From Octopus vulgaris (taxonomy: Eukaryota), in contig OX597821.1 in the NCBI GenBank assembly GCA_951406725.2, forward strand, positions 70,432,001-70,496,000: 64,000 nt of DNA, written 5' to 3'. This document shows positions 1-64,000 of the stretch, piece after piece (position 1 is the stretch's first letter; every line of letters starts with the position of its first letter). The notes beneath the pieces were generated by a model. The model searched no databases and was not told the origin of the DNA. It saw nothing but the letters and a program-made list of their open reading frames with translations. Made by a program: the position numbers and the translations under genes.

Positions 1-627
1 ATGATGGTATTTTGCCAACTGACCGCTTTATAAGTAATGTATTTTACTAATTTGAAATAACATCACAGCATCTTAACAGTTGTTATGTTATTTTAGTTGA
101 AACTCAGCAATCCAGCTGTGACATTTCTCATATTTTTCTGTGTCTCTACAACTAAATAATCAAATGTGTCCTTCCCATTTATTTAAAATTATGATGTGAT
201 TTGAGGGACATTTAGCTGCTATATCTTGAAGCTATTAGCTAAATACTATTTTATGTTGATGTTATTATACACCATTTTGTGGGTGATTTTATGGAAAATG
301 TATTTCATATGCGATGTTATGTTAGATAAGTGGTAGCACCCACCCAGTATTTTGCCATATTTGTTATAAGAGTGGATGCATCTAATGAAGAAAGAAAATA
401 GAATCTAATTGAATAAATCAAATAGATGGGAAGAACATTGGTTCAATAGTTGATGATATTTTAATCATTTCAGCAAGTGGGAGACAACTCAAGACATATT
501 TCTATCATATTGGATTTATTCAGTGAAGCATAAACTTCCCTGGACATGCTGAAGCAGTGCTTAGAGAATCTCAAAATAAAATGAATGTAGAATAACCTAA
601 CTAGGCATAGAAAATGAGTGTATATAC

Positions 628-831
628 TCTTTTACTTGTTTCAGTTGTTTGACTGCGGCCATGCTGGAGCACCACCATTAGTCGAACAAATCGCCCCCAG
701 GACTTATTCTTTGTAAGCCAAGCACCTATTCTATCGGTCTCTTGTGCCAAACTGCTAAGTTACAGGGATATAAACACACCAACATCGGTTGTCAAGCGAT
801 GGTAGGGGGACAGACATATACGCACAAACAT

Positions 832-920
<89 letters not shown>

Positions 921-1080
921 CATATACAATAAGCTTCTTTCAGTTTCCATCTACCAAATTTTCTCACAAGTCTTTGGTTGGCCCTAGGCTATAGTAGAAA
1001 CACCTGCCCATGGTGCCATGCAGTGGGACTGAACCCATAACCATGTGGTTGGAAAGTAAGCTTCTCACCATACAGCCACT
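628..1080 (-). mobile_element. tRNA-derived SINE family A with internal (TA)n
   Basis: On the minus strand: head TGGCTGTATGGT...GGGTTCAGTCCC and tail CCAGCATGGCCGCAGTC...TGAAACAAGTAAAAG; many similar copies in the window. Confidence 0.8.
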
Positions 1081-1304
1081 ATATGGAAATATGTGGGATG
1101 GGTTACTGTTGATTTTTGTGTTTTTTTAAGATAATCTTTCTTACTGTGGGGGTCAGTAAATGATTAAATCAACCCCAGTACATAACTGCTACTTACTTTA
1201 TTGACCCCGAAAGGATGAAAGGCAGAGTTGATCTCAGCGGAATTTGAATGTTTCTACCTGCTCGCTGCCTTGCATATGACATATAATCTGAATCTACATG
1301 TAGT

Positions 1305-1376
1305 GGGATGTTTAGCTTAGTGGTAGAATACTCAGCTTATCTCTGAGAGGTATGGGTTCAATTCCCATCGCTGCCT
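1305..1376 (+). pseudogene. tRNA-like sequence (SINE head or tRNA pseudogene)
   Basis: A box TAGCTTAGTGGTAGA and B box GGTTCAATTCCC; acceptor and anticodon stems pair poorly. Confidence 0.4.
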
Positions 1377-1693
1377 GCTGATAACATTTCATAGGCACAG
1401 ATGTGACTGTGTTGTATGTGTGGCACCTTAGGCAAGTTTCTTCTGCTATAGCCTCAAACTGACCAAAGCCTTGTGAGTGGATTTGGTAGACGGAAACTGA
1501 AAGAAGCCTGTCGTATATATGTCATCATTTAATGTCCATTGTCCATGCTGGCATGTGTTGGACGGTTTGACTGGGCTGGCATGCCAGGATCCAATCTGAT
1601 TTGGAATGGTTTTCTATGGCTGGATGCTCTTTCTAACGCCAAGAGCGTAATTGGTGGTTTTACATACCAGCGGCACAGGTGCCATAGCCATAG

Positions 1694-2066
1694 TAGTGGC
1701 TGTGTGGTAAGAAGCTTGCTTCCCAACAACATACTTCTGGGTTCGGTCCCACTGCGTGGCACATTGGGCAAGTGTCTTCTACTATAGCCTCAGGCTGACC
1801 AAAGCCTTCTGAGTGGATTTGGTAGACGGAAACTGAAAGAAGCCCATTGCATATATGTGTGTGTGTGTGTATGTCTGTTTGTCCCCCACACCATTGCTTG
1901 ACCGCTGATGTTAGTGTGTTTTCAACCCCATAACTTAGCAGCTCGACAAAAGATACTGATAGAATAAGTACTAGGCTTATAAACAATAAGTCCAGGGGTC
2001 TATTTGTTTGACTAAAGGTGGTGCTCCAGCATGGCTGCATTCAAATGACTAAAAGAAGTAAAAGAG
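1694..2066 (+). mobile_element. SINE family A
   Basis: Full head, body and tail similar to the other copies. Confidence 0.8.
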
Positions 2067-2699
2067 TGAATGTAATGAGAAGCAAGTTAAGTCGATTTAC
2101 ATCATCATCATCATCATCATTTAATGTCTGCTTTCCATGCTAGCATGGGTTGGACAATTTGACTGAGGTCTAACGAACCAGATGGCTGCACCAGACTCCA
2201 ATCTGATCTGGCTGAGTTTCTACAGCTGGATGCCCTTCCTAATGCCAACCACTCCATAAGTGTAGTGGGTGCTTTTATGTACCAGTGGCACAAGTGCCAG
2301 TCCGGCGGTACTGGCAATGGCCACACCTAAATGGTGCTTTTTATGTGCCACCTGCACAGGAGCGAGTCCAGCGGCACTGGCAATGACCTTGCTCAAATGT
2401 TTTTTCATGTGTCACCAGTACAAGTGCTAGTAAGATGACACAAGTAATGATCACGCTCGAATGGTGTTTTTAATGTGCCCTCGGCATGGAGACCAGCTTG
2501 TTGCTCTGGCAACGATTTCACTCCTATGTTACTCTTAGCGCTCCACTTGCATGGATGCCAGTTATTGAATTTGATTTCGATTTCACTTGCCTCAACAGGT
2601 CTTCACACGCAGAGTTTAGTGTCCAATACTCATAAGTGGACTGGTTACACCCCTGGCATAGGCCACAAGGTTATGGTCTCACTTGCGCTTGCTGGGTCT

Positions 2700-3140
2700 T
2701 CTGAAGCACAGCATATCTCTAAAGGTCTCGGTAAGGCATGATCTTCAAAGATCGCGCTTCACCACCTCATCCCAGGTCTTCCTGGATTTACCTCTTCCAC
2801 AGGTTCCCTCAACTGCTAGGGTGTGACATTTTTCACACAGCTGTCCTCATTCATTCACAACACATGACAAAACCAGTGCAGTTGTCTCTCTTGCACACTA
2901 CATCTGATGCTTCTTGAATTCAACTTTTCCTTCAGGATGCTTACACTTGGTCATGTATGCACACTGACTTAACACATCCAGCAGATCATACTGGCTTCAT
3001 TACTTGCAAGCTTACACATGTCCTCAGCAGTCAGAGCCCATGTTTCACTGCCATGTAGCATGGCTGTTCATACACATGCATCATACAGTCTACCTTTTAC
3101 TCTGAGCGAGAGGCCCTTTGTCACCAGCAGAGGTAGGAGA
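2700..3140 (-). mobile_element. RTE-clade LINE 3' fragment
   Basis: Minus strand encodes LLPLLVTKGLSLRVKGRLYDACV..AMLHGSETWA, the same family as 8590-10130. Confidence 0.75.
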
Positions 3141-5169
3141 TGTGACAAAGCACAGAAAGTATTTTCTCAGAGTGGTTATCATAGGTCAAATGGAAATTTT
3201 CATTAATATGATATTTGGGGTCTGGATAATACTCATGCAACAAGTTCTCCAAAAGCTGTTTAGTCCTTTACTTACCATTTTTTTCTATTGAAATATGCTT
3301 TGTTTCAATTGATTTTGAAAATGATAAAGAATTTAGTCAAATAATTTTGTCATTATTAAACTGTTGTTTGGAACAAAATGTATCAGGAAATTTTGATAAA
3401 AGGTTTCAAGTTAGATAATTTTAGAACAAAAAAGATTGTATCATAGGACCAGAGATTCCCAGGTGAGTTTGTATCAAAATGGTTAGAATATAATAAATGA
3501 GTTACAAGAACTGACATTTTGGTTGCATTGGTTATAATACATTAAACTGGTTGAAATATTTTAATATCACTTCATTGTGGTGGTTTATGACATATTTGTT
3601 GAATTACTTTACTGTATTTTATCAGGTTTAGGATTTTATGCTAGGTTAGACATAAAATTCTAACAGTTCACTAGAATATGTCAGATGTGTAACCAGAATG
3701 TAACAGGAGATTTTAGTCTGGCTGTGACATGGTTGATGAGTCACAAGTACTGACTTTATTGATTATGATACTGATAATGGTAATAATGTGCAGTAATGGC
3801 AATAATGGTAATAATGCATATTTAGTTAGAGTGGTTACAGTGCTTAGTATTTTGTTAGGATGGCTATAGGATAATGACTAAATGAAATTACACTTTGTGA
3901 TTGTGATTGGGGCAGGTGTGACTATAGGGTTAAGAAGCTTACTTCTCAAATATGTGGTCACTGGTTCAATTTTTTGTGTCAGGTCACTCTTGTAACATGT
4001 AGGCCAGTACAACCTGTCACATAGTCGGGTCATTGGCAACCCCATCAAGCTTGCTTGTTGAGGAGGGGGTTTGTTGGACACACTGAGGGACAAAAAATAA
4101 AACCTGTCAAAGGGCAAAAGAACTACTGTGTAGTCAACGGCCAATTTCAACAAGTACCTTGCCGTGGTGAATTGCCTGTGTGCTCCATTGACCAGGAGAA
4201 CTGTGCTGGAGGGAGAGCAATCTTCAGGTAGGTCTTACCAGGCCAGGTAAGAGACAGACAAAACCTTAATGACAATAAATCAAAGCGTTGGCAGCAGGGC
4301 ATGGATTTAGTTATTGGCAGGACGTAACAGATCAGATTCCTGGCTTTGAACTAGCAGGATGTCATGCAGAGGATCTTGAATACAAGACAATGGATGAGAC
4401 CCTAATATTCCTAGTTAGATGCAAACTGCAGCACCACATGGAGCAGTACACTGTGTCTCCTATAGTATGTGCAACCGAAGCCCCTATGAATAGGGGCATC
4501 CTATGGGACAGCCTAGATAGAGATTTTTACACAGCCACAGGCTGACCAAAGCCTTGTGAGTGGATTTGGTAGGTGGAAACTGAAAGAAGCCTGTTTTACA
4601 TGCATATATACATTATACGCTTACAAAAAGAATGATGACATTGATTTTGATGTTTCAGATGGTGCTAGCCGTCATTGACTAGTCCAGTGAAAGAGAGCCA
4701 TGCAAAAGCTTCCAAGTCACTGTCACTCTTCCGCTTGGACATGTTTGATAAATATAGACTGAGTGCAAAGTATTTACTAACTCTTCGGTTCAATGTTAAA
4801 TTGTTTTTATAACTTGATATAAAAGTGCACCCACACACATACACACACACACATCCAGAACCACGCTAATAGCTTAGGAGTGAAATTTGGGATTTCTTGG
4901 TTTTCTGTGAATCAGTTTTGATAAAACGTTTCCCAGCTGGTATTCACCCCATGGCAACACTATTGTTATGTTTTCATTATTCTGTATAACGGCCCTTCTT
5001 TTTTATTTAAGATTCTTCACTTTTTGGCTGAACAATGCCAATAGCTTTTCAATGAAAATAGCCCATCTAGACATTGTTTTTTTTCCAGAAAATGAAGGGT
5101 AATGATACATATTAAGCATACATTGAGTCTATATTTAACAGAAAACCATAATAATATTCATGGGAGCAT

Positions 5170-6050
5170 TCGAAAGTAACACTAAAGGAATCTACATCAG
5201 AATTAGAACCCTGTGGAAATATGTTCAACGTCAGGAGACGACACTAAGATATTTGAGTCTTTTGTTAGGGAACTGTTCGATGCAGGTGATTGTGGTTTCA
5301 CAACTCACACAGAATTGGATCTGAAGGATATGATGAGAGTGTTTAATGCATCATGCAAAGCTTTTTGGAAATGAATTGGAAGAAAACCGAAGTTAAGTTA
5401 CCAGTTGCACTGGAAGAGTATAAATGATATGAAAGATATAAGAAGGAGATAAAGATTTAAAGGTGGGGAAGTCTTTTAATTATCTGGGAAGGATTCGGTC
5501 AGATGATGTGAATTTGAAGAAGGAGATCTTTTACAGAATGAAGGCTTCGACAACTTTTGGAAATCTGGAAAGCAGTCTTTGTGCTCACAGCTTTATTGTG
5601 TGGCTGTGAAACTTGGATGATCTACAAACACCAAGTAAAGATGCTCAAACAGTTTCAAGTACGCTTGCTTGAGATATATACTCAATGTGAACTGGACCAC
5701 ATACCCTGGACAACGAAATTCTAGAATAAAACTCAAATGAGCGGCATTAAAGCTGTTATCATTCAGTGTGCTTTAAGGTGGAGTGGACATCTTGTCTGAA
5801 TGAGTAATACTAGAATTGTAAAGAATCTGTTTTCTGGGGAATTGAAATATGGAAAGCGGAAAGCTTCACTATCCAAACAGTAATTTTATTATAAGATGAA
5901 TGTCAAGAAATGTGCTATTTCTCTTGAGAACAGGGAAGAATGATCTACTGATAGAGCAAAGTGGAGAAAAAAATCTTTGAGGGTTTAGCAAAGATTTCAA
6001 CAAATTTCATACAAAAGAGCAATTTGGAAGAGGAAGCAAACAGAATCATC
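5170..6050 (+). mobile_element. Decayed RTE/BovB-type LINE RT C-terminal region
   Basis: Remnants such as FNYLGR, LLCGCETWMIY, LRWSGHLV.MSNTRIVKNLFSGELKYGKR, with stops and frameshifts. Confidence 0.65.
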
Positions 6051-6640
6051 AAAAGCTGCAGACAAAAGTAGTTAATGTGAAATATGTGGAAGAATTTGTC
6101 TTTCTTTTGCTGGTTCCAAGAGCCACTGGAGAGAATATGATGCTTTGGAGCAGCTTCAGTATCTCTGAAAAGTTGGTTTGAAGTAGAACATATGTGGCAA
6201 AGTGAGGAATTCGAAGGCTGGCTTGAAGAAATATTAATGAAGTTTTATGCAAGGAACAAGGCACATAAAGAAATTCCAAGTTGTAATATTCGATGGCATG
6301 TTGAGAATTAATAATATATATATATATAGCAGTTCGGCAAAAGAGACCGATAGAATAAGTACTGGGCTTACAAAGAATAAATCCCGGGGTTGAGTTGCTC
6401 GATTAAAGGCGGTGCTCCAACATGGCCGCAGTCAAATGACTGAAACAAGTGAAAGAGAAAGAGAGATATATTGTTCAAAGAAATTCCAACTCTGTCTGTT
6501 TTTTATGTTTTATTTATATTCTTTATAATATTAATGTAGAATATAGAATATATAGTATAAATAATATATATATAGTAAAATGAAATGAAATATTGATTGT
6601 CTTATTGAATAGATGAAATATTGAATATAAAATATATTAA

Positions 6641-6684
6641 GGGACTAGTATACTTTCTTGCATTATAGCAGTCTTCAAGGTCCC
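6641..6684 (-). ncRNA. Degenerate minimal type I hammerhead
   Basis: Reverse complement GGGAC-CTTGAAGA-CTGC-TATAAT-GCAA-GAAA-GTATAC-TA-GTCCC; one extra nucleotide in the core and a helix II mismatch. Confidence 0.5.
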
Positions 6685-6923
6685 AGGTTGTGACAGGAGT
6701 ATTTCAACAATATATCCCTCTATACACAATCATACAAACCCCTTTCTATATGTATATATATATATATATATACATATACGACAGTCTACCAAATCCACTC
6801 ACAAGGCATTGGTCAGCCCGGGGCTATAGTAGAAGACACTTGCCCAAGATGCCACGCAGTGGGACTGAATCTGGAACCATGTGGTTGCTTAGCAAGCTAC
6901 TTACCACACAGCCACTCCTGAGC

Positions 6924-7018
<95 letters not shown>

Positions 7019-7382
7019 AGAACAAAACCACTATTTTGCACAAACAAGGAAAGACTTAATCAATACATAAAATTGTCAAAATAAAAGCCATTTAATCCTA
7101 AATTTTCAAGTCAATTTCATTATTTGAAATTGACTTGAAAATTGAAGTCCACTGTAAATTTGGTGCGTTTTGACTTTTTATTAAAATTTTATGTATGATT
7201 AAGTCTTTCCTTGTTTGTTTTGCAATATTTTTGTCTCTATTATATATAATATTTTACTATAAAATTGGATTTAATCCTAAATCTGATTTTTCCTGTAAAT
7301 ATTTATTCCCTAATATTTATTATATATATAAATATATATATTCATATATATATATATATATATACACATATGTATATATATA

Positions 7383-7439
<57 letters not shown>

Positions 7440-8589
7440 GTATGCATATATATATATGTATGTGCGTATGTTTGTGTGCTCCGTAGTTCAGATGTCATGT
7501 GATGGCTATAAACAAGCATCATCATTAGAAAAGCAATGATGTTCATTTGGAGTTTTTCATGAAAAACATGTCTGGCCAGGACTAAATATTACTTTGCTCG
7601 GGAACAGATGAGGGTCACTGATAGAAAAGGCATCCAAACATAGAAAATCAGCCTCACTAAACTTCTTCACAGAACATTGAACATTTAATCTTCATGATGA
7701 CACCAAAGTTATCTTGTCAGTTCTATTATAGTTTGTTAAATTAACTAAATTCCATTAATAGTGATTATTGTTGCTTAGCTCTTAGCTAAGAGACACTCCA
7801 CTCATGACCACCCTCTGCATTTTTTTTTTGTATATCAGGGGTAACATTTTCTCATATATCCTTTTTTTTTTATTTAAGACAACTGGGTGTGATTTGAGAG
7901 AGATTTCTTTGCTATTTCTATGAGATCAAAATGTCACATAAATAATTTCTATTCTTGCTTTTGACATGGTAGTTATGATAAGCAAGATGGAGTACAGAAG
8001 ACTTTCTGTTCCTCTGGATAGTTAATACAAGGGAGATAATCATTCCTTTATAGTATTTGGTGGGATTGGCAATATTTCTGTCAAGTGGTCATAATATTTT
8101 TGATTGGCCAAACTACAGGAGGATTAATTAGCAAAGTGAACACTAATACATTTAACGTACTAAACCAAGAAATGCTAGTTGTTAGCTTTTACTAGTTTCA
8201 GTCATTTGACTGTGGCAATGCTGGAGCACTACCTAGAAAGGCTTCATCAAACAAATCAAGCCCAAGTCTTATTTTTAAGCCCGATACCTATTCTATCAGT
8301 CTCTGTTGCTCAGCCACTAAGTCATGAGGGACATAAACAACAAATCAACATCAGTTGTCAAGAATTGGTGCTGGACAAATAGAAACATGAAGACACACAC
8401 ACATGCACACACGCATGTACACACATACACACAAATACATGCACACACACACATATTCAAACATAATTAAAGGATAAAAATCATTAAAAAATTTATCAGT
8501 TGGTCATATATAAAATAGACTTATTTAGGTGAATTCACATATAGAGGTTTATATGAGTATAAAATACAATTTCTAATTAAGAGGAGAGA

Positions 8590-10130
8590 GACTTCAGCAA
8601 TGTGAGGACCAAAGAACTGAAGTATTACAGATTGCAAGAGAGTGTGTGAGAGAAAACCATGATGTCATAGGAGAGCAATGTGTCTGCATGGATGATGGTG
8701 ACCTTCCATTCAATGATTCTCTAAAGAAAGAGTCTTGGAGATGCCACTATGAAAGACTGCTGAATGTGGAGAATGAATGGGTGGAGGAGTCTGCCAATTG
8801 TCGACCGAATTCAGGGACCAGCTACCCAAATCAACAGTACACTGGTAGATAAAGCAATTAAGGATATGAAGACAGGGAAAGTACCTGGCCCATCAGGAAT
8901 CACTGCTGAGATGCTTGAAATATCAGGCAGTGTGGGCTATTGTCTTGTCATCCACATCGTAATTTATGAAGGAGTCATACAAAATGACTGATGTAGCAGC
9001 ACCATAGTCAACTGCTACAAAGGTAAAGGTGATGCTTTAGATAGAAATAAATACAGGGATATCAAATTATTGGATCAGGTGAAGAAAGTTACAGAGAGGG
9101 TCATAGCCCAACTAATTAAGGAGAGAGTTAGCTTAGATGAGATACAGGTAGAAACACCACTGATGCTATATTTCTGGTAAGGCAACTGCAGGAGAAATAT
9201 CTAGCCAAAGATAAACCTCTGTACTTGGCTTTTGTTGACATGGAGAAAGCTTTGACAGGGTCCCCCAATCCCTTATCTGGTGGTCAATGCAGAAACTGGA
9301 GATAGATGAGTGGTTGGTAAGGGACAGGGATACTGTCAGTGAGATTTGGCAACGAGTATAGGGAAGAATTCTGGCTAGAATTAGGGGATCACCAAGGGTC
9401 AGTCCTTAGGCCTCTCTTATTCATAATAGTCCTCCAGGCAATAACAGAGGAATTCCAGACAAGCTCCCCCTGGGAGCTCCTCTATGCTGATGACCTTGCT
9501 CTAACAGCCAAGCCACTACCAGAACTAAAGATGATGTTAAGGGTGTGGAAGCAAGGTCTAGAATCAAAGGGTCTTAGGGTTAACCAAGCAAAAACCAAAG
9601 TTTTATTAAGTAGGAAGGCTGACAAATCACAAATTCCTTCAGGTAGATGGCCCTTCTCGATCTGTGGAAAAGGCATGAGTAAAAACTCCATACAATATAC
9701 CCAGTGTAAGCTATGGACACATAAAAGTGCAGAAGGTTAACTGAGAAAATAGTTTTTGTGTGTGGAAGATGCTCAGAAGCAATAAACAATGAAGATGTAC
9801 AGAAAACAGATTCCATCACATGAGAGGGGGAAAAAACTAGAAGCAGTTGATAGCTTCTGCTACCTAGGCAACCAGGTCTGTAATAGGGGTGGCTGCTCTG
9901 AGAGTGTAGTGGCAGGAGTAAGAATAGTCTGGGCAAAGTTCAGGGGGCTCCTACCTCTGCTGGTATCTAAGGGCCTCTCACTCAGGATGAAAGATAGACT
10001 GTATGATACCTGTATGTGAACAGCCATGTTACATGGCAGTGAAACATGGGGACTGTAACTGCTGAGGACCTGCATAGGCTTGAAAGAAATGAAGCTGGTA
10101 TGATCCGCTGATTGTGTAATGTCAGATGGA
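8590..10130 (+). mobile_element. RTE-clade LINE reverse transcriptase, pseudogenised
   Basis: MKTGKVPGPSGITAEML, LAFVDMEKA, HQGSVLRPLLF, WELLYADDL, FCYLG; multiple frameshifts and stops. Confidence 0.88.
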
Positions 10131-11198
10131 ATTTGTTGAGGCAGCTATTTTGCATTTGGATGCTTTTTTCCTGACCAATGGTCACCTGTTTCCAGGTGAG
10201 GTAATATTTTCCCATAACTAGACCATATGATTTCTATAGAAGACTGGAAATAAAGAACCCCTCTTGCCCAAAGTGAGATTGAACCTATGATCACATAATT
10301 GGGAAGCAGACTTCTTAACCACACAGCTATGCCTCTATCTATATTAATTAGTATTATGCAAATTAAGTCTTTCAATAATTACAATCTGAAACTCAAATTT
10401 TGTCAACAAATGTCTTCCAGTATGGATGACCATCCATAGCAAATTTTTCTAACATTATCCCAGTGTCTGAACCAGTTACTCAATGTACATAAAAAGGGCT
10501 ATTTTCTTGATTTTTTGGCATGACAAGTCCTCCATAGTAACAACAGTTACTATTCTACCATTACTACTCAGTGATTAATAAATCTTAATCTTCTTGGTTG
10601 ACATATTGCAGGTATGGAAGGCTAGACTGCCATAATGTTCAACATTTCAGTTAAAGTTCCCTCTATGATGTGTTGGGTGTTGCTCACACTGACTGTTCGG
10701 CCACACTTTGTTAGTGTCCATTCATCGGTATCCTTTGAAAAGAGACAAACTGAAAGAAGTGAAAAGCAAACTCAGCAAAGAATATTAGTGTGTGTATAGC
10801 TGAAGCTTGGTCAGCATATATTCAAAATGAGAGCAATTTGGTAATCAAATATAATCTGGTGGTGTTAGCTTGTTACTAAATAACATAATAAGTGTTCTGA
10901 TCCTTCATTTACCTTTGAACATAAACAAATGTTCCTCTACATGAATGTTAATCTCTACCAAACATTTCATCATCTCCAAATAATGAAATATAATCTTTAA
11001 TTAAACACTTTGTAATTTAGTTTTTTAATTGTAAATATTTTAAACCCAATCTTCCTTTAACGTTTTTAATTATGCTTTTCTAACGATTCTAAAGAGTTTT
11101 ATGTTTTGAACATCAGAGACAGCGTATTGTAGAAAGAAAGTGATATGTTACATAACATAATGGTACCTGGATCCCATAATATTTGAACAGTTCCTTCT

Positions 11199-11410
11199 AA
11201 GGTGGTGAGCTGGCAGAATCGTTAGCATGCCAGGCAAAATGCTTAGTGGCATTTCGTTTCTCTTGATATACTGGGTTCAAATTCTGCTGAGATCAACTTT
11301 GCTTTTCATCCTTTCGGAGTTGATAAATTAAGTATCAGTTGTGTTCTCGGATTAATCTAATTGACTGGCTCCTCCACCAAAATTTCGAGCCTTGTGCCTA
11401 GAATAGGAAA
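11199..11410 (+). mobile_element. SINE family B
   Basis: GGTGAGCTGGCAGAATCGTTAGC...GTTCAAATT...TTTCATCCTTTCGG, homologous to 38459-38860. Confidence 0.7.
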
Positions 11411-11979
11411 AGAATATTGAATAGTACCTTGATTACCCCCTCATACAATGGCATACAAATGGTATCCAGACCTCTCCCCATTACTATCAAGTGGTACCCA
11501 GAGCACATAGTATTCCATTGGCACCTGGATAAATTACTCCAAGAAATAACAGACAAATCAATACCTTGATACACCCGAGCAAACAACAACTCCCAACCTG
11601 AGTGGTTTATGATGTCCTAAAATATGATTTAAAAGGCTACCCCCAGCAAATGCTGGTCTGGGCCAATAATGGCCAAAACTTATGTTTATCTGAGTTGAAA
11701 CTTATGATTTCAGCAGATATGTAATAATTTATTGAATTCCTTAGAACCATAGTGGCAGAATAGTGTAAGCTTATTGCAGGCAGAAAAACAAAGAATTGTT
11801 AAGTTGGCATAATAAGTTTTTCTAATTTTTTTGGTAATTATGAAACAACCTCTGAACTTGGAGATAATTCTAATAAATCCAAAATTCATGTTGTATGGTA
11901 TTTGATAGATCTGTATTTGTTTATGTTGTTCAATTACTTCTTGCCACTGACCGGTCAGAGTTATTTCGTGCATTTTTCA

Positions 11980-12310
11980 TCTTTTACTTGTTTTGGTCAT
12001 TAGACTGAGGCCACACTGGAGCACTGCTCTGAAGAATTTTTAGTTGAATGAATCAACCCTAGTACTTTTCTTTTTTTGCTTTTAGAGCCAGGTACATATT
12101 CTATCAGTCTCCTTAGCTGAACTGCTAGGTTATGGGGACATAAACAAATCAACAATGGTTTCCAAGCAGTGGTGGTGGTCGGGGGGGGGAGTCAAACACA
12201 CACTCAAGGGCACATACACACACACACATACGGTAGGCTTCTTTCAGTTTCCACCTACCAAATCCATTCACAAGGCCCAAGGTGCTATGCAGTGGGACTG
12301 AACCTGGCAC
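11980..12310 (-). mobile_element. SINE family A (diverged)
   Basis: Similar to 628-1080. Confidence 0.7.
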
Positions 12311-12766
12311 CATTTAGCTCATTTTTGTTTAAATCGTGCAAATTATTTTGGTCATAGATAGGTTCTACTCTTTTTTTGCTTAAGTTCTTTCATAAACTTG
12401 AGATACAAATGGACAACTGATATGGCAGCCATTGAGCTACATTCACATCACCTCAACTGTCTTCTCTCTAGACAATAACGGTGACCTTTTTCTTAATAGC
12501 ATTTCAACTTTGGAGAATTCAAATCATAAGATCATCTTCTCTCCTCATTTGGTACTGTTCTTAATTAAGATTTGGTAATTATGACACATCCTCAAAAGGC
12601 AGAGATTATTTCATTAAACCAAGAATTTATATTGTATGGTATTTGATATATCTGTATTTGTCTATGTACCAAATACCAAACTCATTCTCCAATCTTTCCT
12701 GTTTTTAAATAATTAAAAATTCTGTGATTGTCACCCTTGCCTTAATAAAATTTTCAATAATTTCTT

Positions 12767-12990
12767 TAACTCTTTTGATACCAACCAAGCTGAAACCACC
12801 TCTGGCTCTGTAGTACAAATGACTTGTTTTCATAAGTTTTGAATTAAAATCTTCCACCAAACCTTAGTCACAATTTATGTTCTCTAACACTAGCTGAATG
12901 ATGACTAAGTTATTTTACTAAATTCTTTGCTGTATTTAAAATTATTCAAAAGAAACGCTGAGCAACAGAAATATGATGACAAAAGGGTTC
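12767..12990. mobile_element. Non-autonomous piggyBac-like MITE; related inverted copy at ~3265-3485
   Basis: Ends TTAA-CTCTTTTG...CAAAAGGG-TTCA resemble TTAA|CCCTTT termini; internal similarity to the 3265-3485 reverse complement. Confidence 0.45.
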
Positions 12991-13242
12991 ATGTGTGAAA
13001 ATAACCTCCAAAATATACGGTCATCCGTGGCAACAACAGATTCTATTAACCGTATTCCATTGTCTCATCACTGCTGGCTGTTTGCTTAAGAAGCTTCCTT
13101 TGAAATCATGTGGTATTGAGTTCAGTCCCACCGTGGCGTCTCTTGTACAAGGGTCTTCTTGTGAATCCTTGAGTCAATCAATGCCTTGTAAGGGAATTTG
13201 GTAGATGGGACCTTTTTGGAAGCCCATTGTATATATATTATG

Positions 13243-13327
<85 letters not shown>

Positions 13328-14653
13328 GTTCTAGTTAGTACATATATATATTTATACATACAGTTATTTTATAATTTTATAATTTTATTTTCACTTTTCT
13401 GTTTGTAACGATGGAATGATTTTTGTAAATGGTCTACATTTGTATAATTTTGGATGATATTTAAAAGACAAACGGAAGCAAAAACACCACGAGATAGAAG
13501 TAAAGCAACATCTTATTCAAACTGAAACTTCTAACTCAAGTCTGAGCATTTTTCTTTGAATTCCCACCTGAGATAAATATTATTTTATACTCTAGTCTTG
13601 ACATCTTGTGTAAGCTAAAGTAAGATATTTTTTAAACTCTTTACTTTCGGACCATGCAACACATTAACCTTTCCATTGGTCGCTTATGTAATAATATACA
13701 CATCATTTTAATTTCTCTTTCGAAAGGAAATTTTCCAATAACATTATTAAACATTAGTGATTGTCTGAAGAGACATAACTCTAGATTAATATTTTGCTGA
13801 ATCAAGAGGCAATGGAAGTAGATTTTTATCTCCAGGATTGCCCATAGCGTTTAACAGAGGTAAAAACTGATTAGCATTTTTTGCAGGAATATTATGGTCA
13901 GTGCTCCCTGACTAACTCCCATGCCAGTGGCACGTAAAACACATCATCTGAACATGGCTGATGCCAGTACCTCCTGACTGGCCCCTGTGCCAGCATAGTT
14001 AAATGGACAGTAAAATGAGGATGGTGGTGGTGATGCAATTTAACTAGTTAAACTGATATGATAGAAGACTATCCCAAAAGATGCTTAGGTGACATTCCTG
14101 GAGGTTTTGTCAACTCTGGATCCTGAGCTGAAAGAATGGGACTCTACCAACTGGAATGTTCTTGCTTAATACTTGTGACAATATTCAAATCACAATGAGT
14201 GGCAACATTCATTTCTAAAACTATGCTTCCAGATGGTTGTCTCTCTTTCAGACAGAGGAGGGAACACTGTGTGAGTGAAGTGTGTTCCATTACTTTTGAT
14301 AATTTAGATAATTAACTAATTATTCATAGCATAAATAATTAGTTAATTTTTATAACTAATAATTATTAGTAGTATTTTAAAAAGATAGACTTATGATTTA
14401 TAAAACAAATATTTAGTTATTAACTAATGAACACAGAATTATTTGAAAAATTTAAAGAAGTATGTATTATAATCTTCACCAAGATGTTGAAAACACAAGC
14501 TTTTATCCCTAGCATGTGTGTGTATGTATGTGTATGTATGTAATGTATGTATGTATGCATGTATGTATGTATGTATGTATGTATGTATGTATGTATGTAT
14601 GTGTAGATTGTTGAAAGTGGCATACAGATTTTATATATTAAAGAAAAAGAGGT

Positions 14654-14786
14654 AGTCAGAATTTTGGATGATTCTTTATTAGTACTTTATCTCATTTATC
14701 GAGATTCCTCAGATCTAAGTCTTATCTGAGGAGTCTCGATGAATGTGATGTAAGCACGGCTAAAGAATTATTCAAAATTCTGACTA
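14654..14786. repeat. Imperfect ~130-bp palindrome
   Basis: AGTCAGAATTTTGGATGATTCTTT...TCGAGATTCCTCAGAT / ATCTGAGGAGTCTCGA...AAAGAATTATTCAAAATTCTGACT. Confidence 0.7.
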
Positions 14787-15559
14787 CTCCCTTTTACACA
14801 CACATATATTCTAATTGAGGAAATAGAGCAGGTAAAATCCATGCAACATATGTTTCCCAGTTAGCAGAACCTTGGAAGTAGCAATTACTCCACAAGGGGT
14901 ACTCCACTTGCTACTCATCGGACCAAAGATACCTCAGTAAAATGAAGGTTACATCATTGACAAGGCATCCCAAATTAAGTTGAAGGAGATTTGATTAAAA
15001 ATGAGTGGAAAGCACATTATCAGTTATAGTAATAGGGGAGGGAAAATAATAATAATTCACAGTTTATAAAAGGGCCTCCTAATTTTATGTTGACTTAAAG
15101 TTTTCTTTTAAAAATAATTTGCTTCTCATATAGAATCAGTTATACTATACATGATACAGAATACTGTTTATTAATTAATTTGGTGTGTGTTATTTTTACT
15201 AAAATAATGCAATTATTAAACTTTACAGTGAAGAAAATTCTTAAAACTTGTAATTTTAATATATTTTAAATTAAAGTATGATTTTCAAGGTTCTTTTATT
15301 ATTGAAGATTTCAATTATTCGATTCAGTTTTAATTCAATGCAAGATGGCGATTATTTAGCACTGCAAGACAGCATTCAGTTTTTGTTTTTCTCTCTCACA
15401 CTGAATGCTAAAACAAAAAATCCATCATACATTTCTGAGATCATTATCCATTGCTGAAATCATTGTTCATTTGATAGAAATCTTAGAAAATATCATTTCC
15501 CATCTCTGTACATCTGTAATTGAGTGTTTACATAGGTTATCAATACTAAAATGTACAAA

Positions 15560-15629
<70 letters not shown>

Positions 15630-15849
15630 ATCGACAGAAAACTAATGCAGAGCAAGTAATAAGTTATACAATCATATGTATTCGAATTTATTGTAAAGTT
15701 TTCAATATGATTCTTCTACAGGTACATATTAGGTGTAAAATGTAGTTCACTGCCATGCAAAGTTACGAAACCTGATATCTTTATATAGGATAAACTGAAG
15801 ACTTTTACGTTGTTAAGTGAAAAATAATACTAAATTTCTTCATAAATTT

Positions 15850-16115
15850 TGACGCCATCTTTGAGTGCTTGCTATTATTTGTAGAGCGAGTGAGAGCTAT
15901 TAGACGAATAAAAGATTTTAGGGGAATTACAAATAAAAAAATTTCACAAATTAGGGAACCAAATGAATAAATATCATCATTCAATTAGCAGAAAAATGCA
16001 CTCATGGACTTTGTTATAGGAATATATTTTTTAATAAATACGTCATCATCATCATTCATATAAGTTCACGTGACATTAAGCAAGCTTCTCATTGGTCAAA
16101 AATTTGGGGCGCAAG
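15850..16115. promoter_or_regulatory. Putative (possibly bidirectional) promoter upstream of the PCF11-like gene
   Basis: Cluster of motifs in repeat-free sequence: YY1-like CGCCATCTT (~15853), CRE-like TACGTCA (~16040), E-box CACGTGAC (~16066), reverse CCAAT ATTGG (16091) and a GC-rich TTTGGGGCGC. Confidence 0.45.
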
Positions 16116-16376
16116 TTTTAACGCTTTTCATCTCACCCCCAAAATATTAAGAAAGTATCCATTTTGTCTTAGATAGCAAAGGGAGCTGAAGGCTTTAGGT
16201 TTTTCAAACTTGAAATATTTCACTTGTTTGAAATTAGTGCGTTCACTAAATATATATATATATTTAAAGTCACTGACAATAGCTGTTTGGAGACACGAAC
16301 AGTGTTTGCTCTTGGTCAGTTATATATTTATTAGTTACGGTTAGCGCATATTACATCCATTGCAACTTCAGAAAAG

Positions 16377-16902
16377 ATGGATAGAAATAACACTAGATAT
16401 AGTTACAGCTCGCTTCAAAATAGAAAAGAAACTTATCCCCAATATCAAGTATCAAACATGAGTTTCTACACAAACACGGCAAATTCAAGTCGCTATAATT
16501 CCCAAAATAGCAATTGGCAACCGCATTATTTACAGAAATATCGTGCAACATCCTGGAATCGAAACGCCAACGGACAGAGTAGCCACAGGTTATGCAACCA
16601 ACAACACAACTTGCATCTGTCTTATCCGAAGTTTGTTAACTCAAATTATAAATTCCAGGCTTATAGAAATCCTTATCAATTACGAAATTTAAAGCAACCG
16701 TGGCTTTCACAACCAGCATCCACAGCTTCAAATTCAATGATCCACGCCACAGTAAATCATGTCGACACATCTGAACAAGGTACGCCTGGTCATAGCTTAG
16801 CTAGTTATCAGAGTGTAGGAAATATCAGCCGAAACAATCAGAGACTTATTTCAGTTGATCAGCAAGATGAAATACTACAGGATCCAGCAGTGACTACAAG
16901 CG
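16377..16902 (+). CDS. PCF11-like exon 1 (N/Q/S/Y-rich low-complexity region)
   Basis: ATG at 16377 with an in-frame stop about 45 nt upstream; donor G|GTATGT, phase 1. Confidence 0.75.
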
Positions 16903-19554
16903 GTATGTACTTGGTGATTTTTAAAAATTTTATTTTAATACATAATAAATATTATTAATTAATCATTAATTAAAGTTATTTCTTTTTTAAATGTTAGTAA
17001 ATATATTAACGTATATTTCAGATATTACTGAAACTAGCGGTAACCATGAACAAGATAGACATAGTTTATCAAAATTAAATTCACATGATGGGCGATTGGA
17101 TGAGAGCGGCAATATTGAAAGGAAAGCTGATGTAAACAAGATCCAGGTAATTTTAAAATCTTTATATTTTATTTGTTCTTGTTCTCATATTTTATTCTGT
17201 TGTATTTTCTTATAAAATCTGACATGTCGAAAATTAGATCATTTCCCTAATATATGAATTTTTAATTTTTAGAGCGATACAAAGTATAAAATCGAAGAAG
17301 GTGACCCGAAATCAGAGAGTAATCAAGTAAAGTGGAAAATGTATAAAGTTAAATATGGTAACGAGTTGAAAATCAAACCAACAATTCGTTTTAAATCCAT
17401 TGTAGACAAGATTAGAGATAACACTTGTAATTTAAAACATGTCTATTTAGAAGAGTTTCATTTCAAAGACAACCATGACAAAAAAGAGACATGTGAGTTG
17501 GAATACATCCATGTAAGTAAATACAGTCATTTTAAATTTATAAATATGAATGACAAATAATGAAATTTGAAAGTCTGGATAAGTTCACATATTGTGACGA
17601 GAGAGGTTCTTCACCTCTTCGTATGGCAACCTATCATATCAAAACTCTAGAAGTTGACTATAATTTCGGAAAACACCAGTTTTTCGCATTTTCTTTTTTA
17701 GTTTTTTTAGTACTTAACCGATATATAGGTCATGCAATTTGTTTTTACCACTGCTCTCTTTCCTTCCCTTTCTCTGTCTGTCTGTCTCTCTATTACACAC
17801 ACTCTCTCTCTCTCTCTCTCTCTAAAAATAAAAAATATATATATGCGCGCGTGTGTGTGTGTACATCTTCTTATTAAGTACGAAGCGGTCAGCGATGTCT
17901 TTAACTAGCCATTTATTTCATTATATATTTCAGAATGAAACAAAATGGAAGCTGTATAAACTTGAACACGGTAATGAGCTGAAAATAAAACCAAACCTTA
18001 CAGAAATGAATACTTCAGATTCTTATAAGAAGATGAGCAAGATTTTACCAAATCTTAGTAAAAAATATCTAACAACGTAAGCTATTTGAAGCTCTCTTTA
18101 ATTATAGTTTTCTTTATAGAAGATACGTTGAGTAATATTGCATTTTATATATAAAAACACAAGATAATCTAACCTACTTATTTTATTCTTCAGTTTTCGA
18201 AGACCTGTTATTGAAAACCTTTACTTTGGAAAACAATGTTCTATTTGTGGAGAGAGACGATTTAGCAATATGAACGATCACATGGATGGACATTTCCGGG
18301 AAAACACTGTCACTAAACACAAAAAGTACCCCAAATGCAGACAGTGGTACATTCAAGAAGATTATGGTGACGGTAGGTATATGGAAATTGACTTATCTCT
18401 TATAGAAAATTGAAATATCATATTTTCACTTGTTTTGCGCTACGATGCTTTATTTACGTACATTTTGTCTTTATTAGGAGATAACCCTTTCCAATCTCTT
18501 CTGGAAAAGCACCAAAATATGAAGACCGAACAGTCAAAAAGTCTTAAATATTCTTCAGAAAACGATGTAAGTGTATTATCAACTAATGTTATTGCGTTGT
18601 TAATTATTGATATGTGCTGTGATTAACAACTCATGAAAGTTTTACATTTACAAACTTCACGCATATTCATGGGTAAACCAACGAATTCCAGTAACCGAAA
18701 GTGGACTGTGAACGACTGCAAGCATATAGAATTAAATCGTATTTGTCTCTCACTAATCCGGGTTTTACTGATTTTTATGAATATTATTTTGTGTGTGTGT
18801 GTGATGAAATATGTATTACTAAATGCTATTTTGCTGTATATAAACATGTTTGCATGTCATTAAGTTATCAGTTCTCAAACATATTTGTCTGAATCGTGTC
18901 CTAATTTCAATAATTGAATCTCTAATGCCAGGCATGTTTAGTGTGTAAAGAGAAATTCTGCTACATTTTTAACGACGACGATGGTGAATGGCAAGTGAAA
19001 GACGCGGTTACACTGGACGGTAAGGTAAGATCTCTAACGAACAAATAATTATTATTATTATTATTATTATTATTATCATCATCATCATCATCATCAACTG
19101 ATGAGCTGGCAGAATCGTTAGTCTCCATAGATTATTTGTCCCTCGTCTCTTCTCTATCTCCTTGAATCTCTTATGTAAGCGAAAAACAGATTTGGGGCTT
19201 ACAGAAGATAATCCACGACCAGTCTGGAGCAGTTCATAAGCTTTTATTACTTTTTCCCAGTTTAACACTAAGTAGTCTTCAGGTCACGACTGCATTCTGA
19301 AAACTAGTCCCCTGTGATAAGCAATGTTCAGTAGGTGCTGTTCAAAGTGTTGTCACATCCGTTTCCTTCATTATGGACTACAAAGTTGGTGGTAGGTCAG
19401 CTTATTAGATTTAACGATAGACTAAAATTACAATAATCTACAATTACAACAACAACCAGCATAGAAAAAAACAAGGTCTGTATCGAAACTGAAAAGCACC
19501 TTGTATGAACAACTAAATGGTGATACTATATATGTGTGTGTGTGTGTATGTATG

Positions 19555-19593
<39 letters not shown>

Positions 19594-20107
19594 GAAATGA
19601 AGAAAATGCTGACAAAATAATTTAAGTAATTTAATTAGGTGAAAGTTCTTTTTACCGGTTGCGCATTTGTTATGCTTATCAAAAGATTAGAGTTCCTTTC
19701 TGATAGATTTTTTCCTCTTATCTGGAAAGAGGAAAAAATCTATCAGAAAGGAACTCTAATCTTTTGATAAGCATAACAAATGCGCAACCGGTAAAAAGAA
19801 CTTTCACCTAATTAATTTACTTAAATTACTTAAATTATTTTGTCAGCATTTTCTTCATTTCCTTTTTTATATATCACAACACGTGTTCCACATCTCCTTT
19901 TTTAAATATATATATATATATATATATACATACATATATGTATGTATATATATGCATATATATACATATATATATACATACATACACACATATATGCATA
20001 CATATATGTGTGTGTGTGTGTGAAATGCAATGATTATATCTCAGGTATTCATTTATATTTTGCAGATTTACCATGAAATATGCTTTGAGGATCGAGATAA
20101 TATATAA
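16377..20107 (+). CDS. PCF11-like protein (C-terminal zinc fingers and Clp1-binding motif, no visible CID); 8 exons, 478 aa
   Basis: join(16377-16902,17022-17146,17273-17512,17934-18076,18194-18372,18478-18566,18932-19024,20066-20107). All introns are GT..AG, phases are consistent (1,0,0,2,1,0,0), and the 1437 nt are open to TAA. The C-terminus VIENLYFGKQCSICGERRFSNMNDHMDGHFREN..RQWY..ACLVCKEKFCYIFNDDDGEWQVKDAVTLDGKIYHEICFED matches the PCF11 pattern (LY.G.QC..CG.RF..H.D.H.R.N..R.WY; C..C.E.F...DE...EW..K.A...DGKIYH..C.ED). Confidence 0.88.
17022..17146 (+). CDS. PCF11-like exon 2
   Basis: Acceptor tttcag|, donor CAG|GTAATT; encodes DITETSGNHEQ...VNKIQ. Confidence 0.75.
17273..17512 (+). CDS. 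PCF11-like exon 3
   Basis: Acceptor tttttag|, donor CAT|GTAAGT; 80 open codons including KWKMYKVKYGNELKIKP. Confidence 0.78.
17934..18076 (+). CDS. PCF11-like exon 4
   Basis: Acceptor tttcag|, donor AC|GTAAGC; includes KWKLYKLEHGNELKIKP. Confidence 0.8.
18194..18372 (+). CDS. PCF11-like exon 5 (C2H2 zinc finger and RQWY Clp1-binding motif)
   Basis: Acceptor ttcttcag|, donor G|GTAGGT; encodes CSIC...HMDGH...RQWY. Confidence 0.9.
18478..18566 (+). CDS. PCF11-like exon 6
   Basis: NAGNAG acceptor (tag/gag), donor GAT|GTAAGT; encodes DNPFQSLLEK...SEND. Confidence 0.8.
18932..19024 (+). CDS. PCF11-like exon 7 (first part of C2HC zinc finger)
   Basis: Acceptor cag|, donor AAG|GTAAGA; encodes ACLVCKEKFCYIFNDDDGEWQVKDAVTLDGK. 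Confidence 0.9.
19589..19868. repeat. Near-perfect palindrome (~130-bp arms, ~7-nt loop) in intron 7, with degenerate hammerhead motifs
   Basis: 19589-19719 versus 19727-19868 differ only by a 9-bp duplication and about 1 mismatch; each arm contains TTGATAA-GCAT-AACAA-ATGC-GCAA-CCGG-TA. Confidence 0.9.
20066..20107 (+). CDS. PCF11-like exon 8 (end of C2HC finger, stop codon)
   Basis: Acceptor ttttgcag|; encodes IYHEICFEDRDNI*. Confidence 0.88.
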   Translation: MYHEICFEDRDNI

Positions 20108-20397
20108 TTACATTCACACAACAATAAATAAATGTATATAATAATGTGTACATAGGACCACATCAACTCTGAATGACGCAGTCTTTGCTCCATTTTCCGT
20201 CTTTACAAATTACTACAAATGACGGATAACAGAACTATTAAACATTTCTATCATAATGACTTACTTTTAAGCATGATGTAACTTTTTAAAACCTTCCATA
20301 AATTTCCATATCAACATCATTTATACTTTTATACTATTTTTTCCTTAATTTGTTTTCCATTTTTAACATAATTTCTCCTGTAACATGTTACAAAAGA

Positions 20398-20403
20398 AAT
20401 AAA
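20398..20403 (+). terminator. Candidate polyadenylation signal of the PCF11-like gene
   Basis: AATAAA with upstream TGTA and downstream T/GT-rich sequence; an alternative AATAAA lies at 20123-20128. Confidence 0.45.
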
Positions 20404-20547
20404 GAGTTTTATCTGGTTCATTCCTTTGTTTTTCTATAAAAATTTTTGTTTTCGAATTAGAACTTGGTCAGATAATATTTGTTTACCAAAATATGTAATA
20501 TTATGCACAAATACCCAGACATGCATACAAACACGTGCACACATACA

Positions 20548-20603
<56 letters not shown>

Positions 20604-20692
20604 CATATAGAAGGCGATGCCTCAGCATTGCTGCAGTCTAATGACTGAAACAAGTAAAAGATAATTATGTACATATATGCATGAACATAAAT

Positions 20693-20767
<75 letters not shown>

Positions 20768-21864
20768 CTAATGATATTAATGCAAGGGGAGTAACTCAGT
20801 ATTTAGGATAAGCTTCATTCTTCCAGCCTAGCAAAGGAGTTGATGTTGGGAGAGAGACTATTTTCGTAGAAGATAGAAAAGAAAAACAAAGGACGAGAGG
20901 AAGTAAGAAAAATGAATGAAAGCAGAGAGAGAAAACAAGTGAGGCAGCGGGGAAAAATCGAACCAGTGAGCGAGGACGTAATTTCTCTCGTGCAAGCAAA
21001 GTGCAAATGTCTCTGATTTCGTTTTAGGTATAACTCGGATGAATGGGGACACTTTTTTCTACTAAACACAGTCTTTATTTTCTACCGCTGTCAGAATAAA
21101 ATTCGCATTTCCCCAAAAGTCTACATTTGATATCAAAGTTTACAGCCTTCACTTTCAAATACAGTATGCACTTGACCAGTGTTGTGATGTTCCATTCTCA
21201 CAATTTTCTAATGAAGCGGCGAGGTTGTATGGATCTTCCATCAATCCGATGTAGCACTTTTGGTGGGATGCATAATTCGGTTCATTGGATTTGATGTTGT
21301 CCCATACGCAATGACCTGTGTTTTGCGGCGACCGTTGAGCAAGTATATTATATCCATGAGCAACCGACTTCAGTGATGATGGCGGGCTTGTGCAAAAGAT
21401 ACGCTTCATGTTGACTGGGCAACCGAAACAGAAGTATGTCTTATAAACAGATCACAAGGCCTCTCTTGCCGCTAAGCGTTTTCCTAAGAGGAGGAAGCTC
21501 TATTAAATAATTTCCTACAAGAAAGCAGACACAAAATTTCCAACTTAATCCTGTGATTAGGTCCTGGAAAAGTGAAATCGGATGGCAGTCTGCATTGCTA
21601 ATCTAGGTTATTCTTTTGTTGGATTTGCAGTAGTTCTACGAACTAGTATCAAAATTTAACGGCTAAGCAGTTGATAATAAAGTTTGGCTCTATAGCGATA
21701 TTAAGTACGCAGGATTTGAAATTTTCGATAATACCGTTGTAGTATATGTGCAGTGTGTCCATTAACATCTCTAAATATATCGAAACTGTCATTCCTATGC
21801 AAACTCAAATTAATAGATGGGAATCAAATATGTAAGTTCAAATCAGGTCACAAACAACAACATT

Positions 21865-21950
21865 AACACACCTCAATGGATTGGGTAGTAGTCCTTTAAG
21901 TCAATTTTTATACTCTTAAAGGACTACTACCCAACCCATTGAGGTGTGTT
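21865..21950. repeat. Hairpin with ~36-bp arms
   Basis: AACACACCTCAATGGATTGGGTAGTAGTCCTTTAAG / CTTAAAGGACTACTACCCAACCCATTGAGGTGTGTT. Confidence 0.8.
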
Positions 21951-21974
21951 TTACCTTTGTCTCTCTAACTCGCC

Positions 21975-22016
<42 letters not shown>

Positions 22017-22407
22017 TCTCTCTATCGTAAGCACAATCAAACACACAGACACAAGCCTGTCACTTCACCACTGTCTGTTTTTAGCATCTACCCATCCACA
22101 AACACATACACACACATAGCCATTAATGCAGTTATATACATACACACACATAGGCACTCATTCACAAAAGAAAACAACAAAATCACCATTCATTTGACCT
22201 GCACCCTTTTACCTTCCTATTCTTAGGTCTCTCTCCTCCAACCTTGTTTGAACCCTTGAACCTTCTAGAATCTTCTACATTCAACCATTTTTGACGTCAC
22301 TGCTTATAACGGAATATTTTAAAGAAACACTCATTATCGCTATGGGCTCCGTGTGGGCGGTCATCTAAAAGTTTTTGTGCATCTTGATTCCGACATAAGT
22401 TCCTTAC

Positions 22408-22490
22408 TTTTCCTGATGAGAAGGCGGCGTAACGCACCCCTTATTCCTTCGAAATTAGGAATATGCAGCCTTCGAAACATATGTCGAAAA
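22408..22490 (+). ncRNA. Type I hammerhead ribozyme, intact core (Penelope pLTR-type)
   Basis: TTTTC-CTGATGA-GAAGGC...GCCTTC-GAAA-C-ATAT-GTC-GAAAA: helix I TTTTC/GAAAA, full catalytic core, long helix II, palindromic helix III ACATATGT, GUC cleavage site after 22485. Confidence 0.8.
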
Positions 22491-22770
22491 TAAAATAAAG
22501 GAATTTTGTTAATTCGTCGTTCAACTCCATTCTTTCATTTATTTGTATATATATATATATATATTTGAGTAGAAAAATGAAATATATTTTTATGGATAAT
22601 TCGTTTAACCGATACCTGGGTAGCAAATTCACATCAGAAATAACACGGTTGAAGTTACGTGCCTAGGGCAGAGACTACGTGTTTTCGTGTGGAAATTTGT
22701 GTGTATTTTTATAAAATTTATGAATAAATGAAAGAATGGAGTTGAACGACAAATTAACAAATTTCCTTTA

Positions 22771-22853
22771 TTTTCGACATATGTTTCGAAGGCTGCATAT
22801 TCCTAATTGTGAAGGAATAAGGAGTACATTATGCCGCTTTCTCATCAGGAAAA
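22771..22853 (-). ncRNA. Type I hammerhead ribozyme, intact core, inverted copy
   Basis: Reverse complement reads TTTTC-CTGATGA-GAAAGCGGCATA...TATGCAGCCTTC-GAAAC-ATAT-GTC-GAAAA. Confidence 0.78.
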
Positions 22854-23285
22854 ACAAGGAATTTATGTCAACATCAAGATTCACAAAAACTTTTAGATGA
22901 CTGCTCTCACGGAGCGCATAGCGATAATGAGTGCTCATGTTTAATGTGTCAAGAATGAATAAATTTTCAATTTCGTCTCATTTTCATTCCTGTTGGATAC
23001 CGCTTTTCTGTCCACGACTGCTTTTTCCAATTTATCTGCAATCGTTTTCTCTACCCCCCTCCATCCCCAGTCTGGAGCAATAGTTTAGCGAAACTGAAAG
23101 CAGGCGTTCAGTTAGAAGGGCAGGAGACAACTTCTGAAATGCTTCGAAATGTATTTTGAAACGCCAAGGATAAGTTCGAAATTTGCAGCGATGCATGTAG
23201 ACAATTTTCAATGAAGTTCTGACGGTAAGATTTATAAATGGATTTGTTTTTGATATCATTACTAAGCAATACACATAACATTGTC

Positions 23286-23494
23286 TTTTACTTGTTTCAG
23301 TCATTTGACTGCGGCCATGATGGAGCACCGCCTTTAGTCGTGCAAATCGACCCCCAGGACTTATTCTTTGTAAGCCTAGTACTTATTCTATCGGTCTCTC
23401 TTGCCGAACCGCTAATTGACGGGGACGTAAACACACCAGCATCGGTTGTCAAGCGATGTTGGGGGGGGGGGGGGGGGCAAACACAGATACACAA

Positions 23495-23527
<33 letters not shown>

Positions 23528-23695
23528 GATATTTATATATACTACGGGCTTCTTTCAGTTTCCGTCTACCAAATCCACTCACAAGGCTTTGGTCGGCCCG
23601 AGGCTATGGTAGAAGACACTCGCCCAAGGTGCCACGCAGTGGGACTGAACCCGGAACCATGTGGTTGGTAAGCAAGCTACTTATCACACAGCCAT
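23286..23695 (-). mobile_element. SINE family A, well-preserved copy
   Basis: Complete head, internal (CA)/(TA) tract and tail. Confidence 0.85.
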
Positions 23696-24029
23696 GTTAG
23701 ATTTTTTTTAATATGTCCCGATTTCATTGAAATCTCTAGTTAACTTTTCTTTCTGCACATTCGTAATTTAGGCAGTACAGAGTTATTATGGCTGTTGTTG
23801 TTGTTGTTGCTGCCGCTGCTGCTGCTGCTGTTGTTTTTTAACCCTAGGTCGGCCCTGAGTGATCAGATATATTCAAGCTGCGGCCATTCCTTCTATTCCT
23901 TCTGTGTGGAGAACCTGAGTCCCATATTGCATCACCTTTCTTTTTCACAGTAAAGACATGATTTGAGGTCGATTTAGCTTCTGATTTTAGGATGTCAGGC
24001 AACTTCTTAATGTTCTCTTCGATGCCAGT

Positions 24030-24830
24030 ATATACATGGAATACTTTGAGAATTTGGCTTTAGGATCAACACTACAAAAGCCAACCCTATGGCTTCGATA
24101 CGTTGATGACACCTTTATACTCTGGCGGCACCAGGAAGATGTCTAAGTACTGCTAGATCATGTGACTTCAATAATGCCATCCATACAGTTCACAATGGAA
24201 AAGACAATCAGCTAGCATTCCTGGATGTATTAATAATTCGCACAAAGCGTAGGTTCAGGACATCCGCGCAATCTATTAAGCAACAATGACCCAAAAACAT
24301 ACTATCCACACCAACATACTTAGGAAGAGGAGAGAGGATGAAACCCTTAAATTGACCACCACAGTCTGTCTACCCTATGTGAAAGGCCTCTCGGAAAACA
24401 TACAAAAGATAAGCAGTCCATATGACATCAGGACAGTATTCAAGAGTAATACAACACTTTACAAATATCTCCGAGTAAAACCACCAATAGAAGAGAATAT
24501 GACCAAAGACTGCGTGTACACTATCCCGTGCAGTTGTTGTAGGTTATACAAAGGCGAAACAAGTCGCCCCCTCAAGATAAGGGTAGATGAACATCACAAA
24601 TCTATGACACGAGGAAATGTTGAAAAATCGGGCATAGCTGATAATGTATGGAAAAACGGAGACCACCTTCCCTGTGAAATGAAGTTAAAATAATAGTTAG
24701 AGATACCGCTGGAAAATAGGAAAACTAAAGGAAGCAGCACATATGCTAAGACACAACAACCTCCTAAGCAGACCGAGTGCAGGTATGAGTAGCATATAAG
24801 AACCGGTATTAAGGAAGGATAGAAAAATAT
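24030..24830 (+). mobile_element. Penelope-like element (RT end and GIY-YIG), decayed
   Basis: WLRYVDDTFILW, LAFLDVLI, LPYVKGLSE, CVYTIPCSCCRLYKGETSRPLKIRVDEH. Confidence 0.85.
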
Positions 24831-25080
24831 TAGATTTATAAGCCCTAAAATTCACTCCATAATTGCCCGGGCAATTATGGGGTGAATAATATGGCGTAGT
24901 GGTTAGCAACGCCGGCTACTAACCCCAAGATTCCGAGTTCAATTCCAGGAGATCTCAGGGTTAGGTTCAAAATCCTACCAGGACACCTGGAACAGTGTGG
25001 TAACAACAAATAAGATGAGCACACATCCGTTCACAGTCTTACGATCATGAGTCCAAGACCCTAACCACGAAGCTATAGTG

Positions 25081-25232
25081 AAGGCGCATGGCTCAGTGGT
25101 TAAAGCGTTGAGCTTACGATCGTGAGGTTGTGAGTTCGAATCCCGGACCGGGATGCGTGTTGTGTTCTTGAGCAAGACACTTTATTTCACGTTGCTCCAG
25201 TTCACTCAGCTATAGAAATGAGTTGCGATGTC
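25081..25232 (+). mobile_element. tRNA-derived SINE family C
   Basis: GGCGCATGGCTCAGTGGTTAAAGCG...GAGTTCGAATCCC; related copies at 27222, 42160 and 57660-58170 (-). Confidence 0.75.
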
Positions 25233-25328
25233 ACAGATAACCGAAGAGAGTCTCAGCATACATCTATGTGTGTGTTTGTGGGTGTGTATGTGCATTCACA
25301 CTCATATATATATATATATATATATATA

Positions 25329-25613
25329 CTAGCAGTATCGCCCGGCGTTGCTCGGGTTTGTAAGGGAAATAACTATATAAGCATTTTTAGAGAGTTACTT
25401 CCCTTATATAATAGCAAAAAATGCATTAAAAATGAGAAAAAATTATGGTAAATTTTTTTTTAATCGTAGACTCATCGTAGACGCGCGCTAATATCGAGAA
25501 GGGCTCGATATGAATCACGACTATAAGATACCCGCTTTTGGTTAAACTGCACCGCAAAATGTGGGAGTAGTTAGGAATCTAAATCGTAGGAGACAGACAC
25601 ACAACTTGACTTT

Positions 25614-25623
<10 letters not shown>
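25329..25623 (-). mobile_element. Non-autonomous Helitron
   Basis: Minus-strand 3' end CCCGAGCAACGCCGGG hairpin followed by CTAG; near-identical to 54207-54596. Confidence 0.8.
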
Positions 25624-25671
<48 letters not shown>

Positions 25672-25874
25672 CTTTCCATCCATTGAATCCACTGACAAGA
25701 CATTGACTGGTCGGACACAAGAGCAGAAGTCACTTGTCCAAGGTTCCACGTCGCGGAACTGAACCCGGCACCATGTAGTTTCAAAATAAGCTTCTTAATT
25801 ACATATTCCTTTTTACCTATACTTTCTTGGTCGAGGGTGCTTCAACTGATCAGGATATAATCTAAGACGTTCCA

Positions 25875-26230
25875 AAGAAGGAGGAGAAGAAGAGGGAGAA
25901 GAGACGGGCAGGAGGAGCAGAAGGGGAGGAGGAAGTGTTAGAAGAAGAAAAGAAGGAGCTGAAGAAGAAGGGGGGGAGGTGGAGGAAGAGGAGGAATCGG
26001 TGATGGTAGTGGTGGCGGAGGAGGAGGGGAGGAAGAAGAATAAGAATAAGAAGATGATGATGAAGAAGAAGATGATGAAGAAGATGAGGAAGAAAGAAGA
26101 TGATGAAGAAGAAGATGATGATGAAGAATAAGAAGAAGATGAAGAAGAAGAAGAAGAAGAAGAAGAAGAAGAAGAAGAAGAAGAAGAAGAAGAAGAAGAA
26201 GAAGAAGAAGAAGAAGAAGAAGAAGAATGA
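25875..26230. repeat. Purine-rich (GAA/GGA)n tract
   Basis: Direct reading of the sequence. Confidence 0.9.
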
Positions 26231-27120
26231 AAATGTTTGCTCCAGGAGGCTACTGAAATATGCAAATTAATGTTAGTGATGGGCGTGGTCTCACGTTTGT
26301 GTCCGAGACTCGCGTTGAAAGGTGGGAGGAATTAATTCTTCTATCTATGTTAATATAAAACCTGTAAAGCTTTTGTAGTAGAAGTAGGTGTTATTGGAAT
26401 GGAAGTTGTATTGTCGGTGCTGGTTGTGTTGGTGGCGGGGTGAAGATGATGGTGGTGGTGGTAAGGAGGTGATGTTATACGGACACGCCTTATTTAGAAA
26501 TGTAGGCGAGGCAAAGCCTACCTTCATTTCAATAAATGGCTATTGAATACATTATATTTTCTCACGCATTTTCTCACCGCTCGCTCACTCTAATCCCCCC
26601 ACTCTCCCTCTTTGTATTTCCCTCGCCACCACCAACTCCTTCTTTCAATTCCTAACTCTTTCTCTACATCCCTCTCCTTTTCACTCTCTTTCTCACATTG
26701 TAGTTATATGCCCCTCTCACATCGGTTTCTCTCTCTCTCTCTCTTGCTCCCTTCTCTAGGCTCTCCTTCTCTCTGTCTTTATGTCTCTTTATATGTTTCC
26801 GTTTCAGTCCGTACAGTATGTCTCTTCCTGTCCCTCACTCACTCACTCACTCACTCTCTCTCTCCCCGTCTCCCCCCCCCCCCCCGTTCTATCCCTCCCA
26901 CTTACGCACACAGGTTCCCTCCCACCACACCTCTATCAATGTTATCCTTTCTGCACAAACTTGACATTGTTACGTGTTTGCATTCAAGACATTTTCATTG
27001 TTTGGAAACCTATATGCGCATGCGCCCCTTGTTGACGTTTTAATGCATGACTTTGCGCATGGGTGAGAGTGTGTGTGCGTGTGTACGACACATGTGTATA
27101 GGTTTAAATGTGTCTGGTTT

Positions 27121-27172
<52 letters not shown>

Positions 27173-27221
27173 TGTGTATAAATGTGTGTGAGTGAGACGA
27201 TAAATATGAGTCTATGTAGGA

Positions 27222-27455
27222 GAGGCGCGTGGCTTAGTGGTAAAGGTGTTGATCTCAAGGTTGTGGTTTCGATTCCTGGACCGGGCGATGCGTTGTGTTC
27301 TTGAGCAAAACACTTCATTTCACGTTGCTATAGTCCACTCAGCTGGCAAAAATGAGTAATCCTGGGACGGGCCTTCGTCCCGTTCAGGCTGGGAGTTTCT
27401 ACGCTACTGAAACCGGGAAATCGGCCCTTATGAGCCTGGCATGGCTCGAGAAGGA
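27222..27455 (+). mobile_element. SINE family C variant
   Basis: A and B boxes plus the shared GCGTTGTGTTCTTGAGCAA body. Confidence 0.7.
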
Positions 27456-27532
27456 AGAAGGAAGGAGTGTGTATGTATCTGAATAAATGGGTGTATGTGT
27501 GTGCGTGTTTGTGTGTGTGCAGACGTGTGTAT

Positions 27533-27890
27533 AGGCGCAAGCGTGGCTGTGTGGTAAGAAGCTTGCTTCTCAACCACATGGTTCCAGGTTCAGTCCCACT
27601 GCGTGGGAACATGGTCAACTGTCATCTGCTACAGCCTCGGATCGACCAAAGCCTCGTGAGTGGATTTGGTTGACGGAAACTGAAAGGAGCCTGTCGTATA
27701 TATGTATGTGAGTTGTGTGTGCCTTTGTGTCTGCATTTGTCCTCCTCCCACCAATCACCACTTTACAACCGGTGCTGGTAGGTTTCCGTTTCTGTAACCT
27801 AGCGGTTCGCCAAAAGAGAACAATAGAATAAGTACTTGGCTTGAAAAATAAGTGAAGTCCTGGGGTCGATTTGTCCGACTAAGACCCTTC
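27533..27890 (+). mobile_element. SINE family A
   Basis: Homologous to the other family A copies. Confidence 0.78.
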
Positions 27891-28282
27891 ACCATAACAT
27901 ATACATACACATATATAAATACATATACATACACACATATATGTGTATGTGTGTGTATGTGTGTGTGCACGCATGCATACATATGCCTCTATGTGTGTAT
28001 TAACCGACAGAGAGAAACGGAAAGAGAAAGAGAGAGAGAGAAGGAAATTGTGACAGAAATTTCACTGTATTTTTTGTTAATTAGTAATCTACTAAAATTC
28101 ATTTTAGTAAGTCGTTTATATAGCATCGAGCTGCATTAAGTATTTATTTTGTTCATATGACATCCGTATGGTACAGCCTTTCGTAACCTATTTCATTAAG
28201 TATCATTTTCAGTATGCAAATTTATGCGTAGAGGTTTGCATTAATATGGTAAAATACAATTGTATAATACTGTGTTTATAAG

Positions 28283-28367
<85 letters not shown>

Positions 28368-28599
28368 ATAAAAAATATATATAAGAAAATACAAATTGGG
28401 ACAAGAAAGCAACACACTCAAATAGACGACACAAAAAATGGACAGGTCATTCGAAGCCTCTAATCTTCAGTCAAGAACCGGATCATCCTCGCAATTTCGG
28501 CTGATTAATCTTGAGATCGCTCCGATCCGGCCAGCCCCAAGGAAAATCTAAGCTACGAGCATTAGATTTCTTGGAAAAAGGATCGAATGTATATATATA

Positions 28600-28672
<73 letters not shown>

Positions 28673-28696
28673 TTATATATGTCTTGAAAACATGAC

Positions 28697-28756
<60 letters not shown>

Positions 28757-28849
28757 TATATTTATATATATATATATATGTATATTTACATATACACATA
28801 TATATAATCATACGTACATACATTCATATATATGCATATGTGCGTGTGT

Positions 28850-29090
28850 CTGTGTGAATCCCTAAAACTTGGGAAATTTTACACATGCCTTACTTAAGGT
28901 CCATGTAGTGTCATAGGCTAAAAAAATCTTAACTTCTTGCCTAGTACGAGCCCACAGCAATATCATATCTTCTCCACTATTTCAGTATTACATGTCAACA
29001 CTGAAACAATAACATCTCTCTATTGTAATGTCAGGTACTTTCACTTTAATAGTTTCATTTTAATACTGAAACTATTAAAGTGAAAATATT
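28850..29090 (+). mobile_element. Helitron 5' fragment (same family as 42465)
   Basis: Matches 42490-42720 (CCCTAAAACTTG, GAGCCCA.AGCAATATCATATCTTCTCCA). Confidence 0.6.
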
Positions 29091-29093
29091 ATC

Positions 29094-29189
<96 letters not shown>

Positions 29190-29465
29190 ATATATATATA
29201 TATATGTACATCTGCACAAATGTATATATATATAGAAATTATATATATATACATGTATATATATATATATATGTATATATATACATGTATATATATATAC
29301 ATGTGTATATATGCATGTATATGTATACATGTATATGTATAGCTGCATATGTATAGATGTACACGTGTAGATGTATATATATATATATACAGATGTACAT
29401 GTAATACGTACACATATATATACACATGTATACACCCATACACACACATACACACACACATATAT

Positions 29466-29600
<135 letters not shown>

Positions 29601-29994
29601 TGTATGTATGTATGTATGTATATATGTATATGCATACATATATGTAAAGTTACATAGCTCTACATCAGTCCAGTGGGTTGAACCAATAACAAAAAATTAA
29701 TAAGGGGTATCTGATAAATTAGTCATCGTCAATTAAGAATTATTTTTCCCACGAATACAAATTTAGTTTTTCCTGCTATTTAAGAATTATTAATAGGTTC
29801 GCCCAACGGGCATAAATTATCATTTTTGTGTGACGATAAAAATATATCCTGGACTTTGACGAAATGAAATATATAGATAAGAAGAATCTATTTAGAGCTT
29901 ACAGCGGACAGTTTGTATCTTCAATTTGATATATGCTGTACACAGAAATATATACACCTACACGTATGTGTATAGTTGAATATGCATATTCACG

Positions 29995-30870
29995 CCTGAT
30001 AAACACAGTATATATTTTTACGATATACTAATAGTTTCATGCGATGAAAACAACTCATATAGCATTTTATAACGCGTCTGGTGCCTTCACACAATCTTCG
30101 GGCTCTGCCCACTTGGCATAACGAGCTAAAACAGTACGATAGAGTAAGAGTAAACACGAGAATAGGCGAGGCAGAAGTTACAGTAACGCTAGATGATATC
30201 ATAATCGAAAAGAAGAGCTACATCGGACTAAGTGAAGGCGACCTCAAAAAACTCTATGTTAACCACATATATTCCTTCAGACAGAGGGACAAAAGTAAAG
30301 CTACTAAGTTGGCTAGTCACGTATGGGGTTTGAAGTCTAACGCTACACCACATATAATTAAGTGGAAGATAGTTGAAAGTTCACATCATATGTCAACAAA
30401 TCAACAGTAAGCCATGAGTAGTTGCAAGATCGTTTTCAGATCTAAAAGCTCCGCCTTATTGCAAAATGTCAGATCTGAAAGTTTCAACAGATGCAAATAT
30501 ATGGATAAGTTCCTGTTGGGGAATTCGAAATACTACCCTCTCTGGATTGAGCAGCTGTACCGCAAAATCTAGACCCTATCCATTCAGCCTTATGACTTTA
30601 TCATTAAAGGGGACATAACTCGAATGCACCACTCTTTCTATTTACTGTTTCGTTTTCCGTTTTTTCAGCCTTCCACCTTTTATATCTACTTTCTTTTCAC
30701 GGCTTCTCGTATTTCCTTTTATTCTATCGTCCTGTTTTAGCTTCTTATGCTATGTGGGTAGAGGTCGAGGATTCTGTGAAGTCACCAGACGTGTTATAAA
30801 AGGTTGTTTGAGTTTTCATAACCTGAAGCTATTAGTAGCTCATAAAAATGCATACTGTGTTTATCAAATA
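29995..30870 (+). mobile_element. Penelope-like element 3' end (GIY-YIG) with inverted pseudo-LTR
   Basis: KKSYIGLSEGDLKKLYVNHIYSFR..IKWKIVE; 29995-30115 is a diverged reverse complement of 30765-30870; the 3' region matches 52300-52670. Confidence 0.75.
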
Positions 30871-31003
30871 ATATTTTACCTCTCACGGGATGGAATACTT
30901 TCTTTATTGATCTTACCTTCACGGAGCAGTATACTATGGTGGTGCTATTAAGTTAGACAGGGCCTGGACCAGTCTTTGGTTGAAACATATCTCAGTTTAT
31001 CTA

Positions 31004-31041
<38 letters not shown>

Positions 31042-31073
31042 GATAAGAATGAGAAGCAACACGTAGGATAAAT

Positions 31074-31106
<33 letters not shown>

Positions 31107-31221
31107 TGCATATATAACACATAGATGGATATATATACACAAACACATATATACATAGTCATATACGTAGTTATAAACACATGCATACGTACATACATTC
31201 ATACGTGTGTGTGTGTGTGTA

Positions 31222-31806
31222 CGTTTGTGTGTTTGTGTTTATCTCCCACCACTGATTGACAACCGGTGTTGGTGTGTTTACGTCCCCGTAACTTAGCTGT
31301 TCGGCAAAATAGTCCGATAGAATAAGTACCAGGCCTAAAAAAGTCCTGGAGTCGATCTGTTCGACTAAAACCCTTCGAAACGGTGCCCCAGCATGGTCAC
31401 TGACAAATGGCTAAAAGAAGTAAAAGATAAAACATGTAGTAAGAAGCTTGCTTCCCAACCACATGGTTCCAGGTTCAGTCCCACAGCATGGTACCTTAGG
31501 CAAGTGTCTTCTACTATAGCCTCGACCCGACCAAAGCCTTGTGAGTGGATTTGGTTGACGGAAACTGAAAGAAGCCCGTCATATATATATATATATATAT
31601 GAATTTGTGTGTCTGTGCTTGTTCCCCCACCATCACTTGACAACCGATGTTGGTATGTTTACATCCCCGTAACTGAACGGTTCGGCAAAAGGGACCGATA
31701 GAATAAGTACTAGGCTTACAAAGAATAAGTCCTCGGGTCGATTTGCTCGACTAAAGGTGGTGCTCCATCATGGCCGCAGTCAAATGACTGAAACAAGTAA
31801 AGGAAT
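31222..31806 (+). mobile_element. Two tandem SINE family A copies (3' half plus near-full copy)
   Basis: Two tails CCAGCATGG/CCATCATGG...AAGTAAAAG. Confidence 0.78.
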
Positions 31807-31839
31807 AAAAGAAAAATATGTACATATATGTATATACAA

Positions 31840-32792
31840 TCTCTCTATATATATGAACGGCAGTTTGTCTGTCTGTGTGTCTGTGTGTCTGTCAGGTTGT
31901 ACCCTCACCCTGACCACGGCTTTCAACCGATTCTGATGAAACTTGACACACACATAGCCCAATGTCATAATTCAAAACTAACGCAGCGAAAATTTTGAAA
32001 AGTTCCCCCAGTTCTGAAAAAAATCGATTAATTCGACATGGGGTCGAGAATCAGAAACACAAACCACAGACTGTCTAGGGGACGTAACTCGACCTTTTTA
32101 ACTCTCAACTCCATCAATATCCAGCTACTTGAAGCTATTCCTGGTGATGTCCACGTCTACAAATCTATTGATAGGACAGCAGACACCGCCGAGCTTGCCG
32201 ATTATCCTGTTGAATTCCTGAATTCACTTGAACCGCCAGGCCTGCCGCCACATATCCTGAAGTTAAAAGTCGGTGCGCCCATTATGCTCATCAGGAATTT
32301 GGTTCCACCTAAACAGTGCAACGGCACACGTCTGGTTGTGAAACATTTGCCACCACATTTAATAACGGCCACAATACTTACCAGTTGTGGGAAGGGAGAG
32401 GACGTCTTCATTCCATGCATGCACCTTCAACCTTCGGGCGCTGACCTACCAATCCACTTCAGGCGTTCTCAGTTTCCTGTTAAACTCTGCTTCGCAATGT
32501 CCATCAATAAATCCCAAGGCCAAGTCGCTGGGTTACAGTTGGGCGAACAGTGCTTCGCCCACGGTCAACTCTACGTGGGCTGTTCACGCATTGGGAGGCG
32601 CAATGATGTTTTCATATTTTCGCCCAAAGGGACAGCTAGGAACATCGTATACACAGAAGTATTCGAGAGAAGAGAAGACATTGCAACCTACACATGCGCC
32701 TTCGTTCCCTAGAGGGAAAGGACTAGATTGGGATTAGTCGTTGCCTACTAGGGGCTCTTACATACCCGGGCAACGCCGGGCTATGCTGCTAG
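31840..32792 (+). mobile_element. Internally deleted Helitron carrying the PIF1-family helicase C-terminus
   Basis: A|TC 5' end; CCCGGGCAACGCCGGG hairpin then CTAG|T 3' end; ORF EFLNSLEPPGLPPHILKLKVGAPIMLIRNL..CNGTRL..QFPVKLCFAMSINKSQGQ..HGQLYVGCSR. Confidence 0.92.
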
Positions 32793-33140
32793 TGTATATA
32801 TATATGTGTGTGTGTATCTGTGTTTGTGTGTGTATCTATATATATGTGTATGTGTATATATATATGTATACACACACATATACACATATACATGACGTAC
32901 CATATATAATATTATATTAAGGCTGCGCATCGGCAGACTCGTTACCAAGTCGGACAAAATGCTTCACAGCATTTCTTCCGGCTTTATATTCTGAGTTTAA
33001 ATGTCACCGTGGTCGATTTTGCCTTTCATGTTTTCGAGGTTGCTAAAAGATATATGAGAAGAGTTAATCGACTGACCCCACCAAAATACCAGGCCCCGTG
33101 GCAGCAGAAGAAACCATTAGATTATGTTATGTGTGTGTAC

Positions 33141-33184
<44 letters not shown>

Positions 33185-33185
<1 letters not shown>

Positions 33186-33400
33186 TTCTTTACTACCCAC
33201 AAGGGGCTAAACATAGATGGGACAAACAAGGACAGACAAAGGGATTAAGTTGATTACATCGACCCCAGTGCATAACTGATACTTAATTTATCGACCCCGA
33301 AAGGATGAATGTCAAAGTCGACCTCGGCGGAATTTGAACTCAGAAAGTAACGGCAGACGAAATAACGCTAAGCATTTCGCCCGGCGCGCTTACGTTTCAG
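33185..33400 (-). mobile_element. SINE family B inserted in (GATA)n
   Basis: Reverse complement of 38459-38690, flanked by GATA repeats on both sides. Confidence 0.75.
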
Positions 33401-33401
33401 C

Positions 33402-33529
<128 letters not shown>

Positions 33530-33889
33530 TACGTCACCGGATTTAAATAGGAATCTGTCTGGGTTCTTTCTGCTAATAATACCTGCCTTCATGACCTTAG
33601 ATGTCACTGAAGCAACAATGGACGCCTGTCGTTGGTGGAGAGCCCTGTCTATTCTTTGACCGTCAACCGATTTCCTCCACTCCCACATGAAACTCCTCTC
33701 TAAGAACCGCTTTGTTTCAATCTTGTTATCTCCCTTTCTCATTCATATATTTCATGCATTCATTCATAGATCCATAACTTGAGTGTTTCATTTATTCATA
33801 AGTAATTATATTGGAGGTAATTTGACCGTGGGAAAAAAAATTATATATGCGTACGTACGCACATACGTGCATGCATGTATGTATGTATG

Positions 33890-33920
<31 letters not shown>

Positions 33921-34040
33921 GTATGTATGTATGTTGGAGAACATCTTTTTTACAGGAAAACTTCAAATAATTAAAAATGGAAGAGAACACCCACCCACAC
34001 ACATACTGCATATTATATATTGTGCATATGTGTATGTATG

Positions 34041-34094
<54 letters not shown>

Positions 34095-34112
34095 AATCTA
34101 TCTATCTATCAA

Positions 34113-34190
<78 letters not shown>

Positions 34191-34908
34191 CATATGTGTT
34201 TGTGTGTGTAGGCGCGCGCGCAGCATTTGTGTGTGTGTGTGTTTCATTGTGTGTATATGATTTTTTCGGTGAATTTCCCAAGAGATAAAATGAGAGCCTG
34301 CTGTGTGTTATCGTTTTCCCGTCAGTCTTCGTCATCATCATCATCATCATCATCATCATCGCTATCTCTAGTAACACGACCAACGACAACATCAATCAAA
34401 ATTACTTTCAGACTCCTCGTTATCCGCTACAAATGTCATCATCATCATCTTCTTCTTCTTCTTCTTCTTCTTCTTCTTCTTCTTCTTCTTCTTCTTCTTC
34501 TTCTTCTTCTTCTTCTTCTTCTTCTTCTTCTTCTTCGTCGTCGTCGTCGTCGTCGTCGTTGTCATCATCATCATCATCTTTATGAAATCAGCTGACCAGC
34601 GAGGAGAAAATATTCCACATCCTTTTATTTCCGTTTCTTAATGTTCTGAGTTCAAATCGCATCTAGGTAGGCTTTACCATTTCTTGTTACAGGATTCATT
34701 TCATTAAGTACCACTGAAATAGTGGTACCTTTATAAGACAGAAAAACTTGTCGGACGACAACTTTTTCCGTCTTATAAAGGCAAAAGACTCAATCTTCCT
34801 GCTATTTTCTCTGCGTTCGAAAGACTACTTTTTCTTGCCTCTACAATACGAAACACATGCGGCACTTGCAAAAACAAAGAAAAACATTTGTTTACATACG
34901 TTGTTGCA

Positions 34909-34940
<32 letters not shown>

Positions 34941-35016
34941 TAGATAGATGAATGTATTTATGTATGTATATACATATATATACATACACATACACGCACA
35001 CACATATATACATACA

Positions 35017-35047
<31 letters not shown>

Positions 35048-35049
35048 TA

Positions 35050-35730
35050 TGGTTGACCCCTCGTTATCGAGTATGGCCATTGCTCCAAGCTTAACTGTTA
35101 CTGGTGCTGTGATCGAAAAAGTGACTTTTTAGCCCAGCTAAAGATCTACAATGTCTTGTACAAAATTGGCAACTAAAACCTTTACTGTAGTTGTAACTGG
35201 GCTTCATGTACCTTTGCATGTCGTTTAAGTCCTCCTACCAAATTACACTCTCTTCCACATGCCCGACAGATATGATTAGTATGGTGTGTTACACCACCAC
35301 CAGTGGCCAGGTTGTCACTCATGTCTCGTTTTATGACTACGAAGATGACTCTTGAGTCCAGCTTTACTGAGGCAGGGTCTCGCACAGACATTGCATGTCA
35401 GCATCAAAGGAAGACCCTTCCCTTCTGGAAGTGTAACAGCGATGGCCTTCCTGACATCCCTCCTTACTTTCTCATGTGCAACTCGAGATTTCTCAAAAGT
35501 GGCTGTCCCCTCATGCACAATCCTTCTCCACCTGCTACGATCAATAGCTATACCTTCCCATGTGTCAGGAGAGATGCAAGCATCTCTTAAGGAAGCCTTC
35601 AGCAAGTCCTTATACCTCTTTTTTGGTTTATGTGAAGGTCGTTCTCCTTTAGCTAACTCTCCATAAAAGAGTTATTTTGGCATCCTTGAATCCTTCATTC
35701 TGACCAGATGACTACTCCATCTGAGATGGC
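35050..35730 (-). mobile_element. RTE-clade LINE 3' end with two C2H2 fingers
   Basis: LRWSSHLVRMKDSRMPK.LFYGEL..GER..KPKKRYKDLLK; CNVCARPCLSKAGLKSHLRSH; CRACGREC...GLKRHAKVH. Confidence 0.85.
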
Positions 35731-35739
35731 AATGAAATG

Positions 35740-36425
35740 TAGGCGGCTGACCGGATGGATTCTTTGAACCTTTAGAACAAGAGACCAGGAAACCATGATG
35801 GTCCTCTGGAGGACACTTGTCCTAAGCCACTTTGACTATTGCTCTCAGTGTCAAGATCACAGAACTTGAGGCGATCCAACGAAGCTACACGAAGAAGATA
35901 GCCTCTGTGCAGCATATAAGCTATTGGGAAAGACTCAAGATATTGAGACTCTATTCCTTAGAGCGTAGGCGAGAAAGATATGCCATAATATACATCTTGA
36001 AGATCCTAGAAGGACTTGTCCCAAACTTTGGCATCGAGAGTTACACAAATGCCAAAACTGGGCGCCACTGCATAGTGCCAAGGACTCCAAATTTGCCATC
36101 AAGATGTAGGACAAGATACTGTGATAGCCTGGGCTTCCGAGGCCCACAGCTCTTCAATATCTTCCCGAAGAACCTAAGAGACCTGCATGGGGTGGATGCA
36201 GAAGTCTTTAATATAAAACTGGATCTCTTCCTGTCAGGTATCCCAGATGAACCAACTTCACGGCAGGAGGTGCAGATGAGGGCAGCTGCATCGAACTCCC
36301 TTATGCACCAAATGGCAATTGCTAAAAAGCATTCGTGAAGTAAAATCATGTAGCAACACCAAATGGCGGTGCCCCAGCATGGCCACAGCTTGTGAGCTGA
36401 AACTAGATTTAAAAAAAAAAAAAAA
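35740..36425 (+). mobile_element. CR1/L2-group LINE 3' end with A-rich tail
   Basis: LEAIQRSYTKKI..SYWERLKILRLYSLERRRERYAIIY..FNIFPKNLR..KLDLFLSGIPDEP; ends in poly(A). Confidence 0.85.
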
Positions 36426-36729
36426 AATGAAATATATATATATATATACATATAAGGATAAGATCATTAATTTAAATTAAATAACAATCTTATCAAGTGG
36501 CGAGCATGGGAATAAAAACCTTCAAAGGTAATCGTTATTTAATTTAAATTAACGATCTTATCCTTATTTATATAAATTTAAATTTATTTCGTCATTGTAT
36601 TTACTGCGGTGATGTTTTAACCATATAGCACTGGGAATTAAGAAGAAGGCATTTTAAACTGGTCATGCTGCATACGTGCATGTATATTTATATATACGTT
36701 CGTATATGTAAGTATTCGTATGTTGTATG

Positions 36730-36768
<39 letters not shown>

Positions 36769-37439
36769 TTATGTTTCTCTCTGCGTATATTCCACTGATG
36801 AGGCAAAGCATTTCTAAATGCAAAGCCATAAACCCGGAATCTGGAATAATCCAGTAATTTTTTACTAGTTTTATTTTGTCTTTTTGTCTTCTCTCCTTGT
36901 GCTATATGAACATTTAAGGTGGTTTTAGAGTCAGATCCTAGCTGCTATTTTCAGCATGGTGGTATCTCGTAGATGCCCTTACACATGGTACGACTCTACA
37001 ACACTGTCTCTCTCCCCCTCTCCTACATTTCTCTGCCTTTCACACTTTGCACTCCACTTGATCTGTCTCTTTCTCTCTCTTTCTTCTCCTCCTCCTTTGT
37101 TCCTTGTTCCCCTTCTTTCTCTCTTCATCTGTCCCTCTTTTCCTCTCTCTTTCCCACACGTGACTAGCCACCGATTGCTGGCCTTTCGCGTCCAGCAGCC
37201 GTTGTGGCAAGACACGCTTTTTTGTCTCTCTGTAGCCTTAAGGCTCTCTTCTAACGCCAGCTCAAAAATTTACTCGTCCTGTCGAAAAGACGCTTGTCTG
37301 TGACGTCCTGTTTTTGTTGTTATTATTATCATTATTGTTTTTACGTATTTTTGTATTCTTATTCGTGCTATCATTATTGTTTTTACGTACTTTTGTATTT
37401 TTATTCGTGTAACATCGTCCGTTTTCCGTCTTTGTTTTG

Positions 37440-37658
37440 TATACATTCGAGGCTTTCTTCCAAGGAATCTAATGCGCTTGGCTTAGATTTTCCTTTGGGG
37501 CTGGCCAGGTCGGCGCAATCTCAAGATTAATCAGCCGAAATTGCGAAGATGATCCGGTTCTTGACTGAAGATTGAAGGCTTCGAATGTCCCGTCCGTGTT
37601 TTTTGTGTCGTCTTCTAAATGTTTCACGTTCTTGTCCCAGTTTGTATTTTTTTACTTT

Positions 37659-37660
<2 letters not shown>
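37440..37660 (+). repeat. Dispersed repeat; inverted copy at 28400-28590
   Basis: Shared TCTCAAGATTAATCAGCCGAAATTGCGA.GATGATCCGGTTCTTGACTGAAGATT; probably a Penelope-derived terminus. Confidence 0.65.
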
Positions 37661-37739
<79 letters not shown>

Positions 37740-37919
37740 TTGGAATTTTAAAAAAAAAGATGAAGATGGGTGTGTAAACAACAAACAGATGTATTAGTTT
37801 AACGCTCGGGAAATGAGCGCTTCAAAAGGAACAGAAAGGAACACAGAGAGAGAGCAGAGAGAGAGAGAGAGAGAATAATAAATGTTTAGTGGCTAGCGAT
37901 TAGTCATGTCGATTGGCTG

Positions 37920-38455
37920 TCCACTCGTAACCGAGGAAGACCATTGCTAACCTTCAGGAACATTGTGCGCTCGAGGACTAACTTATATTTTGCATTTGAG
38001 GCTCCGTTGGTAGCTAATGAGCCTTGCTCTTGACAAGCATACATGACTTCAAACATTGCAAGCCAAGCTTTCCCCATTCACTACGCTAGCAGTGCGCTTT
38101 TGAGCAGCATGCTTAAGTTCTTCATGCAGAATACGTGCTCTCTCAAAAGTGTCGACCCCCTCCTCAATCTGCTGCCTCCACCTGTGGCGATGACAGGCGT
38201 TGCTCTTCCAGCCAGTCTCCTGCATATCACAGGCCTTTAATGAGCACTTGACACAGTCTTTAAATCGCAGCCGGGGTCTCTTTCCATTCACAAGTTCCCC
38301 ATATAGCATCTGCTTAGGGATCCTGCTATCCTTCATTCTAATAAGGTGTCTAGTCCAACATAACAGGTGCTTGTTCACCATCGCCTCAATGCTCAAGATA
38401 TCAGCTGTCCACAGGACCTGCGTGTCTGGAATTTTTAAGGTTCAGCCAACATTCA
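37920..38455 (-). mobile_element. RTE-clade LINE 3' fragment
   Basis: LLCWTRHLIRMKDSRIPKQMLYGELVNGKRPRLRFKDCVK. Confidence 0.82.
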
Positions 38456-38458
38456 GAA

Positions 38459-38860
38459 AGGCGGCGAGCTGGCAGAAACGTTAGCACGCCGGGCGAAATG
38501 CGTAGCCGTATTTCGTCTACCATTTCGTCCTGAGTTCAAATTCCGCCGAGGTTGACTTCGCCTTTCATCCTTTCGGGGTCGATTAAATAAGTACCAGTTA
38601 CGCACTGGGGTCGATATAATTGACTTAATCCGTTTGTCTGTCCTTGTTTGTCCTCTCCGTGTTTAGCCTCTTGTGGGTAGTAAAGAAATAGGTATTTCGC
38701 CCGTCGCTACGTTGTGAGTTCAAATTCCGCCAAGGTCAACTTTGTCTCTCATCCTTTCGGGGTCGATAAATTAAGTACCAGTGAAACAATAGGGTCAATG
38801 TAATCGCCTTAACCTCACCCCAAAAATTTTATGCCTTGTGACTATAGTAGAAAGGATTGT
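38459..38860 (+). mobile_element. SINE family B with internal duplication
   Basis: GGCGGCGAGCTGGCAGAAACGTTAGC; the segment GAGTTCAAATTCCGCC...CATCCTTTCGGGGTCGAT occurs twice. Confidence 0.8.
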
Positions 38861-38886
38861 TACAGTTGCAAGAACATCGAAAAAAC

Positions 38887-38975
38887 CTGCTACTCAGAGT
38901 TTCATGTTCCCGTTCGTCGGGCAGTTGTGATCAAGAATTGCCCGACGAACGGGAACGTGAAACTCTAAGTTGCAG
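38887..38975. repeat. Hairpin with ~40-bp arms containing a hammerhead-like motif
   Basis: Arms are near-perfect reverse complements; CCGACGA-ACG-GGAA-CGT-GAAAC. Confidence 0.7.
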
Positions 38976-39086
38976 TTCTTGACATGTTCTTTCAGCTTTA
39001 ATAATAGAAAAAACATATTACTCTATCTCAAGTATTCGAGTACTATTTTTCTCCACCTTGTTTCTCATTTATGTGCTTACTCGTGT

Positions 39087-39118
<32 letters not shown>

Positions 39119-39481
39119 CAAATTAATGAGTGCGTGCATCAGGATTATGTAAAAAGACAATAAACAGAAAATATGACATACTATATAATAAATACTATAT
39201 ATAAATAAAAATACTATATATAATAAAAAAAAGACGTGTAGTAAAAAAACAAACGAACGTATACTAAATACACAGGTGAACAGAAAACATAGGTCATTAA
39301 TTCTTCATCAGTTATCGGCCAGAGGGGTCAAATGCAATTTCAGCCATTATCGATAATATTGCTTCCACTGTGGATGCACCGACGAGAAACTTGTCGGGAA
39401 TGGCACCTAAACATAATAAAATGAGACGGGCTCCAGACAAAATGACAAAAAGAATAAAGACTTAGGGCCACACGAAGACAC

Positions 39482-39525
<44 letters not shown>

Positions 39526-40687
39526 ATATATATATATATATACGCACATATATATATACACATACGCACACACACACACAAACACATATATAAATATATA
39601 TGTACATACGTGCATATATATATATATTATATATATATATATATATATCCTTCACCAAGTGCCACATATAAGAGGAAGCTCTTAGTAATAACAGTGTAGC
39701 AAAACGGCGGTGCATCAGCATGAGCTACAAAGAGAATATAATATATATATATATATAGAATTTGTATACGTGAAACTAACACCACCGCTGATAGTTAGAC
39801 CTCCGATGGCTTTGACCATATATGCTTTCTATATACAGCGGTGGTGTACCCCTATTCTTGTTAGATTGACAGTATTCATATATATCGCCCCATATATATA
39901 TGTCTCTATATATATATATAATATATCTTATATATATATATATATATATATATACATACACATACATATTTATACATACACATATATATAATATATATGG
40001 AGAGAGATACAAACATATGCACACAATTATGTGAATGTGTTTGTGTGTGTGTGTGTGTGTGTGTCTGTTTTTGTGAGTGTGTGCATGTGTGTTTGTATAT
40101 AAATATGTCCATGTATGTATGTTTCTGTTTGTATTTGTCCCCTACCAACCCTTTACAACAAGCGTTCGTTTTTCTTTTTTTCACGTGCCCGTAACTTAGC
40201 GGTTCGCCAAAAGGTACTCATATAATAAATACTTTAAAAATATAAGTACTGCAGTCTATCTTTTCAACTAAAACCCCTGCAAGGTGGTGCCCCAGCATGG
40301 CCGCAGTCCAATGACTGGAACCAGTAACGTTGTGAACCTTGTGATACAGAGCGCCGTGTCATGTGTTTAGTTTTCACCTGACAGGCTCAGAGAACTTGTC
40401 TTATCTTAGTCTTGTCTTATCTTAGTCTTGTCTTATCTTAGTCTTGTTTGATCGTTTGAGGTTGCACACAGAGAATTAAATATGGCGAGTCTGAAGCGAC
40501 GGAGGCAAAAGGCTGGGGAATATATATCCTGCGAAATGGTGTTAAATTGAGCGACATAGGAGCAACAGGTGAAGGTTGGGCAACACTGTACCACTAACCA
40601 TTTTGCTGCCGTTTGCCCGTGGGATTCTATTTTGTCATTTGTGTATGTGCGTATGCGCGCGCATAATTGTGTGTGTATGTTCGCATG

Positions 40688-40718
<31 letters not shown>

Positions 40719-41009
40719 TATACGTTTTCTTAAGGCTTTTCTTTATATATTCGTCATCATTATCTTCTACATGATCATCATCGTCGTTATCCCATTCCCC
40801 CACTCCCACACCCACCATCTTCATCATTATCATCGACGTCGTCGTCGTCGTCATCGTCGTCATCATCATCATCATCATTGTTATCAATGTTATTAGTATT
40901 TCTCACAATATTTGCTGTTTCTACTATTATTATATTTCTCCATTCATTCTTGTTGTTCTTTTTGCTGTTGTTGTTGTATTCTAGTTGTTGTTTGGGAAGC
41001 ACTAAAGCA

Positions 41010-41170
41010 ACCTTGACTCAAAATTATAAGCACCCGGGAATAAACGAAGGAGATCATATACACCATACTACTATGACGGGAAAAAAATTAGAAAGGAATA
41101 TTCTAGGAGAATGAAACTTGTCCTGAAGACTGAACTTGACTTTAGAAATCGTATCGATGCCATTAACACC
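41010..41170 (+). mobile_element. Dong/R4-type RT fragment
   Basis: YKHPGINEGDHIHH..M, then after a frameshift VLKTELDFRNRIDAIN. Confidence 0.5.
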
Positions 41171-42107
41171 CTGACACTTCTAGTCGTCCAATACAGATAC
41201 AAACAATGTAATACACACAGACTATATTATCAACGCATAGAACTGACACGACACCTGGACAGATTACAGAGGCTAAACACATAGCAATAGACGGACTAAA
41301 CCGCAACAGAAAAAACGAATGGAACAAGAATACCCACCACCACCACAACACCACGCTACACGACAACTAAAGACAGAAGGGAAGAAAACAGATACAAACA
41401 ATGTAATACACAGAGAATAGACAAATATGGACATACCTATGATAAGTATAAGAAATAGAGATAAATAGATAAACACAAAAATTACTGTATAAAGGGCACG
41501 GATACAAACAACATAGAAAGCGAACCCATATACACAAACACAACCATACGTACAGTAACTACACAAACGGCAACAACAACATCAACAACGTGACCGACAT
41601 CAACGACAACAATAACTGGCATGATGGCAGCCGAACACACAAACACAGAGAGATACAGGACGATACCAAAAGTCGGGGTCAAGGGCAGCAACAGCGGCAA
41701 CGAGTGAGGAGGACGTAGGTGTGCGGAGGATCATAGAGCTACCAGGAACAACGACGATAACGATGACAACGTAAAAGGCTTAAGCCCAGAAATACACACA
41801 CGAAGAATGGAAAATTCCGTCTTTTCCTGACTTGTTGATCTTTCCAGCCTTATAATTTAAAGTCCAAGGGAGATAACCCTTTTACCTGTTTAACTTCTTA
41901 CATTTTAGTCAGTGATTTCATTTTCCGTTGCTGCTGCTACTACTACTACTACTACTACTATTATCACCACCACTACCACCACCACCACCGCCACCGTCAG
42001 CACTGCCATATGTGTACACACATATGTATGAGTGTATGTCGTAAATATATATATGCGATCTTGTCTACACCTATGGAAATGTATTATGACTATGTGTGTG
42101 TGTGTGT

Positions 42108-42154
<47 letters not shown>

Positions 42155-42159
42155 CATAT

Positions 42160-42455
42160 GAAGGCGCAGGGCTGAGTGGTTGGGATACACGGCTCTCGAT
42201 CGAAAAGTAGTGAGTTCGACTCTTGTCGGCGCGTTGTGTCTCTTCGAGCAGATACACTTTATTCCGCGTTGCTCCGGTCGACTCACCTGGTAAAAATGAG
42301 TTTTACCTGTAATTCAACGGGTCAACGTTGCCACATTAAGAGTACACGTGCCTGTGGAGTGCTCAACCACTGGCACGTTAATTTCACGAACAGGCTCTTC
42401 AGTTGATCGGATCACCTAGAACACTCGTCGTCGTAACCGATGGAGTACCAGTTAG
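42160..42455 (+). mobile_element. SINE family C
   Basis: tRNA-like head; shares CACTTGCACGTTAAT-like body with 57660-58170. Confidence 0.65.
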
Positions 42456-42464
42456 TAGTATGTA

Positions 42465-44033
42465 TCTCTCACTATATAAAACTGAGAATGTGTGTCTGTC
42501 TGTCTGTGTGTTTCCCTAAAACTTGAGAACTACACAACCAATTTCATTCAAATTTTACACATTACGTCCGGGGAGTGTCATGGGCAAAAAATGTTCAACT
42601 TCTTGCCTAGGGCGAGCCCATAGCAATATCATATCTTCTCCAGTATTTCAGTATTACGTGTTAAAAGTGAAACAAAAACATTTCCCTATTTTATGTCAGA
42701 TACTTTCACTTTAACAATAAAAATTAGAGATAATAATAACAATTGAATTATATGTAGTAAGTAATAATTAAAATCAAACTAAATTAAATCGTAACATAAC
42801 AATTAAAAGTAAAAATAGCAATTGGTATAAAATTGCATCAATGACTTGAACTTGAATAAGTGGTTTCACATGAATGAGAATAAATTAAAAATAAAATTAG
42901 TGTGCAGAAATGGAATAGTCCAGATGGAGCTGTGCACATACCCTTTACCACGGCTTTTACATTAGATTATCTGCTAATTAGCTAGCATTAAGTATCTATA
43001 TGAGGTTTGGCTGTATGTAATGTCTGTTTTCTCGAACAGCCGCTTCTACTGAGTACTGCTGTTGGTTTAGCTTCAACTGAGTATAGCTTTTTGATTCATC
43101 GTAAGGTCTGTTGTTGTTGTTATTATTATTACTGTTTAACTATTGTTATCACGATTGTTGGTTCCTCGTAAGGGAAACGTTGTTGTGTTGCATTTGTTAA
43201 ATAATTGTAAACCGTAACCCTTCCCCTTTGGGAGAAGGAGCTTTGGTTATTGTTTAAAAATTGAATTGTGTCCCTGTTTGAGGAAATTGACAATATTTTC
43301 ACCGTTTATACGGAAACATTTTTGTTAAAATGCCTTCGATGGAAGACTGCCCCAAAATGAATTTTGCTGCAGCCGTCGGCGGGCGCGAACTGATTAAAAT
43401 TAAAATGGAAGAAATACAAACCTATTTCGGATTGATCACCGACAAAGACGGTGAATCTAGGATAACACCACCAAACGAAATAAAAAATAAAATTAAAGAA
43501 AAGACTATTGTCTATAAAGTATACAATGTAGAGAAAAAAAAGATTTGAACACCTGGAGGAAAGCACCATCGAAAAGTGTCTTGGTGCGACTATGAAAGAC
43601 TGTGAAAGTATCTAACCAGAGGCGGTAAATTCACCACAATAGAAGCAAGGTTCGAGTCAACGGAGCGTGCAAGGGAGTACTCGACTCGAACCTTGCAAAG
43701 TGGAAATATTTTATTTTTACCTTTATATCTGGGACGTAGGGCGTCCAGGATAAGAATTTAAAATGTCCCCCCAGAAGTAGAGGTAGGCTGGATTGTAGCC
43801 ACACTTCTATACAAGAGGGAGGACAAGATACAATTGATCGAAATTGCAAGAGACGGGCCTACGATTCCAGTCTGTTATATATTTTGAGTATTGTTATCAC
43901 TAGCGATATCAAGATATAACTTTGTATTTTGTATTTTATGTGTAGATGTATATATATAGATGTACACATATATATATACACATATATACATGTACTAGCA
44001 CTATGACCCGGCAACGCCGGGTTATAATGCTAG
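42465..44033 (+). mobile_element. Non-autonomous Helitron (~1.6 kb) with foreign internal sequence
   Basis: A|TC start followed by TATATAAA...GTGTCTGTC like the other Helitrons; 3' ACCCGGCAACGCCGGGT hairpin then CTAG|T. Confidence 0.6.
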
Positions 44034-44871
44034 TATCTATAATACACACGCACACACATATGTATGTATATATTGTACCTCTATATATGCATATGCGTAG
44101 ATTTATACAGTCTTATATAACTGTGTATTATGCGCACACACATATATATACATATATACACCTATGTGTGAGCGTGTATTTAAGCATTCTTTTCTTCCTC
44201 CCTTATATTTCCATGCCCTCCATCTCTTCACTGTCCTTGTTTGTATCTCTGTATATTTATGTGTACGTTTGTATCTTTTTGTATTTGCGTTGTATGATTC
44301 TCATTCGCTTATCTGCAGCTCGTATAATATTTATCTGCTTCTGCTCAACCAGCCAGCCAGCCAGCCAACCAGCCAACTTCGTATCTATTCATTTAAAACC
44401 CTGACCCCAACATCACCACCACCACCACCACCACCACCACCACCTAACCCCATAAAGAACATATACTAAGGAATCTATTGTTCCCGTTATGTTGTGTATT
44501 CTCACGTGATTCCTAACCAATTCTCTTGTAGTAAGCCATGACCAAACTCTTTTCTTTCTTTAAGAATCATGTTTTCTTTTTGTCATGGAATCATATTATA
44601 TTACCCGAGAACAGATAAATACTTACATTCACAAAAGGAAAAAAAAATTAATAATGGAGGAAAATAGAAGGGGAAATAACTCTTAAATGTTTTCAGGAAA
44701 AATAGAAGAAAAAGTGAAAAGTAATAAATACAAACATTTAAACGAAGGCATAAATACAATGTTCTCTTTTTTTTATGCTAATCCAATGCTGTAATTTTAC
44801 GAATATATTTTTCATGTTTGTTGCAATATTTATACAAACACGTTCAGCAACAAATGTTCACAGAGAGAGGC

Positions 44872-44991
<120 letters not shown>

Positions 44992-45104
44992 AAGAGAGAA
45001 CTATACATACGCATGTGCAGAAATTCACCCGTAACACGAAGGCATCTAAAGAGGTACATACAAGCACGTTCACTCACAAACACACAATTCACAAGTAAAT
45101 ACCA

Positions 45105-45153
<49 letters not shown>

Positions 45154-45438
45154 ATGTATGTGTGAAGGAATTCAAATAGAATGCGTTCATTATTTATATG
45201 CTCAATATAAATGATTATTTGCAAGGTTCATAGATGTAAATTGGCATACACCTACTTACCTACCTACCTACATTCCTTCTTACCTATCTACCTACCTACC
45301 TATATACATAAATATATTTATATACAAACATATATAGGTACATACATGCATACATATATATGTATATGTATGTAAATATCTATATAAGTATATATTTCTA
45401 TATATATAAACACACACATATATATACACACACAAATA

Positions 45439-45489
<51 letters not shown>

Positions 45490-46016
45490 ACACACATATA
45501 TACACAAACACACACACATATATATATAGACACACATACAAGTGTGTATATGTTCAACTCTTTCCCCGTTGCTGCAGAAAACAGACCAACTGTGCTCCAA
45601 CTGTGCTGATGACAGCTACCGAGGCAGAAGCAAGTATAGACATCTGGTCTGTTTTTGCGCGTGTGTGTATGTGAATATATATTTCGGGTAAATTTAGCAG
45701 GTGATTACGATTATGACAAAGATAACAAGAAGTTAAGGTATGTATACATACATCTATATAAGTATGTATGTATATATATATATATACATATATACATTTT
45801 TCAAAATGTAACCACATGTGGAACGTTGGCAATTTTTTTTCATCCGTCTTCCTTCTCTCTTGGATTTTCCTTTGTCTCCTATTTCTGAAGAAGAGTATTC
45901 GCTCGAAACGTTAAACCATCTTTCTTTCCTTCCCTGAGCGTCTGCTAATACTTTACATGTACCACGTCCTCGTGTTGTTTTTTTTATGTATGTTCTTTGT
46001 TTTTTGGGGGGATTTG

Positions 46017-46063
<47 letters not shown>

Positions 46064-46821
46064 TATTATGTTTGTTTTCCAGTTTCAGCTCTTGAGCTGT
46101 GGCCATGCTGGGGCACCGCCATTTAAAATTATCAACATGCTTATACATTCATAGACTTATAATAGTATACGTATGAGTGTTTGTGAATGCGTGAATGTAT
46201 ATATACTCGTGTGTGTGTGTGATATTATTACCTCAGTCACAAACTTAAGGAAGAGCTCAATGCATCAGAATGTAGAGTGAAACATTTATTCAAAAACAGA
46301 GCGTCCGACTATTGAACGAAGGTTTCGAAGCCAGCAGGTCCAAGTCTACCGATTTCTCAATGAAATATACTTAGGTAAACACATACATGTACACACACAC
46401 CTTAATGCGTGCGTATGTTTGTGCACTTATGTATGTGTAAGTATTTATGTGTACGTGTGCATTTGAATGTGTTTGAATGTGAGGCTGTCGTAAGTAGTTG
46501 GCCATTGGCTTCTGTTGATTGATAATTATGCTTGCCCGAAGCCAAAGAAATAGAAATCTATGGATTTAAGCAAAAACCGATCTGGCTTCTCACTCTCTCT
46601 CTCTCTCTCTCTCTCTTACTGTATGCATATATGTATACATATAGAATGCATTCATAGAAATAGTTATACATATACACACTCACACGCCACTTCCATACAC
46701 ACTGATATATAATGCGACAGACATTCGGGATTGATAAATCTATGGAAACTAGACACACACATACACAATTGCACGCATACGTATATAAAGACTATATAAA
46801 TATATAGATATAGATACATGT

Positions 46822-46881
<60 letters not shown>

Positions 46882-47516
46882 GTGTATGTATGTATGTGAA
46901 TGTGCTTGTATATGTATGCATTTATATATATATATACGTACATACATGAATAGATAGACAGACACACAGACAGACAGATAGATATATAGATTGACAGACA
47001 GACAGATAGACATACAGATAGATAGATAGATAGATAGATAAACAGACAGACAGATATACATACATACATTTATCTACACAGGCAGTCGCACATACGCATA
47101 TAAAAATAGTCGCGCGTATATGCATATATGTATGCATTCATTCATATATATATATATATATATACATATATATACACACACACATAACAACATACCTACA
47201 TATATACACGTACGTATGTATATATATATACATATATACATACGCACATATACTGACGTGATTGTGTGTGTATATCTGACCAGTAGACTATGTGCAAAGT
47301 GAAGGCAGGGGATCTCTCTTTCTCTCCGGTTCTCTCTCCCCCAACTTTCTCAGTATATGTATATGTGTATATATATACTGATATAAATACATACATACAC
47401 ACATATGTATGTAAGTATATATATATACACACATACATATATATATGTGTGTATTGCGTATGTATTTATATATATACACATGTATGTACCTATATATACG
47501 TACATACATACATACA

Positions 47517-47596
<80 letters not shown>

Positions 47597-47943
47597 CACA
47601 CACGGAATTTTGTCGTGGTTGTCATTCTTGTTATTGTTGTTGTTGATTTTGAAATTTTGCAAAAAATTTGCCCGCGATTTGCCTCATTATTCAATTTCGG
47701 TTTATTTGTTTATTTGTGCGCTTATTTCTGTGTATATATGTGATGTGCGTATACATTCTTGTATGTATGTATGCATGTATGTATGTATGTATGTATGTAT
47801 GTATGTATGTATGTATGTATGTATGTATGTATGTATGTATGTATGTATGTATGTAGGTATATATGTATGTATGTGTGTGTGTGTGTCTCCAAATATGTCA
47901 CTTCTACTTCATCATAGATCTACATGAATTTGAAGTTAATACT

Positions 47944-47986
<43 letters not shown>

Positions 47987-47988
47987 AG

Positions 47989-48070
<82 letters not shown>

Positions 48071-48172
48071 AGAGAGAGAGAAGTAAAGAAAGGAAGAGAG
48101 AAAGTGAGAAATACATCCATACATACATATATATGTATATGTATACATATATACATATACATATATATATAT

Positions 48173-48221
<49 letters not shown>

Positions 48222-49014
48222 TATATACATATATACACATACATATATATTTATATATATATACATATATATTCACACACACACACTGACACACACACAT
48301 GTTTCTGCGAGTGTAAGTGCGTGTATATACTCGCAAGTGTCTGTGTGGGTGGATGTATATTCGTGTCAGCTTCAGAGGTTTTCCATATATTTTTCATCAT
48401 TTATTTCCTTGATTTTTCTTTATTTTTTCATTGTTTTCATTTTTTTTTTTTCAATTATATTTTTGCAGACATTTTTTATTGTTGATGATGATGACGGCTA
48501 CGACAACGACGACGACGACGACGATGATAATGATGATGAAGACGATTATGATGACGATGATGATGATGATGGTGTCGACAAGGAAAACAACGACGACGAC
48601 GACGACGACAAATATGATTAAGTCTGTAACAGTAATGCTGATAGTGATGGTGATGGGGTCTCATGATTCTGATTGTGGACATGATGATGATGAAGATGAT
48701 GATGAGGGGGATGAAGAAGAAGATGGTGACGACGACGATGATGACGATGACGGTGACGTCGGCCATAATGACGATGACTCTCTGATGAGGCGGAATGTTT
48801 GTCCATAGAATTACATCTTATAGATTTTATTGCAATTTGTCAAAAACTGAAGTTGGCCTCCTTAATTAGTGAGCGGCAGAAAATCTTTCTCCATGGCCCC
48901 AACTCCAATAGATTTTTCCACGGCATAATCCAATTTAATCATTTTAAACAATGTCCTCATCATTATCGCCGTTGCTGTTGTTGTTGTTGTTGTAATTATT
49001 ATTATTATTATTAA

Positions 49015-49045
<31 letters not shown>

Positions 49046-49159
49046 CAGGTTGCTATTAACTTCCATGTTCAATCATCTTGTCCTAATGTATCTAGGATTA
49101 CACTATCCAATGTATCTTTCTACTTTTAGGACAGCAGGGTATGTATAATGGATATTTAG

Positions 49160-49160
<1 letters not shown>

Positions 49161-49223
<63 letters not shown>

Positions 49224-49311
49224 CACAACAACTACTACTACTACTACTACTACTACCACTACTACTACTACTACCACCACCACCACTACTACTACTACTA
49301 CTACCACCACC

Positions 49312-49346
<35 letters not shown>

Positions 49347-49395
49347 CACTACCACCACCACCACCACTACTACCACCACCACCACCACCACCACC

Positions 49396-49462
<67 letters not shown>

Positions 49463-49491
49463 TCACCACCACCACTACTACTACTACTACT
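49161..49491. repeat. (ACT/ACC)n compound trinucleotide array
   Basis: Direct reading of the sequence. Confidence 0.95.
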
Positions 49492-49949
49492 GGCCGGTGA
49501 AACGTCTATGTTGAAGCAGCTTTTGGATGGATGGATGGATGGATGGATGGATGGGTGGATGGGTGGATGGAATGGAAGCATGCATGTATGTCTTTCCCTT
49601 CTTTATATTTATGAACTTCCTTTCCAGAATGATCGACCTGGTTTCTAACAAAGAAACAAACTCGCCCATCATTGCAGTTGGGATAAGAACAGCCAGAATT
49701 GTCACATGTCTCACCTTAAAAGAAAATCACAGATATTTTCACTGTTCTACTGACAGATTGCATTTGTAAACTTCGTGTTAACCAGTTTCTTTCTTTGCTT
49801 GACAATCTTAACTTCTCCAGATTATGACTTGTACATTTCCTAACGTAACCAAAGATACCAATGTATTTTGTTTGAATGTAAACAAGGCATCGCAGGTTTC
49901 GAAACAGCTGCTCATCGATATTCTCCTTATTGATTTTGGAAGTGATATT

Positions 49950-50480
49950 CTGTTATATGTTTGCACAAATCATCATAGAGCTACTTTCATGATTCACGTT
50001 AAGGGCAAACAGTCAGGGATAAGGGCTCCTTTCGGTTGTCTCCAAACAGAAACTCGCCCAGAAGTAGGGAGGAAAAAGATGAATAATGATTCATTAGAGA
50101 AGATGACATTGTTTCATGGAGCCATTGATAAGTTCTGATCGTCTATACAACATTTCCTCCCGCTTAGTAGAAGTTTAGCAATTGCAGCCTTGCTTTCAGA
50201 TGTATGGAGCTCAAAATGAAAGGTTTTTGCTTGACACAGGTTTGGCAAGGTGTGGTGCTGTTATCCCTTTTACTGCTGTAGTTCGATTGTTTTTGACAAA
50301 ATACAATTCACTATTCTGCGTTCCTTTGCTGTGTGTTTTCCCTCCCATCTAGAATTATGTTTGCCAGAGCTAGTTCCCCTTTGGTTTTGAAAGGTCATCA
50401 TGGTTTTAAGACTACTGCTCGAAAGATTAAACAAGGCAACAGTTTTAGGGATTGAAGTCCCAATCATTCACATTCCAACA
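49950..50480 (-). mobile_element. Decayed Tc1/mariner transposase
   Basis: GTSIPKTVALF..GTSSGKHNS..NRTTAVK..HLAKPVSSK..AAIAKLL; NVIFSNES..GRVSVWRQPK..PDCL (Tc1 W..VIFSDES and GRV.VWR motifs). Confidence 0.7.
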
Positions 50481-50499
50481 ATTTGTCCTCATTGGATGG

Positions 50500-51230
50500 A
50501 TTAGTAGCGACTGTGATTTTAAGGCCTAAATGGCCGAAGGTAGAAGTAACTTCCTAAACTTATCTAGGGTGTGACCACCACAGCCATGGGAAATACTCAA
50601 TCAGTCGTCTCGGTACGGACCAACATCCTGAGATGGATACTTGGATATCAATGTGTTTAATACAAAGAAACCCACAAGATGGCAGACGTCAGCACTACCG
50701 CACGATCCCATTGATACGTCAAACAATTCACCATTATCCGACTTCTTTATCCATGCTGGGTCCTTACTAAACAGTAATGTTTTCCTTGCATGCATGATAA
50801 AGTCCAGGTCTACAGGGTCTATACCAACATATGACTTAGCAAACATGATGGCTTTATCAAGCAGCGATCTCGACATGGAGGGATAAAGATCTATCACGTC
50901 AAACTAAGTTTAGCCCTATACTTATTCTTAATGTTCTTGAACCAATCTATTACAATAAAACTATTATATTCCGTTGTTATAGCCTAGTGGTCTCTAATTT
51001 TATTACTAATGCTTCTTAGTATCTTTTAGCTACTAGCCCGATATCAGTCCTCGCTGGATTTAACAATCTACAAGTGGGTTTATTAAGATAATTAGGTTTA
51101 TGGTATTTTAAAGTAATAAAAGCTTCTCTTTTTGTGCTAAGCATTCTAATCTATCGTCGATTTTACTACGTTTAGCGAGAAATTTAGCCTCATCATTAAT
51201 ATCATGGTACTAATGATATTGTACTAATGA
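50500..51230 (-). mobile_element. Penelope-like RT (N-terminal to catalytic region)
   Basis: [28 protein letters not shown]; DLYPSMS..FDVSMGSCGSADVCHLVGFFVL..GPYRDD. Confidence 0.82.
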
Positions 51231-51289
51231 TTGTTTATGATAGCTTTCTGATATTTAGTGATATTGGTGTCATTTAACAACTTAAACAA

Positions 51290-52670
<1,381 letters not shown>

Positions 52671-52699
52671 ATATATATATATATATATATAAGAGTATT

Positions 52700-52930
52700 G
52701 GTATATCCAGAAGACTCAAGGTGGCAGGTAAGGCTATGTAAGTGTTATGGAAGGACCAGTGTCAACGCTCAGCCTGTAAGTTATGTCTAAAGGAGGCATT
52801 CCACATGTTAAAACACAACTTTTCAATACTACTAAATAAATATAATGAGGCCCTAGGTACATGCAACCACCGCTTTTTTCATACCTTCAAATTTTACCAC
52901 AAGTACAAAGGGAACCTAAATTACTATGCA
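52700..52930 (+). mobile_element. Penelope-like GIY-YIG C-terminal fragment (different family)
   Basis: CKLCLKEAFHML...LLNKYNEALGTCNHR. Confidence 0.6.
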
Positions 52931-54206
52931 TTACATATCCCGAACACCCCTTCGGTAATTTCCAGTAACCCTATTTGACTTTCCATTGTCTTCGTTTTTA
53001 ATTTTTTAACTCTCCAATCTTATCTTTTAATTGTTTAATAATACATATATGGACATGTAATGCGTGCATGTGTATGGATGTATATGTGTGTGCGTGTGTG
53101 TGAATACATATATATGTGTGTATACGCGTATATGTATGCATGTGTATGAGTGCATGCATACATCTATGGGTGCGTATGTGTGCGTATATATATATATATA
53201 TATGCGTTTGTGTTTAAGTACATAAATATGCGGGCCTATATAATAATGTGTATAACAGTGCATATACACACGTATGTGTATGTGTGTGCGCGCGTGCGTA
53301 TATCAATATACACTTCTTTCTTTCTCTGATTACTCAGCCCCCACTATCACATTAGCCAGTACAATAAACACCTCCGTCTTTGTTTAGAAACCTGACTATT
53401 AAATCTTATTATTCTGCCTTCCTTTTGAGGTTTACTTCTCACTTTAGTAACCCCACTCCACCTCACCCTGTATCATTTTCTGTACCCATCCTTCCACCTT
53501 AGTGCCTTTCAAACATATCACCCCCACCTCACACTCCTCACATTCTTATCTCTTCGCATCCCACCCCGGCTCCTCTCCCGCCCCCTCATAATATTTTAAC
53601 TACTAACTAACACTCTTTCTTTCATTTTTTCATTTTCTCTTCCTCTTTCTTTCTTGCTTCTCTTCCACCTATTCCTTTTGACCATTCTCCTCATTTTAAC
53701 ATCCTCATCTTTTCTCTCCTCTCTATCTACTTAACACTGCCACTACATTCTCAAAATTTCATTCACAAGACACCTTTGAATGGAATCTACGTCTTCACAC
53801 TTTCCAATTGTAATGACAAAATATGAAATCCTATCAGAATTTACATAGAATGGATTAGAAGCATTTTTACCACTTCTACACACCACTTTCCTTGGACAAT
53901 GGAATTGCAACTACAACATCCTACATTGTTTTTTACTTTTATTCTTCTATTTCCCCTTATACTTCTTATTGACATTCTTTTCCAAAACAACGCCTTACAT
54001 TGAACTTTACTATTTCCCTCTATATATCCATCTCACATGTGATGAAGGGATATCCTGTAAGACTAATTTTCTCTTTATAAATGTCCTGAAAATTCCACAC
54101 AGCCTTGGCTTTGTTGTCTCATTTTATGTAACATACGCGCGCGCGCACACACACACACATGAATTATATATATATAATAAATATATATATTATATATATA
54201 TATATA

Positions 54207-54596
54207 TCTTTATATATAAAAGAAAGGTTGTGTGTCTGTCTACTCCGATTTAGATTCCTAACTACTCCCACATTTTGCGGTGCAGTTTAACCAAAACCGG
54301 GTATCTTATAGTCGTCATTCATATCGAGCCCTTCGAGGTATTAGCGCGCGTCTACGATGAGTCTACGATTTTTAAAATAATTTACCATCATTTTTTTCCA
54401 TTTAAATGCATATTTTTTAATATAAGGGAAGTAACTCTATAAAAATGTCTACGATGAGTCAACGATTTAAAAAAAATTTACCATAATTTTTTTCCATTTT
54501 TAATGCATTTTTTGCTATTTTTTTGCTATAATTCTCTAAAAATGCTTTATAGTTATTTCCCTTACAAACCCGAGCAACGCCGGGTGATACTGCTAG
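54207..54596 (+). mobile_element. Non-autonomous Helitron
   Basis: A|TC...CCCGAGCAACGCCGGG hairpin...CTAG|T, inserted in a TA tract. Confidence 0.85.
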
Positions 54597-54640
<44 letters not shown>

Positions 54641-55019
54641 CCATACTAATATGGCATTCTTATAATTTTCCGGGAACGCTGCCGCTGTTCTCTTTTAGAG
54701 ACTTAGTTATTTTAATATTTCTATATATATATATATATATATAATATATATATAATAATATATATATATTCTATTGTGTGAAATTTGATTTAGTATTTCT
54801 AAATTGAATTTTTTCCCTGTAAGTTAGGATTAATATTCCCTCAAATAAGCATTATAATATATATAATAATATATATATATATATATAATATATATATATG
54901 TATATATATGTGTGTGTGTATATATATATGTGTGTGTGTGTGTAACATTAAATTAGGCAGCGGTTTAGCAACGAATTACCAAAAATCAAAAGCTGTAATT
55001 GTCATTAAACATGACAATT

Positions 55020-55078
<59 letters not shown>

Positions 55079-55876
55079 TGTGTGTATTCCCGACGGGCAA
55101 TTAGCTCGATCGACTCTACAAGGACAGATGTCAATAAATAAAAGCAACCTCGGCGTGATTTGAACCCGGAATCAAAGAGAACTAAAGTAAGTCTTAGGCA
55201 TACATATGTGTATACGTGTGTATATGTGTGCACAGACATGTACGAGAAGAGCGCACGCACGCACATACTCAGCCTTCTAAGTCTCGTTAGCCAGAAGTAT
55301 GTGCATGTCGCGCATGCTCAACGCATCAATCGATTATTCCCTCTGAGAAGACATCGTTAACATATTCTACAAACATTTACCGAACAATACCCGGAACTTT
55401 CCTAATTGAACGACTTCCTCATATTTTAAACACCATTTTGGTTGTTTATAAACACATATTGATTAATACAGCAAATGTGGCGGGTGGGGAGGGGGGTGGG
55501 GGTGGGTAGGTCTATTCAGAATTTAGATTTTACCGTTTATCCCTTTCTTGTTTCATTCATTAGACTGCGGCCATGCAGGGTCATCGCCTCGAGGGATTTC
55601 TTTGTCGAATGAATCCACCCCACGAATGGAAAATGTATGTAGGTTATTTTTTCTGTTTTTATTTTATATTTCTTTCAGTTTTCAACTTTTATTTATTTCT
55701 ATATTTAAGAGATGAGGAATTATGTACATTTTTTATATTATTTACATTTGAAGGATATTTGTCCTCATCTTGTTTGTTGTTAACCTAACGATTCGGCTGA
55801 TATACCCTCCAGGTGTCTTGGGGAAATTTCGAATCTGGGTTCTCATTCCTATGGTATTTTTTGGATGTTGTTATTA

Positions 55877-55938
<62 letters not shown>

Positions 55939-55947
55939 TCGAAGTTG

Positions 55948-56021
<74 letters not shown>

Positions 56022-56030
56022 TCGAAGTTG

Positions 56031-56075
<45 letters not shown>

Positions 56076-56076
<1 letters not shown>

Positions 56077-56748
56077 TTTTTTTCTTCTTTCAAATTTGCT
56101 TCCATTTCTTGCCGAGTGTCTTCCCGACTCCTAGGGCAAAGAAACTCATAGTATACATTGGTAGGCCATTAAACCAAACTCAATAGTTCGTTCATTTTTT
56201 TTTTTTTTTTGTAAGTTAAATTAAAATACATGAGCAGCAACAGTTCTCACATCGACAATGATCTTCTCAATACGTGTGATGTACCAGTTAAGACAATCTT
56301 TTGCACTTCTTGCAGGGATGGTAAGCCAGGGATCATTCTCATATAATTTTCGGTTCCCTTCTTGATCATTCCTAGTGCTCCTATGATCACTGGTATTGTA
56401 ACCGCCTTGAGATGCCACATTTTCTCAATTTCAATGAGTAGGTCTTTATATTTTCTGAGCTTGTCAAACTCTTTCGCTGAGATATTATGATCACAGGGGA
56501 TGCTCATGTCGATCAATAAGCAAACTTTATTGTTTTGGTCTTTCACAACAATATCTGGTTTATTGGCCTTGATGGTTCGGTCTGTATGTACTGGAAAGTC
56601 CCACAGAATGGTTACATTTTCTCCTTCAGTTACAGCCTCAGGGTGGTGATTATACCACTTGTCGGCAGTTTTGATATTGTAATGCCGACTTATTAGCCAG
56701 TGTAGATATTGGCCAACTCTGTCATGTCTTAATTTATACTCCACTGGT
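56076..56748 (-). mobile_element. Dong/R4-clade non-LTR retrotransposon 3' end (RLE endonuclease) in (TAA)n
   Basis: YKLRHDRVGQYLHW..ILWDFPVHTDRTIKANKPDIVV..LIDMSIP..KYKDL..VIIGALG; (TAA)n on both sides. Confidence 0.88.
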
Positions 56749-56752
56749 ATAA

Positions 56753-56830
<78 letters not shown>

Positions 56831-56929
56831 GTTATTATTATTATCCAGGTCACTGCCATATGCTCGTGGGCATATGGCACGGGCATACGGTATAAACCCC
56901 AAGATTCCGACTTCAATTACAGGCAGTGA

Positions 56930-56967
<38 letters not shown>

Positions 56968-57055
56968 GTAATAGTAATAATAATGCTGCTGCTGCTGCTG
57001 ATGATGATGATGATAATAATAATAACAACAACGGAGATGGAAAGAAGCTTGTTGC

Positions 57056-57128
<73 letters not shown>

Positions 57129-57659
57129 AATAAATTGAATTAGAGATAAAACCACTATTAGGCAAATCAAACAGTGAAAAACATAAACCAAAACATAGAA
57201 ATAAAAATAATTAATATAATATACAAGATATATAAAATACAAAGTTCAAAATTTAAATTATTTAAATTTAAAGTAGTTGCTAATTGTTTATTATTAACAA
57301 ATTGGTCATTTTCGCTGAAATGAAATGATAGGCCCACATATAACACCCAAAGGTACATTATTTTCTCTGATGAAATTATACTCATGTCACATAAATGTAA
57401 ATTTAATGTACAAATTTGTAATTAAATTATTGAGCATTAATTGAAAAGGTTGTAAGAAGCGAAAATGACCAACTTGTTAATAATAAATAATTATTAACTT
57501 CCTTATCTACATTTTCCACGTAGCAGTACGACTTCACTCGACAATGTATGCATACTGATATCTGAAGGTCACATCAAGTGGCTTCTAGCCTGAAGTATAA
57601 CGAGTTTGTCCCACAGAAAACGTTTCCGGTTACTTTTGGGTACTTCCTCGTATATATAT

Positions 57660-58170
57660 ATTGTGACCTCCTTCGGTCACAAATGATCATGGAATTGCAC
57701 CTAGAAAGTTACCCTTCGAGGTACAAGTCTGGGCAAGGTTGTTTATGGAAGACCAGCCGTCGCCCACGCATACCAGCCTCCCCTCTCCACGCCACCGATG
57801 TTATCCAAGGGAAAGGTAAAGGCCGATACAGCTTGGCACCATTAACGTCGCAGCTCATTTATTAACGTGCAAGTGGCTGAGCACTCCACAGACACGCGCA
57901 CTCCCAACGCAGCTCTCGGGGAGATTCAGAGTGACACAGAGTGTGACAAGGCTGGCCCTTTGAAATACAGGTTCAACTGAAACAGGAAGAAAGAGCGAGA
58001 GAAATCTGCGGCGAAAGAGCACAGCAGGGCTCACCCCACCCCACCCCCGCCGGAGCCCTGCGGGCCCCAGGTGCCTTCGCTCAACAAACATTCACAACGC
58101 CCGGTCTGGGAATCGAAACCGCGATCCCACGACCGCGAGTCCGCTGCCCTAACCATTGCGCCTCCACATA
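57660..58170 (-). mobile_element. SINE family C, long form
   Basis: Minus-strand head GGAGGCGCAATGGTTAGGGCAGCGGACTCGCGGTCG...GGTTTCGATTCCC. Confidence 0.7.
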
Positions 58171-58281
58171 TAATATATTGAGTTTGGGCGGTTATGTTGT
58201 CATTTGCCTGCTTCCGTTAGGGAATATATGCATGTTTGTAAAATACGTAAATATGTATAAATATATATGTACATAAGTGTG

Positions 58282-58348
<67 letters not shown>

Positions 58349-58583
58349 TAATCTATCTATCTATCTATCTGTCTGTCTGTCAGTCTGTCTGTTTGTCTGT
58401 GTGTCTGTCTCTTTCTCTCTCTCTCTCTATCTCTCTCAATATATATATATATATTGATAAAAATGGTAAGACAACAAAAGAATGAAAGAAACCTCGATAT
58501 TATGTAAATAGAGAAATTTATCTGTAAATGTAAGGTGTGACAGTTGTTCGGTGGCCATGGTGGAACTCCGAGTTTCGGATGGC

Positions 58584-58644
<61 letters not shown>

Positions 58645-59051
58645 CGAACTTCCTCAGCACACAAGTAAAGTATAAGAACACCGTACCCAAAACAAAACAA
58701 GGAAAACAAATTGACCACACAAAAATTTGCCCAAACGACAAACATCCAAGGAAGACAAACATCCAAAAGATGACACCCGAGAGTAACGTCCCTGAATTCA
58801 TTGATTTATTGTTTTATTCACGTGAATTTACGAGAGCCTTCCCCCCCCCCCCCCATGAACTAAACGAGACTGTTTTCCAACATGGAGGTGAACGTCTTTC
58901 TCGATTTGATCGGTTTGAAAATTTGTTAAGACCCTAAGATATTTTCCTACTTTTCTTAACAGGAAACCAATGGTAGCCTTAATTCACAAATAAACAAATT
59001 ATATCCACCAATGCGGTGTTGCGCTCTCGTTTTCATTATTCGATTTTTACT

Positions 59052-59115
<64 letters not shown>

Positions 59116-60359
59116 ACGGGCTTCCATATAGTCTCTGTCTACCAAATTCACCAAGAAGACATTGGTAATGGTGTATTCCAATCAATATATTTTGATTATT
59201 GGATTCAGATTAGCGAAAGCTTTGTCTTTAGACACTTAGTCTATCAAACCTGATTTCGAAACTATGTTGAAATCAAAAGAGCATTCTAATTGAAAAAGAA
59301 GTGATAGGAATTATTCTCAGCGGTTGGCGTACTTACTGAGACTGGAGGAGATAAAGAAATTAAGAAAGTTATTGTAATCTTTGGTAACATGTTGAAAACA
59401 GAAACTATAAGAAACACGTGACTGGGGGAAAGAACTCGAAAAGAGAAGCGAATTAAAAGTGAAATACAGTTGGTCAGTCATAAGTTTTGTGGATAGAAGG
59501 AAATCGAAGAGTTTAGCAGTTGTTCCCTCGGATAAAGTGATAAAGAAGCATATAAATGCCAATGCTTCTAAAGACTGATGAATTGAGAAGGAACTGGATC
59601 CAAGATTTGAATTAAATTAGGGATTATTTTTGAAACTAATCACCAATGGGCGAAAAAGACGCGAGTTGATTTGAAAATATGGAGGGGAAAAATATCAAAC
59701 GAAGAAAATCATTCAGGAATTCTCAAAGCAGATACAGAAGGAAAAGATATTTCTAAAATATTTTTGTATCGAGAGAGAAGCAAGTTAAACTCTTGAAGGA
59801 GTCGCTTGAGACAAACAAAAACTGGATTGTGATATTGAGGAATATTACAAACTGACCCATCTGTGGATAGTCTCGTATGAAGTCGAAACATCTAGATGAT
59901 CATCAGGGTCCGGCATCTCCCAAATAACGGTACTTTCATCTAAAAAACTCATGTTGGCTAAGATGAAGGAGCTGCTCTGTTTCTCAACACACTATCAAGG
60001 AACAGTTCCCTTTAAACAGGAAATCCATCAACTCTTCAAAATGTCTTCAGGATGCTAAATGTAAAGATCCGCGGTCTTGAGTTGATCACGCGAATTATTA
60101 TTAGCATCATCGTTATTCACCCCCAAACGCTGCTCATCATTTTGGCGACAGATTTCACTTTCTTTCTTTCCTTCCATCATTCTTTCTTCTTTTCTTTTCA
60201 TTCCTTTTCCCTCTTTTTCTCTCCTATACTTCCTTCTCTTCTTGGGTATCTCTTTGCCCCCCCCCCCCGCTACCTTCTTCCAATGCAGTTCTTCCTTTGT
60301 TATTCAGCCTTAAAAACTGTTTAATTGCATTTGTTTTCAAACTGGCGATACTGACGACA

Positions 60360-60730
60360 TTATGGTCGTCAACAGAGGCGGGGGATGGGTTGTGGTTATG
60401 GTTTGGTGGTCGTGGTCGTGGTGGGTGGTGGATGGTGAATGGGTGGTTGTGACCTTGATAATTGTAGTGGTGACGATAGCAGCAATGGCAGCAATGATTG
60501 TGGTAGAAATGTTGGTGGTGGTGGTGAAGATGGTGATAATGGTGTTGGTGATTAAGATGGTGGTGGTGGTGGTTGTGGTGGTGATGGTGGTGGTGGTGGT
60601 AGTGAGGGTGGTGGTGGTGGTAGTGAGGGTGGTGGTAGTGGTGGTGGTGGTTATGGTGGTGGTGGTGGTTAGGGTGGTGGTTGTGGTGGTGGTCGTGGCG
60701 GTGAGGGTGGTGTGGATGAGGGCGGTGGGG
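60360..60730. repeat. (GGT)n-rich degenerate array
   Basis: Direct reading of the sequence. Confidence 0.9.
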
Positions 60731-61556
60731 AATTATCATCGATAGTGTCAATGAGAGAGTGACGTTTCACAATAAAGCCGGTTCCTAAGAGTTGCAACCC
60801 CCACCCCCAACGTCCTCTGTCCCTTGTAACCAATCTGCTGCTAATTGAGACACCTCAGCAGTCTTCACCCCACTCTCTCCACCGCTCTACCATGCTCCAC
60901 TCCCCCATCTCACACACAAACCACTCCCTCCAATATAACCATCACCACCACCACCACCACCACCACCACCACCACCACCGCTACCTCATCGTCTCACAGT
61001 TTATACTTATTACATTTATTAAGCCAGCACCGTCATCAAACAGACCTTCGCCTCCATACACACAACGCTGCATACACATAAACAGCACTTCAAACACAAA
61101 CATAATATACTATCACCACCACCACTACCACCACCACCACCACCACCACCACCACCAATATAACCGATGAAGTTCGTTGTAATACACAGACACACCCACC
61201 CGACCCGTCCAACTCCCCGAAGCAGGTCTTGGAGTTTGGGCAAAGCTGTCGTGTGAAGCTTCTTATATTCCTTCACCCCTCGCATATGAGGCAATATGTG
61301 CGTGCGTATGTCTGTGTGCACATAGATACACAGACAAATGAATGCATGCACACACGTATGAATGCATTTATGTGTCATTTCGAAGTTTATAGATTTTTCT
61401 ATAGAAATTAAAGTCAGCAGGACACAGCATTGACTTGTAATACTTTAATATCAGACTTGGGAGAGGATTAGGGTGGCAAAACAAAATACAGTGTCGCTAC
61501 CAGTATATATATATATATTATATTTGATTTAGTATTTCTAAATTGAATTCTCTCAA

Positions 61557-61956
<400 letters not shown>

Positions 61957-62256
61957 TATGCATATATATATACACACATACATACATATACATACATATA
62001 TACATACATACGTTCATAATGGTGCGCGTGTGTGTACGCGAGTGCAATTTGTCTGTCTCCTGCATCGCTTGACAACCGGTGTTGGCGTGTTTATGTCCCC
62101 GTAATCTAACGGTTCGGCATTAGAGACGGATAGGATAAGTACCATGCTTTAAAGAATAAGTACTAGGGTCGACTCGTTCCATCAAAATTCGTCATACTAC
62201 GCTCCAGCATGGCCGTGGTCTAACGGCTGAAACTAGAAAAGAAAAGATAGATATAC

Positions 62257-62491
62257 TTTTACTTGTTTGAGTCATTTGACTGCGGCCATGCTGGAGCACC
62301 GCATTTAGTCGTATTAATCGACACCAAGACTTAATCTTTGTAAGCCTAGCACTTATTCAATCGGTCTCTATTGCCGAACCGTTAAGTTACTGTGACGTAA
62401 ACACACCAACATCTGTTGTCATGCGATGGTGGGGCTACAAACACAGACACAGACACAGACACACACAGACACACACAGACACACAGACACA

Positions 62492-62577
<86 letters not shown>

Positions 62578-62960
62578 ACACAACTCTTTCGAACGAGCAA
62601 CACTGACTCCACGGCCCCACACTTTGAAATAACTAAGCATGAACTGCTATTGGAACTTACATACCATGTACAGGAAACTTATTTACCACTTCTACACACC
62701 ACTTTCTACGAATAATGGAACTGAAACTACATTCTACTTTCATTTTCTTATTTCCGTCTATATTCTCTATCTCCTCCTTTTCCACAATAATTCGAACTCA
62801 AATATTTTCTCACACCGTCTCTTATGAAGGGATATCCATAATATCCAAGAAACAGCTGTACCTTATAAACATCCCGAAAACTCCTCACAGCCTTGGGCAT
62901 TGTTATCTCATTCTGTATAATACATACATACATACATACATACATACATACATACATACA

Positions 62961-62993
<33 letters not shown>

Positions 62994-62994
62994 G

Positions 62995-63057
<63 letters not shown>

Positions 63058-63205
63058 ACGACTGGCTTCTTTCAGTTTACGTCTACCAAATCAACTCACA
63101 AGGCTTTGGTCGGTCCGAGGTTAAGGTAGAAGACACTTGCCCAAGGTGCCGCGGAACGGGATTGAATCCGGAACCATGCAGTTGGTAAGTAAGCTACTTA
63201 CCACA
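62257..63205 (-). mobile_element. SINE family A interrupted in its internal microsatellite by a Penelope-type terminal fragment (62575-62920)
   Basis: Tail half at 62257-62440 and head half at 63056-63205; the insert resembles 53780-54130. Confidence 0.7.
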
Positions 63206-64000
63206 AATCCTTCTATATGTTGGATTACGACTTCCTACGACTTCTGTCGTCTCAACCAATATGCTAATATTTACAAGAGTTCGGCTAGTCCATTCTTCCA
63301 ATTCCACAGGGATGTCAATGCTTCTCGCCATAACAATATATAGATGCCCTTGTCCGGGAACGATCTGTGGACTGTGCCTCTGCTCTTTCTCCTCGTAATC
63401 GCCCCACACTTACCCGTCTCCTGTTTCCCCACAACCCTACCCGTCCAACCCACCATTCTCCGAGCCATCCGGCGACTCCAGTCCGATCCTTCCATCTCGT
63501 ACATCTTCCCTAACCTAACCCTTCCTTCCTTCAAATGAGTCCATAATCTGCGTGGCCTCCTGGCCCAGTTTCTTCCCTACTTCTGCCTCTCAGTCTGACT
63601 CCTTCCCCTGCTCTCGCCTACGCTGTCGCACCTGCCCCTACTTCTCCAACACCACCATCCTCACTGGAACCCATCACCATCCCAATCGTGTCATCGATTC
63701 CTTTACCTGCATCTCCAATAATGTTACTGCATCTCCTGCTCTCTATCCTTCCCTATACATTGGTTAAATTGGACGCCACTTGGCTGACTGGTTTGTGGAG
63801 CATCTACGATATATTGGACTCGGCAATAACACCCCGGTCTGTCACCAACTTCCGCTCTACCGGCCATACGCTATATCTCTGTATTCGGACTGTCTCTGCA
63901 CAGGAGACACCCAGACTTCTGCCTTCACCGTGAAGAAGAAATAATCTTCTCTCTTCGTTCCATTGCACCATATGGGCTCAACCCACTACCTCTCTTCATC
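63205..64000 (+). mobile_element. Penelope-like element GIY-YIG region, decayed
   Basis: FPTTLP..LQSDPSISYIFP..FPCSRLRCRTCPY..SFTCISNNV..SLYIG..EEIIFSLRSIAPYGLN. Confidence 0.8.

Follow-up and report, generated by a model that had tools for sequence, protein, structure and literature searches.

Octopus vulgaris carries, at the end of a 115-kb tandem cluster on contig C8, a real eight-exon gene (gene A) that encodes 478 amino acids and is distinct from the ordinary PCF11 of the same genome. Gene A almost certainly belongs to a seven-member octopus tandem family derived from PCF11, which is a dosage-sensitive core cleavage and termination factor that is usually single-copy in animals. Its product is tentatively viewed, with a probability of roughly 0.4, as a decoy unable to support cleavage, which would engage RNA and either Clp1 or the cleavage complex while staying uncoupled from RNA polymerase II. 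Positions given here are those of the window, the whole 64,000-nucleotide stretch of DNA that was analysed, and all features lie on its plus strand.

The phase-consistent ORF proposed by the sequence-only reading was borne out: all seven introns of gene A are GT-AG, and the spliced frame has 478 codons plus a stop. Exon 1 (16377..16902) encodes residues 1-175, a low-complexity segment in which Ser, Asn, Gln and Tyr make up 80 of the 175 residues, with neither a CID nor any match to canonical PCF11. Exon 2 (17022..17146, phase 1 to 0) has a homologous exon in copies B1-B5 and a 65% match in Logan record P0011. Exons 3 (17273..17512) and 4 (17934..18076) carry the first and second copies of a basic/aromatic KWKxYKxKxGNELK motif (at 17330-17377 and 17943-17990), and the 3' end of exon 4 aligns to canonical exon 9. 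The motif was found in the C8 cluster only; a search for its origin in the canonical PCF11 repeats gave no match (best E 0.12), and an Atlas feature search with the middle region of the protein gave no usable one. Exon 5 (18194..18372) carries C2H2 finger 1 (18237-18293) and, of the Clp1-binding motif, only the RxWY half (18339-18350); the second Trp is absent. A fast-evolving linker follows, exon 6 (18478..18566), with 34-38% identity to the B copies. The CCHC finger 2 is divided between the 93-nucleotide exon 7 (18932..19024; C436/C439 and an exposed patch) and exon 8 (20066..20107; H468/C471, then the stop codon), and a predicted AATAAA poly(A) signal (20123..20128) lies 16 bases past the stop.

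The public model of gene A, CAI9726974.1 (P0001, 453 residues), is identical to ours across exons 1-6 and then runs into intron 6, so that finger 2 is missing from it. The exon-7 acceptor of A has the weakest pyrimidine tract among the seven copies. Exons 7 and 8 are nevertheless supported, since the five sister copies share this eight-exon structure and the NCBI models agree with them, four of the five B models exactly and the fifth with two differences. A donor for exon 7 at 19020 was rejected because it breaks the frame; the correct donor is at 19025.

Besides A, the cluster holds B1-B5, five intact genes nearly identical to one another, and the intact but divergent copy C, as well as a frameshifted partial copy and other broken fragments. 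The earlier proposal of a lineage-specific, CID-less paralog thus holds, but as an amplified family of seven intact genes in place of a lone duplicate. No further copies were found in 55 kb to the left or 94 kb to the right of the cluster, and only two of twelve Pcf11_C matches lie outside the cluster and the canonical gene. Neither is a family member: one, on C11, falls in a B-box/coiled-coil frame (TRIM-like, by eye) and the other, on C13 outside PCF11, in a repeat with a stop.

A full-length, CID-bearing PCF11, whose existence had been left for checking by the sequence-only reading, is present at G000:C13:65173427-65194979, with 15 exons and 1,792 amino acids. The family derives from exons 8-14 of this gene. 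In copy C the intron phases after exon 1 (1,0,2,1,0,0) are those found after canonical exon 7, minus one lost phase-0 intron; exon 7 of A equals canonical exon 13 in length and phases; and a phase-2 intron 15 codons ahead of the first Cys is common to the family and canonical PCF11. These shared 3' intron positions and phases, with a separate full-length gene in the genome, establish descent from PCF11 through a DNA-level partial duplication of its last ~330 residues, placed behind a new low-complexity N-terminus, and uphold the earlier argument against a retrocopy. In a tree of 11 finger modules the family was grouped at only 80/85 support, with long-branch warnings, and its monophyly therefore rests on shared derived features.

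The family resembles the canonical metazoan protein, a cleavage factor II subunit, in its C2H2 finger, RxWY, CCHC finger (PF21936), finger-2 surface patch and the intron positions of its 3' exons. It differs in having no CID, charged region, FEGP-like repeats or second Clp1 Trp exon, in stopping directly after finger 2, in its N-terminus, and in being present as seven intact copies where canonical PCF11 has one; identity over 114 aligned module codons is 34-39%. The lack of a CID, as first claimed, was confirmed: PF04818 was not found in the family, none of nine genome-wide CID matches lies on C8, and the canonical CID exons gave a best E of 0.98 against 184 kb around gene A. FEGP-like motifs occur at residues 1060-1223 of the C13 protein; the duplicated part begins past them, near residue 1460, and no significant FEGP-like match was seen in A, B1 or C.

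These results also bear on whether A is simply the ordinary PCF11 whose CID exons lie unseen upstream, as the sequence-only reading had allowed, or whether the cluster is an assembly artefact. An in-frame, acceptor-like CAG does lie five bases ahead of the gene A ATG, and many cluster copies are inverted. A complete PCF11 on C13 and the absence of CID matches on C8 nonetheless defeat the first idea, and the second is countered by B copies with 3-8% DNA divergence, 14-33 residue differences out of 448 and indels of their own, in 264 kb of sequence that contains not a single N; A, B and C are moreover far too divergent to be alleles. Both ideas are already refuted for A and C, and for the family at large the chance of either is negligible.

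All eight zinc ligands are kept in A, as had been noted from the letters. In finger 1 these are C360/C363/H374/H378, a full C2H2 set for which zinc binding is predicted, although HLDWH has become HMDGH, as also noted before; a conserved Trp and four loop residues of this finger are lost in the family. In finger 2 they are C436/C439/H468/C471. Exon 7 of A just misses the PF21936 cut-off (26.0 bits against 26.7; E 8.7e-6), which full-length sister proteins exceed, and finger 2 has the CCHC arrangement with the Pcf11-specific fold. The predicted structure of B2 (mean pLDDT 39.8) is usable for finger 2 only, where pLDDT is 70-80, and there the best Foldseek matches are 2NAX (E 3.5e-3) and 5M9Z. 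The finger-2 patch, mapped by alignment to F447/D449/D450/W454 of A, has been proposed as a contact to cleavage-factor subunits (PMC5737669). Its aromatic-x-x-acidic...W pattern is retained in all members, with His in B and Gln in C at the first acidic position.

The Clp1-binding module reported earlier is present only in half. In yeast the motif comprises R480/W482/W489; the accessible parts of two reports describe loss of the Clp1 two-hybrid signal on joint mutation of the Arg and first Trp (PMC3273803) and a pocket on Clp1 filled by the second Trp (PMC1761425). The Arg and first Trp are retained in eight of eight family proteins (R394 and W396 in A). The second Trp and the acidic stretch after it are missing from all eight, and PF11526, the Pfam Clp1-interaction family, had no match at E 0.05 in the four family proteins scanned. 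The earlier suggestion that this Trp had become Tyr was mistaken: Y402 lies six residues past the first Trp, while the canonical second Trp lies seven past, where A has Gly. The 43-nucleotide canonical exon that bears the second Trp has no counterpart in the family, so a plain W-to-Y replacement does not describe the stretch.

The decoy reading is the best guess because the human fragment of matching content supports no cleavage although it binds both RNA and Clp1. Also in its favour are the retained Arg, first Trp and finger-2 patch, the purifying selection between A and B, and the higher identity of C to its Octopus bimaculoides ortholog in the finger module than in exon 1. According to the sections of PMC6239180 available to us, a human PCF11 fragment starting past the FEGP repeats co-purifies with Clp1, binds RNA and is inactive in cleavage, and a fragment beginning at finger 1 suffices for Clp1 binding. 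The constructs dN1123, dN1184, dN1339 and 'zcz' of the same source match the octopus proteins in domain content; they bind RNA as well as Clp1, and dN1123 shows no cleavage activity. They are, however, laboratory-made and keep the whole Clp1 motif, whereas the octopus proteins are natural, selected and joined to an unrelated N-terminus. By this model the two zinc fingers would make contact with RNA and with Clp1 or the cleavage complex, uncoupled from polymerase II; in cells that express them, the proteins would be competitors of full-length PCF11, weakening proximal poly(A)-site use or delaying termination. The new N-terminus would provide localisation or self-association in place of CTD contact, and amplification of B would raise the dose. 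What counts against a decoy is the loss of the second Trp and acidic stretch in all eight proteins, the unmatched PF11526 and the missing finger-1 Trp, together with relaxed selection among the B copies, the broken copies, the public A model without finger 2 and a precedent in Arabidopsis.

Could the proteins be specialised cleavage-factor-II subunits that are active and handle the processing of some transcripts uncoupled from polymerase II? This is improbable. The fingers and RxWY are retained; cleavage in vitro does not need the CID, as the consulted text of PMC6239180 indicates for a human fragment from residue 770 that keeps the FEGP repeats, and testis-specific paralog complexes for termination appear in the available portion of a Drosophila report (PMC11535153). 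Cleavage in the human assay nevertheless required the FEGP repeats (PMC6239180, same sections), which all members lack. Since the CID-less fragment with repeats is active, losing the repeats probably weighs more heavily on cleavage than losing the CID, which argues against an active factor. Octopus Clp1 is multi-exon and appears single-copy, so that no matching partner paralog is seen.

Ranking close behind the decoy, though still doubtful, is a Clp1-independent role in which the family has left 3'-end processing and the fingers work on their own, as a module that binds RNA (or an export adaptor), next to a new disordered N/Q/Y-rich region, perhaps acting in granules or in post-transcriptional control of a restricted cell type. 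Clp1-bound and free human fragments bound RNA alike in what could be consulted of PMC6239180, a point set against this role, as is the fact that RxWY and the acidic patch of finger 2, which have been tied to protein contacts within the processing complex, persist across a dS of about 1 or more.

Purifying selection is evident between A and B. The dN/dS of A against B2 is 0.275 (431 codons, P 5e-14) and 0.127 in the finger exons (103 codons, P 3e-9), and a counting method gave 0.33-0.35 for A against B; the sequence-only reading had staked its interpretation against a value near 1, and the result is about 0.3. Among the B copies selection is relaxed (0.43-0.55, with 0.55 for B1-B5). This invites the view, unlikely but less so than active subunits, that A and perhaps the B copies are decaying or silent duplicates in a birth-and-death cluster and that C alone works. 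The cluster's fragments and frameshifted copy fit it, as do the Arabidopsis precedent and protein searches that returned no full-length A- or B-type protein from other species. The estimate for the A branch, 0.12-0.15, does not differ significantly from 1 (P about 0.2, with C saturated). Yet the frame and splice sites of A are intact at a dS of about 1 from B, the exons of A and B1 show five length differences, each a multiple of three, A and B have changed equally relative to C (10 and 11 unique residues of 114), and an upstream block is conserved. Open A-like and B-like first exons also occur in Logan records at 71-72% identity, that of A at 72% in P0007/P0015.

The Arabidopsis precedent is PCFS1/PCFS5, which are likewise lineage-specific CID-less Pcf11-like genes beside full-length copies, and which the part of PMC10839035 seen here argues to be probable pseudogenes, intronless and with many nonsense and frameshift alleles. 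The octopus genes, by contrast, keep their introns, evolve under purifying selection and have been amplified in tandem, and an independent origin is inferred; A itself has seven introns, an intact frame and a dN/dS of 0.28-0.35 against B. Copy C has a CID-less ortholog in Octopus bimaculoides, 88% identical (finger module 95%, exon 1 86%). The ortholog's label 'isoform X2' hints at transcript-based annotation, for C only. Public annotation conceals the family: the octopus copies are labelled 'hypothetical', and 'sex-determining region Y protein' is the name given to the O. bimaculoides ortholog. An Atlas search for clusters without a CID gave C-terminal Pcf11 clusters from fungi and plants, which may or may not be complete, and no animal CID-less family; our literature search found no paper on the octopus one.

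The earlier interpretation is, overall, partly supported. A bolder extension of the decoy model, possible but doubtful, is that octopuses evolved natural PCF11 antagonists and later amplified them: by sequestering Clp1 or the cleavage complex, these truncated proteins would shift poly(A)-site choice and termination across the whole genome within a single cell type; if true, this would be dosage-tuned control of 3'-end formation of a kind not described in animals. The role of the fingers is debated between RNA binding and contact with cleavage-complex subunits (PMC5737669), and selected, amplified C-terminal fragments offer a natural experiment on the fingers and RxWY in proteins that lack the CID and FEGP repeats. 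As decoys, the proteins would give cephalopods a lineage-specific means of adjusting 3' UTR length and read-through; otherwise the family documents co-option of a core RNA-processing module. Germline paralogs of core transcription and 3'-end factors, among them mammalian CstF-64 tau, are similar as duplicated core machinery that may be cell-type specialised, but they are largely full-length working paralogs with testis expression shown, whereas the octopus protein is truncated. Drosophila tPAF is another example, in the accessible text of PMC11535153.

Expression of the family is guessed to be restricted, possibly to the germline, from promoter motifs and fast evolution. The candidate promoter block (16060..16121), common to A and the B copies, contains TCACGTGA, which we take to be an E-box, and presumably also a reverse CCAAT box and an E2F-like site. 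The block was not found in C, and a search elsewhere, too strict to recover even the B copies, gave the self match only. Against B2 it has a local score of 60 (best of 300 shuffles, 41), while the 400 bases upstream of it show chance-level similarity. It is not the sole conserved non-coding stretch, since introns 1 and 2 likewise exceed all shuffles (48, 52).

Octopus vulgaris has a real family of truncated PCF11 genes, under selection and amplified in tandem, one of which is the gene at 16377..20107 of the window (+ strand), designated A. Its eight exons are joined by seven GT-AG introns into 478 codons plus a stop codon ending at 20107, with an AATAAA 3' of it at 20123. These introns, and the presence of all eight predicted zinc ligands, bear out the 478-residue PCF11-type frame proposed in the sequence-only reading. 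In exon 7, a Pcf11_C match of E 8.7e-6 falls just short of the curated cut-off, and HLDWH of PCF11 is HMDGH in A. The NCBI Octopus vulgaris model of A (453 aa) is identical through exons 1-6 and then continues into intron 6; it lacks the second (CCHC) finger.

The full-length PCF11 lies on another contig, C13, as a 15-exon locus encoding 1,792 residues. The CID (the Pol II CTD-binding domain) opens this protein, the FEGP-like motifs lie at 1060-1223, and finger 1, RxWY and finger 2 follow at 1539, 1578 and 1640, respectively. A CID search gave nine matches among 14 candidates, one on C13 and none on C8, the contig that carries the window at 70432001-70496000; the canonical CID and central exons also found no significant match in 184 kb around A. 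The possibility that A is the ordinary PCF11 is thereby ruled out, and its description as a CID-less paralog stands. Part of exon 7 of the canonical gene recurs, in diverged form, inside one of its introns (C13 65190962-65191100), where a second frame gives the same low-complexity peptide; this is a small internal duplication.

With exon 5 of A as query, nine of 13 candidates matched, eight within C8 70.345-70.450 Mb and one at the C13 gene. A was held to be a lineage-specific duplicate, and it is a duplicate, but not a solitary one: it is the rightmost gene of a tandem cluster. Leftmost is the divergent copy C (C8 70337824-70354153, +; 585 aa, seven exons modelled). To its right come, in order, B1 (-), a fragment holding exons 7-8, B2 (-), B6 (a partial copy whose exon 5 carries a one-base frameshift), B3 (+), B4 (-), B5 (+, 11 residues shorter) and, before A, further single-exon fragments. 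B1-B5 retain all eight exons intact (437-448 residues); four of the five equal their NCBI models exactly and the fifth has two differences. No extra copies were found in the cluster flanks examined or among 12 genome-wide Pcf11_C matches. At the DNA level the B blocks are ~92-97% identical; they occur in both orientations, and a 128-bp satellite separates some of them. This pattern fits repeated inverted segmental duplication and not uncollapsed alleles. Arrays of the satellite lie between B copies at C8 70368840-70370340 (11.7 copies, 90% matches) and near 70.400-70.405 and 70.428 Mb, and the inverted duplications may have started from them. Within the first intron of C, a further open stretch (C8 70339570-70339744) resembles an exon and has a good donor site; it is absent from O. 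bimaculoides isoform X2 and may be an alternative exon.

From exon 1 of C onward, the intron phases (1,0,2,1,0,0) agree with those found for canonical exons 7-13, save that one phase-0 intron is missing. A phase-2 intron 15 codons ahead of the first Cys and a 93-base finger-2 exon are likewise common to the C13 gene and the truncated family. These correspondences indicate a DNA-level duplication of the last ~330 residues of PCF11, as had been claimed, and not a retrocopy; a new large first exon precedes the duplicated part. A, B and C are united by derived features: exon 5 is 179 bases long, finger 1 has lost four residues, HMD replaces HLD and HEIC replaces HPVC, the stop codon comes a few codons past finger 2, and the 43-base canonical exon that starts with the second Clp1 Trp is lost. 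Tree support for the family is only 80/85, with long branches. Only A and B have the added exon carrying a second KWKxYK motif. The motif, in full KWKxYKxKxGNELK, is duplicated at window 17330-17377 and 17943-17990. A and every B copy conserve the duplicated motif, whereas C has a single diverged copy; no Pfam family matched it above cut-off, and no other place in the genome did.

Of 2,060 candidates screened with the A/B/C profile, four proteins matched: those of the three O. vulgaris types and one of 584 aa from O. bimaculoides. The latter is orthologous to C, with an identical start, no CID and 88% identity overall (95% in the finger module, 86% in exon 1). Its name, "sex-determining region Y protein isoform X2", would mislead anyone mining cephalopod sex genes: it contains Pcf11_C only and no such domain. 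Logan records contain open first exons resembling those of A (72%) and B (71%), as well as a second exon resembling that of A; the protein and Logan searches, limited in reach, returned no members from squid, cuttlefish or other molluscs. That A is silent or decaying is unlikely. Between A and B2, dN/dS is 0.275 over 431 codons (P 5e-14), 0.127 over the 103 finger codons (P 3e-9) and 0.45 in exons 1-2 (P 0.002), in every case below the neutral value of 1; counting gives 0.33-0.35 for A against B, with dS ~1, and values within B1-B5 are 0.43-0.55. Against C, A has 10 unique residues and B2 11 in 114 codons, so A is not accelerated, but a formal test of the A branch against 1 gave P about 0.2.

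Yeast R480, W482 and W489 each contact Clp1 (PMC1761425), and changing R480 and W482 jointly abolishes the two-hybrid Clp1 signal (PMC3273803). All eight truncated-family proteins keep the arginine and first tryptophan of the motif and all lack the second; the supposed Trp-to-Tyr change is correct as to the loss, but the tyrosine of A sits one position short. PMC6239180 attributes most RNA-binding energy of human PCF11 to the fingers, reports that a fragment from finger 1 onward retains Clp1 binding, and describes CID-less fragments as active in cleavage with the FEGP repeats and inactive without them. By analogy, the octopus proteins would correspond to the cleavage-inactive fragment and would act, if at all, like a C-terminal piece of PCF11. 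The most likely reading, at a probability of roughly 0.4, is that they are cleavage-dead competitors. Lower PCF11 activity leads to longer 3' ends. That they are active specialised subunits is improbable, the FEGP repeats having been lost. Somewhat behind the competitor reading, a Clp1-independent RNA-binding role is a tentative alternative, favored by loss of the second Clp1 Trp and by the account, in PMC5737669, of a yeast PCF11 region that binds RNA only without Clp1. The same paper proposes an exposed patch of finger 2 as a contact for cleavage-factor subunits; the aligned positions in A are F447, D449, D450 and W454.

A 62-base block (window 16060-16121), 256-317 bases 5' of the ATG of A, is common to A and B and carries E-box, CCAAT and E2F-like motifs; two short introns likewise retain A/B similarity. 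Conservation of the block suggests a promoter directly ahead of exon 1, with an architecture like that of cell-cycle or germline promoters. Of these motifs C shows just an E2F-like one, 628 bases upstream.

As judged from sequence, the truncated family falls outside canonical PCF11 on three features. In nature its closest counterpart is the Arabidopsis pair PCFS1/PCFS5, also CID-less; these are intronless, whereas the octopus genes bear introns, and they have been argued to be pseudogenes (PMC10839035). No description of an octopus or cephalopod PCF11 family was found in open-licence PubMed Central and bioRxiv main texts, though the expansion might be listed in supplements of cephalopod genome papers. 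In UniRef the B and C proteins already bear the label "Pcf11 C-terminal domain-containing"; the domain is thus annotated, the family itself not described in those texts.

Intron 7 of A, far longer than that of B1, contains a near-perfect fold-back of ~290 bases (window 19581-19874). Its arms lie at 19581-19719 and 19727-19874, its folding energy is -209.8 kcal/mol (z -36.8 relative to 100 shuffles), and TA repeats flank this MITE-like element. It would form a long double-stranded stem in the pre-mRNA, possibly an editing substrate that might affect exon 8 inclusion. Ordinary transposon remains in the window include a LINE-like reverse-transcriptase fragment (9321-9737) and a Helitron-like frame with a Pif1 helicase 2B domain (32032-32709).
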